A stretch of 63,984 nt of DNA, the filler included, from Bdellovibrionota bacterium (GTDB lineage: Bacteria; Bdellovibrionota; Bdellovibrionia; Bdellovibrionales; JAEYZS01): the NCBI GenBank assembly GCA_963169515.1. It is 6 parts of 6 records of this genome, joined end to end, with 100 filler letters (N's around TTAATTAATTAA, not from the genome) between each part and the next. Parts side by side here need not be neighbours in the genome. Positions count along the whole stretch, not along the records: positions 35,250 to 54,180 come from CAUJEF010000065.1; 5 more parts are not named here. One strand, written 5' to 3'. Of the stretch, positions 1-63,984 are shown one piece after another (the first letter of the stretch is position 1; each line of letters begins with the position of its first letter). The translations under genes were made by a program, and so were the position numbers. The notes under the pieces are model-generated. The model was not told the origin of the DNA. It made no database searches and saw only the letters and a program-made list of their open reading frames with translations.

Positions 1-363
1 TCGGTGCCCACGAATGCGCCGAAGAAATGTAAATTCCGAAAGTGAGTTGCTCGATTGCTGCTGAGAAAAAGTGTCGTTACCTATTTAAATCGCTTAGGGA
101 TTTTCAATTTTTTAATTTTGAACCTGTATCGATAACACTACGAAATGTGGCGGTTACCGATACCGCCAAATATTACCATCGGTAGCGGTGACGAGCCGGG
201 TTTTGCTACCGACGCTTTTTAAAGTACGCATTTTTGTCAGACCCGCTTTTGAACTCAAAAAAGCAAAGAAAAAAGTTAACAAGGTTTTCATGACAATGGC
301 TCCTGTAGCGTTAATAGTTTTTTTTAACATTATGAAAAATTCGTGCCGTAGGATACTTTGTCT

Positions 364-393
364 CTAATCTAATCTAATCTAATCTAATCTAAT
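364..393. repeat. Pentanucleotide simple sequence repeat (CTAAT)6
   Basis: Six perfect tandem CTAAT units directly upstream of ORF 393..836. Confidence 0.95.
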
Positions 394-836
394 TGAATAT
401 CTTACACTTAATAAGTCCTATTGTGTACGAAGCCGGACTTGCTGGCTACTTAAAAGAAATTTGGGTTGCGATCTTAACGGGCACCAACGCAACAATACAA
501 TGGACAGTCAACGACGCTGATGGTCCCAAGGCCAATACCGAACTCATAAAAAATAATGAAGAAGTACAAGACAAGGGAGATAATTTTGAAAAGGGTCGAT
601 TGTTTTACGCTTATGATTCGGCTCAACAAATTTTGGACCAGTCCATTTCAGAAGAACTTGCTGGAATGGATGGAAGCCTGTGGCATCGGTTTTTGAATTC
701 TGGCTTTTTACTGAGAACTCCGGGCTGGCGATCGATGTCGAAGTTTGAAGTCTTGTTGGCGTTGAATGAGGCGAAGGTTGATCTTTGCCAGCGAGAACTG
801 AATGATCTAAAAAAATTATTGATCCAGGCAGATTAG
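393..836 (+). CDS. Hypothetical protein
   Basis: 147-aa ORF with TTG start, converging on the acyl-CoA dehydrogenase; no recognisable motif; start uncertain. Confidence 0.45.
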   Translation: MNILHLISPIVYEAGLAGYLKEIWVAILTGTNATIQWTVNDADGPKANTELIKNNEEVQDKGDNFEKGRLFYAYDSAQQILDQSISEELAGMDGSLWHRFLNSGFLLRTPGWRSMSKFEVLLALNEAKVDLCQRELNDLKKLLIQAD

Positions 837-840
837 CAAA

Positions 841-2439
841 CTATTGAATCAAGGCAAGGTTCTTTTCACACCAGAGCTTGGCTGTTAAAACATAGGCATT
901 TTCTTTGGTCACGTTTGCATGCTCAAGCAGGAGTGATGCGATAGTCAGGCGTGCCATTGAATATGCCACCCGTCGAGCTAGGCGCTCTTGCTCTGATCCG
1001 TCTTTGCGTAAAATATTTTTTAGATTTTCAGCAAACTTTTGTGCTTCATTGATAGTTTTTGAGGCGGCCTCGTTGAGCTCAGGCAAAGAAATAGATCCCA
1101 AGCGTTCATTCAGATCTTTTATGTAGGGATCTAAACAAGATTCGCGATGCAAAGCGCGCAATACATCGAGACTTAAAATGTTGGTGGTGCCTTCCCAAAT
1201 TGACAAGGTCTGTGAATTGCGGAAATGCACAGGAATGCCAGAATCTTCCATGTATCCGGCCCCGCCAAAGCTTTCCAGTAATTCGCTGGTAATCTTTAAA
1301 TTTTGTTTAGCCGTGTACAGTTTAGTAAGGGGAGTCATCACTCGCAATAGCGGTGTATGTTTTTCGCCAGCGTGTTCTGCTTGGCCAAGCAGTCGGGATA
1401 CAAAAAAAGTTAAATGGAAGGCTGCGTGGAATTCACACTGCATATCAAGCAAGGTTTGTGCGTGTAGTGGGTGATCTTTGATCGGTTTACCAAAGGCTGT
1501 GCGTTTTTTTGCATAATCTTCGGCCAATGCAAGCATATATCTGGCGGTGCCAATCGCAGCCAATGCATTATCAATGCGTGTGATGTTAAATAAGGTTGAA
1601 ATTTCTTTTACACCTTCGCCGGGCTTTCCAACTAAAGCAGCTTTCGTACCATTCAGTTTCAATTCAGCAGTGGGCAATGCCCGTGTGCCCAACTTATCTT
1701 TAAGCTTAAGAACTTTGATATTGTTAAGCTTCCCAGGCGAAGAGTAAACTTCGATGTAAAATAGGCTAATGCCCCGATTGCCTGGAATAGTTTTTCCATT
1801 TTCATCTTCAATTCTTGCCAACGTCATAGCCATTTGCGCAGTGACGGCGGAAGTGAAAAATTTTTCTCCGTAAAGGCGCCATTCACCTTTCACAAAGCGA
1901 GCAATGGTTTCTGAACCACTTACGTCAGAGCCACCACTGCGTTCTGTCATCCATTGGCCAGATGTCCAAAATTTTTTGATGTCACGGCTTGTGAGGTTTT
2001 TGTAGGCTTTGTTTTTTAAGCCCTCATCGCCATAAACCTCTATGAGTTTGGCGGCTCCATCAGTCATAGCAAGAGGGCATGTGTAATAAGCGCTGACTGG
2101 ATGGAACAAATAGGTCTTTACGTGCTGGAAAAGCCTAGAATATGGACCGTATTTGCGTTCGTAACCAATGGCGACGATGCCTTCTTCGGCAGAAATTGCA
2201 TTTAATTTTTTCCAAGCAGGGTGAACAACAACCGTGCCTTTCACGATTTTGGGTGGATGTTTTTCAGCTGCATCTGCCAAAGCGGGCAATTCTTTGATGG
2301 TGCGCTTGCCAAAGCGGGTGAGGTCTTTTGATATGTCCGTATAATCTTGCTCTGAATAAAAGCGTTTTAAGTAAGATTGCAGTAAATCATCATCTAAAAA
2401 TAAATTGCCCACATTTGGGGCTTCGCGTGGAAAGGCCAT
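841..2439 (-). CDS. Acyl-CoA dehydrogenase family protein (AidB-like)
   Basis: CPLAMTDGA, TSGQWMTERSGGSDV, KDKLGTRALPTAE, GGAGYMED, IWEGTTN motifs; start set at MAFPRE. Confidence 0.9.
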   Translation of the reverse strand: MAFPREAPNVGNLFLDDDLLQSYLKRFYSEQDYTDISKDLTRFGKRTIKELPALADAAEKHPPKIVKGTVVVHPAWKKLNAISAEEGIVAIGYERKYGPYSRLFQHVKTYLFHPVSAYYTCPLAMTDGAAKLIEVYGDEGLKNKAYKNLTSRDIKKFWTSGQWMTERSGGSDVSGSETIARFVKGEWRLYGEKFFTSAVTAQMAMTLARIEDENGKTIPGNRGISLFYIEVYSSPGKLNNIKVLKLKDKLGTRALPTAELKLNGTKAALVGKPGEGVKEISTLFNITRIDNALAAIGTARYMLALAEDYAKKRTAFGKPIKDHPLHAQTLLDMQCEFHAAFHLTFFVSRLLGQAEHAGEKHTPLLRVMTPLTKLYTAKQNLKITSELLESFGGAGYMEDSGIPVHFRNSQTLSIWEGTTNILSLDVLRALHRESCLDPYIKDLNERLGSISLPELNEAASKTINEAQKFAENLKNILRKDGSEQERLARRVAYSMARLTIASLLLEHANVTKENAYVLTAKLWCEKNLALIQ

Positions 2440-2493
2440 AAACGTATATATTTTAAATTGTCTCATTTTGAGAAGCAAATGCTAATTTTGTAT

Positions 2494-2521
2494 TCGAGGA
2501 TTTAGTCGAGTGTGCCGAAAA
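2494..2521 (+). promoter_or_regulatory. Putative sigma28 (FliA)-type promoter
   Basis: TCGAG-N15-GCCGAAAA, 15 nt upstream of ATG 2537. Confidence 0.5.
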
Positions 2522-2536
2522 GAGACTGTGGGAAAG

Positions 2537-3451
2537 ATGAAATACATTTGGGGCATCTCAGTCGCTATTGGAATGATCTTTGTTTTTAACAACTGTGGCC
2601 AAGGTTTCAAATCCGTTCAATTTAAAAATGAAAATTCCTTCGGGACGCCGGTTCCTACACAAACTCCAACGCCAAGTCCTACGCTGACAGCTACGCCACA
2701 GCCCACGGTAGCTCCAACAGCAACCCCGACCTCAACACCGGCCCGTACGCCGACCCCAACATCCACGCCGACCTCGACACCCACACCAACTCCTACACCT
2801 ACGCCGAGTTCTTCCAAGGCCGTCTACAGCACGAATTTTCCTGCATCAGAGAACCCAATTTCTGAAAGTGGGAAATGGATCAATGGCAAAGCGGTCGGTT
2901 TGAATTGGCACGATGTACAGACGATTCCTGGCAGGGCGTATGCCGCTTCGTTATCCGATGCTGAGGGATCTCGCTATGCCGATAGCATTGCCTGTATCAA
3001 TCCAGCGTTTATGACGTTTGCCCCCAACCAGTATGCAAGGGGCGTTGTGTATCGTGCGGCAAATTACAATGCCAATGGGAAACATGAAATCGAACTGCAT
3101 TTGCGTTGGCAAACTGTTGCCCGCAATGCGCGTGGGTATGAAGTTATGTGGGGAATTACGGGTTACTTAGCTATCGTTCGTTGGAATGGTTCTTTGGGCG
3201 ATTATACGACCATGTACGACAGCGGTGACCCAGGAATTGGCGCCCCGAGGGACGGAGATGTGCTGATGGTCCAGATTGCAGGAAGCACCCTTCGAGTTTA
3301 TAAAAATGGAAGCCTAGTAAACACAACAAATGTGACCGCAATTGGAAGTCCTGTGTATTCTGCGGGTCAACCTGGGATGGGTTTTTGGCCTGTTGAAAAC
3401 GCCGTTAAAGAAAGTTTTGGCTGGAAATCTTTCGAGGCTGGCGACCTTTAG
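2537..3451 (+). CDS. FNNCG-family lipoprotein with Pro/Thr stalk and beta-sandwich-like C-terminal domain (paralog A)
   Basis: MKYIWGISVAIGMIFVFNNCGQGFKS signal, (PT)n linker, Trp/Tyr/Gly-rich beta-strand domain. Confidence 0.8.
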   Translation: MKYIWGISVAIGMIFVFNNCGQGFKSVQFKNENSFGTPVPTQTPTPSPTLTATPQPTVAPTATPTSTPARTPTPTSTPTSTPTPTPTPTPSSSKAVYSTNFPASENPISESGKWINGKAVGLNWHDVQTIPGRAYAASLSDAEGSRYADSIACINPAFMTFAPNQYARGVVYRAANYNANGKHEIELHLRWQTVARNARGYEVMWGITGYLAIVRWNGSLGDYTTMYDSGDPGIGAPRDGDVLMVQIAGSTLRVYKNGSLVNTTNVTAIGSPVYSAGQPGMGFWPVENAVKESFGWKSFEAGDL

Positions 3452-3581
3452 AAAGATTGAAGCTTTCTTCCAAAGAATGATCATTCTTGAGGCCGAAGGC
3501 GCAAAAATTTCAAAAAATAAATTGTTCTCTGAAACCTATGGTCGCGATGGTAGCGTCTAAGTGCATACAGGAGGTAAATAT

Positions 3582-3950
3582 ATGGTGCATGTCAAAAACA
3601 TTAATCTGGTTGAGCCAGAGAATCCAAAAGATGAAACAGTACAGATTCACTATAAAAACTTCCCGCATAGTGCTGCTTTGCAAACGTATTTGAAAGGGAT
3701 TGTCCACGGACTTCAACACGAATCGCCCAGTGATTCTGTACTTAAAGTCAGTTTCTCAAAAACAGGGCGTGTGTTTAAGGGAATGGTTAATATTTACTCC
3801 CGTGCGGGTCGTTTTTTTGCTCGGGCTGAGGACCTCACTATCAATGCCATGAGCCATAAGCTTTTTGAGCGTGTACGCCGTCAGCTTGATAAATGGAAGG
3901 CTCAACGCTTTCGAATACATAGGGAATTAAAAGACCCTGAAATGCGCTAG
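3582..3950 (+). CDS. HPF/RaiA-like ribosome-associated protein
   Basis: IHYKNFPHSAAL start and ...KLFERVRRQLDKWK end typical of the HPF/RaiA fold; GGAGG RBS before 3582. Confidence 0.6.
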   Translation: MVHVKNINLVEPENPKDETVQIHYKNFPHSAALQTYLKGIVHGLQHESPSDSVLKVSFSKTGRVFKGMVNIYSRAGRFFARAEDLTINAMSHKLFERVRRQLDKWKAQRFRIHRELKDPEMR

Positions 3951-4006
3951 CTTGTTTATAAATATTTTCTAATGAATTATCGCTCAGAGTTTCATATCAT
4001 TTTGCT

Positions 4007-5020
4007 ATGAAATTCTTAGCGATTTTTATTTTATTAGGGAGCATTCAAACTATGGCATGGGATCCGAAATCGTTCAAAAAACCTTCGAAGGAAGAGCTTA
4101 AAAAAATACTTTCAGACGAACAATATGGTGTGACCTGCATGGATAATACCGAGCTGGCTTTTAAAAATAAGTATTGGGACAATAAAGAACCCGGTATTTA
4201 CGTGGATGTAATTTCAGGTGAACCACTGTTTAGCTCCACAGACAAATACGATTCAGGATCGGGATGGCCGAGCTTCACAAAGCCCATCGAAAAAAAATAT
4301 ATTGAAACAGAACTGGACAATAAACTCGGAATAGCTCGCACGGAAGTGCGGAGCAAGTATGGCGATGCTCATCTTGGCCACGTGTTCAATGATGGTCCAC
4401 GGGATAAGGGCGGTCTTCGATACTGTATTAATTCGGCAGCATTAAAATTTATTCCAGCAGATCGACTGGAGCAGGAAGGTTACGAAGAATACAAAAGTTT
4501 ATTTGCAAATAAAACAGAGGGTAAATCAGTTGGACGCACACAGTTTGCAACATTCGGCGCAGGGTGCTTTTGGGGGGTCGAGCATATTTTGAAAGATGTA
4601 AAAGGCGTTGTAGACGCCGTTTCTGGTTACGAGGGCGGAGAGATCGACAATCCAACTTATAACATCGTAAAAACAGGAACATCGGGATATGCGGAAGTTG
4701 TACAAGTGGAATATGATCCAAAAATTATATCTTATAAAGAGCTGCTGGGATATTTTTGGCGCTTACATGATCCCACACAAAAAAATCGTCAAGGCGTCGA
4801 CATTGGAACGCAATACCGATCTGTAATTTTCTATCGCAACGATGAACAGAGAAAAGCCGCGGAACTTTCTAAAGAGGAATTTGATAAGTCAGGCGTGTTT
4901 AAAGAGAAGGCTGCAACCCAAATAGCGCCGCACAAAAAATTTTTTAAGGCGGAAGAATATCATCAAAATTATTTCGAACGTAACGGGGGACATGTGTGCC
5001 ATGTCCTCCGACCGAAGTGA
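4007..5020 (+). CDS. msrAB: Exported bifunctional peptide methionine sulfoxide reductase (MsrB-MsrA fusion)
   Basis: MsrB motifs ([23 protein letters not shown]) followed by MsrA motif GAGCFWG and AEEYHQNY; N-terminal signal peptide. Confidence 0.95.
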
Positions 5021-5022
5021 TG

Positions 5023-5742
5023 TTATAGATCAAATAATTTATTAACTGACTGGCCGTTCAAGGAACGCACTTGAATCAGGTAGCGGCCTTTTTTTAAGTT
5101 CGCGGGCAAGCTTACGGTTGTAAGTAGTGGGATGGTTATCGGCGCACAATCTCTTGCTGCGTATTCCATAATAGGAAGGATCGTAATAACATTTTCGCTT
5201 TCAACCAGAACTTTCATTTCTTTGATTTTCCAGCATGCGCTTGGAAGTAGGCCGCGAATTACAACGCCTCTTTGACCTTCGGTTACACCCAGGTGCGCAT
5301 CCTCAACAATGGCGTAGAAGTAATCATCTGGCCCTTCATCGTTTGGCGCGGCACTCGCTACGGGAAGCGTTCCGAGATATTCGCCCGATTTACCATCTGT
5401 GATTTTGTAGTTTCCATCTTTCAATAACCCAAGTTCGATGGTTTTGTTGAATGGGATTAGTACCTGCATACAATTTTGGTTGCGGTACAAGTAGGCGCGT
5501 TGCTGGACTGCGACTTTTTTTGTAGTTTCATCATATTGGATCTCTGTTGGGCCAAGTCTGTAGCAGGTATCTGGCAAGGAACCTTCGACAACGAATTGAA
5601 TACGGTCGTTACTGTCAAAACCCATAGGAATGTAGGCCTTTGTCAAAGGGATTTCCACAAGCCCAGGAAGTAGAGTTTGAGCTTGGGTTTTTGCAGATAA
5701 CATTGTTAAAACTAAAAAAAGACCAAGAAATTTTATTTTCAT
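5023..5742 (-). CDS. Secreted hypothetical protein with two similar Cys-containing domains
   Basis: Signal peptide MKIKFLGLFLVLTMLSAKTQA; GSLPDTCY and GLLPSACW repeats. Confidence 0.7.
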   Translation of the reverse strand: MKIKFLGLFLVLTMLSAKTQAQTLLPGLVEIPLTKAYIPMGFDSNDRIQFVVEGSLPDTCYRLGPTEIQYDETTKKVAVQQRAYLYRNQNCMQVLIPFNKTIELGLLKDGNYKITDGKSGEYLGTLPVASAAPNDEGPDDYFYAIVEDAHLGVTEGQRGVVIRGLLPSACWKIKEMKVLVESENVITILPIMEYAARDCAPITIPLLTTVSLPANLKKGRYLIQVRSLNGQSVNKLFDL

Positions 5743-5854
5743 TAGTGCCCCCTTAAGGTTGATGGCACTGTTGTAGTTCAAAACAGTTGTAGTGGAAACC
5801 TCATTCTAATTGACGCGCCAAGACAGTGAAAAACTGTCAAATGTGACGATTGAT

Positions 5855-6784
5855 TTAATGATCCCGCTTGCGAGTATACCCATGACCCCATTTGCGTGCG
5901 CCTGGCAGAGCCCAGAACAAAAATGGTAGCAGTAAGCGACGTGGTAGGATTCGTCGAATATAGTAAAAAATAAAAGCATCAAAGGTCGCAGGGATCCACA
6001 GCGGCGGATTTTCAGTGCGAATTACTTTGAGTATGAGTTTTGCGATTTTATCGGGTGTGGCCCAGCTTAGTTTCATGAGCTTTTCGATAAACGGAGTCAT
6101 GTTTGCATAATAATCGGAATAGGGGCCGGAGCTGCTTTCTTCAGGTTTTGAATATTCAGTATAGTGAACCTTTTTAAAAGATTGAGAGTGAATAAATCCC
6201 GGCTGCACGAGGGTCACGTTTATTCCCAAGGGTTTGGTTTCGTACCACAGGGCTTCGCTCATGCCCTCAAGGGCATATTTTGAAGCAGTATAAGACGCCA
6301 TAGTCGGCATTGCCAACATTCCGCTCACTGATGATATATTAATAATTTTTCCACGCCCTTTTTCGCGCATATAAGGCAAAACCGCGCGAATTAATCCAAC
6401 GGGCCCCAAATAATTTGTCGTCATTTGTGCAAATTCATCCGCGTCGGTCATGTGTTCCACAACTGAACGATATGTTATTCCGGCATTATTAATCAGAATG
6501 TTTATTCCACCCCATTTTTTTGAAATTTCTTGAATTAAGCTATTGCGTGACTTTTCATCCGTGACGTCAAGCGTGCGAATAAGAAAGCGTTCGCTTTCTT
6601 GAAATTTATCATGAAGCATTTTAATAGATTCTTTTCGAGCAGTTATTATAACCCGATAGTCCTTAATTTTATTTAGCTGCTTAGCAGTTGCTAAGCCAAT
6701 TCCTGACGAGCATCCTGTGATTAAAATGACAGGCTTGAATGTTTGCTGGGTTTTACGTTTAAAATAGTACCAAAGGTGAAGCAT
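5855..6784 (-). CDS. SDR family oxidoreductase
   Basis: TGCSSGIG, INNAG and catalytic YTASK motifs. Confidence 0.92.
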   Translation of the reverse strand: MLHLWYYFKRKTQQTFKPVILITGCSSGIGLATAKQLNKIKDYRVIITARKESIKMLHDKFQESERFLIRTLDVTDEKSRNSLIQEISKKWGGINILINNAGITYRSVVEHMTDADEFAQMTTNYLGPVGLIRAVLPYMREKGRGKIINISSVSGMLAMPTMASYTASKYALEGMSEALWYETKPLGINVTLVQPGFIHSQSFKKVHYTEYSKPEESSSGPYSDYYANMTPFIEKLMKLSWATPDKIAKLILKVIRTENPPLWIPATFDAFIFYYIRRILPRRLLLPFLFWALPGARKWGHGYTRKRDH

Positions 6785-6794
6785 AAGATTTGAG

Positions 6795-7484
6795 CTATGC
6801 AGCTGTATCTTTCTTTTTGAAAAGCCAAAGGCGGATGAACTGAAGCTCTTTTTCGCTCAAACCTACAAAGTGTCCGTGGATTATAAACATTTGTGAATTA
6901 GTATCTTGTAGGGTACAGTTTGTTATTCTTAATGTTGGTATCTCGATACCGATTAATTTGAAAAGCTCGCAATCGACTTGGACTTTGAATCCGATTGGCA
7001 TTTGTAGTGTCGTTGTCAGTGTCATACCCATTTCGGAAATAGAGACCACTTGGGTGTTTCCCATCCACTTTGCGTCGAAGTGTACTGGGCAATCATAAAA
7101 ACCGGCAGAACTGGTGCTGCGTTTGCTCAACAGGCCTTTAACTTTACCCATAAGAATATCGGGATCAATTGGCTTTACAACGTAATCGTCAGCGCCGGCT
7201 TCAACGCTACGTTGAACGTCTTTTTTCTCGCGTCGGCCTGTCACCATGATAATTCCAAGCTTTGCGTATTTACCGTCGTTGCGGACCGTTTTAATTAAAT
7301 CATATCCAGATATTCCGGGCATGACGGCATCAGTGATCATGAGGTCAATGGGTTGGGTCTTTAGATACTCCATAGCATCGTAAAAATTTGTTGCAGTTAC
7401 GACGACGTGATCGTGTTTGGTGAGAATGCTATCCAGTGCGAGCAGGGCGGATTTTTGATCATCTACAACTAATATTCGTGCCAC
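6795..7484 (-). CDS. Response regulator (REC plus PilZ-like C-terminal domain)
   Basis: ILVVDD, ITDAVMP, VVKP receiver motifs; C-terminal SISEMG beta-barrel signature. Confidence 0.85.
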   Translation of the reverse strand: MARILVVDDQKSALLALDSILTKHDHVVVTATNFYDAMEYLKTQPIDLMITDAVMPGISGYDLIKTVRNDGKYAKLGIIMVTGRREKKDVQRSVEAGADDYVVKPIDPDILMGKVKGLLSKRSTSSAGFYDCPVHFDAKWMGNTQVVSISEMGMTLTTTLQMPIGFKVQVDCELFKLIGIEIPTLRITNCTLQDTNSQMFIIHGHFVGLSEKELQFIRLWLFKKKDTAA

Positions 7485-7507
7485 CTTACCGACTCCTTTA
7501 CCTATCT

Positions 7508-7535
7508 AAATCGGAAGTCCAGTCACGCCGCTTTA
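7508..7535 (-). promoter_or_regulatory. Putative sigma28-type promoter
   Basis: TAAAG-N15-TCCGATTT on the minus strand upstream of the response regulator. Confidence 0.5.
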
Positions 7536-10114
7536 CGGGACTTAAGCTGGGACTCTAACAATTCTTTTTTTGCCTTTTCGTACTCTAATTCGATCACGCT
7601 GATTTTTTCAAAAATGTTTTCTGGGATTGCTTCAAAGCGCTCCACCATTTGGCATAATTGGGCCAGTCTCATTGCGCCGAGGGTCGCACTGCTCGACTTA
7701 AATCCATGTGCCGCTTGCGTTAGACTGTTTAGATCAGAATTCTGGGCCGCAGTCCGCAGTTCTTCGATGGATTTAGGACCGGATTTCACGTATTCATCTA
7801 TCAGGATAGAAACTAGACTTTGGTCTTTAACGTCGTATTCAGATAATTTGTCTAGCGCCGTAAAATCGATCGTTTCGTCTTTTTTCGAAAGCCATTTTTT
7901 TATTATGTCGGCAAGCTTTGCAAATTCAAGCGGCTTACTAAGAAAATCGTCCATTCCGACCTGAAGGCACTTATTTCTTTCGCCACTTGAGCCTTCTGCC
8001 GTCAGTGCAATAATCGGTGTGCGTTGATTTGTTTCAGTTTCAAGTTCGCGAATTTTGAGTGTTGCGTTGTACCCATTCATCACGGGCATTTGGCAGTCCA
8101 TGAAAATCATGTCGTATTTCGCTTTTCTTGCTAATTCGACGGCTTCCAGACCGTTTTCTGCCATTTCCGGATGCAGTCCCATTTTCTCTAAAAATTTCAA
8201 AGCAACTTGCTGGTTCACGGGTTGATCCTCAACAACAAGTATGCGGCCCACAAACGAAGCGGCGACAATTCCTGTTGATTTTTCAACGTGTTCAAGGTGC
8301 TCAACCTTTTCGGCTTCAATTTCAAACCAAAATGTAGAACCCACGCCGGGTTCACTGATCACGCCAATGTCACCGGACATCATCTGAACAAGGTCTTTAC
8401 AAATTGCAAGTCCCAATCCTGTTCCGCCATACGCCATGCCTTCTTGTGTTTGACCGTAGTGTGTGAAAAGATTTTTTTTGTCGGCGTCTTTTAACCCAAT
8501 ACCGGTGTCATGGACCTCAAAACGAAATCGAATTTTGTTTTCGATTTGCTTTATATTTTGAATTTTTAGAACAACACTGCCTTTTTGAGTAAATTTGATA
8601 GCATTACCCAAAAGATTTACTATGATTTGTCTGATTCTTCCTCGATCAGCCCTCACGTGCCAAGGATCATCTTGTTCCAATTTCAATTCAAAATTCAAAT
8701 TTTTTTCGCTTGCTGTGAACCTAAAGGTTTCGAAGGTGTCTTGAATCAGTTTTTTTAGATCGAATTCGTGCAATTCAAGTACAAGTTTTCCAGCCTCGAT
8801 TTTCGAGTGATCTAAAATTCCATTGATCAAGGTCAATAACGATTCAGCTGATTTTTTAATTGTCGTGGCGAACTCGGACTGTTCTGCTTCAAGCTTTGTA
8901 TCCAACAGTAGAGTCGACATGCCAATAATACCGTTCATCGGCGTACGGATTTCGTGGCTCATAGTCGCTAGGAACTCTGATTTTAATCGCGAGCTTTCAA
9001 TTGCCGCTTCCCGAGCGCGTTGCCAAGCTTCTTCTGTTGATTTTCTTTTTCCGATGTCGCGGAATACGGTAAAAGTTCCGGTGATTTCACCAGTGTGCGT
9101 AGTGATCGGACCGGCATTGACGCTGATCATGGTGCCTGCGGGGTTAAACTTATTTACAATTTTCATTTCTTCGTCTTGCGTATCGATCCCATTGATAGAG
9201 CGTTCAAACGGCAGTTCGTGGGAATCATAAAGCTTGCCCGTATCAATTTTGTAAAACCCCAATTTTTCTGCGCGGTCCTGTGGTGGTACACGGGAGGATC
9301 CGGGGCCTAAAATTCTTTCTGCGGCGGGATTAATATGTGTGAAGGAGCCCTTTTCGTTTGTGACCACCAGTCCATCGCTCATGCTGTTGATAATTGAATT
9401 CAGCACTTGCGTTTGCTGCTGTAATTCATCGCGAGATCGTTCCAACATACGTGCATGATCTTGAACGCGAAGGTCCTGTTCCTTGAGATCTTTAATATCC
9501 TGTTTAATGACGCTGCGACCAAGCATAATCAAGCTCAAAACAAATACACAACCCAAGATAAGAAGTAAGGCAATGCTTCGGCCCGCAGATTCACCCATTG
9601 CGATATCTTCTGCAAGAAGGGCCTTTTCGTCTTGTTCAATTTCCAGAGAAAGCTTACGGATCTGCTCCGTGATTTCGTTGCCCGCGTCTTGTGGGACAAG
9701 CTCTGTTGCGACAAGGGTAGATCCAAGCTGATCTTGTTTCATCACGGTATCCATTTTTTCAACCCGTGTTTTAATCAGTGAACGCAGTCGGTTTAACCGT
9801 TCGAGTTGAACCTCATTGTCAGTCAGCAAGGCATCTAATGCCTTCATCTTTGCATTCAATTCGGCGACAGAATTTTTATATGGGGTGAAAAAGTCGGCGT
9901 TGCCGGAAATAGCGTAACCTCGCTGACTGGTCTCGGCGCGTTCAACAAGCACAATGGTGCTGTACAGCTCAGACAAAACCATATTGGAGCGTTCGATGGA
10001 TTTTGAAATGCTCATGAATTGAGTAGCGTTTATGTAAATCGATCCGACCATGACCACAAAGATCAAAATACCTATTTCAAAGCCGACATCTTTGACGTAC
10101 TGCTTGAGATTCAT
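7523..10114 (-). CDS. Hybrid sensor histidine kinase (CHASE3-PAS-HisKA-HATPase-REC-Hpt)
   Basis: AETSQRGY (CHASE3), MSHEIRTPMNG, NLLGNAIKFT, GGTGLGL, IFMDCQMP, AHGFKSSS (Hpt). Confidence 0.95.
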   Translation of the reverse strand: MNLKQYVKDVGFEIGILIFVVMVGSIYINATQFMSISKSIERSNMVLSELYSTIVLVERAETSQRGYAISGNADFFTPYKNSVAELNAKMKALDALLTDNEVQLERLNRLRSLIKTRVEKMDTVMKQDQLGSTLVATELVPQDAGNEITEQIRKLSLEIEQDEKALLAEDIAMGESAGRSIALLLILGCVFVLSLIMLGRSVIKQDIKDLKEQDLRVQDHARMLERSRDELQQQTQVLNSIINSMSDGLVVTNEKGSFTHINPAAERILGPGSSRVPPQDRAEKLGFYKIDTGKLYDSHELPFERSINGIDTQDEEMKIVNKFNPAGTMISVNAGPITTHTGEITGTFTVFRDIGKRKSTEEAWQRAREAAIESSRLKSEFLATMSHEIRTPMNGIIGMSTLLLDTKLEAEQSEFATTIKKSAESLLTLINGILDHSKIEAGKLVLELHEFDLKKLIQDTFETFRFTASEKNLNFELKLEQDDPWHVRADRGRIRQIIVNLLGNAIKFTQKGSVVLKIQNIKQIENKIRFRFEVHDTGIGLKDADKKNLFTHYGQTQEGMAYGGTGLGLAICKDLVQMMSGDIGVISEPGVGSTFWFEIEAEKVEHLEHVEKSTGIVAASFVGRILVVEDQPVNQQVALKFLEKMGLHPEMAENGLEAVELARKAKYDMIFMDCQMPVMNGYNATLKIRELETETNQRTPIIALTAEGSSGERNKCLQVGMDDFLSKPLEFAKLADIIKKWLSKKDETIDFTALDKLSEYDVKDQSLVSILIDEYVKSGPKSIEELRTAAQNSDLNSLTQAAHGFKSSSATLGAMRLAQLCQMVERFEAIPENIFEKISVIELEYEKAKKELLESQLKSRKAA

Positions 10115-10219
10115 AAGCTTTTTTCGGTTTTTTTCGAATTATTTTTGATCTTAATGTATAAAAGCTAGCCCTGGCCTTAAGGGCAGTATACAGTACTAGT
10201 GAAATTGTCAGGGGGGATC

Positions 10220-11059
10220 ATGAAATTCATTTTTTCATTTATTTTATTATTGGTAGGTCAGGCATATGCGTTACCGCTTCCGTATGAAAAAGAAATGCTG
10301 GAGCTGCCAACGTCGTTTACGACAAACTATAATTTTGAGGGCATTGTGAAGTTATCAAATTGCTCTGGGAGTTTGTTTAAATTTGAAAACGCGTCAGATA
10401 CGGATTTCGGTCTTATTTTAACTAATGGCCATTGCCTGGGCGGTAGTTTTTTACAGCCAGACCAGTTCGTTTTTCGCAAAACTGCCAGTCGTAGTTTTGG
10501 CTTGCTAAATCCTGCAGGAACATCAGTTATTGGTACTGTTTATGCAAACCGAATAGAGTATGGGACAATGACGTTGACTGATTTGTCGGTTTATCGTTTG
10601 ACGGAAACCTATGCCCAAATTTTTCAAAAATATAATATTCGTCCGCTTGTGATGGCGTCGGAACGTGCCGCTGAAGGCACGGCAATGGATGTAATTTCGG
10701 GTTACTGGCAGCGAGGCTATTCCTGTTATGTTGAACGATTTGTAAACCTATTAAAAGAAGACAGTTGGACATGGAAAGAATCGCTACGATATTCGCGCCC
10801 AGGCTGTGAAACCATTGGCGGGACGTCGGGCTCCCCAATTGTGGTATCGGGTGGACGCACAATCATCGGCGTCAACAATACGGGCAATGAGGACGGCCAG
10901 AAATGTACAATGAATAATCCGTGCGAAGTGGACGAAAACGGAAATATTATTTTTGAACAAGGCGTTTCTTATGGGCAGCAGACATATTGGTTGTACTATT
11001 GCTTAAACGAAAAAAGCGAAATCGACGTAACCATTCAAGGATGTTTGTTGCCGCATTAG
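10220..11059 (+). CDS. Secreted trypsin-like (S1) serine protease
   Basis: Signal peptide, CSGS, LTNGHC, TDLSVY, GGTSGSP catalytic triad motifs. Confidence 0.9.
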   Translation: MKFIFSFILLLVGQAYALPLPYEKEMLELPTSFTTNYNFEGIVKLSNCSGSLFKFENASDTDFGLILTNGHCLGGSFLQPDQFVFRKTASRSFGLLNPAGTSVIGTVYANRIEYGTMTLTDLSVYRLTETYAQIFQKYNIRPLVMASERAAEGTAMDVISGYWQRGYSCYVERFVNLLKEDSWTWKESLRYSRPGCETIGGTSGSPIVVSGGRTIIGVNNTGNEDGQKCTMNNPCEVDENGNIIFEQGVSYGQQTYWLYYCLNEKSEIDVTIQGCLLPH

Positions 11060-11069
11060 CTGCAAAAAC

Positions 11070-12428
11070 TTAGGGCATTTTGAAAACGTGGACTCGTCCA
11101 TTGACCGAGTTCACGACAATCGCCATTTCTGATCCGTCTTTAAATTCTACGACCCGAAATCGGCCATAGGTCCCATTGCTGTTGCGTTGTGGAATGGCTG
11201 CGCCCGAACCTGTGATCCCCAAGCTTTGGAATGTCCACGCGCTTGGCGATCGAGCGTTGCCACCAAGATATCGGAATTCATTTACGGCGGCCCCATTTAT
11301 CCAATGGATAAATGCCTGCCGACGATTAGACCATGAAAACCCGGGGTCACTTGAAACTGAAACAGACGCGAGGGTAAAGCTGTCCTGCGCTGGTGCTGAC
11401 AAGTCGCGTGCGCGAATTGAGCTGCCGCCCGAGGTATAAACATAAAGACCTTTTGCGCAATCTGCCGTTGAACCGTAACCGTCGTCCTTGTAGTTTATGT
11501 ATGAGGTCGCCGTCTTGGTGGCGATGTCGAATTTTGTGAGGCTTCTGCCTGATCCAAACATCCAAAATGTATTCGTATCTTGGTCATAGCAGGAAGAGTT
11601 TTCAGCGCCTGCCGAATTGCGCACGGATGATGACAAATTGGTCCAATTGGCTCGGTTTGTCAGTCGTGGCTGTGCTAAATTCAAATAGCTAAAGTAAGGG
11701 TAAACGTAGCCACCAATATTGTTGTATTCGCGACCAAAAATATAAAAATTGTTTTCACTTGGATCGTATTGCAAAAGGTTATAGCTATGAAACGGTCCTG
11801 GCGTGCCATCTGGAAAAAGACCTTCAGCCAAAGGAAAGTTTATAGCGCCGGTGTAAGGCTGTGAAACCAGTCGCCAGGTTTGAGATTCCATATCAAATCC
11901 ATAGACATCATTTCCCCAATAGTCTTGGTGACCGCCGCCATAAACAAGCAAGGTTCCGCTATTTCCCATTCGTCGTGCGAATGCTCCCCCGCTCCACGCA
12001 TCCATAATTGAACTAAATCCAGTATTCGTCGAGTTATAGGGATATGTATAATCAGGTGAAAATCTCACGCTGCTGGTAGTATTGGTACCAATTGCTGTCC
12101 ACACACCGACAGGAAGAGCATCATACCATGCGGGTTTGGTGGGAAGAGAATCTGGGTTTGGAGTTGCGGTTGGTGGAATTGTCGGCGTCGGAGTGGGCGT
12201 ACAGCTACATGTCGGCGTTGGAGTTGGGCTGGGGCGTGGAGTCGGAGTCGGTGGAATTGTCGGAGTCGGAGTCGGAGTCGCGGTTGCGGTTGGTGGCACA
12301 GTTGGTGTTGGAAGGCCTTGTGAGCTTTGCGAGTTAAAATCAAGAGACTTAAATCCTTTACCACAATTGTTGAAAAGGAAAATTAATCCCGTCAAAATTA
12401 CAATTTGCAAAACGTATTTAGTATTCAT
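11070..12428 (-). CDS. FNNCG-family lipoprotein with Pro/Thr stalk and putative beta-propeller head (paralog B)
   Basis: ATG 12428 with AAAGGGG RBS; FNNCGKGFKSLDF; CSC in linker; WSGGA, GGGHQDYWGNDVYGFD motifs. Confidence 0.85.
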   Translation of the reverse strand: MNTKYVLQIVILTGLIFLFNNCGKGFKSLDFNSQSSQGLPTPTVPPTATATPTPTPTIPPTPTPRPSPTPTPTCSCTPTPTPTIPPTATPNPDSLPTKPAWYDALPVGVWTAIGTNTTSSVRFSPDYTYPYNSTNTGFSSIMDAWSGGAFARRMGNSGTLLVYGGGHQDYWGNDVYGFDMESQTWRLVSQPYTGAINFPLAEGLFPDGTPGPFHSYNLLQYDPSENNFYIFGREYNNIGGYVYPYFSYLNLAQPRLTNRANWTNLSSSVRNSAGAENSSCYDQDTNTFWMFGSGRSLTKFDIATKTATSYINYKDDGYGSTADCAKGLYVYTSGGSSIRARDLSAPAQDSFTLASVSVSSDPGFSWSNRRQAFIHWINGAAVNEFRYLGGNARSPSAWTFQSLGITGSGAAIPQRNSNGTYGRFRVVEFKDGSEMAIVVNSVNGRVHVFKMP

Positions 12429-12441
12429 GCCATCCCCTTTG

Positions 12442-13797
12442 TCAAAAATTAGGCTTCCAAATAAAGCATCTTGGCCGCTCTGATACTCCTGAATTTGAGT
12501 ATGGAGCAATCATCAGATAAATGTTGTATTCAGGGATATATGAGGACAACCAAACTTTGTCCCTGTTGCCGGATAGTTCACTGAATCTGTGTGTCACGCC
12601 GGTGTTAACCCATGAATTGTCAGATGTTCGATATTGCCATACGCGTGCGGGCCCGGAGGTGGTGTTTTCAAGAAGAACTGCAAGGCCATTGGGTCCATCC
12701 ATCAGTCGTGCGGAATTGTTACTTCCTGTGCCGCCGCCTGGTATGCCGCCGGAAGGGGCTGTCCCCATGCTGAATACGTCGTTATTACGGCGCACGCCGT
12801 ACATTGTACCGTTGCTCGCGCCGTAACTAAACACGACGGCATCCATTTGTGGAACATAGACTGCAGCGCCATTTGTGCTGCTGCTGGATGGTAATCGAAA
12901 ATCTGACCACTGATCGCTGGTGTGATTGAAAAAGCTGACGCTTCCAAATGGTGGTGATGGAATGACAAACCCGGGTCTTCCGACGCCGAACAGGTTAGGG
13001 TGATACGCTAACGCAAATGGACCCGTTGTGTGCCAGTTGTTTTGTGGCGTGATCGTACGGCCTGCAGCAAACCAATGGGGGTGAAAGTTTGAAAAGGAAG
13101 CGATGGCACCGCTTCTATCTATGTACTGACCATCAAATGTATTGTTTGGGTCAAAATAAGCGAACTGAAAGCCATAGAGTGGCAGGTAATAAAAGCGACC
13201 GTTGCTGGTATCTACAGTTCCTGCATCGTAAGCGTGGCCCGATTGTCGGCCGAGCGGCCATAATGGACCACTTACGTGAACCATCAGTTCCCAAGTGTTC
13301 GTGTCTGCTGAGTAGCGAATATATCTTGCATCGTTGCCAACGCTGGCGTGACGCTTTCCCTGCATATGGAGTTGTCGGCGATTTGGATCCCATGTCAGTC
13401 GGTGGTTCCAGGCCAGATCAAAGCCGTTCACCCAATTATCACCAAAAGTTCCAATATCAAAAGCCGCCGTTTGCCCCTCAGACAGTGCTGCGGCAGCGTC
13501 TCGCAAGCAATGTGCTCCTCGGCAGATTTGTGGCGGGAGCGGTGTTGATGATGGGGGTACAGTTGGAGTGATAGTAGGTGTTGCGGTTGGTGGAATCGTT
13601 GGTGTCGGAGTTGGGCTAGGGCGTGGGGTTGGAGTCGGCGTTGCAGTTGGTGGAATCGTTGGCGTCGGAGTTGGCGTTGGAAGACCTTGTGAGCTTTGCG
13701 AGTTAAAATCAAGAGACTTAAATCCTTTACCACAATTGTTGAAAAGGAAAATCAATCCCATCACAAGAATAAGTTGTGATGCAAATTTAGTATTCAA
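12442..13797 (-). CDS. FNNCG-family lipoprotein with Pro/Thr stalk and divergent putative beta-propeller head (paralog C)
   Basis: TTG start with GGAG RBS; N-terminus identical to paralog D; head with WDPNRRQ, GHAYD and Kelch-like W repeats. Confidence 0.85.
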   Translation of the reverse strand: MNTKFASQLILVMGLIFLFNNCGKGFKSLDFNSQSSQGLPTPTPTPTIPPTATPTPTPRPSPTPTPTIPPTATPTITPTVPPSSTPLPPQICRGAHCLRDAAAALSEGQTAAFDIGTFGDNWVNGFDLAWNHRLTWDPNRRQLHMQGKRHASVGNDARYIRYSADTNTWELMVHVSGPLWPLGRQSGHAYDAGTVDTSNGRFYYLPLYGFQFAYFDPNNTFDGQYIDRSGAIASFSNFHPHWFAAGRTITPQNNWHTTGPFALAYHPNLFGVGRPGFVIPSPPFGSVSFFNHTSDQWSDFRLPSSSSTNGAAVYVPQMDAVVFSYGASNGTMYGVRRNNDVFSMGTAPSGGIPGGGTGSNNSARLMDGPNGLAVLLENTTSGPARVWQYRTSDNSWVNTGVTHRFSELSGNRDKVWLSSYIPEYNIYLMIAPYSNSGVSERPRCFIWKPNF

Positions 13798-13919
13798 GCT
13801 CCCCCCGTATCAGAATGAAACGCGCCTGTGTAGCTTTTTGTCGTGTTCTAGGAGATCGACAAAAAAAGGCTGTGGCTTCAGCTATATTTCTGATATTCCC
13901 CAATTTAAATTAGGTGCAA
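13640..13919. repeat. Direct repeat copy 1 (promoter, signal peptide and start of stalk)
   Basis: Matches 16578-16857 at offset 2938; 11 mismatches counted over 13681-13919 (239 nt). Confidence 0.95.
13853..13880 (-). promoter_or_regulatory. Putative sigma28-type promoter of paralogs C-B
   Basis: TGAAG-N15-GTCGATCT; identical copy at 16791-16818. Confidence 0.45.
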
Positions 13920-13965
13920 ATGAAGTGCCACATGATATTCTATCCAGCCTTGACCATTCAAGACT

Positions 13966-14009
13966 GTATTCCCGATTGGCCTTGACTTTTCGGGAATACG
14001 ATCCATAAT
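13966..14009 (+). promoter_or_regulatory. sigma70-like promoter overlapped by a 10-bp inverted repeat (operator candidate)
   Basis: TTGACT-N16-CATAAT ending 6 nt before ATG 14016; GTATTCCCGA (13966) / TCGGGAATAC (13990) flank the -35. Confidence 0.6.
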
Positions 14010-14015
14010 GGACGG

Positions 14016-15149
14016 ATGATAAAAAGAGATTTAACTGATGCGATCAAAAAAGATCTTGATAGTAAAATCGTAGTTCTGGCGGGGCCTCGTCAATCTGGCA
14101 AGACAACACTTTCAAAGGATCTATTTGCGGAAGCTCAATATTTCAATTTTGATTCTGCTGAAGACCGTGCCCATTTAGCAAAAGGCGAATGGAATAGACA
14201 GAAACAGCTCTTGATTTTTGACGAACTTCACAAAATGAAACGATGGAAAGCTTGGATCAAAGGAATTTATGACAAAGAAGGAACGCGCCCGCGCCTTTTG
14301 GTGACAGGCAGTGCTCGGCTCACACAGTTCAAAAAAACAGGCGATTCCCTTGCTGGCCGACATTTTAATTATCGATTGCATCCCTTCGATCTGAAAGAAC
14401 TCTCCCTCAAAAAATCCATTGAACAGGAAGAAGCATTTTCGACACTTCTTGAGGTTGGTGGTTTTCCGGAGCCGTTCTTGCGCGGACAAAAAAGCTATTA
14501 TAATCGTTGGCGGGCAAGCCATCTAGATCTAATTTTGCGCCAAGATCTTCTTGATATGGAAGTTGTCCGTGACTTGAAAAGCATCGAAATTTTAATTTCC
14601 CTTCTTGCCGAGAGGGTAGGGACTGCTGTCTCCAATGCAAGTCTAGCAACGCAACTGCAAAAAGATCCCAAGACAATTGCCCACTGGCTTGAGCTCCTCG
14701 AAGACCTCTTTGTCATTTTTCGCGTCACACCCTTTCATAAAAATATGGCACGAGCTATTCGTAAAGAACCTAAGTTCTATTTTTACGATATTGCTCAAGT
14801 CCGTGGTGAGCCTGCCGTTCGTTATGAAAATTTAGTTGCGGCATCGCTCCTTAAAGAAATGCAAAGGTTGCACGATGTTGAGGGTGTACGCGGCAATTTA
14901 CATTACCTACGCACTAAGGATGGTCGCGAAATCGATTTTCTTGTCTATTTTGAAGACCATCCAGCGTCTCTCATCGAGGCGAAGTGGGGTGAAAATGATC
15001 TTTCTCCCAATTTCAAAAATTTCGAGAATCATTTTAAAAATGCCAATCGAATTCAACTTGTTGCGAATTTGAAACAAGAGCGCTCGACGTCGGAGGGCCA
15101 CCGTTTCGCTAAAGCATCACGCTGGCTATCTGAATTGAAACTTGTCTGA
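14016..15149 (+). CDS. AAA_14 ATPase with DUF4143 (restriction-endonuclease-like) C-terminal domain
   Basis: GPRQSGKT, FDELHK, LLVTGSA, SLAGR, GGFPE, PKFYFYD, EIDF...IEAK. Confidence 0.9.
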   Translation: MIKRDLTDAIKKDLDSKIVVLAGPRQSGKTTLSKDLFAEAQYFNFDSAEDRAHLAKGEWNRQKQLLIFDELHKMKRWKAWIKGIYDKEGTRPRLLVTGSARLTQFKKTGDSLAGRHFNYRLHPFDLKELSLKKSIEQEEAFSTLLEVGGFPEPFLRGQKSYYNRWRASHLDLILRQDLLDMEVVRDLKSIEILISLLAERVGTAVSNASLATQLQKDPKTIAHWLELLEDLFVIFRVTPFHKNMARAIRKEPKFYFYDIAQVRGEPAVRYENLVAASLLKEMQRLHDVEGVRGNLHYLRTKDGREIDFLVYFEDHPASLIEAKWGENDLSPNFKNFENHFKNANRIQLVANLKQERSTSEGHRFAKASRWLSELKLV

Positions 15150-15211
15150 ACAGTCGGGGACAGATATGTGCGTTCGTTTTGTAGCTCATGGAATCTCTCT
15201 AAATTACTTTT

Positions 15212-16735
15212 CTAAGGAAGTCTAAAAGCGTACACATAGCCCCAGCTTGTATTTTCTCCAGGTTCACCCGAATGGCTGACAACGACCGCGACCTCGACAA
15301 GAGATCCGTTCAGATTAAACTTGGCGACCCTGAAGCGGTTAAAAGTGCCATTACCATTTGTTTCAGGATAAATGCTGCTTGCATTTGAAATCTTCGCCCA
15401 TGAACCGATGGTGAAATTGCGGTTCGTATTGGTGGCAATTCTGAACTCATAGACATCGGCATCGCTGCTCCAATAGATAAAACTATCTCTCGTATCAGAG
15501 TAATCCCAACCATTACCTTGAGATACGGGAGGACCACCAGTGACACTTAATTTTTTTGCGAGGGCAGATGGATTTCTTAAGTCACGATAGTAAACATTTC
15601 GGGCATCGCCACCGTTAAACTGGCCGAATACATAAATATCTTTTATAGGGTCGCAGGAGGCACCATTGCTACCGCCGTGGCCGCTACCATCCCCAGGATA
15701 GTTCGTGTATTGGCCGACAGTCCCATCGGAGTTGGTGATATTGGGATTATACTTTGTAAATCTATTATAAAAACTGTCGGTGGCGGAGTTCCAACTATGC
15801 GGGGGTTCCCAGATCCAGAAAAGGTCACGATTTCGGTCGTAACAGGAAGACCCACCCTCAAGTGCACCGCCGGGGTATGTTTCTTGACTAGTATTTACCT
15901 GGCTGCGTCTCCACATGGTAGGGTTGTATTTGTCTGCTGTAAGATGGTTCAGGTTCAGATGGTGAGCAATGTTTACATGAAGTGGATTGGGAATGCTGAT
16001 GTAAGCTGTCAGAGTCACAAACGTATTTGTTGTGGGTTGGTAGTTCGAAGTATTGTAGGTGTGTGGTGTAATAGGCGAGCCATCCTTAAAAGTTCCAGGC
16101 GTTGTGGCAACCGGAGTCAGATCAGCGCTTGGGTTACTGATGCGTTTCCAAACTCGGTCGTTTAAATCAAAGCCATATACGTCACTGCCGCCATATCCAC
16201 CGTGGCCGCCGCCAAAGACTAAGAGAGCACCAGCAACGCCATAGTTGGATGCAAGTGCACCACCACTCCAATCGTCAACGATACCGCTAATTCCCTCAAC
16301 GCTGGACCATGGAGCTCCACTACGAGGATAACCGAAATCAATTGCTGAATCGACATCCGCAATTTTATTTAAACTAATTGCCTTCCATTGACCGACGGGA
16401 AGGCTGCCTACCCATGCAGGCGCAGGTCGAACACCCGGAATTCCTGCAGGGTTAGGTGGAATTGTCGGCGTCGGAGTGGGCGTACAGCTACATGTTGGCG
16501 TCGGAGTTGGGCTAGGGCGTGGGGTTGGCGATGGGGATACGGATGGAGTGGTAGAGGGTATCGCGGTCGGCGTCGGTGTTGCGGTTGGTGGAATTGTTGG
16601 CGTCGGAGTTGGTGTTGGAAGACCTTGTGAGCTTTGCGAGTTAAAATCGAGAGACTTAAATCCTTTACCACAATTGTTGAAAAGGAAAATCAATCCCATC
16701 ACAAGAATGAGCTGCGATGCAAATTTAGTGTTCAA
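15212..16735 (-). CDS. FNNCG-family lipoprotein with Pro/Thr stalk and putative beta-propeller head (paralog D)
   Basis: TTG start; FNNCGKGFKSLDF; CSC in linker; WSGGA, GGGHGGYGGSDVYGFD, HTYN, NGTFNRFR motifs shared with paralog B. Confidence 0.85.
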   Translation of the reverse strand: MNTKFASQLILVMGLIFLFNNCGKGFKSLDFNSQSSQGLPTPTPTPTIPPTATPTPTAIPSTTPSVSPSPTPRPSPTPTPTCSCTPTPTPTIPPNPAGIPGVRPAPAWVGSLPVGQWKAISLNKIADVDSAIDFGYPRSGAPWSSVEGISGIVDDWSGGALASNYGVAGALLVFGGGHGGYGGSDVYGFDLNDRVWKRISNPSADLTPVATTPGTFKDGSPITPHTYNTSNYQPTTNTFVTLTAYISIPNPLHVNIAHHLNLNHLTADKYNPTMWRRSQVNTSQETYPGGALEGGSSCYDRNRDLFWIWEPPHSWNSATDSFYNRFTKYNPNITNSDGTVGQYTNYPGDGSGHGGSNGASCDPIKDIYVFGQFNGGDARNVYYRDLRNPSALAKKLSVTGGPPVSQGNGWDYSDTRDSFIYWSSDADVYEFRIATNTNRNFTIGSWAKISNASSIYPETNGNGTFNRFRVAKFNLNGSLVEVAVVVSHSGEPGENTSWGYVYAFRLP

Positions 16736-16857
16736 GCTCCCCCCGTATCAGAATGAAACACGCCTGTGTAGCTTTTTGTCGTGTTCTAGAAGATCGACAA
16801 AAAAAGGCTGTGGCTTCAGCTGTATTTCTGATATTCCCCCAATTAAACTAGGTGCAA
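16578..16857. repeat. Direct repeat copy 2 (promoter, signal peptide and start of stalk)
   Basis: Near-identical to 13640-13919; similarity stops abruptly after TAGGTGCAA. Confidence 0.95.
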
Positions 16858-16898
16858 GTAGGTTTATCGCCGCAACCTCCTAAAACGCATTAAAAATT

Positions 16899-16929
16899 GA
16901 TGTACAAGCGTGGTACATCGTGGTACATT
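16899..16929 (+). promoter_or_regulatory. Putative brnTA promoter/operator
   Basis: GATGTAC/GTACATC inverted repeat plus tandem CGTGGTACAT x2; TGnTACATT extended -10 just before ATG 16935. Confidence 0.55.
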
Positions 16930-16934
16930 TAATT

Positions 16935-17210
16935 ATGCGTTTTGAATGGGACCCCAACAAAGAAAAGCAGAACATCGCAAAGCATGGGGTATCGTTTAAA
17001 GACGCTGAAGAGGCATTGACGTGCGGTTTGGTCGTGGTGCTTTCAGAAGACAAACGCCATAGCGAGCAAAGGTTTGTATTTATGGGTCTTTGCAAAAAAC
17101 TGAATGTTTTAGTTGTTGTTGCGGCCTACCCTGATGAGGAAGTAACGCGAATTATTTCAGCCCGTAAGGCTACTAAAAAAGAAAGGCAAATTTATGAAGC
17201 GCAATTATGA
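16935..17210 (+). CDS. brnT: BrnT family toxin (type II TA ribonuclease)
   Basis: MRFEWDPNKEKQNIAKHGVSF...RIISARKATKKER signature. Confidence 0.93.
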   Translation: MRFEWDPNKEKQNIAKHGVSFKDAEEALTCGLVVVLSEDKRHSEQRFVFMGLCKKLNVLVVVAAYPDEEVTRIISARKATKKERQIYEAQL

Positions 17211-17487
17211 TTTTACAAAAGGTGCTGTAATTAAGGGGCCTATTAAATCACGCTCTCAAGTGATCGAGGCGCTTAAGAATCAGCAAAAAACGTTAACTTC
17301 AATTCGTTTGGATAAGGATGTTATTGAAGCTGCAAAAATCCAGGCTCAAGAAGAAGGCGTGGGTTATTTAACATGGTTAAATAAAAAATTACGGGCTGCA
17401 GTTTTAAATGAAGAAAACAAGAGTGACGAATTAAATCGTAGAATTGAAAAATTAGAAAAAGCTGTTTTTAAAAAGAAAGCAATTTAG
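17194..17487 (+). CDS. BrnA-like antitoxin
   Basis: Overlaps brnT; MKRNYDFTKG start, TSIRLDKDVI (RHH), GYLTWLNKKLR. Confidence 0.85.
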   Translation: MKRNYDFTKGAVIKGPIKSRSQVIEALKNQQKTLTSIRLDKDVIEAAKIQAQEEGVGYLTWLNKKLRAAVLNEENKSDELNRRIEKLEKAVFKKKAI

Positions 17488-17680
17488 GCCAAGCGGAGTG
17501 CGACAACAATTTGACGATTAAAAATATTTGAATTGCTGATCTTGCGTATACCCAAACAGTAAATCAAAAATTAAAAACCCCACTCATGTTTGAGGTAGGG
17601 TTTTGCGAGCGAAGGTCAATCATTTAACGAGGGATTTAGTCTGAGCCCCTCCGGTAGGACACCCAAACTTATATTTCTGA

Positions 17681-17870
17681 ACAGAGCTTAGAGCCAATGG
17701 CGTAGAAGCACGGATTCGCATCGTCGAAAAGCTGATCAACAAAGTGGAGCTGCATGAAGACAAAATTAAACTATTTTATTACGTGGGCACGGGTAAAAAC
17801 CGTGACCCCACATTTTTTTTCGGATCACGGTTCGAATTCTCTTGCTAATGGCGGCCCCGGCAAGAATTGA
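17681..17870 (+). pseudogene. Remnant of the C-terminus of a large serine recombinase/integrase
   Basis: ...RIRIVEKLINKVELHEDKIKLFYYVG..., then after a frame change near the T8 run (17813-17820) SDHGSNSLANGGPGKN*, reading into the tRNA 3' end; no start codon. Confidence 0.6.
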
Positions 17871-17925
17871 ACTTGCGACCTGCAGTTTAGGAAACTGATG
17901 CTCTATCCAACTGAGCTACGGGACC
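17849..17925 (-). tRNA. tRNA-Arg(CCT)
   Basis: 77-nt cloverleaf GGTCCCG...CGGGGCCG-CCA; anticodon loop TTCCTAA; T-loop TTCAATT. Confidence 0.97.
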
Positions 17926-17990
17926 GTATGCCTCAGTTATATTTAGTGGGCAGAAATTTTTCAATGTCAATTATGTGCCCCAGAATAAAA

Positions 17991-19625
17991 TTAGTGGGGT
18001 TGGGCGCGCTTCCAGAGGTAATAGTTATAGTCGCCTTCGTAGGTAAGCATTTGTTGGCGATCAATTTCAAATACGCGGGTGGCGAGGGCTTTTAAGAAAT
18101 AGCGATCGTGGCTTACCATAATGATTGTACCTTCGAATGATTTCAGTGCTTCCAGTAGTACTTCACGGGACCCGATATCCAAGTGGTTCGTTGGTTCGTC
18201 CAAAATTAAAAGATTTACGGGGTTGGCTAAAATTGTTGCCAGCAGCAGTCGGCTCTTTTCACCGCCTGAAAGCACTGAAACTTTCTTGTCTGATTCATCG
18301 CCCGAAAATTTAAAGGCCCCCAAAAGCGATTTAATGGTTCCAACGGACGCTTTCGGTATTCGAGACTCAACCTCTTGAAACACTGTAAGGCTCGGATCCA
18401 ATACGTCCAGGGAATTTTGGCTAAAATAGCCCACATGGATGTTGGACCCTATAGTTAGCTTCCCGGACGTGGGCTCTGTGTGGCCGGCAATCATTTTCAA
18501 GAATGTTGATTTGCCGGCACCGTTGACGCCAACAACCGCAATTTTATCCATACGTCGAACCAGGCCACTGGCGTTTCCAAAGACAAATTTTTCTGTTCCA
18601 TCTTCTTTTTTCCAAATCTTTGTGACAGTTTGGAATTTAACAGCCTCGTCACCAGATCGGGGAGCTTTTGCAAATTGAAATGTGATCGACTGTTCTTCTG
18701 GGGGAAGTTCAATTTTGTCGATTTTATCCAATTTTTTTACTCGTGACTGAACTTGGGCGGCGTGTGAAGCTCGAGCCGCAAATCGTGCTATAAACTCTTC
18801 TTCTTTGGCCATCATTTCTTGTTGACGTTTAAATGCGGCCACTAAGTTTCGATTTCGAATTTCCCGTTCTTTTTCGTAAAAATCGTAATTGCCAGTGAAT
18901 GACGTGATTTTTTGATTTGCGATTTCAATTATTTTTGTCACAATTCGGTTCATAAATTCGCGATCATGGCTTGTCATCAGAAGTGCGCCTTTATAATTTT
19001 TTATCCATTCTTCAAGCCAAATAATGGATTCCACGTCCAAATGGTTTGTCGGTTCGTCCATCAGCAAGACGTCGGGGTTCAGGGTTAGAATCTTTGCCAA
19101 TTGAATTCGCATTTTCCAACCACCACTGAATGTTTCAGTCATACGGTTGTAATCGTCGGGGCCGATACCTAATCCTGTCAAATTTGTTTGTGCGCGAGTT
19201 TCAAGGTCGTAGCCCCCCATCTGTTCAAATTTTGTTTGCAAATCACCATAATTTTCTAAGAGCTTTGCCATGGCATCGTCTGAAAGCGGATTGACGGCGC
19301 TGTCTTCCAGAAGCTTTTCGATGCGCTTTAGCTCGTTGGCAATTTTATTAATGCGGGGGTTGGTCTCCATGACCTCTTGCAAGGCACTTTTCCCCGACAT
19401 TTCAGCGACGTCTTGAGAGAAATAGCCGATCGTTAGCTTATCTGAAATATTTCGAAGACCTTCGTCTAACTTTGTTTCGCCTGTTATAATCCGAAAAATG
19501 GTGGTTTTTCCAGCGCCATTGGGTCCGACCAATCCAATTTTTTCTGTCGGATTAATTTGCAAATCGCCGTTTGTAAAAAGCGTTCGCGACCCCGCCTGTT
19601 TGGTCATATTAATCAAATGAATCAT
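17991..19625 (-). CDS. ABC-F family ATP-binding protein
   Basis: Two ABC domains (GPNGAGKT/FSGGW/DEPTNHLD; GVNGAGKS/LSGGEK/DEPTNHLD), no TM segments. Confidence 0.95.
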   Translation of the reverse strand: MIHLINMTKQAGSRTLFTNGDLQINPTEKIGLVGPNGAGKTTIFRIITGETKLDEGLRNISDKLTIGYFSQDVAEMSGKSALQEVMETNPRINKIANELKRIEKLLEDSAVNPLSDDAMAKLLENYGDLQTKFEQMGGYDLETRAQTNLTGLGIGPDDYNRMTETFSGGWKMRIQLAKILTLNPDVLLMDEPTNHLDVESIIWLEEWIKNYKGALLMTSHDREFMNRIVTKIIEIANQKITSFTGNYDFYEKEREIRNRNLVAAFKRQQEMMAKEEEFIARFAARASHAAQVQSRVKKLDKIDKIELPPEEQSITFQFAKAPRSGDEAVKFQTVTKIWKKEDGTEKFVFGNASGLVRRMDKIAVVGVNGAGKSTFLKMIAGHTEPTSGKLTIGSNIHVGYFSQNSLDVLDPSLTVFQEVESRIPKASVGTIKSLLGAFKFSGDESDKKVSVLSGGEKSRLLLATILANPVNLLILDEPTNHLDIGSREVLLEALKSFEGTIIMVSHDRYFLKALATRVFEIDRQQMLTYEGDYNYYLWKRAQPH

Positions 19626-19690
19626 AGAACGGACGATCCTAGGGCAAATCGGGAAAAATTGCAATTGTTCCGGGGTTTGAAGTTACATAT

Positions 19691-19721
19691 AAAAAACGAG
19701 GACCCAAAAGGATCCTCGTTT
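19691..19721 (-). terminator. Rho-independent terminator
   Basis: AAACGAGGA/TCCTCGTTT stem with a U-tract on the minus strand, downstream of 19751..20074. Confidence 0.7.
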
Positions 19722-19750
19722 AAAGATTCCACTATTATAATTGGGCTTAC

Positions 19751-20074
19751 TTAAGCGCGTTGGCGTTTAAATGAGACCGTTAACGTAGGGATTTTCAATC
19801 TTGGGAAGACACGAGTCATTACCCATCCCGTCGCATACACGGCAAACGCAGCAATAAGCATATCGTATGTGGTACGAAGAGCTTCGTTGCTAGCAAAAAA
19901 TTTCGGCATATACGGGCTTAACCATCCGTTCAGATACGGCATACCGTATGCTGCGACGGCAATCAAAAGTGCGCCAAATACACGCGCTTCATTGCCTTTC
20001 ATTTTAAACGAATGGGTTAAACTGATATTTCCGAACGCTAATGCCCATACTCCAGCAAGAATTATAAGTGTCAT
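19751..20074 (-). CDS. Small membrane protein, hypothetical
   Basis: Three hydrophobic segments; AAGGGAGG RBS; followed by a terminator. Confidence 0.7.
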   Translation of the reverse strand: MTLIILAGVWALAFGNISLTHSFKMKGNEARVFGALLIAVAAYGMPYLNGWLSPYMPKFFASNEALRTTYDMLIAAFAVYATGWVMTRVFPRLKIPTLTVSFKRQRA

Positions 20075-20359
20075 AAAACCCTCCCTTGTAGAGTGTTAGT
20101 GGCACACTTATATATTGCAAGTGGGGAACCTGTCGTTTGGGTCTAAATCGCATTTAGGTGTATAACTTCTTTGACGCTGTTGTAATTGTGGTCAGTTTCT
20201 TTAATATTTTTGAGCATTTTTTTTCACGTAAAAAATTTTTCTGACATTCAAAAAATTTTTTAATTATCATAATGAGACATAAAGAATTAAGCCACTTTCC
20301 AAGATTTTTAAAAGCGTCAAGGCCCCGCTCACCTAATTGCAATTCATCGGCTTCCAATG

Positions 20360-21190
20360 CTAATGTGTAACAATGATCGGGACGCTCACTTTTTTTAAGA
20401 TTGAGGCAACCTCGCTTTTCGACAGAAATGAAGGCGTATTATGGTGTGTCATAACAAGCAGGTCGAATTTTTTTGATCGCTTGGCAATCTTTTGCCCAAC
20501 CTCTCCGTCAGAATAAACAATTGGTATGTTAGGATACTCTTTCAAAAGTCGCTTCAGGCCTCGTTCTGCTTTTTTCATATGCTTATTATTCATCTTTTTA
20601 TACGTACTGTAATCAAGTACTGGAAAGGGTTTTTGGTTAACGTAGAAAACTTCATAAGATGTTGGGTTTGCCAGTGATAGTTTTTTTACGATATTGATAG
20701 AGTGATTGGATTTCTTTGACAAATCGTGTGGAACGAGAACCTTATCTGGTTTGATTATCTTATTCCCTCTATGTATCCAAACTGGAATACGGCTTTTTAA
20801 AGCAAGTCCCTGTGCTGTGCTTCCAAAGAAAAACTCTGTGACTGCATTGTGTCCTTTGTATCCAACCATAATAAGCGATCGAGGAAAACGTTTAGCAATT
20901 TGTTGGATGAGGGACGAGGGACTTCCTCGATCTGCATAGATCTTGGCAGTAAGGTTTTTAATATCATAAAAGTCTTTAATGCGAGTCACATAAACGTCGC
21001 GGCTGATAATGTTGGGAATCATAAGGTAGGGTGCCGCGGTAGCATATTCAATTGGGTCGTGTATTGCGTGGACCAAAACGAGATTCGAACCCCACAGGTG
21101 ACAAAGTAAATCTGCTTGTTTCACAACAATTTTTGAATATGGCGAAAAATCTACGCCAACAACTATCGTTTTAAACGGTTTTTCCAACAT
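20360..21190 (-). CDS. Universal stress protein (tandem Usp domains)
   Basis: IVVGVDFSPYS, FFGSTA, second domain VLVPHDLSKKS. Confidence 0.88.
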   Translation of the reverse strand: MLEKPFKTIVVGVDFSPYSKIVVKQADLLCHLWGSNLVLVHAIHDPIEYATAAPYLMIPNIISRDVYVTRIKDFYDIKNLTAKIYADRGSPSSLIQQIAKRFPRSLIMVGYKGHNAVTEFFFGSTAQGLALKSRIPVWIHRGNKIIKPDKVLVPHDLSKKSNHSINIVKKLSLANPTSYEVFYVNQKPFPVLDYSTYKKMNNKHMKKAERGLKRLLKEYPNIPIVYSDGEVGQKIAKRSKKFDLLVMTHHNTPSFLSKSEVASILKKVSVPIIVTH

Positions 21191-21219
21191 GGCATCCTCC
21201 TAGATTTGAAATTAATTGA

Positions 21220-21234
21220 GCAATAAGCATACCT
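21220..21234 (-). promoter_or_regulatory. Putative sigma54 promoter
   Basis: AGGTATGCTTATTGC (GG-N10-GC) upstream of the usp gene. Confidence 0.5.
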
Positions 21235-21406
21235 AGATCGGAACCATTATAATTGTACTTACCTGAAGGGTTGGGTCGGTTTGGCACACTCCAAAACCAT
21301 CTTTTGCCAAAATGACTCGGCCCCAGAGGTTAAAGTGCGCTAATTTTTACATGAGATTGGAACATTGTTTGAAGAATCAGGAATTAGCTTTTCAGAAAGG
21401 CGTTTT

Positions 21407-21829
21407 ATGAAAAATGAAAGAAAGCCGTTTTTTAAATCTATCGTCGTGGGGGCTGACTTCTCCCGAAGGTCGAAGAAGGTCTTTACAAATGCACTTGAAT
21501 TGGCAAAACAATCTGGCGCGAAGGTTATTCTTGTCCACATTGTTGAGTATTTTTACTATGAAAAATACACAGCCTTGTCCCCGAGCTGGAAAGAGAAAAA
21601 AAATAAATTATTAAAAAGAATTTATAGATTTTATCGGCCGAGAATGGACGTGAAAATTATTGTGGATTTTGGTGATCCGGCAGAGGATCTTGTAAAAACA
21701 GCAAGAAAATTTCAAAAACCGATTATTTTAGTTGGACATTCTAATAAAGGCGCTTTCGACCGCGTGATGTTGGGTAGTGTGTCCCATAAGCTTGCGTCAA
21801 AATCTCCAGTCCCCGTTTGGATTCAATAA
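21407..21829 (+). CDS. Universal stress protein
   Basis: IVVGADFS, GDPAEDL, MLGSVSHKLASKSPVPV. Confidence 0.9.
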   Translation: MKNERKPFFKSIVVGADFSRRSKKVFTNALELAKQSGAKVILVHIVEYFYYEKYTALSPSWKEKKNKLLKRIYRFYRPRMDVKIIVDFGDPAEDLVKTARKFQKPIILVGHSNKGAFDRVMLGSVSHKLASKSPVPVWIQ

Positions 21830-22263
21830 TGAAGAAAAAAAAATTAAGAGCTTGCACTGGAATTTGGTTGGATCATTCGACAGCATATATTTTGAATATC
21901 TCTGACTCGCAGCCGCGCACGATAAAGCTTAGGTCTAGGGTTCCGAGTATTCGTAAAGCCACCGGCGGTTCTCGTAAAGCTCTCCCTTACGCATTTGATG
22001 GTGGCGGGGATGATCATAAATTAAAAAATAAAATTCAAAATGCAACAAAATCGTTTTTCCAAAAGATAGATGCGCATCTTGAAAAGGACAGCACTCTTCT
22101 GATTATGGGACCGGCGCTTGCAAAAAAAGAGTTTTTGAAATATTTGGAAAACAAGAGAAATTCACCAATGTATCTGGAAACGACATCCAGGTTAACTGAA
22201 CGACAGTTTCAAGCTAAAGTAAAAAACTTTTTCAAAGTTTCTTTAAAGGGACAATTCTTATGA
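21829..22263 (+). CDS. baeRF/host-attachment-like protein (eRF1 domain 2-like)
   Basis: GIWLDHSTAYI...LLIMGPALAKKEF...RLTERQF pattern. Confidence 0.6.
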   Translation: MKKKKLRACTGIWLDHSTAYILNISDSQPRTIKLRSRVPSIRKATGGSRKALPYAFDGGGDDHKLKNKIQNATKSFFQKIDAHLEKDSTLLIMGPALAKKEFLKYLENKRNSPMYLETTSRLTERQFQAKVKNFFKVSLKGQFL

Positions 22264-23318
22264 AGAAGATGAAAGCAGCTGTATTTGTTTCGCCTGGAAA
22301 AATTGCTTTACATGAAAAAGCTGTACCGGTGCCTGGGCCAGGTGAGGCGCTTGTGCGTGTCACCACAACAACTATCTGCGGCACAGATGTGCACATCTTA
22401 AAAGGAGAGTATCCTGTTAAGCCAGGCCTCACGATTGGTCACGAGCTTGTCGGCGTCGTTGATTCCTGTGGCCCAGGGATGACTGGATATCAACCGGGAC
22501 AGCGGGTGATTGTGGGTGCAATTACGCCATGCGGGCAATGTCACCCATGCCTTGACGGGCATCAAGCGCAGTGCGGTGGATATGCCATGGGGGGATGGAA
22601 ATTTGGAAATACGATTGATGGATGTCAAGCTGAGTATGTTCTGGTTCCAAATGCGATGGCAAACCTTGCGCTGGTTCCAGATAGCTTAACGGATGAACAA
22701 GTTCTAATGTGTCCTGATATTATGAGCACAGGGTTTGGAGGGGCTGAGAACGGCCATATTATGATCGGTGATAGTGTGGCTATCTTCGCTCAAGGTCCTA
22801 TAGGTCTATGTGCGACGGCGGGTGCAAAACTGAGGGGTGCTAGTCAAATTATAGCTGTCGATAGTATCGATAAGCGTCTTGAGGTTTCAAAACAGCTGGG
22901 TGCTACTGTAACAATTAATTTCAAAAAAGAGGATCCCATTAATGTGATCAAGGACCTCACACGGGGGCGAGGTGTTGACGTGGCAGTTGAAGCTCTAGGA
23001 ACCCAAGAGACCTTTGAGTCTTGTCTTCGGGCTATCAAGCCTGGAGGTACGCTATCGAGTTTGGGGGTTTATTCAGGTAAGCTCACGATGCCCTTGGATG
23101 CTTTTGCAGCAGGGTTGGGGGATCACAAGATTGTAACTACATTATGCCCTGGTGGAAAAGAACGTATGCGCCGCTTGATGAACGTCGTTGAATCTGGCGC
23201 AGTTGATCTGCGTTCTTTTGTGACACATCATTTTACGCTGGATGAAATTGAAAACGCGTATGAGTTGTTTGCTAATCAGTGCGATGGAGTCATCAAAGTT
23301 GCAATCAAAGTATCATAA
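22260..23318 (+). CDS. Zinc-dependent alcohol dehydrogenase
   Basis: ICGTDVH, GHELVG, CGQCHPC...C, AQGPIGL. Confidence 0.95.
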   Translation: MKKMKAAVFVSPGKIALHEKAVPVPGPGEALVRVTTTTICGTDVHILKGEYPVKPGLTIGHELVGVVDSCGPGMTGYQPGQRVIVGAITPCGQCHPCLDGHQAQCGGYAMGGWKFGNTIDGCQAEYVLVPNAMANLALVPDSLTDEQVLMCPDIMSTGFGGAENGHIMIGDSVAIFAQGPIGLCATAGAKLRGASQIIAVDSIDKRLEVSKQLGATVTINFKKEDPINVIKDLTRGRGVDVAVEALGTQETFESCLRAIKPGGTLSSLGVYSGKLTMPLDAFAAGLGDHKIVTTLCPGGKERMRRLMNVVESGAVDLRSFVTHHFTLDEIENAYELFANQCDGVIKVAIKVS

Positions 23319-24050
23319 ATGCAGCGTAAAATTAAAGTTCTAACACTAAATATTCATAAGGGAATTTCATTCGCGACCCGAAAATTTACATTAGAAAAAT
23401 TAAGAACAAACATTCGTAGTGTCAATGCAGATTTGGTTTGTTTGCAAGAAGTTGTGGGGCAATACCCGAACCTTGTAAGGGAGTCTCAGTTTGAGTTTTT
23501 GGCAGATCAGATTTGGAATCACTATGCGTATGGAAAAAATGCGATATACAGTAACGGCCATCATGGTAACGCAATTTTGAGTCGATTCCCATTTATACAT
23601 CAAGAGAATGTGGACATTTCGAACCATCGCCTAGAGCGCCGAGGAATTTTGCATGGTGTGGTGACTGTACCAGAATGGGGTGGGATTCATTTGCATATTA
23701 TGACGCTACATCTTGATTTGTCATCATGGGGGCGAAAATGTCAGCTCGACAAGCTGTGCCGTTTGATTCAGAAAAATATTCCTCCAAACGAGCCGTTGAT
23801 TGTTTGTGGTGATTTCAATGATTGGCGGGAGTATGCAAGCACACTGTTGCATAATAAAGTAGGCTTAACAGAAGCATATCTATCGCAGACGGGGCGTCAC
23901 GCCAACACATTCCCTGCCTATATGCCAGTCCTAAAGTTAGACCGCCTATACGTGCGTGGCTTCGAAGTCGAAAATGTTTCACGTTTGGATTCTCGTCCCT
24001 GGCATGAGTTATCAGATCATCTGGCTTTGTTTGCTGAGCTGAAATTTTAA
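23319..24050 (+). CDS. Endonuclease/exonuclease/phosphatase family protein (YbhP-like)
   Basis: LNIHKG, CLQEV, GNAILSR, GDFNDW, LDRLY, LSDH. Confidence 0.92.
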   Translation: MQRKIKVLTLNIHKGISFATRKFTLEKLRTNIRSVNADLVCLQEVVGQYPNLVRESQFEFLADQIWNHYAYGKNAIYSNGHHGNAILSRFPFIHQENVDISNHRLERRGILHGVVTVPEWGGIHLHIMTLHLDLSSWGRKCQLDKLCRLIQKNIPPNEPLIVCGDFNDWREYASTLLHNKVGLTEAYLSQTGRHANTFPAYMPVLKLDRLYVRGFEVENVSRLDSRPWHELSDHLALFAELKF

Positions 24051-24208
24051 AGTCTAGTACTCTCTAAATCACCATGACAATTTGTCTTTGATAGATTTTT
24101 GACGAGACAACCTGTCCCGCTTCCAGCTCTAAGCTTGATTAGGTTCGATTTGGCAGTGGCAAAGATTTTGGATAGCAATAAGTATTACCTTTTAATCGGA
24201 GGATAGAA

Positions 24209-24613
24209 ATGAAAGCAATTCCGCAAATCCAAAAATACATGACTTATCAGCCTCATACCATCGGCAACGACCAGACGTTAGAGCGTGCCTTCAATATTAT
24301 GCGGGAATATCAAATTCGTCATTTACCAGTATTAAAAGGTGGCCGTTTGATCGGAATACTGTCTGATCGGGATATTAAACTTGTAATGAGCTTTGATCTG
24401 CCCAAAAGTGGAAAATTCACGGTGGAAGAAGCCTGTACTTTTGATCCTTATACGACGACACCCAATGCACCTCTGAATGAAGTGGTCGCATTGATGGCTG
24501 AAAAAAAATATGGATCAGCCGTCATCATGGATAATGGCAAAGTTGTTGGCATTTTCACGGAGGTAGATGCTATGAGGGCGCTTGCCGAATTATTAGAAAC
24601 ACGACTGAGATAG
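24209..24613 (+). CDS. CBS domain pair protein
   Basis: IRHLPV, GILSDRD, GIFTEVD. Confidence 0.9.
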   Translation: MKAIPQIQKYMTYQPHTIGNDQTLERAFNIMREYQIRHLPVLKGGRLIGILSDRDIKLVMSFDLPKSGKFTVEEACTFDPYTTTPNAPLNEVVALMAEKKYGSAVIMDNGKVVGIFTEVDAMRALAELLETRLR

Positions 24614-24635
24614 CTCCGAATCACCGGAGTAGCGT

Positions 24636-24837
24636 ATGAAGCTCAAATTTTTTGGCGCGGCAGGGACGGTGACAGGCAGTCGCACTCTACTCACTCATCG
24701 CGGGTATAATATTCTTATTGATTGCGGTTTATTTCAGGGACCCAAGGCACTTCGTCAGCGTAATTGGAACCCCTTTATGGAGAGCTTTTCCCAAATTGAC
24801 GCTGTTATATTAACTCATGCTCATCTGGATCATACAG
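24636..24837 (+). CDS. MBL-fold metallo-hydrolase (beta-CASP RNase-like), partial at contig end
   Basis: FFGAAGTVTGS, LIDCGLFQG, LTHAHLDH. Confidence 0.9.
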
Positions 24838-24937
24838 NNNNNNNNNNNNNNNNNNNNNNNNNNNNNNNNNNNNNNNNNNNNTTAATTAATTAANNNNNNN
24901 NNNNNNNNNNNNNNNNNNNNNNNNNNNNNNNNNNNNN
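24838..24937. other. Artificial contig spacer
   Basis: N44-TTAATTAATTAA-N44 (stops in six frames). Confidence 0.99.
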
Positions 24938-24966
24938 TTCGAAAATTTTTACATTCCAAATGGATT

Positions 24967-25926
24967 TTGAATTTTGATGCCTACTCTAGTGGTGAGCAGT
25001 TAGCGCTTATTCGTGAATACATGGATCAGTTTTTTTTGCGATTCGGGGCTGATTCGCTTGGCAGGCTTCAAGAACAAGATCTAAGAACTGCGCTTAAGCT
25101 GCACGGATTTTCATGTGATGAATGTACGACGGCAACCGAGGCATTAGAACGGTTAAGCGCAACAAACCTCGCCCGTGTACTTAATGAAACGAATTCCATT
25201 CGAAGCATTCCGCAAAGCTCCGAAGGAAATAGAATACGGGATATGGTTAAAAAAATTGAATTACGGTTTCGTCATCACGGTAACAACAGTCAGGATTCTG
25301 TTACTGTCCCTCTTTTGAGCGCGGGACAATTGGAAAATATGGGGCTTATGAAGTGGGCATTAAATCTACACCCATTTAATGTGAATTTGGGCGCCCCACA
25401 CAGCGTGTTTTTCATACCTTTTTTTATTCATGTCGATCGCGGGGTAAGATACAAATCTGCAGTTTACGGGCGGAAGATGCTGGTGCCATCACGCAACTAT
25501 ATGTTGGAACACGGTTGGGTATCCGCGTTTATCATGTATTCCGACGAGCTTAAGCTAGCTGCAAAGTACACAAATCCAGAGATCGCTCTTACATTGACTG
25601 ACAATGATAATTTCTCCCAAAAAGCTATTCAGGCTCGAGAAAGTTTGCACAAATTGGATTTCACGGCTCGGGACTATGAAACGCTTGTTCGAAAAATACT
25701 TTCATCGAGCTTATTGGATTTGTTGGAAAATAATCCCTATCGGTACAAAGACGTAATGCAAGAGCTCGAACGAGGAGATAATCTCGAATCGCATATTCGA
25801 AAGCTCGTTATCCTTAAAATCTTCCCTGATGACAAAGGTAATTTCCAAAATGGTTTGCGATTTGAAGGAAAAATTCCAACGGCCGGGCCTCGGGATCAGA
25901 TTTTATCGATCCGTCGGGATCAGTAG
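24967..25926 (+). CDS. Hypothetical protein, probably 5'-partial
   Basis: 319-aa ORF starting at the contig edge. Confidence 0.65.
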   Translation: MNFDAYSSGEQLALIREYMDQFFLRFGADSLGRLQEQDLRTALKLHGFSCDECTTATEALERLSATNLARVLNETNSIRSIPQSSEGNRIRDMVKKIELRFRHHGNNSQDSVTVPLLSAGQLENMGLMKWALNLHPFNVNLGAPHSVFFIPFFIHVDRGVRYKSAVYGRKMLVPSRNYMLEHGWVSAFIMYSDELKLAAKYTNPEIALTLTDNDNFSQKAIQARESLHKLDFTARDYETLVRKILSSSLLDLLENNPYRYKDVMQELERGDNLESHIRKLVILKIFPDDKGNFQNGLRFEGKIPTAGPRDQILSIRRDQ

Positions 25927-25929
25927 ATT

Positions 25930-26373
25930 TTATTGAAGCTGAATAGCTAGTTTTGCTTTTCTTATTGTACTAACGGCCTGGGCTTGACTGATATTGCCAT
26001 GGGCGAGCTTTTGGCAGAGTTCAAATTCCAGTGGATCTGTAATTTCGTATATAGATTTGTGCTGTGGCCATAGATTGTCAGTGCGGTTGCTGCCACCCAT
26101 GCAAAGCGGGATGAAGTGATCAATTTTAAAATCTGGTCGTGCAGCTAAGATACTAAAATTAAATTCATGTTCGTATGTTTCAATGACATCAATTTTAGTT
26201 TGGGCTGAGACATTTCGGTTACAGTATGCGATTTTTTCTGGATAACGAAGTTCGTCTGGATTTTGACAAAGAGAACCGGGGGTTAAATTAGGGGCAGGAT
26301 GCATTGGAAAGGTTGTATTTGACCAGCTAGTACAAGAAATAACTAAAGAAAGTAAGAAAGCCGATACTTTCAT
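25930..26373 (-). CDS. Secreted HNH-like protein
   Basis: Signal peptide; IDHFIPLCMGGSNRTDNLWPQ HNH-type motif. Confidence 0.7.
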   Translation of the reverse strand: MKVSAFLLSLVISCTSWSNTTFPMHPAPNLTPGSLCQNPDELRYPEKIAYCNRNVSAQTKIDVIETYEHEFNFSILAARPDFKIDHFIPLCMGGSNRTDNLWPQHKSIYEITDPLEFELCQKLAHGNISQAQAVSTIRKAKLAIQLQ

Positions 26374-26493
26374 TCCCCGTTCCCCCTGTTTTATAGAAGT
26401 GGAATTTGAAGTACTTTTATTTAATTTGCAAATAAATTTTGCCCACTTTTATTACAGCCTTTTCAGATGACGCAGCTTTTCAAAAAAACTGAG

Positions 26494-27954
26494 TCAATTT
26501 GTTGTCGTACTTGGCGCATCTGAAACTGTGCGCGGAGCTGATCGAACTGTGGGTGAGGAACGGTTTATCTGGGCACCAACAGGTCTTCGACGTGGAAGAG
26601 AAAATGTAAACGTGCTCCCGGCGCCTAGTCTGCTTTCAGCTTTGACGGTTCCGCCGTGGGCTTCGACAATTGTTTTCACAATTGCAAGGCCAATTCCGGC
26701 ACCGCTATTGGCAGTGGCAGGCGCTTGCCAAAAGGTACTGAAAATTGTTTTCAGTTTGTCTTCCGGAATGCCGGGACCGTTATCTTCGACAGAAATGTAA
26801 ATAAACTGCTGGTCGCTTCGGACTTTCACCATGACTTTGCCGTTTTTAGGGCTGAATTTAATAGCGTTACCCACTAGGTTTGAAAGAACTCGTATAACTC
26901 GTTCACGATCAAAAAAGCCAAGCATATGGGGATTTCCGGAATCAAATAATAATCGTACATCGCGCTGTTTTGCATAGGTCTGCCACATCAGTCGGGTGTC
27001 GTCCAGAACAACGTCGATTCCCAGTTGATCGAGCCGAAGGGCGATGTTTCCCATGTCCGATTTCGCTTGATCGTAAATATTTTTTAAAGAATTTTCGATG
27101 TTGATTACGGAGTTTGTAATGGTTTCGGTATTACCACTGGTTTCCAAAGCATCTTTAATTGTATCAAGGGGCTCTTTCATGTCGTTAGCAATTGCGGCGA
27201 TGATTTCATCTCGGGCTTGAGTTGCTTTCTGAGCTTCCCTATAAAGCCGATCCCGCTCAGCGATTTGAAGTGTTCGTTGATTTAATAGACGTAAAATCAA
27301 AACAATTAAGCTTAAAAATAAAATGGAAAGCGCTGCTATAAAATACAATATGCTTCGTGGGATCAAAACATTGGGAACAAATGAAGCTTCTGAGGCGCGG
27401 GTATTTGCTTGGGTCCGAATTTTATCAACTTCAGCGTTTTGAATGTCTTCAATTTTATCAAGCGCTTGGCTTATGCTTACTCCAATAGGTCTTGTTTTTG
27501 CTTGATAAAATTGGCCAACGATTTTTGATTCTGTATGTGCCTCGCGGTGTTTTACGGCTTGGTCGAAAATGTCCTGTTCTTGCTGAATTGACACATTGAT
27601 GTTTGCAATAAGCTCAGAAATTTGGGGTAGATTATATTGTTTTTCAAATGCCGTCAGGGCCTTGGCAAAGCTGTCTTTGTCCTTTTTTTGCTCGTCAAAA
27701 AGATTTGATAATCCTAATAAAAAATAAGATCGACTGTTGGCAAACAGCGAATCTTTGATGTTGCGGATTTTTTGAATTTGAACCAGGGGGCTAGTATCAA
27801 TTTGCGTAACCGAATTTGTAACCAGAATTGTATTCCGCAAATGGATCGAATACGCCCACGCAGACCCAATCACGGCAACAAACAGCAGTGAAAGGAAAAT
27901 CAATATTTTATGTTCGGAGGCACAAGACCTTTTTGTTGAATTATTTTTTGTCAT
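26494..27954 (-). CDS. Membrane sensor histidine kinase-like protein lacking the canonical phospho-His
   Basis: Two TM helices; intact NLVGNAIKFS, DNGPGI, GAGIGL; H-box reads AIANDMKEPL. Confidence 0.85.
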   Translation of the reverse strand: MTKNNSTKRSCASEHKILIFLSLLFVAVIGSAWAYSIHLRNTILVTNSVTQIDTSPLVQIQKIRNIKDSLFANSRSYFLLGLSNLFDEQKKDKDSFAKALTAFEKQYNLPQISELIANINVSIQQEQDIFDQAVKHREAHTESKIVGQFYQAKTRPIGVSISQALDKIEDIQNAEVDKIRTQANTRASEASFVPNVLIPRSILYFIAALSILFLSLIVLILRLLNQRTLQIAERDRLYREAQKATQARDEIIAAIANDMKEPLDTIKDALETSGNTETITNSVINIENSLKNIYDQAKSDMGNIALRLDQLGIDVVLDDTRLMWQTYAKQRDVRLLFDSGNPHMLGFFDRERVIRVLSNLVGNAIKFSPKNGKVMVKVRSDQQFIYISVEDNGPGIPEDKLKTIFSTFWQAPATANSGAGIGLAIVKTIVEAHGGTVKAESRLGAGSTFTFSLPRRRPVGAQINRSSPTVRSAPRTVSDAPSTTTN

Positions 27955-28053
27955 TGTTAAACGATATTAATAGGTGCTTTGATTAAGCAACTAAAAAACG
28001 CTTTTACGTTGTGCAGGTCCCCAAAATGCAATTAAAAAATTTTAATTTTTGGC

Positions 28054-29427
28054 CTATGGAAGTCGGATCACATACGCTGGCGTCGTTCGACCAGTGATAA
28101 ACCCAATGGCACGCCAAGACTCGATAAAAACAAATCTTCCAAAAATTCCATGTCCACCAGATTCGGTTACAATGGTGTCCCCTGTAAGTTGGTGGGGCGT
28201 AACCGCGTAGGTTGTTGGATTGACCTCGTATAAAATATTATCTGACGAGGTGCCGCCCCAATACCAATATCTATCTGTGACCGGATCGTAAACAGTGGCT
28301 GAGCCGGATGAAATGCTTCCCATTGATTGCGCGGTTTGGGATATGGTCTCAGCACTCCAACTTATATTTGACGAAAAGCTAAGCCCGTTAGATGAATAAA
28401 CCGCAGTGTTTGTCCTGGTATTGTAGGCTGCAACGGAATCATTCGGATACTGATTTCGAACCTGTTTCAGTGCCCCCCAGCTATTTGTTGCGACATTATA
28501 AAATGCATAGGTAAAGTATGTGGCCCATCTTTCCATTGCAAGAATTTTACCAGAGGCCTCGTCACAAACCACCATTCCAGCAAACCATCTGCCCGGATAG
28601 TCTGAGAATCGGCGCCACACTGCTGAATCCGTGTCAAAGCGCCACAGCTCAGCGGTAAACCCGCCCGTGGGATAAGTGCTGCCGCCAAGGCGATAAATCA
28701 TACCATTGATTTCACACATCCCATCATAAGTGTGCACAGATACAGGAAATCCGATGGAGCCGACGGGTGTCCCTCCGGCGGAAGATCCTGTCTGCCCTGC
28801 GCTAGCAAGGACCCATCCTGTTGGTCTGTTGGTTCCGGCAAAATCGAAATATGAAAGTGAATTGTTACTTGAATCGCCGTGCCCGCCACCGTGAACCCAC
28901 ACTCTGGATCCACTGGTTGCTTTCGTGCCGCCGCTCCAAGGTCGCATGATGTCGTCGTTTCCAGACCACATCGACGGCATAATAGATCTGAAAGTTGTAG
29001 TGCCGTTGCTAGGCGCGTAGGCCCCTGTCATCGCACGTACCTGAAACGGCGCCATCGAAGAAATATAGGCCGGTGCATTTGGATCTATCGGGGACGGTAC
29101 AGGGGTCGGTGTTTGCACGGGTGTCGGGGTTGGCGGCACAGGCGTTGGGGTAGGCGTTCTTGGGGTCGGCGTCGGAGTAGGCGGCACAGGCGTTGGGGTA
29201 GGCGTTCTTGGAGTCGGTGTCGGAGTTGGCGGCACAGGCGTTGGGGTAGGCGTTCTTGGGGTTGGCGTCGGAGTAGGCGGCACAGGCGTTGGGGTCGATT
29301 GTGAAACGCTTGAATTATTGGCAAATTGTATGGCTTGAAAACCTTTACCACAGTTATTGAATAGCAAAATCAAAAATACTGGTAGAATAGCTTTATAAGC
29401 TGAATGAAGAGTTGATTTTGTAAACAT
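28054..29427 (-). CDS. FNNCG-family lipoprotein with Pro/Thr stalk and putative beta-propeller head (paralog E)
   Basis: LLFNNCGKGFQA; tandem-repeat linker; WSGG, HGGGHGDS, HTYD, GIFGRF motifs. Confidence 0.85.
   Translation of the reverse strand: MFTKSTLHSAYKAILPVFLILLFNNCGKGFQAIQFANNSSVSQSTPTPVPPTPTPTPRTPTPTPVPPTPTPTPRTPTPTPVPPTPTPTPRTPTPTPVPPTPTPVQTPTPVPSPIDPNAPAYISSMAPFQVRAMTGAYAPSNGTTTFRSIMPSMWSGNDDIMRPWSGGTKATSGSRVWVHGGGHGDSSNNSLSYFDFAGTNRPTGWVLASAGQTGSSAGGTPVGSIGFPVSVHTYDGMCEINGMIYRLGGSTYPTGGFTAELWRFDTDSAVWRRFSDYPGRWFAGMVVCDEASGKILAMERWATYFTYAFYNVATNSWGALKQVRNQYPNDSVAAYNTRTNTAVYSSNGLSFSSNISWSAETISQTAQSMGSISSGSATVYDPVTDRYWYWGGTSSDNILYEVNPTTYAVTPHQLTGDTIVTESGGHGIFGRFVFIESWRAIGFITGRTTPAYVIRLP
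29132..29295. repeat. 48-bp coding tandem repeat, about 3.4 copies
   Basis: Units start at 29132, 29180, 29228 and 29276; encode the 16-aa unit TPTPVPPTPTPTPRTP. Confidence 0.9.
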
Positions 29428-29454
29428 CGCAAAGCCCCTCGAGGTTCTTTCCTA

Positions 29455-29482
29455 CCATCGGCATTATCATCTTGAGACTAAA
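29455..29482 (-). promoter_or_regulatory. Putative sigma28-type promoter
   Basis: TTTAG-N15-GCCGATGG upstream of paralog E. Confidence 0.4.
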
Positions 29483-29597
29483 GAAAGATCTCATTTTGAG
29501 GCGGTTTTAATAATACATTGCAAAATTCGTGACAGAGCCAGATGCCTAGAGTCTAATTTATCTTCATAAATAAAAAAATGATACAGGAGGTTTCTGC

Positions 29598-29853
29598 GTG
29601 AAACAGTTCGTTTTAATAGGGTTTGTTTTATGTTTTTTGGGATTTCAAAGTGCATCTGCGAACAGCACAAATATTCGATTTAATCCATTGGGAATGTTGG
29701 TCGGATATATAAACGCGAACGTAGATTTTAAAGTGGGTTCATCTTGGACCATTGGCCCAGAGGTTGGTTACCTCAACTGGGATTTTTCAGACACATCAGT
29801 ATCAGCTACAAAATTTGGCGTTCGTGCTAATTTTTTCCTGGGCGGAAACGCTT
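29598..29853 (+). CDS. Outer-membrane beta-barrel protein, partial
   Basis: Signal peptide, NIRFNPLG, alternating beta-strand pattern; cut by spacer. Confidence 0.7.
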
Positions 29854-29953
29854 NNNNNNNNNNNNNNNNNNNNNNNNNNNNNNNNNNNNNNNNNNNNTTA
29901 ATTAATTAANNNNNNNNNNNNNNNNNNNNNNNNNNNNNNNNNNNNNNNNNNNN
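29854..29953. other. Artificial contig spacer
   Basis: N44-TTAATTAATTAA-N44. Confidence 0.99.
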
Positions 29954-30996
29954 TCTATGTTTTCGATTTGATCGATCTCGGTTTCTAATCCAGAAAGCAC
30001 ATTCAATATTTCTTCAACTGTTTTTCCGTATTTGCGCTGAAGATGGCGAAGTTTATTCATTCGGTCTTCAACTTCGTTTAACCTTTCCGAATCAATCTCT
30101 TTTGCGTAGGTCCGTAAATCATAAATTGCTTCTTCGATTAATGTTTTGGCCTGGCTGATCGGCTCGAAATGCTTTTTTAGTGTTTCGTCATATTTGGAAT
30201 GATCTTGCGAGCGCTGGATGATTTTGTGAAGTTGAACTAAAACAGAGTCTTCACTGCTGAACAAAACGTGCTCGGTAGTTGCTGTAAATTCACTTAATTG
30301 GGATGCATTCTTTATTCGGGTGTATTCATTTTCAACGCGTTCTTCGTCTCCATTTTTTAATTCGAGAGAAGCAATTTCGTCGCGCTGGTATTTTAAAAAA
30401 TCAAGACGTTGTGCCTGGGTTTGGGCGGTTGCGTGAATCTGTTGGATCTGGTTTGAGATTTTGTTAAATTCCTGGTAATTATCGAAATATTTTTTTCGTA
30501 ACTCGAGGGCACCACAGTAGTAGTCAAGTATGTCTAAATGGTAGGCTTTGGATAACAAGTTTTTATTTTCGTGTTGAGATGTCATTTCAATAAGTGGAGT
30601 TCTGTGTGTTGTAAGATCAATCAGTGGGTGGACGATATTTTGTAGTGTGGCGAGAGTCGATAAGCTTTCGTTGATGTAAATTCTGTTTTTCCCGTCTTTT
30701 GAAATCAACCGTCGAACAACCAGGAGGTCATCTGCGACGGCAATGCCGTGTTCTTGTAATGTCGCCAATATGTCTGTGCGGTCCGTTAGATCAAAGGACC
30801 CTTCCACAGTTGCAAGGTCACAACCGCTTCGGACAATTTGACTGGAAGATTTATCGCCCATCAGTAGAGTAAGGCTTTTTAGCAAAACAGATTTTCCTGC
30901 CCCGGTTTCTCCACTGAGTATATTCAGCCCTGATTTTAAAGAAAGAGAGATATTTTCAATAATGGCAAAGTTAGAGACCTTGAGTTCAAGTAACAT
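29954..30996 (-). CDS. recN: DNA repair protein RecN, 3'-partial
   Basis: MLLELKVSNFAII, GETGAGKS, coiled coil; downstream of nadK. Confidence 0.93.
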
Positions 30997-31018
30997 CTTT
31001 CCCCTCCCCTGGAAATCA

Positions 31019-31885
31019 CTAGTCGCGTTGCCCGAAGCTGAGCTTTCGCCTTAGTACATCAAAATAATTATGTGATTCTAATTGCAACTTTAAATGTCCT
31101 CGTTTTGCTTTTTTAATTGTAACGACGTCTTTGTCCGATAGTCCTTCGGAGCGTTGACCGTCTATCATGCAAAAAGCTTTTGTTGGTGCAGGCGAAAGTT
31201 TAATAGTAATTTCATGATCATCGGGTAGCGTGATCGGACGAATCGTTAAGCTATGCGGACAGATCGGCGTAATCACAATTCCTCGCACATCAGGATGAGT
31301 GATGGGCCCCCCAGCGGCAAGATTATATGCCGTAGATCCTGTTGGACTGCTGATGATAAGTCCGTCTGCTTTCAGTTCTGTTACGAGCGCGTTGTTGCTA
31401 TAAATTGCCATACTGATCAGTCGACTGTTTGGCCCGCGTTCAATTACAAGATCGTTTAATGCAAGAAGTTGTTGTGTGCGACGACCATGCTTTTTCACGC
31501 AGATATCCAACATCGTTAGAGAATTGAATCGCACTTTTTCGGCGAGCGCTGCTTTGATTACGGAATACATATTTTGAACGGTAACTTCAGTTAAAAAACC
31601 GAGATTGCCCATGTTTACACCGATAATTGGAATGGGCATAATTGGTTGAAAAAATCGAATGGCTCTTAAGTAGGTTCCATCGCCGCCCAATACGACTATA
31701 AAATCGACTTTTTTCATGGTCGTTTTGTTCACAACAAAAGTTCCTGGAATTCTTTTTTGATCAAGATGTGAATAAACTTTTACGCCTTGGAGCTTGAGCC
31801 AAAGTGCAAGCTCTTTTGCGAGCTGAAAGGCTTTGGGGCGATGGGGTCGGTAGACAATAGCAATATGCTTGTTTTTTTTTACCAT
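31019..31885 (-). CDS. nadK: NAD kinase
   Basis: LGGDGT, GNLGFL, ALND, ADGLIISSPTGSTAYNLAAGGP. Confidence 0.95.
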   Translation of the reverse strand: MVKKNKHIAIVYRPHRPKAFQLAKELALWLKLQGVKVYSHLDQKRIPGTFVVNKTTMKKVDFIVVLGGDGTYLRAIRFFQPIMPIPIIGVNMGNLGFLTEVTVQNMYSVIKAALAEKVRFNSLTMLDICVKKHGRRTQQLLALNDLVIERGPNSRLISMAIYSNNALVTELKADGLIISSPTGSTAYNLAAGGPITHPDVRGIVITPICPHSLTIRPITLPDDHEITIKLSPAPTKAFCMIDGQRSEGLSDKDVVTIKKAKRGHLKLQLESHNYFDVLRRKLSFGQRD

Positions 31886-32080
31886 TGGAATGCTACAAAA
31901 TCCTGTTCCTAAAATCAGATTCGTAATAGAGACGAAAAATGGCAAAGTGTCAACAAATTAACAGCCACATATGGCTAATTTAATAAGGAAAATTAAGTAG
32001 TTAGAGCATATTTTTGAGATGAATGTGTGGCATACGGTTTGGATACTAATGACCTGTATTACTCATTTTTTGGAGGATTC

Positions 32081-32599
32081 ATGAAAAGACTATTAACAGC
32101 ATTCGCCTTGATTGCTACTGTTTTGGTAGTCAGCTGCGGTAAGAAAAACAACACTGCTACGACGCCTAACGATTGTTATAACCAAGGCCTGAGCCCTGCA
32201 TATTATCCAAATAATCCGTGGAATAACGGATACAACAATGGGTGGTACAATGGTGGATACGGTTACAACAATAATCCGTATCAACAGTATCCTTATAATA
32301 ATGGCTACACTAACGGTGGCTATAGCCAATGGAATAACAGCAATTATGGACAATTTAATCAAAACAACGTCGGCTGTTTAGGCTACAACCAGTATTCGCC
32401 ATATTATGGAAATGGCTACAATCAGGTTTATTACCAAGGTCAGCCTTACTACTATGTGCAACAACAGCCGTGTCAGTTGAATACTTCGGCTCAAACATGT
32501 CCATCAGGCTACGTCTGCCAACGACAACAAAATATGTATGTATGGTCGTGGGGATTTGATGGTATCAATCGCCAAGGCGTCTGCATGAGGATTCAATAA
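32081..32599 (+). CDS. Asn/Tyr/Gln/Gly-rich low-complexity lipoprotein
   Basis: GGAGG RBS; VVSC lipobox; NNGY-type repeats; small Cys-rich C-terminus. Confidence 0.75.
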   Translation: MKRLLTAFALIATVLVVSCGKKNNTATTPNDCYNQGLSPAYYPNNPWNNGYNNGWYNGGYGYNNNPYQQYPYNNGYTNGGYSQWNNSNYGQFNQNNVGCLGYNQYSPYYGNGYNQVYYQGQPYYYVQQQPCQLNTSAQTCPSGYVCQRQQNMYVWSWGFDGINRQGVCMRIQ

Positions 32600-32797
32600 T
32601 CGAGTGCATTTTGGGAGCAAAATTTTTTGCTCCTTCTCGGTTCGCGTTACAGATTTTAGATCAAATCAACGGCTTCCCACTTTCAATATCCTGTATAAAA
32701 GATAAAAATCGATCTGGGCCCCGCGCTCAGGCTGGACGAGCTCTGTATGTTGAGGCATAATTTTTCAACAAGCATAAATGCCTACTAAAAACGGGAG

Positions 32798-34582
32798 ATG
32801 AGGGTGACGGAAACAATCAGCCATACGCTATTGGGTATCAAATCAAGGTCAGGAACAGCTGTCGAATATAACAGTGGTGGGAAATGGCTTTCTGTAACTT
32901 GGCGGGACTATTATAACTCTGTTGAAGACATCGCGGGTGGATTGAAAGCTTTGGGTGTTAATGAAGGTGAACGCGTAGTGATTTTTTCAAACACTCGCTT
33001 CGAATGGGCAATTGCTGATTTTGCAGCACTCGCTATCGGTGCCATTGTCGTTCCGATTTACCAAAGCAGTATCGTGGAAGATATCGAATACATCATTAAT
33101 GATTCAGAATCGGTGGTTGTTTTTTCTGAAGACAACTTTACTCATGAGCGCTTGAAATCTATTTTGCCCAAGTGTCCAACTGTAAAGCATGTGAGTGCTA
33201 TCCAGTCTAAGGCACCAAGTTTTACAACATGGAATGAGCTTATCCAAAAAGGGAAGGAGTATAAAAAAATAAACCCTGATTTTTTTGAGATCTGTTCCAA
33301 AAAAACTAATATCAATGATCTTGCTACGATTTGTTACACTTCGGGTACAACAGGAAGGCCTAAGGGAGTTTGCCTTCATCATGAACAAGTGATGAGTGAG
33401 GTGACAGAGGTATTTAAAGTTCTTGATGTCACGCCTGAGGATAAAACTCTTACATTTTTGCCGTTCGCACATATTTTAGGTCGAGTAGAGCACTGGTCCC
33501 AAATGTATATGGGTTGGACGATGGCATATGCTCAAAGCATCGAAAAAATTCGGGATAATTTAGTTGAAACGCATCCGACGTTCTTAGTTGCAGTTCCGCG
33601 AATTTTTGAAAAAGTATATAACGGTGTGATTTCGCAGGCCGAGATCAGCCCGATCAAGAAGAAAATTTTTGATTGGGCTTTAAATATTGGTTATCAAGTG
33701 AGCCAAAGCAGGTTGAACAAAACAACGCTCCCTATTCAAACTGCTCTGCAGTATCAAATTGCAAAAAAGTTAGTGTTCAACAAATTGGCTCAAAAGATGG
33801 GTGGGCGCTTACGGTTTGCAATGTCGGGTGGGGCGCCATTAAGCAAAGATATTGGGTCTTTTTTTCATGCTTCGGATCTTTTGATTCTTGAAGGTTATGG
33901 ATTAACTGAAACCACGGCCGGCATTACGGTCAACAATCGTTTCGAATACCGTTTTGGCACTGTAGGTAAAGCTATTGGTGATGTTCAATTGAAGATTGCG
34001 GCAGACGGCGAAATTCTAGTTAAAAGCAAAAAAGTTATGCGGGGATATTATAAAAATCCAGAGGCAACGGCCGAAGTTTTAAATGACGGCTGGCTAGCAA
34101 CAGGTGATATCGGTGAAATTTCTGATGATGGATTTCTTAAAATTACTGATCGCAAAAAAGATCTTATTAAAACAGGCGGTGGTAAATACGTAGCACCTCA
34201 GAAATTAGAGAACCTGTTAAAGCTTAGCAAATATATTACGAATGTTGTTATCCATGGAGACAAACGTAAATATATAGTTGCCCTGTTAACGCTGAATCAA
34301 GACGAAGTAAAAAAATATGCTGAACAAAACCAAATCGGTGGTTCTTATGCAGAATTGTGCAAAAATCCAAAAATTAAGGATTTGATCCGAGACGTTGTGG
34401 CAGATGTCAATGCACAGCTTGCAAGCTACGAAACAATTAAGAACTTTTCGATCATCCCATACGAGTTTACTGTCGAGGGCGGAGAAATTACTCCCTCTCT
34501 AAAAGTGAAGCGGAAATTTTGTGATAAAAAATATGCAGCGGAAATTGACGGGCTGTATGGTGATGAATCCAGAACAGCTTAG
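32798..34582 (+). CDS. Long-chain fatty acyl-CoA synthetase
   Basis: YTSGTTGRPKG, EGYGLTET, TGDIG, TDRKKD. Confidence 0.95.
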   Translation: MRVTETISHTLLGIKSRSGTAVEYNSGGKWLSVTWRDYYNSVEDIAGGLKALGVNEGERVVIFSNTRFEWAIADFAALAIGAIVVPIYQSSIVEDIEYIINDSESVVVFSEDNFTHERLKSILPKCPTVKHVSAIQSKAPSFTTWNELIQKGKEYKKINPDFFEICSKKTNINDLATICYTSGTTGRPKGVCLHHEQVMSEVTEVFKVLDVTPEDKTLTFLPFAHILGRVEHWSQMYMGWTMAYAQSIEKIRDNLVETHPTFLVAVPRIFEKVYNGVISQAEISPIKKKIFDWALNIGYQVSQSRLNKTTLPIQTALQYQIAKKLVFNKLAQKMGGRLRFAMSGGAPLSKDIGSFFHASDLLILEGYGLTETTAGITVNNRFEYRFGTVGKAIGDVQLKIAADGEILVKSKKVMRGYYKNPEATAEVLNDGWLATGDIGEISDDGFLKITDRKKDLIKTGGGKYVAPQKLENLLKLSKYITNVVIHGDKRKYIVALLTLNQDEVKKYAEQNQIGGSYAELCKNPKIKDLIRDVVADVNAQLASYETIKNFSIIPYEFTVEGGEITPSLKVKRKFCDKKYAAEIDGLYGDESRTA

Positions 34583-35149
34583 AGCCTAATATAAAATCTA
34601 AAGCCCAACCCTGCCCAGACTCCGCCAATATCAATTTGACGAGCAGATCCATCAGAATTTCGGAGTATGTCGCCCTTGGTTACAACTGCGCCATAAGCGT
34701 TTGTGAATGTATTCTGGGCTTTGAAATTAGTTTTGGGAACATATCTGTAACCCAGATCTGCAAGAATTGTAATGTTGTCTGTAAATAGAAATTCAAAACC
34801 AGAGGCGGCTTCGAGCATATATGTCGTAGCGGTTCCTTTTTCAGTGTAGTTTGGAAACGCCGCATTTGAATATGAGTTTTTCATGTCGATGGTCCCATAC
34901 CCACCGCCGGCAGACAAAATGAAGTGGCTGGTCTTGCTGTTATTCGACAGATACATTTCGATGTGTGCGACAGGGAATTTTCCGATTACGGAACTTTCAA
35001 GGGTTAGTGTTTGCGTGCCCCCTGAGTCCGTGCCTGGGATTCCAGATTGCTTTTGAGGGCTCACAAGCTCGGACCCTAAGCGGATACCGAATTGACTTGC
35101 GGTTGTAAGTAGCAACCCAACCTCGCCACCCCAATTAAATGTGGGCCCA
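34579..35149 (-). CDS. Outer-membrane beta-barrel protein, 5'-partial
   Basis: Amphipathic strands, C-terminal GLGFRFYIRL; open to the contig edge. Confidence 0.65.
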
Positions 35150-35249
35150 NNNNNNNNNNNNNNNNNNNNNNNNNNNNNNNNNNNNNNNNNNNNTTAATTA
35201 ATTAANNNNNNNNNNNNNNNNNNNNNNNNNNNNNNNNNNNNNNNNNNNN
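35150..35249. other. Artificial contig spacer
   Basis: N44-TTAATTAATTAA-N44. Confidence 0.99.
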
Positions 35250-35253
35250 ATCC

Positions 35254-36087
35254 ATGACAAAAGGTGCCGTTTATATTGTATCCGATGGAACAGGGGAAAC
35301 GGCTTCACTTATGACAAAAGCCGCTCTTGTCCAATACAGCGGTTACGACGTCAACCTTATTCGCTGCAAGAATGTTCGCACAGAAACCCAAATCGAAGCA
35401 ATCTTAAGCGAGGCAAAAACAAATCACGGTTTTGTGGTATTCACGATTGTTTCGCCAGAGCTACAGACAAAAACTCACTTGCTTGCAGACCAATACAAGG
35501 TTCAACATATCGATTTACTTGGCCCACTCCTTGTGGGTCTTGACAGTTATTTTGGCGTAAAAAATTCGGCACGGACCGCTGGTATTTTGCGCACTGTGAA
35601 TGAAAGTTATTTCAGGCGAATTGAAGCGATCGAATTTACCGTGAAGCATGACGATGGCAAAGAGCTTCGCGATCTGGATAAATCTGATATTGTGCTGGTC
35701 GGAATTAGCCGTACAAGCAAAACTCCATTGTCAATTTTTCTAAGCCATAAGGGGTGGAAGGTTTCTAACATCCCACTAGTACTGAATGTTCCGGTTCCAG
35801 AAGAAGTTTTCAAAGTAGATCAAAAAAAGGTTGTGGGCCTTACGATCAATCCGACCAAATTATCAAAAATTCGAGAAAATCGCCTAGAAAAACTGGGGAC
35901 AAATTCAACCGAATACGCAAGCTTGGATCATATTTCCCAAGAAATCGAATATGCCCATTCGATTTTCGAAAAAAACAAACGCTGGCCTATCTTTGACGTG
36001 ACCGAAAAAGCTCTCGAAGAAACCGCAACGGACATCATCCGGCTTGTTTCAAAGCGCCTCGGGATCAAGACAGAAGAATTTTTTTAA
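35254..36087 (+). CDS. ppsR: PEP synthase/PPDK regulatory protein (kinase/pyrophosphorylase, DUF299)
   Basis: VSDGTGETA, YFRRIEAIEF, HDDG, GISRTSKTPLS. Confidence 0.92.
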   Translation: MTKGAVYIVSDGTGETASLMTKAALVQYSGYDVNLIRCKNVRTETQIEAILSEAKTNHGFVVFTIVSPELQTKTHLLADQYKVQHIDLLGPLLVGLDSYFGVKNSARTAGILRTVNESYFRRIEAIEFTVKHDDGKELRDLDKSDIVLVGISRTSKTPLSIFLSHKGWKVSNIPLVLNVPVPEEVFKVDQKKVVGLTINPTKLSKIRENRLEKLGTNSTEYASLDHISQEIEYAHSIFEKNKRWPIFDVTEKALEETATDIIRLVSKRLGIKTEEFF

Positions 36088-36157
36088 GCGCGCCGAGACC
36101 TCGATCAGCCCCTTGGGTTTTAACTAAAGAATTTAGAGTTCCAAGCCCGCCCTAGGA

Positions 36158-36298
36158 CTACCTCAGTATTTCATAAAGAAAATAAACCAACTTCCAAAGA
36201 AGAGCGAACCAACGTACAACGCTCCAAAGGCCGTTAAGTTTACGGAGAACCTTCCGATAATTAACATAACAAAGCTTGTGCGCTTTTCTACGTTTCAT
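36158..36298 (-). CDS. Small cationic amphipathic peptide, candidate type I toxin (46 aa)
   Basis: MKRRKAHKLCYVNYRKVLRKLNGLWSVVRWFALLWKLVYFLYEILR; strong GGAGATAGGGGG RBS; structured leader and trailer. Confidence 0.6.
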   Translation of the reverse strand: MKRRKAHKLCYVNYRKVLRKLNGLWSVVRWFALLWKLVYFLYEILR

Positions 36299-36370
36299 AT
36301 CGCCCCCTATCTCCAAGGAGGACCTACCATAGTCCGAAGCTAACCTGAGCCTCGGCACTATGGTAGTTGC
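36274..36370 (+). ncRNA. Candidate cis-antisense antitoxin RNA
   Basis: TTTACG-N17-TAACAT promoter (36239-36267) inside the toxin ORF; transcript would cover the start codon and RBS and end at hairpin 36324-36366; ends approximate. Confidence 0.45.
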
Positions 36371-36532
36371 AGTTTACTGATGCCATTCAAATGGATTTTA
36401 AATTTATCTCGAGAACGCTACGTCCGAAATACGGACATTCAACATTCTCATGGAGAAGAATGGTTGCGTCATAAAGTCAGTATTTTTGGGGTAGTTGTTT
36501 AGAGTAAAGCTTAAGGAATTTTGGGCAACTTG

Positions 36533-37217
36533 TTAGGGTATGAGAATCGTGAAATCAAAATCGGACCATAGCCCTTGCTCGCGACTTCCACCAATGTAGT
36601 GCGGCCAAAGTGGTGTTTGTTTTCTTATGCTGTCATTGCTGAAAATAACTGGCTTATCTTTTAAACTCAAGAGCTGGCCACCACATAGACGATTCCAAGA
36701 CACTAACTCGTCAGGACCTGGGTCTGATGCATATTGCAAATTCAAAGAAATAAAAGAGGCGTGGCTTGCGCGGAGGAGGTCACTGAGTTTTACCCTGTCC
36801 TTTTCATCAGATGAAATATGCGCTTTCCCGACGAACATGATCGCCTGCTGGCATTGAGACGATAAATGCTTCACTACATTCCGAAAAATTGCCACATCTC
36901 TAACATTGATATCTATTCCCTGGCCAAAATTCTCGGAATGATCGACCGTAAAAACCTTAAACCCATTCTTTGTTGCCGCATCTAATATAGGTCTGAAATG
37001 TCTTAAGAACTCGTTAGCATCAGATCGCTCTTCCAATGACAAATCCCCTTTTAGAGCCTCTGTAATTCTTTGAATAAATTCATTGGCAGCATGGCTCGAA
37101 GCCAACTCCAAAAAAATACACTTTCCAGACTTCATTTGTTTAGAAAAATTTGAAATTATTTCGGTAAAAATCTGAGAATCATCATGCTCCGATTACGGCA
37201 ACTATCTTTTCCACGTC
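36533..37217 (-). pseudogene. ChaN/EreA-like protein, apparently 5'-truncated and frameshifted
   Basis: CIFLE, VFTVD, INVRDVAI, FVGKAH motifs; upstream KIVAVIG and EHDD lie in different frames; abuts the LysR stop. Confidence 0.5.
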
Positions 37218-38117
37218 CTAAAGATCCTTCTGCTGTTCCAATGCCTTCAAGAAAACTTGGGCGGATTTCATATTGCTTTTTGTTTTATTGATGTAGCAAA
37301 CCAAATCGTATTCGTATTTGAAATCTTCGACCTGAACGCGCTTCAGACGACCGGTTTGCACTTGCTTTTTAATACTGTGACTCGGCAGAAAGCCCCAACC
37401 GATTCCGGATTCAATAATCCGTTTTACGGTTCCCACGTTTGACGACGAAAATACCGGATTTACTTTGTCGCCAATTTTTTTCAGCGCCTTCAGTAAGGTA
37501 TTTTCAAAACCGGGATACTCACCAGTCAAAGTAACCACCGGATGGTTTGGGAAATCTCGTAAATTAATTGTATTTGGTACCGCGTCCGAATTTGATGTCA
37601 CAAGCCACATTTCATCACGCGAGATCGGCAGCTTTTCACAATCTTCCGGGTCTTCACCATATTCATTAACAGCGTTTGGCAATAAGACGATGTCATAATC
37701 GCCCTTGCCAATATTTTTAATTAAATCGCCGCCCTTTTGGTACTCTAATTCTAACTTTACATTCTTGTTATTTTTCAAGAACAAAGAAAAAATGGATCCC
37801 AGTAAATGTAATCCCAACGAGTTCAGGGTGGCAACCCTAAGCGGGCCAGATACTTCGCCACCCATGGTTTGGATCGCGACTTCGGTTTCCTTAACTAATC
37901 TAATCACTCTTTGAGCATAATCGAACAATAACGTGCCCTGCGGAGTAGGTTGAATTTTACGGACACCGCGGACGAGCAAATCGACTCCTAGGTACTCCTC
38001 AAGTTGACGAACCTGTTGGCTGACCGCCGGCTGAGTTAGAAATAATTTTTGGGCTGCAGCCGTCATGCTCTTCTCAATAAGAACCGTGCAGAATGTAATT
38101 AAGTGCTGAAGATTCAT
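37218..38117 (-). CDS. LysR family transcriptional regulator
   Basis: SMTAAAQKLFLTQPAVSQQVRQLEEYLG HTH. Confidence 0.95.
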   Translation of the reverse strand: MNLQHLITFCTVLIEKSMTAAAQKLFLTQPAVSQQVRQLEEYLGVDLLVRGVRKIQPTPQGTLLFDYAQRVIRLVKETEVAIQTMGGEVSGPLRVATLNSLGLHLLGSIFSLFLKNNKNVKLELEYQKGGDLIKNIGKGDYDIVLLPNAVNEYGEDPEDCEKLPISRDEMWLVTSNSDAVPNTINLRDFPNHPVVTLTGEYPGFENTLLKALKKIGDKVNPVFSSSNVGTVKRIIESGIGWGFLPSHSIKKQVQTGRLKRVQVEDFKYEYDLVCYINKTKSNMKSAQVFLKALEQQKDL

Positions 38118-38280
38118 AGTTTTTCCCAATCCCTCAAGTCTTGCTCTACCGCAGCAACCGTATTGCCGTAGAATCAGAGATTTTTATATCATAAGTAATA
38201 CTTATGGCAGTTCTAAAAACATTTGTTTTGTAATTTTTATTCCATACGACTAAATCATTCGCAGGGATAGGGGGGAATCC

Positions 38281-40155
38281 ATGAGGGTGGATTTTAAGAG
38301 GGGTGTTCTAGTTTTTGGTTTATTGATAGGCAGCATGACGATAACGGCGTGTGCGCCGAAGAAACGAAATAACGAATTCATAAAAAAAGATCTCGGCGTT
38401 CTAATTCAGGTTAGCGACCCTAGCGAATTACAAGCGCTGCCAGCCGATGTAAAAGCAGAACCCATCATACAAGGGTCTGACATCTATCGCGTTGTCGATA
38501 TGGATATAGAAGATATCAAAGCATTGCTCCCAAATGCAACAGTTGCGGAAGATGCTTTTGTACAAACCGATCCTACCTCACCAAGCAACGATCTCGATCT
38601 CAATGATGACTTTTTTAAAGTCCGAAACTGCGACCCAAAGGCAGAAAAACCATTGCCTGTGATAGACCTTGCCAGCAGTACAGATAAGTTCATGCTTGAT
38701 TCTGTTAAATTAGGATCTGGGGCGATTCGATTTACTGCCACGAAGAGCCTAAACTCTGACGAACTTAAAGTCGCTCTCAAAAAAAATCCAACCTTCCGAA
38801 ACTATATGCTAACAGACAAAAATGGAATCTCCTTACTTAAAAATCAAGGCAACATCGTAACGGATGCTTTGGACGCTATCGCTAGTATTTTTAATGGTAA
38901 CAAAAAAAAATCTGCCACCTCGACTGAGCCCACAAAACCAACCGCTCCACGTTTAGCATTTGAGTGGCGCGTAATCTCCCCATTGAAATCAAAAGTACCA
39001 GTAAAATACATCAGCCAAACAGAGATTGAATTCACTCCAGATCGTACAGGATCATATGACATCATGTTGCGCGTAGATGATAGGGTTTCACACGGTTGTT
39101 TAATTTCACAACCACTCACAGTAGGCGCCACAGAAAATGTAAATTTTAAGGGTGCCGCAAGCGTAGACAGACCGTTTAATGCCACCGACCGTTTAGATTT
39201 CGCACACATTCCAGCCCTGCAGGCCGAGCAAGCCTGGAAAAAAACTCGCGGCCAGGGCGTTACGATAGCGGTTCTTGATTCGGGCGCAAACTATAATCAC
39301 CCGGAATTAAGTTCTAATATTAAAATTAATGAAAAGGAAATCCCCAATAATAACCTGGATGATGACAACAATGGTCTGGTCGATGATGTGTACGGTTGGG
39401 ATTTTCTATTTAAAGATAATCAACCATGGGATGATAACTCTCACGGTACGCATGTGACGGGACTTGCTGCCGCTCGAAATTTTGGTGTTGCAAACCGCGC
39501 AAAAATTCTGGTTGTCAAAGTAGGCACGCCAACAGGACGCACACCGTTTGGACAATTGATCGCTGGAATTAAATACGCCGTCGATCAGGGCGCTGATGTG
39601 ATTAACCTGTCTCTGGGAATTACTGGCGGGGCTCCGGAGCTTCGTGCGATGGCAAAAACTGCCTTTGATTACGCAGAATCAAAGGGGGTTGTGATCGTGA
39701 CCGCCGCTGGAAACGACAGCACCCCACTTCGCCCCATCAGTAACGACGTCGTTGATTCGATTCCTGCAAATCTTGAAAATGAAAACAACATTGCAGTAGC
39801 TGCAACGGATTTATACGGTCAATTGACGTCTTACTCGCAATTCGGGATAAAAAATGTCGATGTTGCAGCACCAGGTGGGACAGATACAGATCCCTTGCGC
39901 TCAATTTTCAATGCAACAGATGTTGCTCCCTTTATTAGGTACGCTGGGACGTCTATGGCAACCCCGATTGTAGCCGGAACAGTTGCTTTGGTGTTATCCA
40001 TAAACCCAAGCCTGACTCCTGCAGATGTACGCAATATCTTATTAGCAACATCGACCCCAACCGCCGCACTTAAGGACAGAGTTACTTCAGGCGGAATGAT
40101 CAACGCAAATCAGGCTGTCGAATCTGCTGGCATAAAGCCACTGGCTTTTAATTAG
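38281..40155 (+). CDS. Subtilisin-like S8 serine protease, lipoprotein
   Basis: ITAC lipobox; AVLDSG, HGTHVTG, AAGND, GTSMATP. Confidence 0.93.
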   Translation: MRVDFKRGVLVFGLLIGSMTITACAPKKRNNEFIKKDLGVLIQVSDPSELQALPADVKAEPIIQGSDIYRVVDMDIEDIKALLPNATVAEDAFVQTDPTSPSNDLDLNDDFFKVRNCDPKAEKPLPVIDLASSTDKFMLDSVKLGSGAIRFTATKSLNSDELKVALKKNPTFRNYMLTDKNGISLLKNQGNIVTDALDAIASIFNGNKKKSATSTEPTKPTAPRLAFEWRVISPLKSKVPVKYISQTEIEFTPDRTGSYDIMLRVDDRVSHGCLISQPLTVGATENVNFKGAASVDRPFNATDRLDFAHIPALQAEQAWKKTRGQGVTIAVLDSGANYNHPELSSNIKINEKEIPNNNLDDDNNGLVDDVYGWDFLFKDNQPWDDNSHGTHVTGLAAARNFGVANRAKILVVKVGTPTGRTPFGQLIAGIKYAVDQGADVINLSLGITGGAPELRAMAKTAFDYAESKGVVIVTAAGNDSTPLRPISNDVVDSIPANLENENNIAVAATDLYGQLTSYSQFGIKNVDVAAPGGTDTDPLRSIFNATDVAPFIRYAGTSMATPIVAGTVALVLSINPSLTPADVRNILLATSTPTAALKDRVTSGGMINANQAVESAGIKPLAFN

Positions 40156-40222
40156 CAGATCAATGTCCAGGTCTATCTCTCTAATTATTGAATAAAAGCC
40201 ATTGTTTAACTACACTGGCTTT

Positions 40223-40975
40223 ATGGCACAACGTCTTAAGAAAACTCATCTTTTCGCAATTCTATTAACCTTGATTTCGATGGACGCTTCGGCAGAGCTC
40301 TTTTCTAATTCTTACGTGAGCTTCCAACTTCCACCCCGCTGGAAATGCGACCAAGAAGGCACCGAATGGATCTGTCGAAGCACAAACAAAGAAGAAGCAC
40401 GACAGGCAATCATTGTCTTGACGGCAAAAGAAGTCGGGGCCAACGACAGTATTCCTGCTTATCTCGCTTATTTAAAACAACCAAAATCAACCCCTGGCGC
40501 CGGTCAAAAACCGACCATGTCCATTGTAAAAGACGTTCGTACTCGTAAGATTCAAAACCAGGATTGGATCGATGGACTACACTTAGGCAGCGAAATTGCA
40601 AATTATTACACTCGATACCTCGCGACTGTAAAAACAAATATTGCGGTACTTGTAACTTTCAGTGCCCATCAAAAATTTTATACTCGCTACAGTAACGATT
40701 TCTTTGCAGCGATCAATTCCCTTGTCGTCAAAGGCGTCGCCCTTCCAGATATGAATGTGGGAAAGGCCTATCCGGGGCTCGGCGGCGTAATCGGCCCTGG
40801 CCTTGGCAATGTTGGCGGTGGTGACATTATTGCAGACGAGGACTATGTCGACGCCGACACTGAACCTTCAGACACAAAACAATATTTGTTTTTGTTCGGA
40901 ATTATTTTACTTGCTATTGGTGCGTACTTTTTCATTAAGCAGAAACAAAAAAAGGATCAGCAGCGTCCGTTTTAG
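40223..40975 (+). CDS. Exported protein with C-terminal membrane anchor, hypothetical
   Basis: Signal peptide; C-terminal TM helix followed by a basic tail. Confidence 0.75.
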   Translation: MAQRLKKTHLFAILLTLISMDASAELFSNSYVSFQLPPRWKCDQEGTEWICRSTNKEEARQAIIVLTAKEVGANDSIPAYLAYLKQPKSTPGAGQKPTMSIVKDVRTRKIQNQDWIDGLHLGSEIANYYTRYLATVKTNIAVLVTFSAHQKFYTRYSNDFFAAINSLVVKGVALPDMNVGKAYPGLGGVIGPGLGNVGGGDIIADEDYVDADTEPSDTKQYLFLFGIILLAIGAYFFIKQKQKKDQQRPF

Positions 40976-40982
40976 ACTGGTC

Positions 40983-42380
40983 TTACTGCGCGTCGACGAT
41001 TTCGACCTTGCCCAGGTCATGAAGTTGCGACGCCACTTGATCCTTGTTTGAATAAATCAATATTTTAAGATCCGTGGGGTTAAAATACTTTTTAATGGCT
41101 TTGTTTATCTTATCTGTCGTTATCTTGCTTAGATTCTTTTGAAAATCTATTAGATATGAATCCGGAACACCGTATACTCGCAACACAAGCAGGTTGTACG
41201 CAAACCGCTCTGGCGTTTCTATGATCTGCGGAAAACTTCCACTTAAATAGGCCTTTGCATCTTGTACTTCAGAGTCCGACACTCCGTTATTGTAGAAATC
41301 TTTGTATGTCGACATCACTTCCTGAAGGGTCTGTCTTACTGCGCGATTTTGTGTGAACGTCTCGATCACAAAAACCCCCTGATCCTTGCGGGTATCAAAC
41401 TCGCTATCAATGCTATAGGTTAACCCCGCCTTGACTCTCACATTTTTTACAAGACGACTTGAAAACCCATCCCCTAGAATAGTGTTCGCAACCTTGACTT
41501 CAAGATACTCTGGGGTTTGCCGCGATATTCCTTGGCCTCCCAACAAAATCTGCGATTGAACCAGACTATCTTTGTGAACAAGACGAATATTTGTTCCTTT
41601 AAATGCAGCGAGTTTTGGGAATGAAAGTTTGCTTACGTCTCGCTCTTTCCAGCGGCCGAAATATTTCTCCAGCTGGGGTTGAATATCATTTGAAAATTTT
41701 CCAGTTACGACAAGCCAGCTATTTTGCGGACTAAAATGTTTAATGTAATGGGAAATAATATCTTTCCTGCGGATTGAGCCTACGGAAGCAGTTTCACCTA
41801 ATTGCGTCTTTCCATACGGATGACGCCCATAAAAATATGAATAGAACAATTCATTTGAATAAGAGCTCGGATCATCTACACGCTTTTTAATTGCCGCAAG
41901 AAATTGTTTTTTTTCTCGAACCACCTCTTCCCGTGCAAAGCTTGGATCAATCACAATTTCAGACATATTTTCCAGCGCTTTGTCTTGGTTCCAAGAAAGT
42001 GCGTTGAGAGTTAGATACGAGTAATCTGCAGACGTGTCAGACGATATACTCATCCCCAACTGTTCAAGATCTTCTGCTATTCTTGACGCCGATCGGGTCA
42101 ATGTTCCCTTTTCCAACATATGTACTGTAAACGCAGTCAAACCCGATTTCCCATCTGGATCGTGGGCGAATCCCACATTCAAGAGCAAAGACAAATTAAT
42201 ATACGGAAGCCGTTTATCTTCAACAAGCAAAACACGAAGACCATTTGTTAACTTAGTTTCCTTATAATCACGCAGTTGAAACTTCTGTTCACGGGCCTTA
42301 GATAACTCTGCGGCCTTCTTTTGCTCTGATGAACAGCCAAGCAACAAAGTAACTAAAAAAATCACTCCCAATTTATACAC
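40983..42380 (-). CDS. M16 peptidase family, non-catalytic subunit (lipoprotein)
   Basis: LTNGLRV, HMLEKGT lacking HxxEH, SSRL...VR...GLTY; LLGC lipobox. Confidence 0.88.
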   Translation of the reverse strand: MYKLGVIFLVTLLLGCSSEQKKAAELSKAREQKFQLRDYKETKLTNGLRVLLVEDKRLPYINLSLLLNVGFAHDPDGKSGLTAFTVHMLEKGTLTRSASRIAEDLEQLGMSISSDTSADYSYLTLNALSWNQDKALENMSEIVIDPSFAREEVVREKKQFLAAIKKRVDDPSSYSNELFYSYFYGRHPYGKTQLGETASVGSIRRKDIISHYIKHFSPQNSWLVVTGKFSNDIQPQLEKYFGRWKERDVSKLSFPKLAAFKGTNIRLVHKDSLVQSQILLGGQGISRQTPEYLEVKVANTILGDGFSSRLVKNVRVKAGLTYSIDSEFDTRKDQGVFVIETFTQNRAVRQTLQEVMSTYKDFYNNGVSDSEVQDAKAYLSGSFPQIIETPERFAYNLLVLRVYGVPDSYLIDFQKNLSKITTDKINKAIKKYFNPTDLKILIYSNKDQVASQLHDLGKVEIVDAQ

Positions 42381-43733
42381 TTATTTTTCCTTTTTCTGCT
42401 GCAGATGAATAATGGTTCTTTGAGATGGGTTTAAAAATTTTTCGGCTGTGGCGCGAACTTCTTCCGGTGTAACGCTCATATATTTTTCAATATCCGAAAA
42501 AAGTTTTGAATAAGATCCAAACAAAACTTCATTAGACGCAAGCGCTCGCCCCCGACCACTGAAACTCTTCAATGACCCCACCAGCTCCATAACTATATTA
42601 TTTTTTGCCTTTTGGATTTCCTTTTCCGAACAAAGTTTATTTCTTAAACTCCAAAGCTCCCCATCTACAATTTTCTTAGCAGACGTCAGCATTCCGGCTT
42701 TTTTCACAGGATCCTTTTCTGGTCTCAACGAATACATAATTTGAAACAGATCCAATTCTTGCAAACCAAAAGTATAAGATGAAACCCCTGTCGCCAGCTG
42801 GGATTCGTACACAAGACGCCTATGCAGACGACTCGAATTCCCCTGTCCTAGAACTTTTACAAGTACTTCGAATACATAGGATTCCGGAGAACCTATTCTC
42901 GGGATCAAATAGGTATAGCTCACATAGTCGCTCTGCGTGTCCTTATACAAATTCTCTATTTTTTCTTTTATATGATCAGGCTCTTGGACATACGGAAGCC
43001 GATCGATTTTTTGTGCATCAAGTGCGCCATAATATTTTTTGAGCAACGATTTCACACTGCCAATCTGAATATCCCCAACGATCACCACAACGGCATTATT
43101 AGGGGCATAGAATCGCCTATAAAAATCCATGGCTTTATCTACCGTTATGCGATCAAGGTCTTCCATCCAGCCGATTACGGGCCAACGATACGGGTGATTC
43201 AAAAGCCCGAATTCAAAGATGGCTTCAAATAGGCCGCCCAAGACATTATTGTCGTAGCGAAAGCGGCGCTCTTCTTTCACGACTTCCCGTTCACTATCTA
43301 ACATCTCTTTTGACAGCTTCAAATTCACCATGCGATCAGACTCGATATCCATTGCCAAATCTAATTTTGAACTTGGAAGGTTTAAATAATAGCCCGTGTA
43401 ATCACGGGTCGTAAATGCATTGAAGTTCCCCCCATTCGCGCGCAACACATTTGAAAACTCATCACCGGAATATCGCTTGGCACCCTTAAACATCATATGT
43501 TCAAAAAGATGGGCCATCCCAGTAAATCCCTTCTCTTCATCCTTCGAGCCAACGCGAAACCATGTATTATAGCTGATCAGGGGAACCGAATTATCCTTTT
43601 GCAGAATAACCGTAAGCCCATTGTTAAGAGTGACCTTCTCTATTGGGAATTGAATTTGCGACAAAACATCGGTGGCGTTTGCGACATTAAACAAGCTAAA
43701 ACACACCAAGATGAACGAAATCATTGAAGACAT
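42381..43733 (-). CDS. M16 zinc peptidase, catalytic subunit
   Basis: GMAHLFEHMMFKG, NAFT, EREVVKEE. Confidence 0.93.
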   Translation of the reverse strand: MSSMISFILVCFSLFNVANATDVLSQIQFPIEKVTLNNGLTVILQKDNSVPLISYNTWFRVGSKDEEKGFTGMAHLFEHMMFKGAKRYSGDEFSNVLRANGGNFNAFTTRDYTGYYLNLPSSKLDLAMDIESDRMVNLKLSKEMLDSEREVVKEERRFRYDNNVLGGLFEAIFEFGLLNHPYRWPVIGWMEDLDRITVDKAMDFYRRFYAPNNAVVVIVGDIQIGSVKSLLKKYYGALDAQKIDRLPYVQEPDHIKEKIENLYKDTQSDYVSYTYLIPRIGSPESYVFEVLVKVLGQGNSSRLHRRLVYESQLATGVSSYTFGLQELDLFQIMYSLRPEKDPVKKAGMLTSAKKIVDGELWSLRNKLCSEKEIQKAKNNIVMELVGSLKSFSGRGRALASNEVLFGSYSKLFSDIEKYMSVTPEEVRATAEKFLNPSQRTIIHLQQKKEK

Positions 43734-43781
43734 TTGTTTAGTATATCCGCACGCGCCAGTGGTCACAACGGAGTTTAAGGT

Positions 43782-43865
43782 AAAAAAAAAGCAGTCTTGG
43801 AGGGGATCTAAGACTGCTTTTTAAATTTTAAATCGTGGGGCGATTTAAAGAGGGGGTAAATTTAA
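43782..43865 (-). ncRNA. Candidate small RNA with C-rich loops
   Basis: Downstream of a sigma54 consensus; hairpins 43827-43849 and 43786-43822; U9 tail; no ORF. Confidence 0.6.
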
Positions 43866-43876
43866 CTAATTACATA

Positions 43877-43891
43877 GCAATCACTGTGCCA
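43877..43891 (-). promoter_or_regulatory. sigma54 (-24/-12) promoter
   Basis: TGGCACAGTGATTGC(T), matching TGGCAC-N5-TTGCW. Confidence 0.75.
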
Positions 43892-44106
43892 AAGATTGCA
43901 CTTTGGCAACATTTGTAAATTTCCATCTTAGATTAAATACTTAAATATTCGCGTCAAAATTATTTTTTATAATTGATCTAGTTCCAAAATGGGTTATGTG
44001 CTGCTTTATATTTAATCTTCTAATTCATTTTTCCATTATATTACAATAGTTTATGAATAAAAGTCCCAATGTTGAACCGGCCATCAAAGTGGTACCATTA
44101 ACTTTA

Positions 44107-46134
44107 TCAAGGCTGTGGAAATCCGTCTCGTTCTAGCATTGCCTCTACCCTTGGGGGACGACCTGCAAAATTAACATATGCTTTCATTGGTTCGACTGAG
44201 TCCCCAACCTCCAAAACACTATGCAAAAATCGAGTTGCTGTTTTTGGATTTAACAAACCTTCGGATTTAAAAATGATGAAAGCATCAGCATCCAAGACCT
44301 CTGCCCATTTGTAGGAATAATATCCAGAACTATACCCACCACTAAAAATATGGGAAAATGACGCCGAGTTTGAAACATCCCCAACCTCTTTAAAAACCAA
44401 AACAGGATCTAGGAGTTTCTTTTCAATCGCATTCAGACTTCCCGCTTCACTTAAAAGTTTTCCCGAATGCCAGCCCATATCCAGTAATATAAAGGCAATT
44501 TGTCTCATGGCTTGGCTTGCAGTACGAAATCGTCGAAAACGGACAAGCCCCTCGACATAGTTTTGCGGGATCGGTTTTCCGGTCTTATGATGAAATGCAA
44601 ATAAATTTAAAATCTCTTTTTCGTAAAAAAAGTTTTCCATAAATTGCGATGGAAGTTCAACAAAGTCCCAGAGCACATTTGTTCCACCAATCGACGCATA
44701 TCTTGCTTTTGTTAACATACCATGAAGCGCATGCCCAAATTCGTGGAACAGGGTAACCGCTTCATCAATCGTAAGCAACAGCGGTCTCCCATCTTCAGGT
44801 TTTGTAAAGTTCGTGTTGACACTGATCGCGGGGGGAACTCGTTCGCCTTTCTTGTGGTACGAAGGGGTGATTTGCATCATCCACGCGCCATGTTTTTTTG
44901 TTTCTAGGCGAGTAAAGGGATCAACTAAAAGATAAGCCAATAAATTATTTTTTTGATCGAAAACCTCGAAGGCTTCGGTATCGGCTTCATACAATGGCAA
45001 TCTTGTGCTTTTTACAAATCGAATTCCATAAAGCTTTTCCGCCATCTGGAAAAGGGCATTCAGAACTTTGCCATAAACGAGGTATTCCTTAAAGACCTCT
45101 TCGTCGAAGGCATATTTTTCTTCGAGCAGTTTGCGCGACCAATATGATCTGTCCCAGATATCATGCTTCTCACTGCCAGTTTTTGCTTTGATAAAATCTC
45201 GAAGCTCTTTTTCTTCCTTTTCTGCAAAGGGTCTATACGCCTTGGTCAACCGATCTACAAAATCGTCAACTGTTTCCACCGTTTTGGCCATACGCTCTTC
45301 CAAAACATAGGCCGCATAGGTGGTGTAGCCCAAAATTTGCGCCAGTTCGTTTCGTAACTGCGCAATTTTAAAAACATTATTCGAATTGTCGTACTTGTCT
45401 TTATAGGCTCGGCGATTCCAGCCGAAATAAAATTTCTTTCGTAGCTCACTATCTTCGGACTTTTCCATGACTTCTATATAAAGCGCGGGCTCAAGAGTGG
45501 CCAAATAACCATCTCGTTTTTCAGCCCTGGCGTTGGATTCGAGTTTTGAAATTACTTCGCTCGACAGGCCCTTCAATTGCGATTCTTTTACATCGAGCTT
45601 AAACTCCATCGTAGATCTTTGGATATTCTGACCGAATTCAACTGTTAGCTTTGCAAGTTCCTGGCTTATCTCTTTAAATCTTTTTTTCTTCGCTGGATCT
45701 AAGTTGCATCCCGTTCTAATAAACCACTTGTAATAGTTTTCGACCAACCGCTGCTGATCCTGTTCCAGTCTCGACCGAACTTGATACACCTCGTTTACCT
45801 TGCGGAACAAATCCACATCAGAAAATAACTCTGTATTAAAATCGGAAATCATGGCTGCGATTTCAGGTTCAATTTTCTTAAATTCGTCAGAAGATTTCGA
45901 CAGGCCAAACATACCATAGATCTCTTGAACTTGGCTGTTTTTCCGAAGCGAATCTTCAAATGGCAAAATAAAGTTTTCAAAAGTAGGCTTTGGGATTTTC
46001 TTAAGCTCGACTGCGGCACTTCTGGTTCGAGAAATCAGCTCCTTTACGGCAGGCAAAAAATGCTTTGTCTCAATTAAGTTAAACGGCGGAAATTCACCTT
46101 CTAAAAATCTAGAATCAAGAATTGGATTAGACAT
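44107..46134 (-). CDS. M3 family oligopeptidase/peptidyl-dipeptidase (Dcp/PrlC-like)
   Basis: TLFHEFGHALHG, DFVELPSQFME, FSHIFSGGYSSGYYSYKWAEVLDAD. Confidence 0.95.
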   Translation of the reverse strand: MSNPILDSRFLEGEFPPFNLIETKHFLPAVKELISRTRSAAVELKKIPKPTFENFILPFEDSLRKNSQVQEIYGMFGLSKSSDEFKKIEPEIAAMISDFNTELFSDVDLFRKVNEVYQVRSRLEQDQQRLVENYYKWFIRTGCNLDPAKKKRFKEISQELAKLTVEFGQNIQRSTMEFKLDVKESQLKGLSSEVISKLESNARAEKRDGYLATLEPALYIEVMEKSEDSELRKKFYFGWNRRAYKDKYDNSNNVFKIAQLRNELAQILGYTTYAAYVLEERMAKTVETVDDFVDRLTKAYRPFAEKEEKELRDFIKAKTGSEKHDIWDRSYWSRKLLEEKYAFDEEVFKEYLVYGKVLNALFQMAEKLYGIRFVKSTRLPLYEADTEAFEVFDQKNNLLAYLLVDPFTRLETKKHGAWMMQITPSYHKKGERVPPAISVNTNFTKPEDGRPLLLTIDEAVTLFHEFGHALHGMLTKARYASIGGTNVLWDFVELPSQFMENFFYEKEILNLFAFHHKTGKPIPQNYVEGLVRFRRFRTASQAMRQIAFILLDMGWHSGKLLSEAGSLNAIEKKLLDPVLVFKEVGDVSNSASFSHIFSGGYSSGYYSYKWAEVLDADAFIIFKSEGLLNPKTATRFLHSVLEVGDSVEPMKAYVNFAGRPPRVEAMLERDGFPQP

Positions 46135-46161
46135 TGATTGATTTTATATAATTTTATGGAA

Positions 46162-46638
46162 TTACTGAACGATAAATTCATTAAAATAGACTTCTTTGAT
46201 GACGCCCTCATTCATGCGCGAATTTAAAGTCGAAGCAATTTGATCCTTTAGGAAAAGTTTCCCTTGTAAAGTCTCAACATCATCAAACTTCTTTGAGTGT
46301 AAAATACGCACTATTGCATCGCGTGCTTCTGGACCAAGATCCACTACCTCTTCAAAGCCCTTTTCGTCCAACATTTCTAAGGATATTTCGGTTTGAATAA
46401 TTCGGCGGGGATATCCGTCCAAATTCACTGTTATCTTGTCCATCGTGTAAACGATTGGATTACTTTCACGATTCTGGCGCTCAATCGCAAACTTGGGGAT
46501 TTCCAGTTCTTCTCTTATTTTTGAGTCTTTATAGCCCACGGTCGCAGTATAGACAAAATAGAGTCCTGTAATCATACAAGAGAGATTGACCGTAAGGTAA
46601 ATAATCGTGAACAGGTGTCTTTTTATTTTAATTAACAT
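46162..46638 (-). CDS. fliL: Flagellar basal body-associated protein FliL
   Basis: N-terminal TM; ITVNL, ARDAIVRIL, GKLFLKDQI, VYFNEFIVQ. Confidence 0.9.
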   Translation of the reverse strand: MLIKIKRHLFTIIYLTVNLSCMITGLYFVYTATVGYKDSKIREELEIPKFAIERQNRESNPIVYTMDKITVNLDGYPRRIIQTEISLEMLDEKGFEEVVDLGPEARDAIVRILHSKKFDDVETLQGKLFLKDQIASTLNSRMNEGVIKEVYFNEFIVQ

Positions 46639-46648
46639 CTTACCTTAG

Positions 46649-46676
46649 ATATCGGCCAGCTGGCGGAAGGTCTTGA
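46649..46676 (-). promoter_or_regulatory. sigma28 (FliA) promoter
   Basis: TCAAG-N15-GCCGATAT upstream of fliL. Confidence 0.7.
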
Positions 46677-46823
46677 AGCCGCTCCATCCTTTTTTCATTT
46701 ATGGCTAACTTTTAAACATTTTTTGCATCATGCAAGAGGAAATCCCATTTTGGGACTTTGTTGACACACGGAATTTCCCGATTAACAGTTGATATTAGTA
46801 ACAGTTGAAAAGTGGGACAATTA

Positions 46824-47801
46824 ATGAGTGTTTGGGTTACATTGGTATCATTTTTTCTGACGTTCGCTCCGGCAGAAGATAATTTTCCAGGCAAGGTTCC
46901 TGACAACTTGGTCCAGCTGGGCTCGGGCGAATACTTTTCTAATGTTGCTCTCGTTGCTGATAAGGTTCATCGACAACTTCAAGTTTGGCAAAAAAAAGAG
47001 GGCAAGCTCATCAGCATCCAAAGCTACTCTATTGATCTTGGAAAAAACGAAGGCGATAAAATCGCTCGTAATGACCACAAAACTCCTGAAGGAATTTATT
47101 ATTTTGAAAAAATGCTTGAAGGTGCAAATTTAAACTTTCAAGAATATGGTATCCGTGCGTTTACTATGAACTACCCAAACCTTTTTGATCGTCGCGAGCA
47201 TAAAACAGGGGATGGCATTTGGCTTCATGCGGTTCCAGATAAAAAGGGTCTACAACGTGGCTCACGTGGTTGTGTCGTTGTAAACAATGAATCTATCATG
47301 GACGTAAGCCCGTACATTGTTCTGAACCGAACGCCAATTGTCGTAGATCGTGAACTTAACTGGGTAACACAAAAAGAACTCGATCAGCAAAAAGAAGCTG
47401 TCACGGCTTGGCTCAAAACTTGGCTAAGAGCTTGGCAAACTGAAGGTATTGATGAGTATATGACTTTTTACGATGACTCATTTTATTCCCGTAAAATGAA
47501 TAAAGCTCAGTGGAAAGATTATAAAAACGGCCTGAATGTCTCATACGAAAACATTAAAATTTTTATTTCCGAGCCATACATTGTCCGCCACAATCAAGAA
47601 TGGCAGATTTCATTTTTACAAAAATATTCTTCGACAAGCTACGAGGACTTCGGTGAAAAAACATTATTTTTAAAAGGCCCACCAGAGAATCTCAAAATCA
47701 TCGCAGAAGATTTTGCAGTCGCAAACAATATGCAGGCCACAACAGAATTCACAAGTTCGCATTTGAGCTGCTGCGGGGATTCCCTCGGGTCTACAAATTA
47801 A
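46824..47801 (+). CDS. YkuD L,D-peptidase with NTF2-like domain (Bd1075/Csd6/Pgp2-like)
   Basis: KTPEGIY, NYPN, GIWLHAV, SRGCVV, followed by WLRAWQ...YMTFY...FLQKY. Confidence 0.85.
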   Translation: MSVWVTLVSFFLTFAPAEDNFPGKVPDNLVQLGSGEYFSNVALVADKVHRQLQVWQKKEGKLISIQSYSIDLGKNEGDKIARNDHKTPEGIYYFEKMLEGANLNFQEYGIRAFTMNYPNLFDRREHKTGDGIWLHAVPDKKGLQRGSRGCVVVNNESIMDVSPYIVLNRTPIVVDRELNWVTQKELDQQKEAVTAWLKTWLRAWQTEGIDEYMTFYDDSFYSRKMNKAQWKDYKNGLNVSYENIKIFISEPYIVRHNQEWQISFLQKYSSTSYEDFGEKTLFLKGPPENLKIIAEDFAVANNMQATTEFTSSHLSCCGDSLGSTN

Positions 47802-47804
47802 AAT

Positions 47805-47999
47805 TTAATTGAGATTGTCTGGAGCGTGACCGTTAACTTCGTTTTCATCAAAAAGCTTAATTTTAGACGCGTTCGAAGCCTCATCTTTTAAAGAATTTAA
47901 ATGTTTTTGAATTTCTTCTTTGGTGATGAGCCCGTGGCGTAATTGAAATTCAAAAAGCCGATTGTCAAATTTCATCCTCTGAATGTCGTCTTCAAACAT
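47805..47999 (-). CDS. Small hypothetical protein
   Basis: 64-aa ORF, co-oriented at the end of the operon, AAGAGGG RBS. Confidence 0.6.
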   Translation of the reverse strand: MFEDDIQRMKFDNRLFEFQLRHGLITKEEIQKHLNSLKDEASNASKIKLFDENEVNGHAPDNLN

Positions 48000-48024
48000 G
48001 GTCGCCCTCTTAATGTTCTCTTAG

Positions 48025-48771
48025 TTAGTTCCAGTACTTGGGTTCTTTCTCGTCGTTGTTTACCACCAATTTCAATTTACGTCTACGCCAGCCTGACCCA
48101 TTGCGTCTGGCCTTACTCCAAATGGAGTATATCCACAGAAATAAAAACCCCGAGATAACTCCGCCAATATGGGCAAGATTAGCCACCTGACCGCCACCAA
48201 TACCATTACTTAGCAACATCATAAACTCCATGCCACCCAAAATTAGCACAAAGTACTTGGCCTTCATTGGAAAGATAAACATGAAATAAACAATTCGTTC
48301 GCCAAATAAAATTCCGTAGGCCACCATAAGTCCAAATATCGCACCAGAAGCGCCAATAACAGGGATAACGAGTGGTTGCACGGTACCTGTGATCAGAACA
48401 TAGATCATGGTAACAATAAAATAAATCAGGGCGGCCCCAGCTCCCGTTACCAGATAATACATGAGAAACAGTTTCGATCCCCACTTTTGCTCAAGCTCGC
48501 TGCCTAACCACCACAGCATCATTTGATTCAAAACTACATGAAGCACATTGCTCGAATCATGTAAAAACAGGTAAGTAACCGGTTGCCAAATAAAATAACT
48601 TTTGAAAAATAGCACAGGAACAAAACCAAAGGTTTGCTCCAAATTTAAATCTGGGAAGATGAATTTTTCTACGATGACCTGAAAAACAATCCAAATAACC
48701 ACATTTGCGATCACAAGACGTTTCACGACCTTCGTGAAAGGCAAAACAAAGTTTTGTGGGTTATATGCCAT
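48025..48771 (-). CDS. Rhomboid family intramembrane protease
   Basis: WQPVTYLFLH, GASGA, AHIGG. Confidence 0.92.
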   Translation of the reverse strand: MAYNPQNFVLPFTKVVKRLVIANVVIWIVFQVIVEKFIFPDLNLEQTFGFVPVLFFKSYFIWQPVTYLFLHDSSNVLHVVLNQMMLWWLGSELEQKWGSKLFLMYYLVTGAGAALIYFIVTMIYVLITGTVQPLVIPVIGASGAIFGLMVAYGILFGERIVYFMFIFPMKAKYFVLILGGMEFMMLLSNGIGGGQVANLAHIGGVISGFLFLWIYSIWSKARRNGSGWRRRKLKLVVNNDEKEPKYWN

Positions 48772-48775
48772 TTGG

Positions 48776-49195
48776 TTACCTCAATGCTTTGGGCGGCTCA
48801 GAAAGTTCAATCAAGACACCATTTGCTGATGATGGGTGAATAAAAGCAACCTTGCAATTGTGTGCACCTTTGAGTGGTTTTTCGTGGATTAAGCGAACAC
48901 CTTCAGATTTTAGTTTTGCCAATATGGCTTCGATATCCTTTACGCGATAGCAAACGTGGTGAATTCCGGGGCCCCGCTTATCTAAAAATTTTTTTACTGT
49001 ACTGTCGTCAGACGTCGGTTCAAGCAGTTCGACGTTTACTCTATTATCAAATTTAATAAATCCAACCTTTACTCTTTCGCTAGGCACATTTTCGATGTCC
49101 ATTTCAGACCAGCCCAGAACTTTATAAATTTGGAATGCTTGTTCCAAATTTGCAACCGCAATGCCGATATGGTCGATTTCAAAGCCGGATATCAT
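48776..49195 (-). CDS. mce: Methylmalonyl-CoA epimerase
   Basis: IDHIGIAV, ELLEP, GPGIHH, FIHPSSANGVLIEL. Confidence 0.92.
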   Translation of the reverse strand: MISGFEIDHIGIAVANLEQAFQIYKVLGWSEMDIENVPSERVKVGFIKFDNRVNVELLEPTSDDSTVKKFLDKRGPGIHHVCYRVKDIEAILAKLKSEGVRLIHEKPLKGAHNCKVAFIHPSSANGVLIELSEPPKALR

Positions 49196-49686
49196 GTTAA
49201 TTTCCTAAAATAATCCGCTAATTTCGCGTAACACTGATCCATAGCCTCTGGGATTACCTTTGTCTCCGCAATTAATGGAAAGAAATTTAAATCACCCTTA
49301 TAGCGAGGCACAATGTGAAAATGTAAGTGGTCCGGCAACCCTGCACCAGCGGCCTTTTCTAAATTCGCACCCAAGTTAAATCCATGTGGTTGATATACAT
49401 CCTTCAATGCCTTAATGCCCCTCTGAACATTCCCATGCAAATCTAAAAGCTCTTCGTTGGACAAACCAAGATAGTCTCCTGTATGCCGCTTGGGAACAAC
49501 CAGCAAATGGCCACTGTTGTACGGATATTTATTCAATAAAATTACTGTGTGTTTCGATTTATAAATGGCAAGCGTATCAATACTCAATTCATTTTCGGCT
49601 GCTGCACAAAATACGCAACCAAACGGGTGGTCCATCTTTCGCACATACTTCCAGCGATGAGGGCGAAATAAAACTCTTAAATCCAT
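49192..49686 (-). CDS. HIT family hydrolase
   Basis: CVFC, NKYPYNSGH, HLHFHIVPR. Confidence 0.93.
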   Translation of the reverse strand: MDLRVLFRPHRWKYVRKMDHPFGCVFCAAAENELSIDTLAIYKSKHTVILLNKYPYNSGHLLVVPKRHTGDYLGLSNEELLDLHGNVQRGIKALKDVYQPHGFNLGANLEKAAGAGLPDHLHFHIVPRYKGDLNFFPLIAETKVIPEAMDQCYAKLADYFRKLT

Positions 49687-50610
49687 TCAGTTAATCCAAG
49701 ATCCAGGCATAATAAACAATAACTTCCCCGCAAGCTTCATTCGAAGCATTTCGCTTCCGAAAGCTTTCTTGAAAATTCCTTCTTCATAAAGATCGCCACT
49801 GACAAGGTATTGTAAGATATTAGGTCGACGCTTGGGTACTTCAAAAAGCTCCGGTTTATCGCCCAAACCCGTCATTTGACCTATTGTCTTAACAGCATCG
49901 CTTAATGTTCCAACCTGATCGGCAAATCCCAACTTCACTCCGGATTCACCCGTAAAAATACGGCCATCGGCGTATTCATTCACAAATTCCGGGGAAAGAT
50001 TTCGCCCCTGAGCCACAGCCGTCTTAAATTGGCCCCATACCTCATCCATCACACCTTGCATATATTTCTTTTCATCTTCCGTCATCGATCGATAATCTGC
50101 TCCAGTATCTTTGTATTTTCCTGTCTTTAAAACGTATCGATTGATTTTTGCCCAGTTGTACAAACCTTCCAAATTTACAAACTCCATAATTACGCCTATC
50201 GAACCCATAAGCGTTCCAGGGTTTACAATAATTTTATCCGCACCGACGGCAGTGTAATATGCACCGGACGCCAGTACACCAGAAGAATGGACTACGACCG
50301 GTTTTTTTAATTCCTCACGAATTTTCCTTAGTTCAGAATACATTTCTTGGCTTGGACCGACAACTCCGCCTGGTGAATCTATACTGACAAGAATTCCTTT
50401 GATCTCTTCACGGTCACCGTACTTCTTAAGGTCCTCGAGAAACTTTTTGCCGTCTAAGATAATTCCATCCAGGTTAACGAGAAGAATCGCGTTTTTTTCA
50501 ATACGATCTTTCCCATTAAAGAAGCCCGAAAAGGGTCCCCAAGCAAAGAAAAGGCTAAGAATAACGCCAAGACAAACCAAAAAACCAATAAATTGAAAAA
50601 ATTTTTTCAT
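49687..50610 (-). CDS. sppA: Signal peptide peptidase SppA (S49)
   Basis: DSPGG, ASGAYY, GSIGV, GKYKD, DGRIFTG. Confidence 0.93.
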   Translation of the reverse strand: MKKFFQFIGFLVCLGVILSLFFAWGPFSGFFNGKDRIEKNAILLVNLDGIILDGKKFLEDLKKYGDREEIKGILVSIDSPGGVVGPSQEMYSELRKIREELKKPVVVHSSGVLASGAYYTAVGADKIIVNPGTLMGSIGVIMEFVNLEGLYNWAKINRYVLKTGKYKDTGADYRSMTEDEKKYMQGVMDEVWGQFKTAVAQGRNLSPEFVNEYADGRIFTGESGVKLGFADQVGTLSDAVKTIGQMTGLGDKPELFEVPKRRPNILQYLVSGDLYEEGIFKKAFGSEMLRMKLAGKLLFIMPGSWIN

Positions 50611-50632
50611 TGCATCTCCAAGACTTTGGAAG

Positions 50633-50669
50633 AAAGAAGAATCAGCATGGGAAAGACTGATTCTTCTTT
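50633..50669. terminator. Stem-loop downstream of rpsA
   Basis: AAAGAAGAATCAG / CTGATTCTTCTTT inverted repeat. Confidence 0.6.
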
Positions 50670-50676
50670 TTTATGA

Positions 50677-52485
50677 TTACTCAGTCTTTTTAGAAGCACC
50701 GGCTAAAGCATCCCCAAACAAATCGCCCATTGTAGTTTTTGATGTCGATTTTGCTTTTTGAACATATTCGTCCACGTTTTGCTTTTCAGCACGTAATTGC
50801 ACAAGTTTTGAAGACAATCCAATACGGCGTGCGTCTTTATCCACAGTCACTACTTCGGCCTTCAATGTATCACCAACTTTTACAACGTCTTCTACCTTTT
50901 CAACACGTTGGCGTGATAATTCACTGATGTGGATAAGCCCCTCAATTTCAGGAGCAAGTTCGACAAACACACCGAAATCTGCAATTTTTGTTACGCGCAC
51001 ATCATGTTGTGTTCCAACCGCAAATTGACGGTCGATATTTGCCCATGGATCTGCATCCAATTGCTTAATACCCAAGCTGAAGCGTTCATTTTCGATATCA
51101 ACACCCAAAACAACAGCGCGAACCTTATCGCCCTTTTTATAAATTTCTGAAGGATGATTCACGCGTTTTGTCCAAGAAAAATCAGAAATATGAACAAGAC
51201 CGTCAATGCCCTCTTCAATCGCCAAAAACACGCCGAAGTCGGTTACAGATGTGACCTCACCTTCGATGATGGTGCCTGGAGGATATGTTTCCTTCAGCTG
51301 GATCCATGGATTTTCTTCTAGCTGTTTTAGACCCAAGCTGATGCGCCGACTTTCAGAATCGACCTCAAGAACAACAACTTCGACTTCTTCGCCCACTTTT
51401 AGTCGTTGAGAAGGATGCTTTACTTTTTTAGTCCAGCTCATCTCAGAAACGTGGATCAGACCCTCGATACCGTCATTCAATTCCACGAACGCTCCATAAT
51501 CTGCAAGGCTTACCACTTTTCCTTTTGCTCTAGAGCCTGGGCTGTATTTTTCACGAACAGCTTGCCACGGATCTTGTTGCAATTGTTTCAAGCCTAGCGA
51601 TACACGCTCTTTTTCTTGATCATATTTCAAAACTTGAACTTGAATTTCGTCCCCAACATTCAAAATTTCTGATGGATGTTTTACGCGGCCCCAGCTCATA
51701 TCCGTAATGTGTAATAGACCATCGATTCCGCCAAGGTCGATAAACGCACCGTAGTCAGTGATATTTTTTACGATACCGACGACTGTTGCTCCCTCTCTCA
51801 TTGCATCAATCGTTTGAGTTTTCAGCGATGAACGCTCTTCCTCAAGGATCGCACGACGAGACAACACGATATTTCCACGTTTTTTATTAAATTTAATAAC
51901 TTTGAATTTAAATTTCTTACCTACATACATATCCAGATTGCGAACCGGTCGGATGTCAATTTGGCTGCCTGGCAAGAAGGCTTTCACGCCAATATCCACA
52001 GACAATCCTCCCTTGACCTTTGCAAGCACAACACCTTCCACGTGCTCTTCATTCTCCGCTGCACGCGAAATATCAGTCCATGCTTTGATCATGTCGGCTT
52101 TGTCTTTTGACAACTCAGCCATTCCATTTTCATTTTCAATTTTATCTATGTAAACTTCGATTTCATCGTCAGCTTTTACGCTGACCTTTCCTTCGGCATT
52201 TTTGAATTCGTGAATACGAATCAGACCTTCGGATTTATAATTGAAATCAACAACAACGAAATCTTGCTGAACTTCAACCACTCGGGCCTTAACCACTTCC
52301 CCAGGTTGTATTGTAGAACCAACTACAGACTCTTCAAAAAGTTTTGTAAAGTCGCCATTGCCATTTAGTTTTTTTGTTCCTTCTACTTCGGCGTCCATGG
52401 CATCCAACGCCTCAAGAACCTTCTTACGTGCACTTTCCGCCTTTGAAAGCTTGTGCTTTTCCTCTACTTTTTGTTTATTTGACAC
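50677..52485 (-). CDS. rpsA: 30S ribosomal protein S1
   Basis: Six S1 repeats (AFLPGSQ, DYGAFIDLG, GLIHVSEMSW); AAGGAGG RBS, GTG start. Confidence 0.97.
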   Translation of the reverse strand: MSNKQKVEEKHKLSKAESARKKVLEALDAMDAEVEGTKKLNGNGDFTKLFEESVVGSTIQPGEVVKARVVEVQQDFVVVDFNYKSEGLIRIHEFKNAEGKVSVKADDEIEVYIDKIENENGMAELSKDKADMIKAWTDISRAAENEEHVEGVVLAKVKGGLSVDIGVKAFLPGSQIDIRPVRNLDMYVGKKFKFKVIKFNKKRGNIVLSRRAILEEERSSLKTQTIDAMREGATVVGIVKNITDYGAFIDLGGIDGLLHITDMSWGRVKHPSEILNVGDEIQVQVLKYDQEKERVSLGLKQLQQDPWQAVREKYSPGSRAKGKVVSLADYGAFVELNDGIEGLIHVSEMSWTKKVKHPSQRLKVGEEVEVVVLEVDSESRRISLGLKQLEENPWIQLKETYPPGTIIEGEVTSVTDFGVFLAIEEGIDGLVHISDFSWTKRVNHPSEIYKKGDKVRAVVLGVDIENERFSLGIKQLDADPWANIDRQFAVGTQHDVRVTKIADFGVFVELAPEIEGLIHISELSRQRVEKVEDVVKVGDTLKAEVVTVDKDARRIGLSSKLVQLRAEKQNVDEYVQKAKSTSKTTMGDLFGDALAGASKKTE

Positions 52486-52632
52486 TCACATGTCCTCCTT
52501 TGGTGAGCGCCCTATGAGCGCTCAAAATTTCACCCTAAAGTTAATAACTTACGTTTTTTGGTGATCAACTATTTATAGAGACTTTCTCTATAGAGTCAAA
52601 TTTTTTAAAGGGTCGACAAGGCCGAAAATAGT

Positions 52633-53283
52633 CTAAAGAATGTCCTGGCAGATCTTGTGGAGTCTATCCACGACTTCATCTAGGGAAAGTGCACTGGTAT
52701 CAATGACATGGGCCCCTGTTGGTATTTGCAGTGGGGCCACCTTGCGATCGCTGTCTTGAGCATCGCGTTTTTTTTGGTGCTCCAGAATCTCTTCGGCTTT
52801 CACACCCTGCTCTTGCGCTCTCCTTTGAGCTCGGTCTTCGCTCCTAGCGGTGAGGTATACTTTCACTTCTGCCTGAGGGAAAACGACGGTACCGCAATCT
52901 CGACCCTCTGCAACAAGGCCCCGCGAGTTTTCACACTCTCGCTGGGCTTCTAAAAGCTCTTTTCGTACAAGCTTCAGGCTACTAATTTTACTCGCAACAT
53001 TGCCAATTTCCTCTTTGTGAACTTCAACTGTCACATCTTGTCCATCATAGAAAAACCGAGTTGTATCAACATCCATTTGGACGTCCCAATCTGCGGCCCT
53101 GATAAGATCGGTGATTTTTTTTTCGTCTGTCGGATCAATATTTCTTTTGTGAACAACGTACGCAATACCGCGATAAAATACCCCTGTTGAGACCCAACGA
53201 CAGCCTAAGCGTTTAGATAACTCACGGCTGACTGAGGTCTTTCCAGACGCTGCTGGTCCATCAATCGTCACCACAAAACTCAT
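52633..53283 (-). CDS. cmk: Cytidylate kinase
   Basis: IDGPAASGKT, EGRDCGTVVFP; upstream of rpsA. Confidence 0.95.
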   Translation of the reverse strand: MSFVVTIDGPAASGKTSVSRELSKRLGCRWVSTGVFYRGIAYVVHKRNIDPTDEKKITDLIRAADWDVQMDVDTTRFFYDGQDVTVEVHKEEIGNVASKISSLKLVRKELLEAQRECENSRGLVAEGRDCGTVVFPQAEVKVYLTARSEDRAQRRAQEQGVKAEEILEHQKKRDAQDSDRKVAPLQIPTGAHVIDTSALSLDEVVDRLHKICQDIL

Positions 53284-54180
53284 AAAATTGCTTTCAAACA
53301 TTTTATTGCTTTTTCGTTTTCTTTCGGCAGCCCCACGCTCATCCGAATTTGTGTTGGAAATCCGTAGTTTTTTAACGGCCTCAAAATCACGCCTTGTTTC
53401 AATGCCTGTTCAAAAACTTCCGCGGAATCCCTACCCGTATCAAAAAATACAAAGTTCGCTTGGCTCGGGCAATAAAAAAGACCCATTTGACTTAAAGAGC
53501 TGTAAAAATAATCGAGCCCTTCCCAAACCACTTTCTGCGATTTTGCAATATAATCCTTGTCTTGAATCGCAGCCTTGGCAGCCTCTGCGACAATTAAATT
53601 TACGTTGAACGGATTCCTTACGCGCTCAACAACACCAATGATTTCTGGCTCAGCAAACATCACACCCAAACGCAAGCCCGCTAATCCATAAGCTTTTGCC
53701 ATGGTTCTTAAAACAATTAAGTTTGGATAGTTCTTTTGAAGCGCTAACGTGTCTGTATAATCCTTTGCACGAATAAATTCGACATAGGCTTCGTCAATCA
53801 CAATGAGAACATCGTGCGCTTTTGAAAACTCTAATATCTTTTCTACCCCGTCTGAATTGACATAAAGGCCTGTTGGATTACTGGGGTTCGGAAGAAAAAT
53901 CACTTTGTGTTGCTGGGTCCACGCTTCCAATAAATTGTCGACGTCGACAGAAAAATCCTTTCCCATTGGCACTTCAGTCACATTTATTCGGGAAGCGTGG
54001 GCACACACCTTGTACGCAACAAAAGACGCTTGTGAAATTAGAATTGAATCCCCTGGCTCGCAAAAAATTCGAATTATTAAATCGATCAATTCATTTGACC
54101 CATTGCCACAGACCATTTTATTAAGCGGAACCTTAAAATGAGATGCCAGTGCTTGCTTTAAAGAAAAATATGATCCGTCT
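53280..54180 (-). CDS. hisC: Histidinol-phosphate aminotransferase, 5'-partial
   Basis: GNGSNELI, NPSNPTG, DEAYVEF, RTMAKAYGLAGLRLG. Confidence 0.9.
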
Positions 54181-54280
54181 NNNNNNNNNNNNNNNNNNNN
54201 NNNNNNNNNNNNNNNNNNNNNNNNTTAATTAATTAANNNNNNNNNNNNNNNNNNNNNNNNNNNNNNNNNNNNNNNNNNNN
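54181..54280. other. Artificial contig spacer
   Basis: N44-TTAATTAATTAA-N44. Confidence 0.99.
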
Positions 54281-54653
54281 CTTGGACGTTTGGAAAAAAT
54301 TCTTTTGTAATCTTTACGGCGTTCTCTCCATCAGCTTCATTTTTTAAGGTCACAATAAGGGTATTTCCAGCAGCATCTTTTACAACTTCTGATTCTGTCG
54401 TATCGACCCCTTTTTCTTTTAGCTTATCTTGAATAGACGTCCCTGTACGTCGCAAATTTTCTGTCAGAACCTCAGCAACATCTACACCCATGACCAGGTG
54501 CAATCCGCCCTGTATATCTAACCCATATATAAGCTTTGTACTTGGAAGGTATTTGGATTTTGATGTGTCCACTACAATTGGAAGCAAGTAATAAACCGCC
54601 CAAATGAATACCACCGCTACAGCAAAGATTTTCCAGCGCAAATTTTTATTCAT
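54281..54653 (-). CDS. secD: Protein translocase subunit SecD, 3'-partial
   Basis: GLDIQGG motif; follows yajC. Confidence 0.88.
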
Positions 54654-54969
54654 TCCCCTTCTCCTTGGCTAGACCGGACACCTGGCTTTTTAAAATTTTA
54701 ATTCGAACATTTTTGTCTACTTCAAGTGTCACAAATTTTTCTGTCAAGCCCTCAATCGTGCCCAAAATTCCTGATGAGGTTAAAACTTGATCTCCCCTTT
54801 TAAGCTCAGTCAGAAGTTTCAAATGGGCTTGCTTTTGTTTGCCTTGAGGTCGAATGATAAGAAAATAAAATACTAAAAAGATAAGAACGAATGGAAAAAG
54901 AGACTCCAACAACGACGGTTTTGCAGCAACGCCCTGGGCAGTTTGCGCAAATGCTTCATTCCACAACAT
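54646..54969 (-). CDS. yajC: Preprotein translocase subunit YajC
   Basis: FYFLIIRPQ, LKRGDQVLTSSGILG. Confidence 0.95.
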   Translation of the reverse strand: MLWNEAFAQTAQGVAAKPSLLESLFPFVLIFLVFYFLIIRPQGKQKQAHLKLLTELKRGDQVLTSSGILGTIEGLTEKFVTLEVDKNVRIKILKSQVSGLAKEKGNE

Positions 54970-55068
54970 AAAAACACTCCTGTAGTTGCGATTAGACTAG
55001 ATATTCAATCTAGCCGCGACAGGTAGGTTTTTGCAATAATGGCGAGTATTTAACTGGTTATTTAACAC

Positions 55069-57205
<2,137 letters not shown>

Positions 57206-57209
<4 letters not shown>

Positions 57210-58324
57210 AGTTTCCCTAGCTGTGCCTCAGGGAAATAGTGTTTTAAAATTGCAACATGATCCATCCCTTTGCTCGCAAGCGCACGGCTTCCCACCTGGC
57301 ATAAACCCACTCCGTGGCCGAAACCCCGGCCAATGAATTGAACCATTTTGTCTTTGATCTGAATATCGAACAACGTACTCTTAAGTTTTTTAAAGCCCAG
57401 TTTGGACCGAAGCTCTTGCCCTGTGAGAATTATGCTTTCGTTTTGTTTGTCTTTCACAATGATCGACTGCACACGCCCCGATCCACTGCGTACGTAGGTT
57501 TTCACTTCGGTCACATTTTTCATTCTAAGTTTTTTTTCAATATCTCTTACCGATATGTTAAGCGTCCATTGATCACTTCCATTCAGTAAACAGTGGTCAT
57601 CTTTTACAATTGGATTTTTGTCACCATTATCCCAAACCGCGTGGGCTTGCTCTGTCCGTCCGCCACAGTCAGCATGGTAATAGGCCCGCATTACTGAACC
57701 GTCGCCATTTTTTAGAACCTCGCCTGTGGTTTCGCCTACAATCTTTGAAATGCGCCTTTCATAATGTTCAACACGCGCGTCTTGAAATCTAAACACTTGA
57801 TCTTCGATTGTCGAATCTAGCTGATAGGGACGCGAAAAGCGCGAATGTATCTGACTTACAGCATACGACCGTGCCGCAATGACCTGGGCTTTTAGGGCCT
57901 CTTCTGGCCAAGATGCTGGCATTTCGTGTGGAAGGACGCCTTTTAAATATTCTTCTAAATTCATAACTGCAATCACGTCGATTGCGCCGCTCTCGTTTGG
58001 TCGCAATAAAATTTTCCTAGGGGTGCGGTTCAAATTTACTCGCATGTTTTTTCCCACAACTTTCAAGTAGGAATCCGTGATAACGCGTAAATTTTCATTA
58101 CGCTCGATTTTCCATTGAGCCCCAAAAATATCTGCAAATGAAATTTTCACTGTCTGTATTAATGGAGCACCTGATACCGGAACCGCCCCACCATCCGTCA
58201 CCTGTACAGTATCACCCATGATCTCAATCCCTGTTGTTGGAACAGAAAAAATTCGAACACGCACATCCATCGCGTGTGTTACAGAAAACCAAAAGAATAC
58301 AGATAAAAGGATATGAACCATCAA
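57206..58324 (-). CDS. SpoIID/LytB domain protein
   Basis: [35 protein letters not shown]. Confidence 0.92.
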
Positions 58325-59061
58325 TGTTTTTTCATGCTTTCAATAAGGTCAATTGGCATTGGAAACACAATGACGGTTGACTTCTCATGGGTAATTTCGC
58401 CCAAGGATTGCAAATATGCCAATTGCAACGCAGACGGTGAAGATGCGAGCATTTTTGATGCCTCTGCCAGTCGAGATGACCGTTGAACCTCACCCTCTGC
58501 ACTGATGACTTTTGCTCGGCGTTCACGCTCAGCTTCCGCTTCCTGAGCCATCGCTCGCTGCATTTCTTTTGGCAAATCGATGTGTTTTACTTCAACGGCT
58601 GAAACTTTAATACCCCAGTCCTCAGTTTGATGGTCAAGAATGTCTTGGAGCTTGTCGTTGATAGTATCTCGAGTGGATAATATTTCGTCCAACGGGAACT
58701 GTCCCAAAACCGAACGTAAAGTAGTTTGGGCAAGCTGGCTTGTTGCAAAATAAAAATCAGCTATTTGGATAATTGCTTTTTCTGCATCCACAACTCGGAA
58801 ATAAACGACAGCGTTCACCTTGATGCTTACGTTGTCCCGAGTAATTACGTCCTGAGGTTGGACGTCCATTGTCACTGTTCGCATTTCAACTTTTATCATT
58901 CGATCAATATAAGGAATAAGTAAAATAAGTCCCGGCCCCTTGGTGCCGATGGAACGGCCGAGTCGAAACACAACTCCCCGTTCATATTCTGCCAAAACAC
59001 GAACGGCAGACATGATCATACTGAGCAGAACCACAACTAATACTATAAATCCAGCGGTCAT
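58321..59061 (-). CDS. Slipin (SPFH/stomatin) family protein
   Basis: [36 protein letters not shown]. Confidence 0.95.
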
Positions 59062-59063
59062 AA

Positions 59064-60338
59064 CTAATCTCCTTTGGTCACAAATAATTTCAGACCTTTG
59101 ACATCAAGAATTTTTACTTTATCATTTAGTGAAACTTCGGTGTTCGATTCAAATCTCCACAATTCACCCATCACATGCAGTTTCCCAGAACGCTTATCGC
59201 CGGCGACACTTGCAACGCGGCCCAATCGGCCTAAAAGTTCTTCTTTCCCCGTTTGAATGCGAACGCGTTGCGCTTTCATTGCCAGATAGCCCAAGCCTAG
59301 AACAATCAAGCTCAGGCCGGATGCCGTAACCAAGATTGTTACCAAGGGGAGCGTTAGCCCCGTCGAACTTTCATCAAAAAGAAAAATGCCGCCTAAAATG
59401 AATGACACAATTCCTCCGACACCGAGAGATCCAAAGCTAGGAACAAACGCTTCCGCTATCAAAAAAACTATTCCTAAAATCATCAGAGCCAATCCACCCC
59501 ACTGCACATCTAGTGTATGAAAACTAATAAGTGAAATAATCAAACCAATAACACCAACCACCCCAGGCAAAATCACACCAGGATGTGTAAGCTCGAAATA
59601 CAAAAGCGCCAGGCTCCCCATAAACAAAAGGTAAGCAATTTGGGGATCTGCAAACACCTGCAGAATTTTAAATCGCGAGTCAGGATTATAATATTCGATA
59701 TCCCCAACAGTTACTTTTGCAGATCTTCCTTCCGGCATTGTTACTTTGCGGTCTTTTGCAAAATTTAAAAATTCTTCTACTTTTGTAACAACGACATCAA
59801 TGGCGCCTTGCTTCAGCGCCTCTTTCGCATCAACTGCCTTGGCTTCAGTCACAATCTTTTTGCTGAATTCGAGGTTTCTTCCGCGAAGTTTAGTGATCCC
59901 TTCGAGCCAGCTGATCGTATCATTTAAAAGCTTTTGCCGTAGATCTTTTCCAAGCTCTTGTCCATTTCCTGCAATCGGGGTTGCAGCACCAATATTTGTG
60001 GCCTCCATCGCTCCTGCGATATGGCAGGCTTGCAGAATAATTGCCCCGGCGCTTCCCGCGTGCCCACCCGGAGGAGCCACCAAACATAAAAATGGAATTT
60101 TAGAATTAAGAATTTTTTCAACAATCAGGCGCGTCGTTTGAAGATTCCCACCCGGAGTATTAAGCAATAACAGAATTGATGAACATTTTTCTTCGTCGGC
60201 TCGTTTAATACCACGCTCAATATAATCGGAAACCCCAGGGCCAATAACGCCCTCTACTTTTAACTGAACAGTACAGCTCTCCGCACGTGCGAAGTGAAAT
60301 GAAAATAAAATTAAAGACGAAATAAATATATTCTTCAT
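59064..60338 (-). CDS. NfeD family membrane-bound serine protease
   Basis: NTPGG, AGSAG, IGAATP, TM bundle, C-terminal OB fold (GELWR); adjacent to slipin. Confidence 0.93.
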
Positions 60339-60351
60339 TTTATGTTTTCAG

Positions 60352-60451
60352 NNNNNNNNNNNNNNNNNNNNNNNNNNNNNNNNNNNNNNNNNNNNTTAAT
60401 TAATTAANNNNNNNNNNNNNNNNNNNNNNNNNNNNNNNNNNNNNNNNNNNN
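60352..60451. other. Artificial contig spacer
   Basis: N44-TTAATTAATTAA-N44. Confidence 0.99.
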
Positions 60452-60452
60452 T

Positions 60453-60638
60453 GTTGCGATTGACTTTGTTATTTCAGCCGCAGGGCACGTGATTACAGCA
60501 AAAGTGGCCCATACAAGTACCAAATCTGAAATCATCGATTCATGCATATTAGATACTTTGAAAAATTTGAAATTTCCGAAACCGAAAGGAAACGTCTCTG
60601 TAAAAGTGAACTATCCGTTCCGATTTACGAGGGGTTAA
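60453..60638 (+). CDS. AgmX/PglI (TonB-C-like) C-terminal domain, 5'-partial; not in ORF track
   Basis: Manual translation VAIDFVISAAGHV...IDSCIL...KFPKPKGNVSVKVNYPFRF. Confidence 0.8.
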   Translation, partial: VAIDFVISAAGHVITAKVAHTSTKSEIIDSCILDTLKNLKFPKPKGNVSVKVNYPFRFTRG

Positions 60639-60645
60639 AAATATT

Positions 60646-61560
60646 ATGAAAAGAATATTTATTTTGTTTATGACTTTATCTTTACTTGCCTGTGCACAAA
60701 AAGATCCCCTTGCTGGGCGTGCAAAGGGAAATGTTGCGCCACCACCGCAAACAGCTCCACAAGAATATGACGAATGCACAATGAACATCACCGGCCCAGC
60801 ATTTCTTTATGCTGTAGAAGGGCGCTCTGTAACCGTTCCTTTTTACATTCGGGGACTCCATGGACGTCAAACGGACGAAATCCTAACTGACTCAAAGGTC
60901 GAAGGTCTTACAATCAGAAGATATGGAATGACCAAAGATGGGCTAAAATTTAATTTTACATTCTCACCCCCAAAAGGTTCTGTGCAAAATGGCAGCAACT
61001 CCATTGCCCACGAAATTAATCTGCTCCCAAAGTCGCAATTACAAAACGAAGTGCGCTGTACTCGGCAATTAGGGCTATTCATAACCCGCACAGATCAGGT
61101 TCCCGTTATCAAACCGGTATTTCTCAATAAAAAACTGAACCTGAATGCAACAGAAAAAGTGCGCTTCAACGTGGATGTAATGGCAAAAGATGTGATCAAC
61201 ATCGAAAATCTACAATTATATGGTCGCTACGACAAAAGCATCTCTTCAAAAGAAAATCCCGTTTACTCAATGACACCGGCAGTTTCGACGATCTCTGGTC
61301 CGACTGCGGTGGGAAACAGTACGTATCGTTTTACGCTTGAAATAAACCCAGAAATTATCCGTTACCTACTTGCAGAGCAGTTAAAATCCAGCACAACAAA
61401 TTTTGAATTCACAATGCAACTGTCAGCAGAAAACCGTGATGCAAACTTAAGCTCACCAACAGTATATGTAACAACAACATTCACCCGTCCCAAACCAGAA
61501 GACCAGGCTCAAAAATCAAAAATCCCGACTGTTGCCAATCTAAAGGAAACAAAACCATGA
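60646..61560 (+). CDS. Lipoprotein, hypothetical (gliding-type cluster)
   Basis: LLAC lipobox; translationally coupled to the downstream genes. Confidence 0.75.
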   Translation: MKRIFILFMTLSLLACAQKDPLAGRAKGNVAPPPQTAPQEYDECTMNITGPAFLYAVEGRSVTVPFYIRGLHGRQTDEILTDSKVEGLTIRRYGMTKDGLKFNFTFSPPKGSVQNGSNSIAHEINLLPKSQLQNEVRCTRQLGLFITRTDQVPVIKPVFLNKKLNLNATEKVRFNVDVMAKDVINIENLQLYGRYDKSISSKENPVYSMTPAVSTISGPTAVGNSTYRFTLEINPEIIRYLLAEQLKSSTTNFEFTMQLSAENRDANLSSPTVYVTTTFTRPKPEDQAQKSKIPTVANLKETKP

Positions 61561-62258
61561 AAACCTTAGCCCTAATCCTTTGCTTAATTTCAGTCACCGC
61601 AAATTCAAAGGGGATTCTAGAGGACATAGATTCGCTTGGTAATAACAAGCAAATAGCTGAACGTTCTAGACAAATTCGCGGTGAAAATAAAATCAGAATT
61701 GTTCAGAATAGAACAGTGGATAGGAATAACCGCTTCGAGCTTGGGGTGAATTACGATATGGTCGCTGGTGGTGATCCATATATCAATACCAACAATCTTG
61801 GATTTCAGGTCGATTTCCATTTTTCCCCTAAATTTTCAGTTGGCGTAAGACATTACGAAACTTACGCTCGTCTTTCTGCCGAAGGTGAACGCGTATTCGA
61901 TGCTTACGACCGGGCCTTTTCACAAGGCGACTTCAGAAGTCGGCCTGAGGTGGACTACCCACTTTCGTCAACAATGGGCGTAGCCACTTTTTATCCACTC
62001 TACGGGAAGTTGAATTTTTTTAATCTTGGGGTAACACAGTTTGATGTTTACGTTCTCGGCGGTTACGGAAAAATGTTATTGAAAAGTGGCACTTCTGATA
62101 CTTGGACTGCCGGCAGCGGTATCGGATTTTGGTGGTCACAACATTTATCCTCAAGGCTTGAGGTCCGTTACCAAAACTACACAGACAAGGTGAATAATAT
62201 CGAGCGCAATGAAGGCGTAACATCATTTTCTGCAGGCATGGGCATATTGCTATGGTAA
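61557..62258 (+). CDS. Outer-membrane beta-barrel (GltA/GltB-like)
   Basis: RIVQNR, PLYGKLNF, FDVYVLGG motifs of myxobacterial-type gliding OMPs. Confidence 0.75.
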   Translation: MKTLALILCLISVTANSKGILEDIDSLGNNKQIAERSRQIRGENKIRIVQNRTVDRNNRFELGVNYDMVAGGDPYINTNNLGFQVDFHFSPKFSVGVRHYETYARLSAEGERVFDAYDRAFSQGDFRSRPEVDYPLSSTMGVATFYPLYGKLNFFNLGVTQFDVYVLGGYGKMLLKSGTSDTWTAGSGIGFWWSQHLSSRLEVRYQNYTDKVNNIERNEGVTSFSAGMGILLW

Positions 62259-63070
62259 AAATGTTTTTCGCGATCATCACACTCACGGCCACAGCGGCTA
62301 CTGCTGGAATCCAACAGGACAGAACCCTGCTGAACCAAGCACGCACAAGCTATGCCTCTGGAAAGTATAATGAGGCGGAAAAGTTATATTCAAAAATCCA
62401 GCCGAACTCGGACTATTGGTTACTCGCTGTTGAAGAGCGAGCGCATACCTTTGGCCGCGCCGGAGATTACAACAAGGCCCTCGCCGATCTTACAACTCTG
62501 ATTTCACCTGTATTTGAAAAAAATCTGGGCCCCGAGCCGTATTTCACAGCAGCATTAACTTACCTGAGGCTTTGCCAGTACGACAACATTTACGCAATTT
62601 TAGAAAAATACAAAGCAAACATGAAGGTACGCACAATTGCACTGGTCGCCCTTGCAGATCGGGACGCTGATCAGAAGGTACTATCAGTTGCTAAAAATTT
62701 AAATAAAGGCTTTGCCGCTTATGCCGATAAGGCCATCGAGTTTCCGACACTTTTTCACCTCGATACCCAAGTGCAGCAGGCCATCCGAACAAATAACAAT
62801 GCAAAGCTTCTAAAGCGTGTCGCCACACTTGCAAAAGAAGATATCAAGGAAATTTCAGAGACAACAAAAAAGCTTCACCTGATCGAAGCCGAAGTGATGC
62901 AACGACTTCATAAGCTTGAGGAAGCAAAAGATCATAATCGTGACCGTATCGGAAAATTCAAAGCTAAAAAGGACCAGCTCCAGTTTCCATACACTGATGA
63001 ACTTTGGATCGACGAAGTGAATTCATATCAGGTGGAATCCGAAAAGTGTCCAAAAGGGTCTGAGATATGA
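62252..63070 (+). CDS. Secreted TPR protein (GltC-like)
   Basis: TPR helices, YLRLCQY, C-terminal FPYTDELWIDEV..Y.V.S.C. Confidence 0.7.
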   Translation: MVKMFFAIITLTATAATAGIQQDRTLLNQARTSYASGKYNEAEKLYSKIQPNSDYWLLAVEERAHTFGRAGDYNKALADLTTLISPVFEKNLGPEPYFTAALTYLRLCQYDNIYAILEKYKANMKVRTIALVALADRDADQKVLSVAKNLNKGFAAYADKAIEFPTLFHLDTQVQQAIRTNNNAKLLKRVATLAKEDIKEISETTKKLHLIEAEVMQRLHKLEEAKDHNRDRIGKFKAKKDQLQFPYTDELWIDEVNSYQVESEKCPKGSEI

Positions 63071-63984
63071 AAAGGCTTGTGTTAGTGTATTTGATTTCAA
63101 TTTCAATCATAGGCTGTGCCCGTAACCGCGGAACAGATGTTTATACGCCGGCAATTATCGCAGAAGAAGATAGTATCCACGGCGGCCAAATGAATTTCGA
63201 GCTCAATCCAAAGGTAGATATCCTATTTGTTATTGATAACTCGGAAAGTATGCTTAGCGCACAAGAAAAGTTACAAAAAGCATCAGATTTGTTTGTTGAT
63301 GGGTTCGGAGAAAATAGTTTGATCGATTACCGCGTCGGCGTAATCACAGTTTACGATTCTCGCCGCTGTGGCAACGAAGATAAAAATGGAAAAATCATTG
63401 AATGTTATCCTGAAGGCCGACTCAGAACGCCATTCATTACCCGTGGTAACGGCGCTAAAGATAATATCCGTGCAGCCATAAACGTGGGAGTGTTGCCGCT
63501 CTCCCAAGGCGGGCCGCGCTTTGAAGAACTCTTTTCACCCATACTAACTGCTTTTACCCCTGAGCTAAATCACGCAAATGATAACTTTATTCGATCGGAC
63601 TCTAAAGTCGTAGTCATTATGGTGACGGATGAAGACGATTCGAGCTCTTCCATTTCCGTTGACAATTTTTTATTTCAATTGCGTGAATCGTTGGGGGCAA
63701 GAATAAACCTGTACGGTGTCGTGGCAACTCCTGAATGCCCTCGCAAAAGTTACGCCGACAAACCAGATCGTATTAGCAGTGCGGTTGCGCAAATGAACGG
63801 TCGGACTTATCCTATTTGTGACGCAAGTTTTGGCAAGCACCTGGCGGGAATTGGATCCGACATTCGCGAAAAATTGATGAAGCAGGAGATCGTATTACAA
63901 GCAATCCCTCAATCAGGAACTCTTCAATTATTTTATGGCGACAAGCTTGTTCCCCCGGGCAGAGGTTGGTATTACCATCCGCGG
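63067..63984 (+). CDS. VWA-domain lipoprotein (CglB-like), runs off the window; not in ORF track
   Basis: Manual translation MKRLVLVYLISISIIGC...KVDILFVIDNSESM (MIDAS DxSxS), VTDEDD. Confidence 0.8.
   Translation, partial: MKRLVLVYLISISIIGCARNRGTDVYTPAIIAEEDSIHGGQMNFELNPKVDILFVIDNSESMLSAQEKLQKASDLFVDGFGENSLIDYRVGVITVYDSRRCGNEDKNGKIIECYPEGRLRTPFITRGNGAKDNIRAAINVGVLPLSQGGPRFEELFSPILTAFTPELNHANDNFIRSDSKVVVIMVTDEDDSSSSISVDNFLFQLRESLGARINLYGVVATPECPRKSYADKPDRISSAVAQMNGRTYPICDASFGKHLAGIGSDIREKLMKQEIVLQAIPQSGTLQLFYGDKLVPPGRGWYYHPR

Follow-up and report, generated by a model that had tools for sequence, protein, structure and literature searches.

The window analysed here is a 63,984-nucleotide stretch of DNA joined from parts of the genome of a Bdellovibrionota bacterium, whose assembly comprises 2.38 Mb in 173 contigs and is 96% complete; the locus described below lies on contig C65. 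It consists, in order, of a kinase/pyrophosphorylase (PF03618) gene, an element with a small basic ORF, an orphan gene for a 200-aa protein in which no Pfam or NCBIfam family was matched, and a LysR gene (Table 1). Of 6 family relatives, 5 have the PF03618 and LysR genes facing each other with nothing but about 130 bp or less in between, and the contig of the sixth ends too early. From this arrangement the DNA at about 36088-37217 is taken to be inserted, and by comparison with the relatives the locus is a ragged insertion between core genes.

Table 1. Features of the element and its surroundings. Positions are those of the window, except where a contig is named.
Feature	Position	Strand	Remarks
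Kinase/pyrophosphorylase (PF03618) gene	35254..36087	+	3′ end abuts trailer
3′ trailer arms of the 5′-3′ interaction	36090..36112	-	36100-36090 with 36358-36348; 36112-36103 with 36345-36336
Third long-range arm, over stop codon	36155..36161	-	pairs with leader 36335-36329; 7 invariant pairs in consensus fold
Basic, amphipathic peptide ORF	36158..36298	-	candidate toxin
FliA/sigma-28-type promoter in ORF, TTAAG-N15-CCGATA	36234..36260	+	candidate antitoxin promoter
Sigma-70-like promoter candidate	36239..36267	+	overlaps FliA-type box; chance-level
Candidate antisense RNA, about 100-110 nt	36267..36376	+	both ends putative, from promoter position
5-bp stem with hypervariable 6-nt loop	36271..36286	.	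loop at 36281-36276 in codons 6-8; possible site of antisense specificity
Shine-Dalgarno (SD) AGGGGG	36303..36308	-	AGGAGG in copy C30; four bases before ATG
Upstream anti-SD CCUCCU	36316..36321	-	6 pairs with SD kept in 5/5 copies
Leader: local 5′ hairpin or 5′ arms of the long-distance interaction	36324..36366	-	
Candidate mRNA -10 box, TAnnnT	36371..36376	-	in 5/5 complete copies; without good -35; not kept as such in C98
TCCG-N5-CGGAC hairpin	36422..36436	.	also in C98 and in the genome's REP-like repeats
Dispersed 28-bp 11-6-11 site, variable centre	36449..36476	-	just upstream of all 7 copies
Left flank common to several copies of the 28-bp site	36477..36508	-	upstream limit of similarity between element copies
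200-aa protein, same insertion	36533..37135	-	not at this position in 5 family relatives
Divergent member, 44-aa basic-hydrophobic ORF	C98:2025-2159		rank 5 in screen
Further 28-bp sites (27 in all)	e.g. C155:10953 and 11743, C142:6134 and 6956, C166:13481 and 14911, C19:5878		

The minus-strand ORF of 46 aa described in an earlier note on this DNA is present at 36158-36298, and its characterization as Trp-rich applies to the window copy only: among seven copies in the host genome W25 alone is invariant, with W30 replaced by L in 3 and W35 by G in 5. Across these copies the peptide has a net charge of +9 to +11 and retains a hydrophobic C-terminal half, and the hydropathy of the best 19-residue segment is 1.43-1.78, the window peptide being modest at 1.43. 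AlphaFold predicts one helix over residues 3-45 (pLDDT 82.9, from a shallow 7-row alignment). Purifying selection on the peptide was absent (pN/pS 0.8 overall and 1.31 without codons 4-8), and residue 7 is different in every copy. The strong ribosome binding site of the earlier note required correction; the likely site is AGGGGG (36308-36303), faced by an anti-SD at 36321-36316. All five complete copies contain an upstream ORF of 7-11 codons at -32 with a weak SD (-1.1 to -3.2), the long in-frame extension of which is broken in two of the five, and among these copies no conserved leader ORF with a good SD was found. The candidate toxin, together with a predicted RNA of 275-276 nt with putative ends, falls within the type I class of 20-60 aa and 150-400 nt given in the available text of PMC8594479.

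A BLAST search of the host genome returned 40 matches, 8 of them strong (90-100% identity) and the other 32 short. Two of the strong places lie at the ends of contigs, share a 100-nt overlap and are likely to join, which leaves 7 ORF-bearing copies. Complete copies are found on C65 (the window copy), C58, C31, C166 and C30. Similarity among the copies runs from about 36508 to 36068, so that the element is larger than the 36088..36376 first assigned to it. The ORF is free of internal stops and indels in 7/7 copies; indels do occur in leader and trailer. Copy C78 has lost its leader along with the candidate -10 box of the mRNA, and copy C81 is without that box, the stop codon and the trailer; the antisense promoter discussed below is kept in both. 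That the two copies lacking a fold-back arm are also those lacking the mRNA promoter candidate fits toxicity of the product, with n=2.

In the folding analyses, the mRNA's 5′ end was placed at 36364, a putative start seven bases after the TAnnnT box. For the mRNA promoter, sigma-54 and sigma-28 types were also weighed by eye and set aside. The leader hairpin is present as the earlier note had claimed, with 10-nt arms at 36324-36333 and 36357-36366, and its proposed alternative, a pairing of the leader with the far 3′ trailer, rests on complementarity far above chance: the duplex reaches -36.8 kcal/mol, as compared with -20.9 ± 3.5 kcal/mol for shuffled trailers (0/2000 as good) and -11.9 ± 4.4 kcal/mol for random 276-nt windows of the genome, none of which (0/5000) attains the same value. 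The plus-strand version of the duplex gives just -20.9 against -36.8 on the minus strand, so the proposed G-U asymmetry is real. A further pairing suggested between CCUUGG, next to the ribosome site, and CCAAGG in the trailer is complementary, yet it accounts for 0.2 expected pairs in the full-length ensemble. Which fold prevails depends on the start site. The end-to-end fold-back expected from the earlier note is favoured with 5′ ends at or below 36365 and only there; the local 5′ hairpin wins from 36370 up, including a 5′ end at 36376, with the SD still mostly closed.

With the 5′ end at 36364 the end-to-end fold forms in 5/5 complete copies, with 18-21 expected pairs, and a fold computed from the alignment agrees with it and adds the arm across the stop codon. 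In the proposed paralogue comparison, compensatory two-sided changes numbered 0. Among the 21 long-range pairs, 97% of 105 cells are paired. Distinct variants within these pairs keep pairing in 10 of 13 cases, against 0.24-0.5 expected per change, all of them one-sided. There is no two-sided covariation, and the pairing measures were reached by 396-500 of 500 column shuffles. The SD is predicted to be closed in the nascent RNA (unpaired probability 0.12 or less in 5/5 copies), largely closed at full length in 3/5 copies and about half open in 2/5 (0.19, 0.15, 0.49, 0.56 and 0.06), and opened by 3′ trimming, with values of 0.90, 0.86, 0.73, 0.89 and 0.43 once the RNA is cut back to stop+8.

Within the ORF, the short stem-loop over codons 6-8 has a conserved stem and a loop with 7 different sequences in 7 copies, which differ from one another by 2-5 of 6 bases. 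Diversity is 0.67 in the loop and 0.064 elsewhere, and all 5 columns with at least 3 alleles in a 163-nt stretch lie inside it. Duplexes of an 8-nt seed are predicted at -11.1 to -13.7 kcal/mol for cognate combinations and at -6.5 kcal/mol for the best non-cognate one. The loop is predicted to be open in the full-length RNA as well as in the trimmed form. A copy-specific loop of this kind fits what would be expected of an antisense specificity site.

An antisense promoter inside the ORF had been proposed at TTTACG-N17-TAACAT. That sequence matches the consensus at 8/12 positions, a consensus scan returned 0 sites, and an equal match occurs in 14% of 3000 random 140-nt windows. Two candidates overlap here, and this one is probably not the right choice. 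The better candidate is a FliA/sigma-28 box of the attack-phase type of Bdellovibrio, and its activity is predicted. Exact TTAAG-N15-CCGATA is found in 6/7 copies. A 140-nt strand would contain it by chance with a probability of about 7e-5, for a motif spotted after the fact; its 6 exact 15-spaced occurrences genome-wide all lie in the element and are therefore counted as one event. According to the available text of PMC3627812, the B. bacteriovorus attack-phase consensus is TTAAG-N16-CCGATA, ascribed to FliA and found at 92 of 140 attack-phase starts and at 3 of 8 attack-phase sRNAs; the available text of PMC5430801 gives no promoter consensus. All 11/11 box bases of the candidate match this consensus from a species of another family of the same order. 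The differences are a spacer of 15 rather than 16 and an antisense position inside a small ORF. Spacer 15 also occurs at 2/6 flagellin genes of the host genome, in which fliA is present over the cut-off, and the regions upstream of genes are enriched for spacer 15 (8 sites) as well as spacer 16 (12 sites), against 1-5. Among the weaknesses of the box are a damaged -10 in copy C30 and a match of 3/5 at -35 in C98, and some of the CCGATA -10 pairs in addition with nucleotides preceding the AUG. If initiated near 36267, an antisense RNA would begin with the complementary stem-loop, as predicted in 4/5 copies; for the type I class, PMC8594479 (available text) gives cis-encoded antisense RNAs a length of 60-200 nt. 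No intrinsic terminator for it was found at the locus.

In a sequence-blind screen, small intergenic ORFs preceded by an SD, 333 in all, were ordered according to the energy of the duplex between their upstream and downstream regions. The complete copies took ranks 2, 3, 4, 6 and 7, and rank 5 fell to a divergent locus on C98. The top rank belongs to a 22-aa hydrophilic ORF at C89:12670-12738 (-56.6 kcal/mol). Upstream DNA of C98 scores 62.5 against the window and the next unrelated ORF 28.5 (328 compared, including copy C81); its protein is the best unrelated match, at 35 versus 31, and in a profile comparison the peptide similarity is not significant alone (3%, E 0.014). C98 keeps the SD, the anti-SD hairpin, the 5′ hairpin, the leader-trailer duplex, a -10 box, and the length, charge and hydrophobic tail of the ORF, and both it and the main copies keep bases reading CCGATA on the opposite strand. 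Its fold-back is not the minimum-energy fold for most of the ends tried. At its 3′ end C98 breaks into what is left, the first 15 codons, of a gene homologous to the 200-aa orphan gene in the window.

Homologues were sought widely, and none was found outside the species in genome, metagenome and viral collections, phages or plasmids. The element DNA was detected in 0/60 relatives. Peptide profiles run against 300 and 389 genomes of the class gave 7, 4 and 6 weak matches (E 3e-4 to 1e-2), those inspected being other frames or strands of longer genes or containing stops. The covariance model R1 matched 0/80 relatives; it also misses C98, which makes this a weak negative and indicates a limited sensitivity of the search. 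A search of 5.8 billion proteins retrieved no more than two sequences, at 96% and 83% identity, and none for C98, and 1.84 billion representatives yielded one of the same two together with a repeat-rich 10-residue match. A promoter-plus-start pattern searched in metagenomes occurred at no fewer than 119 loci, none of those listed having the layout. Nothing in Pfam, NCBIfam, PHROGs or Rfam exceeded the cut-off for the peptide or the RNA, libraries that may lack a model of the AapA peptide. In the ESM Atlas the best match was an unnamed protein (0.87), with TisB at 0.78, both below threshold and a lead only. Among the publications listed in literature searches, none described a type I system from Bdellovibrio-like bacteria, a result on which the T1TAdb tables and the supplements of earlier surveys could bear, and the available main text on T1TAdb (PMC8594479) mentions neither Bdellovibrio nor Deltaproteobacteria. 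A type I antitoxin driven by FliA was likewise absent from the publications listed.

The 28-bp site beside each copy belongs to a dispersed set. A matrix search found 28 sites scoring 18 bits or more in the host genome and 0 at 12 or more in the shuffled genome. They are intergenic, and their left and right flanks are reassorted. Their neighbours are orphan genes, beside which the sites form pairs in direct or inverted orientation, the ends of tRNA genes, and type II TA genes (DUF4258, HigB and ParE confirmed). There is no strand bias with respect to GC skew (16 versus 12), and the site was not found in 60 relatives or in viral contigs. The genome collection contains two exact matches, both within coding sequence, which were dismissed as chance. 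The set resembles dif/pdif Xer sites, as they appear in the available text of PMC2731167, in its 11-6-11 organization, variable central hexamer, one better conserved arm, reassorted flanks, and accessory and type II TA genes alongside, and differs from them in being without the ATAA-N6-TTAT core. To judge from its distribution, it looks like a site-specific cassette system. We rejected the site as the chromosomal dif; its inner sequence is ACGC-N6-TCGT, as opposed to ATAA-N6-TTAT, and relatives carry a canonical dif. The B. bacteriovorus dif (PMC2731167, available text) occurs once in each of 5/5 same-order genomes tried, and a near-identical dif in 4/4 same-family genomes. The family's canonical dif is not in the assembly and its flanking genes are on two contigs, so that it is probably in a gap. 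The host XerD helix is as in family relatives, and the matching XerC segment is unusually divergent. These dif and Xer observations are located at C149 / C151 and C140:56577-57512.

Copies C58, C31, C166 and C30 have short tails similar to the final codons of the PF03618 gene (window 36058-36087); the C58 tail comprises ten codons with four base differences from the window, three of them silent. Such tails suggest copying from this locus in a related strain. REP-like repeats are also frequent in the genome (about 60, 13, 20 and 39 matches for four patterns), many with a TCCG...CGGAC inner hairpin, and there are 12 Y1_Tnp (IS200-like/RAYT-like) matches. Two related integrase-bearing elements, on C129 and C170, lie beside tRNA-Gln and tmRNA and have several genes in common.

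Among the matches listed, the locus is present in 20 sequencing runs from 13 studies. The 3 DNA runs examined carry alleles mostly as in the assembly, and none of them contains an empty-site joint. On one contig (run X14, over 36160-36340) the 3′ flank is of the C81 type and the loop of the C31 type, a hint that copies have recombined or that the assembly is chimeric. In one RNA library, among the 4 of 24 listed runs examined, a 152-nt contig at depth 3.1 spans 36102-36249 with 9 differences; it is strandless, may derive from DNA carry-over and was given no weight as evidence, and assembled contigs cannot reveal strand or small RNAs.

The determinants of type I annotation used here were those in the available text of PMC8594479, PMC5416894 and PMC6733600. 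The earlier note had likened the organization to hok/Sok and aapA/IsoA alike, and the layout is closer to the latter than to the former. As in aapA/IsoA (available text of PMC5416894, PMC6733600 and PMC8594479), there are several chromosomal copies with loop sequences that differ between paralogues, an antisense RNA within the span of the mRNA that overlaps the ORF and has its promoter inside it (predicted here), an upstream anti-SD hairpin, a CU-rich stretch in the ORF, a 5′-3′ interaction and a predicted activation by 3′ trimming. In that system, according to PMC5416894, paralogue specificity rests on loop differences and IsoA1 binds only the processed mRNA form, through two 5′ UTR loops exposed after 3′ processing. 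Here, in contrast, the variable loop is in codons 6-8 and is predicted to be open in both full-length and trimmed RNA. The two also differ in sequence, with no match between them, in peptide length (46 aa here, 30 aa there), in the sequestration of the SD, by an upstream anti-SD here and a 3′ anti-SD there, and in the FliA-type look of the antisense promoter. Shared with hok/Sok and ldr/Rdl are the 5′-3′ fold-back, the alternative 5′ hairpin, repeated chromosomal copies and a peptide of 46 aa, within their size range. As described in the available text of PMC8594479, these families place the antisense RNA on the 5′ side of the ORF, where it works via a leader ORF, whereas both candidate antisense promoters here are inside the ORF.

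Taken together, the computations support the type I toxin-antitoxin reading of the earlier note, by way of 7 ORF-intact paralogues, the fold-back in 5/5, private loops, C98 and the lack of a family match. We consider it likely, with a probability of roughly three in four, that the locus belongs to an undescribed family of chromosomal type I modules, present in several copies and operating in the manner of aapA/IsoA. What the sequence contains, or what is computed from it, is the ORF, the fold-back, the hairpin with the anti-SD, the loop that is specific to each copy and the sigma-28-type box. The transcription, processing, translation and toxicity that we infer would proceed as follows. An mRNA of about 275 nt would start near 36364, its anti-SD closing the SD during synthesis, and when finished would fold end to end into a stable, poorly translated form. 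Trimming at the 3′ end would refold it to the 5′ hairpin form with the SD open. The antisense RNA would start inside the ORF, mainly from the FliA/sigma-28 promoter, meet the mRNA first via the 6-nt loop and then cover the start codon and SD; with first contact through that loop, each copy would silence only itself. Upon loss of the antisense RNA, the cationic amphipathic peptide would be made and the inner membrane damaged. The module may spread as a selfish passenger beside the dispersed 28-bp site.

The rival that we take most seriously, improbable as it seems to us, is an antisense-controlled small membrane protein with a regulatory or mild function, released by a developmental signal as FliA-dependent transcription stops at prey entry. 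It would account for a best antisense promoter of attack-phase type beside an alternative at chance level and for the modest hydropathy, and a lethal toxin would carry a high price if its antitoxin stopped in every cycle. The seven copies, each with a loop of its own, the ragged insertion and the absence from the site in 5 relatives nevertheless fit a selfish toxic module better, as do the loss of the mRNA promoter in both structurally broken copies and the absence of purifying selection.

A second rival is a repeat of MITE- or REP-like kind that codes for nothing and is bounded by imperfect inverted repeats at its termini, the ORF and promoter boxes being incidental: the element is multicopy, 90-94% identical and species-restricted, has a pN/pS near 1 and no covariation, and shares its TCCG hairpin with the REP-like repeats of a genome that has 12 Y1_Tnp matches. 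Yet the inverted repeat lies inside the element, not at its termini, and is effective on a single strand (-36.8 versus -20.9), the ends are ragged with no flanking duplication by eye, and indels avoid the ORF while hitting leader and trailer. A neutral repeat does not predict a single hypervariable loop, and the divergent C98 keeps the SD, anti-SD, ORF length, charge and hydrophobic tail; we regard this explanation as less probable still. Least credible to us is that the loop variation reflects selection on residues 7-8, or a mutational hotspot, in an antimicrobial-like effector peptide directed against prey or competitors. The charge of +9 to +11, the single amphipathic helix and a residue 7 that is different in all 7 copies are what such an effector might show, but the stem marks the precise limit of the variation, which extends to the silent third position of codon 6, the copies have neither an export signal nor a dedicated transporter next to them, and a silencing architecture implies danger to the producer.

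Beyond the type I reading itself, a more elaborate version can be formulated, to which we give limited credence. The toxin-antitoxin module would be gated by the life cycle, its antitoxin RNA coming only from FliA and its stored toxin mRNA being released at the switch to intra-prey growth or on transcription shutdown by phage; copies would be addressed by their private 6-nt loops, and the module would move between strains on an undescribed 28-bp cassette system. If the type I interpretation is right, the aapA/hok fold-back design would have arisen again with unrelated sequence, and the genome would hold seven natural orthogonal antisense pairs differing in six bases. The sequence-blind screen that recovered the family is applicable to other genomes. 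A toxin switch would be tied to the predator's master attack-phase sigma factor, and the long-open purpose of chromosomal type I systems would become directly testable over a synchronised life cycle.
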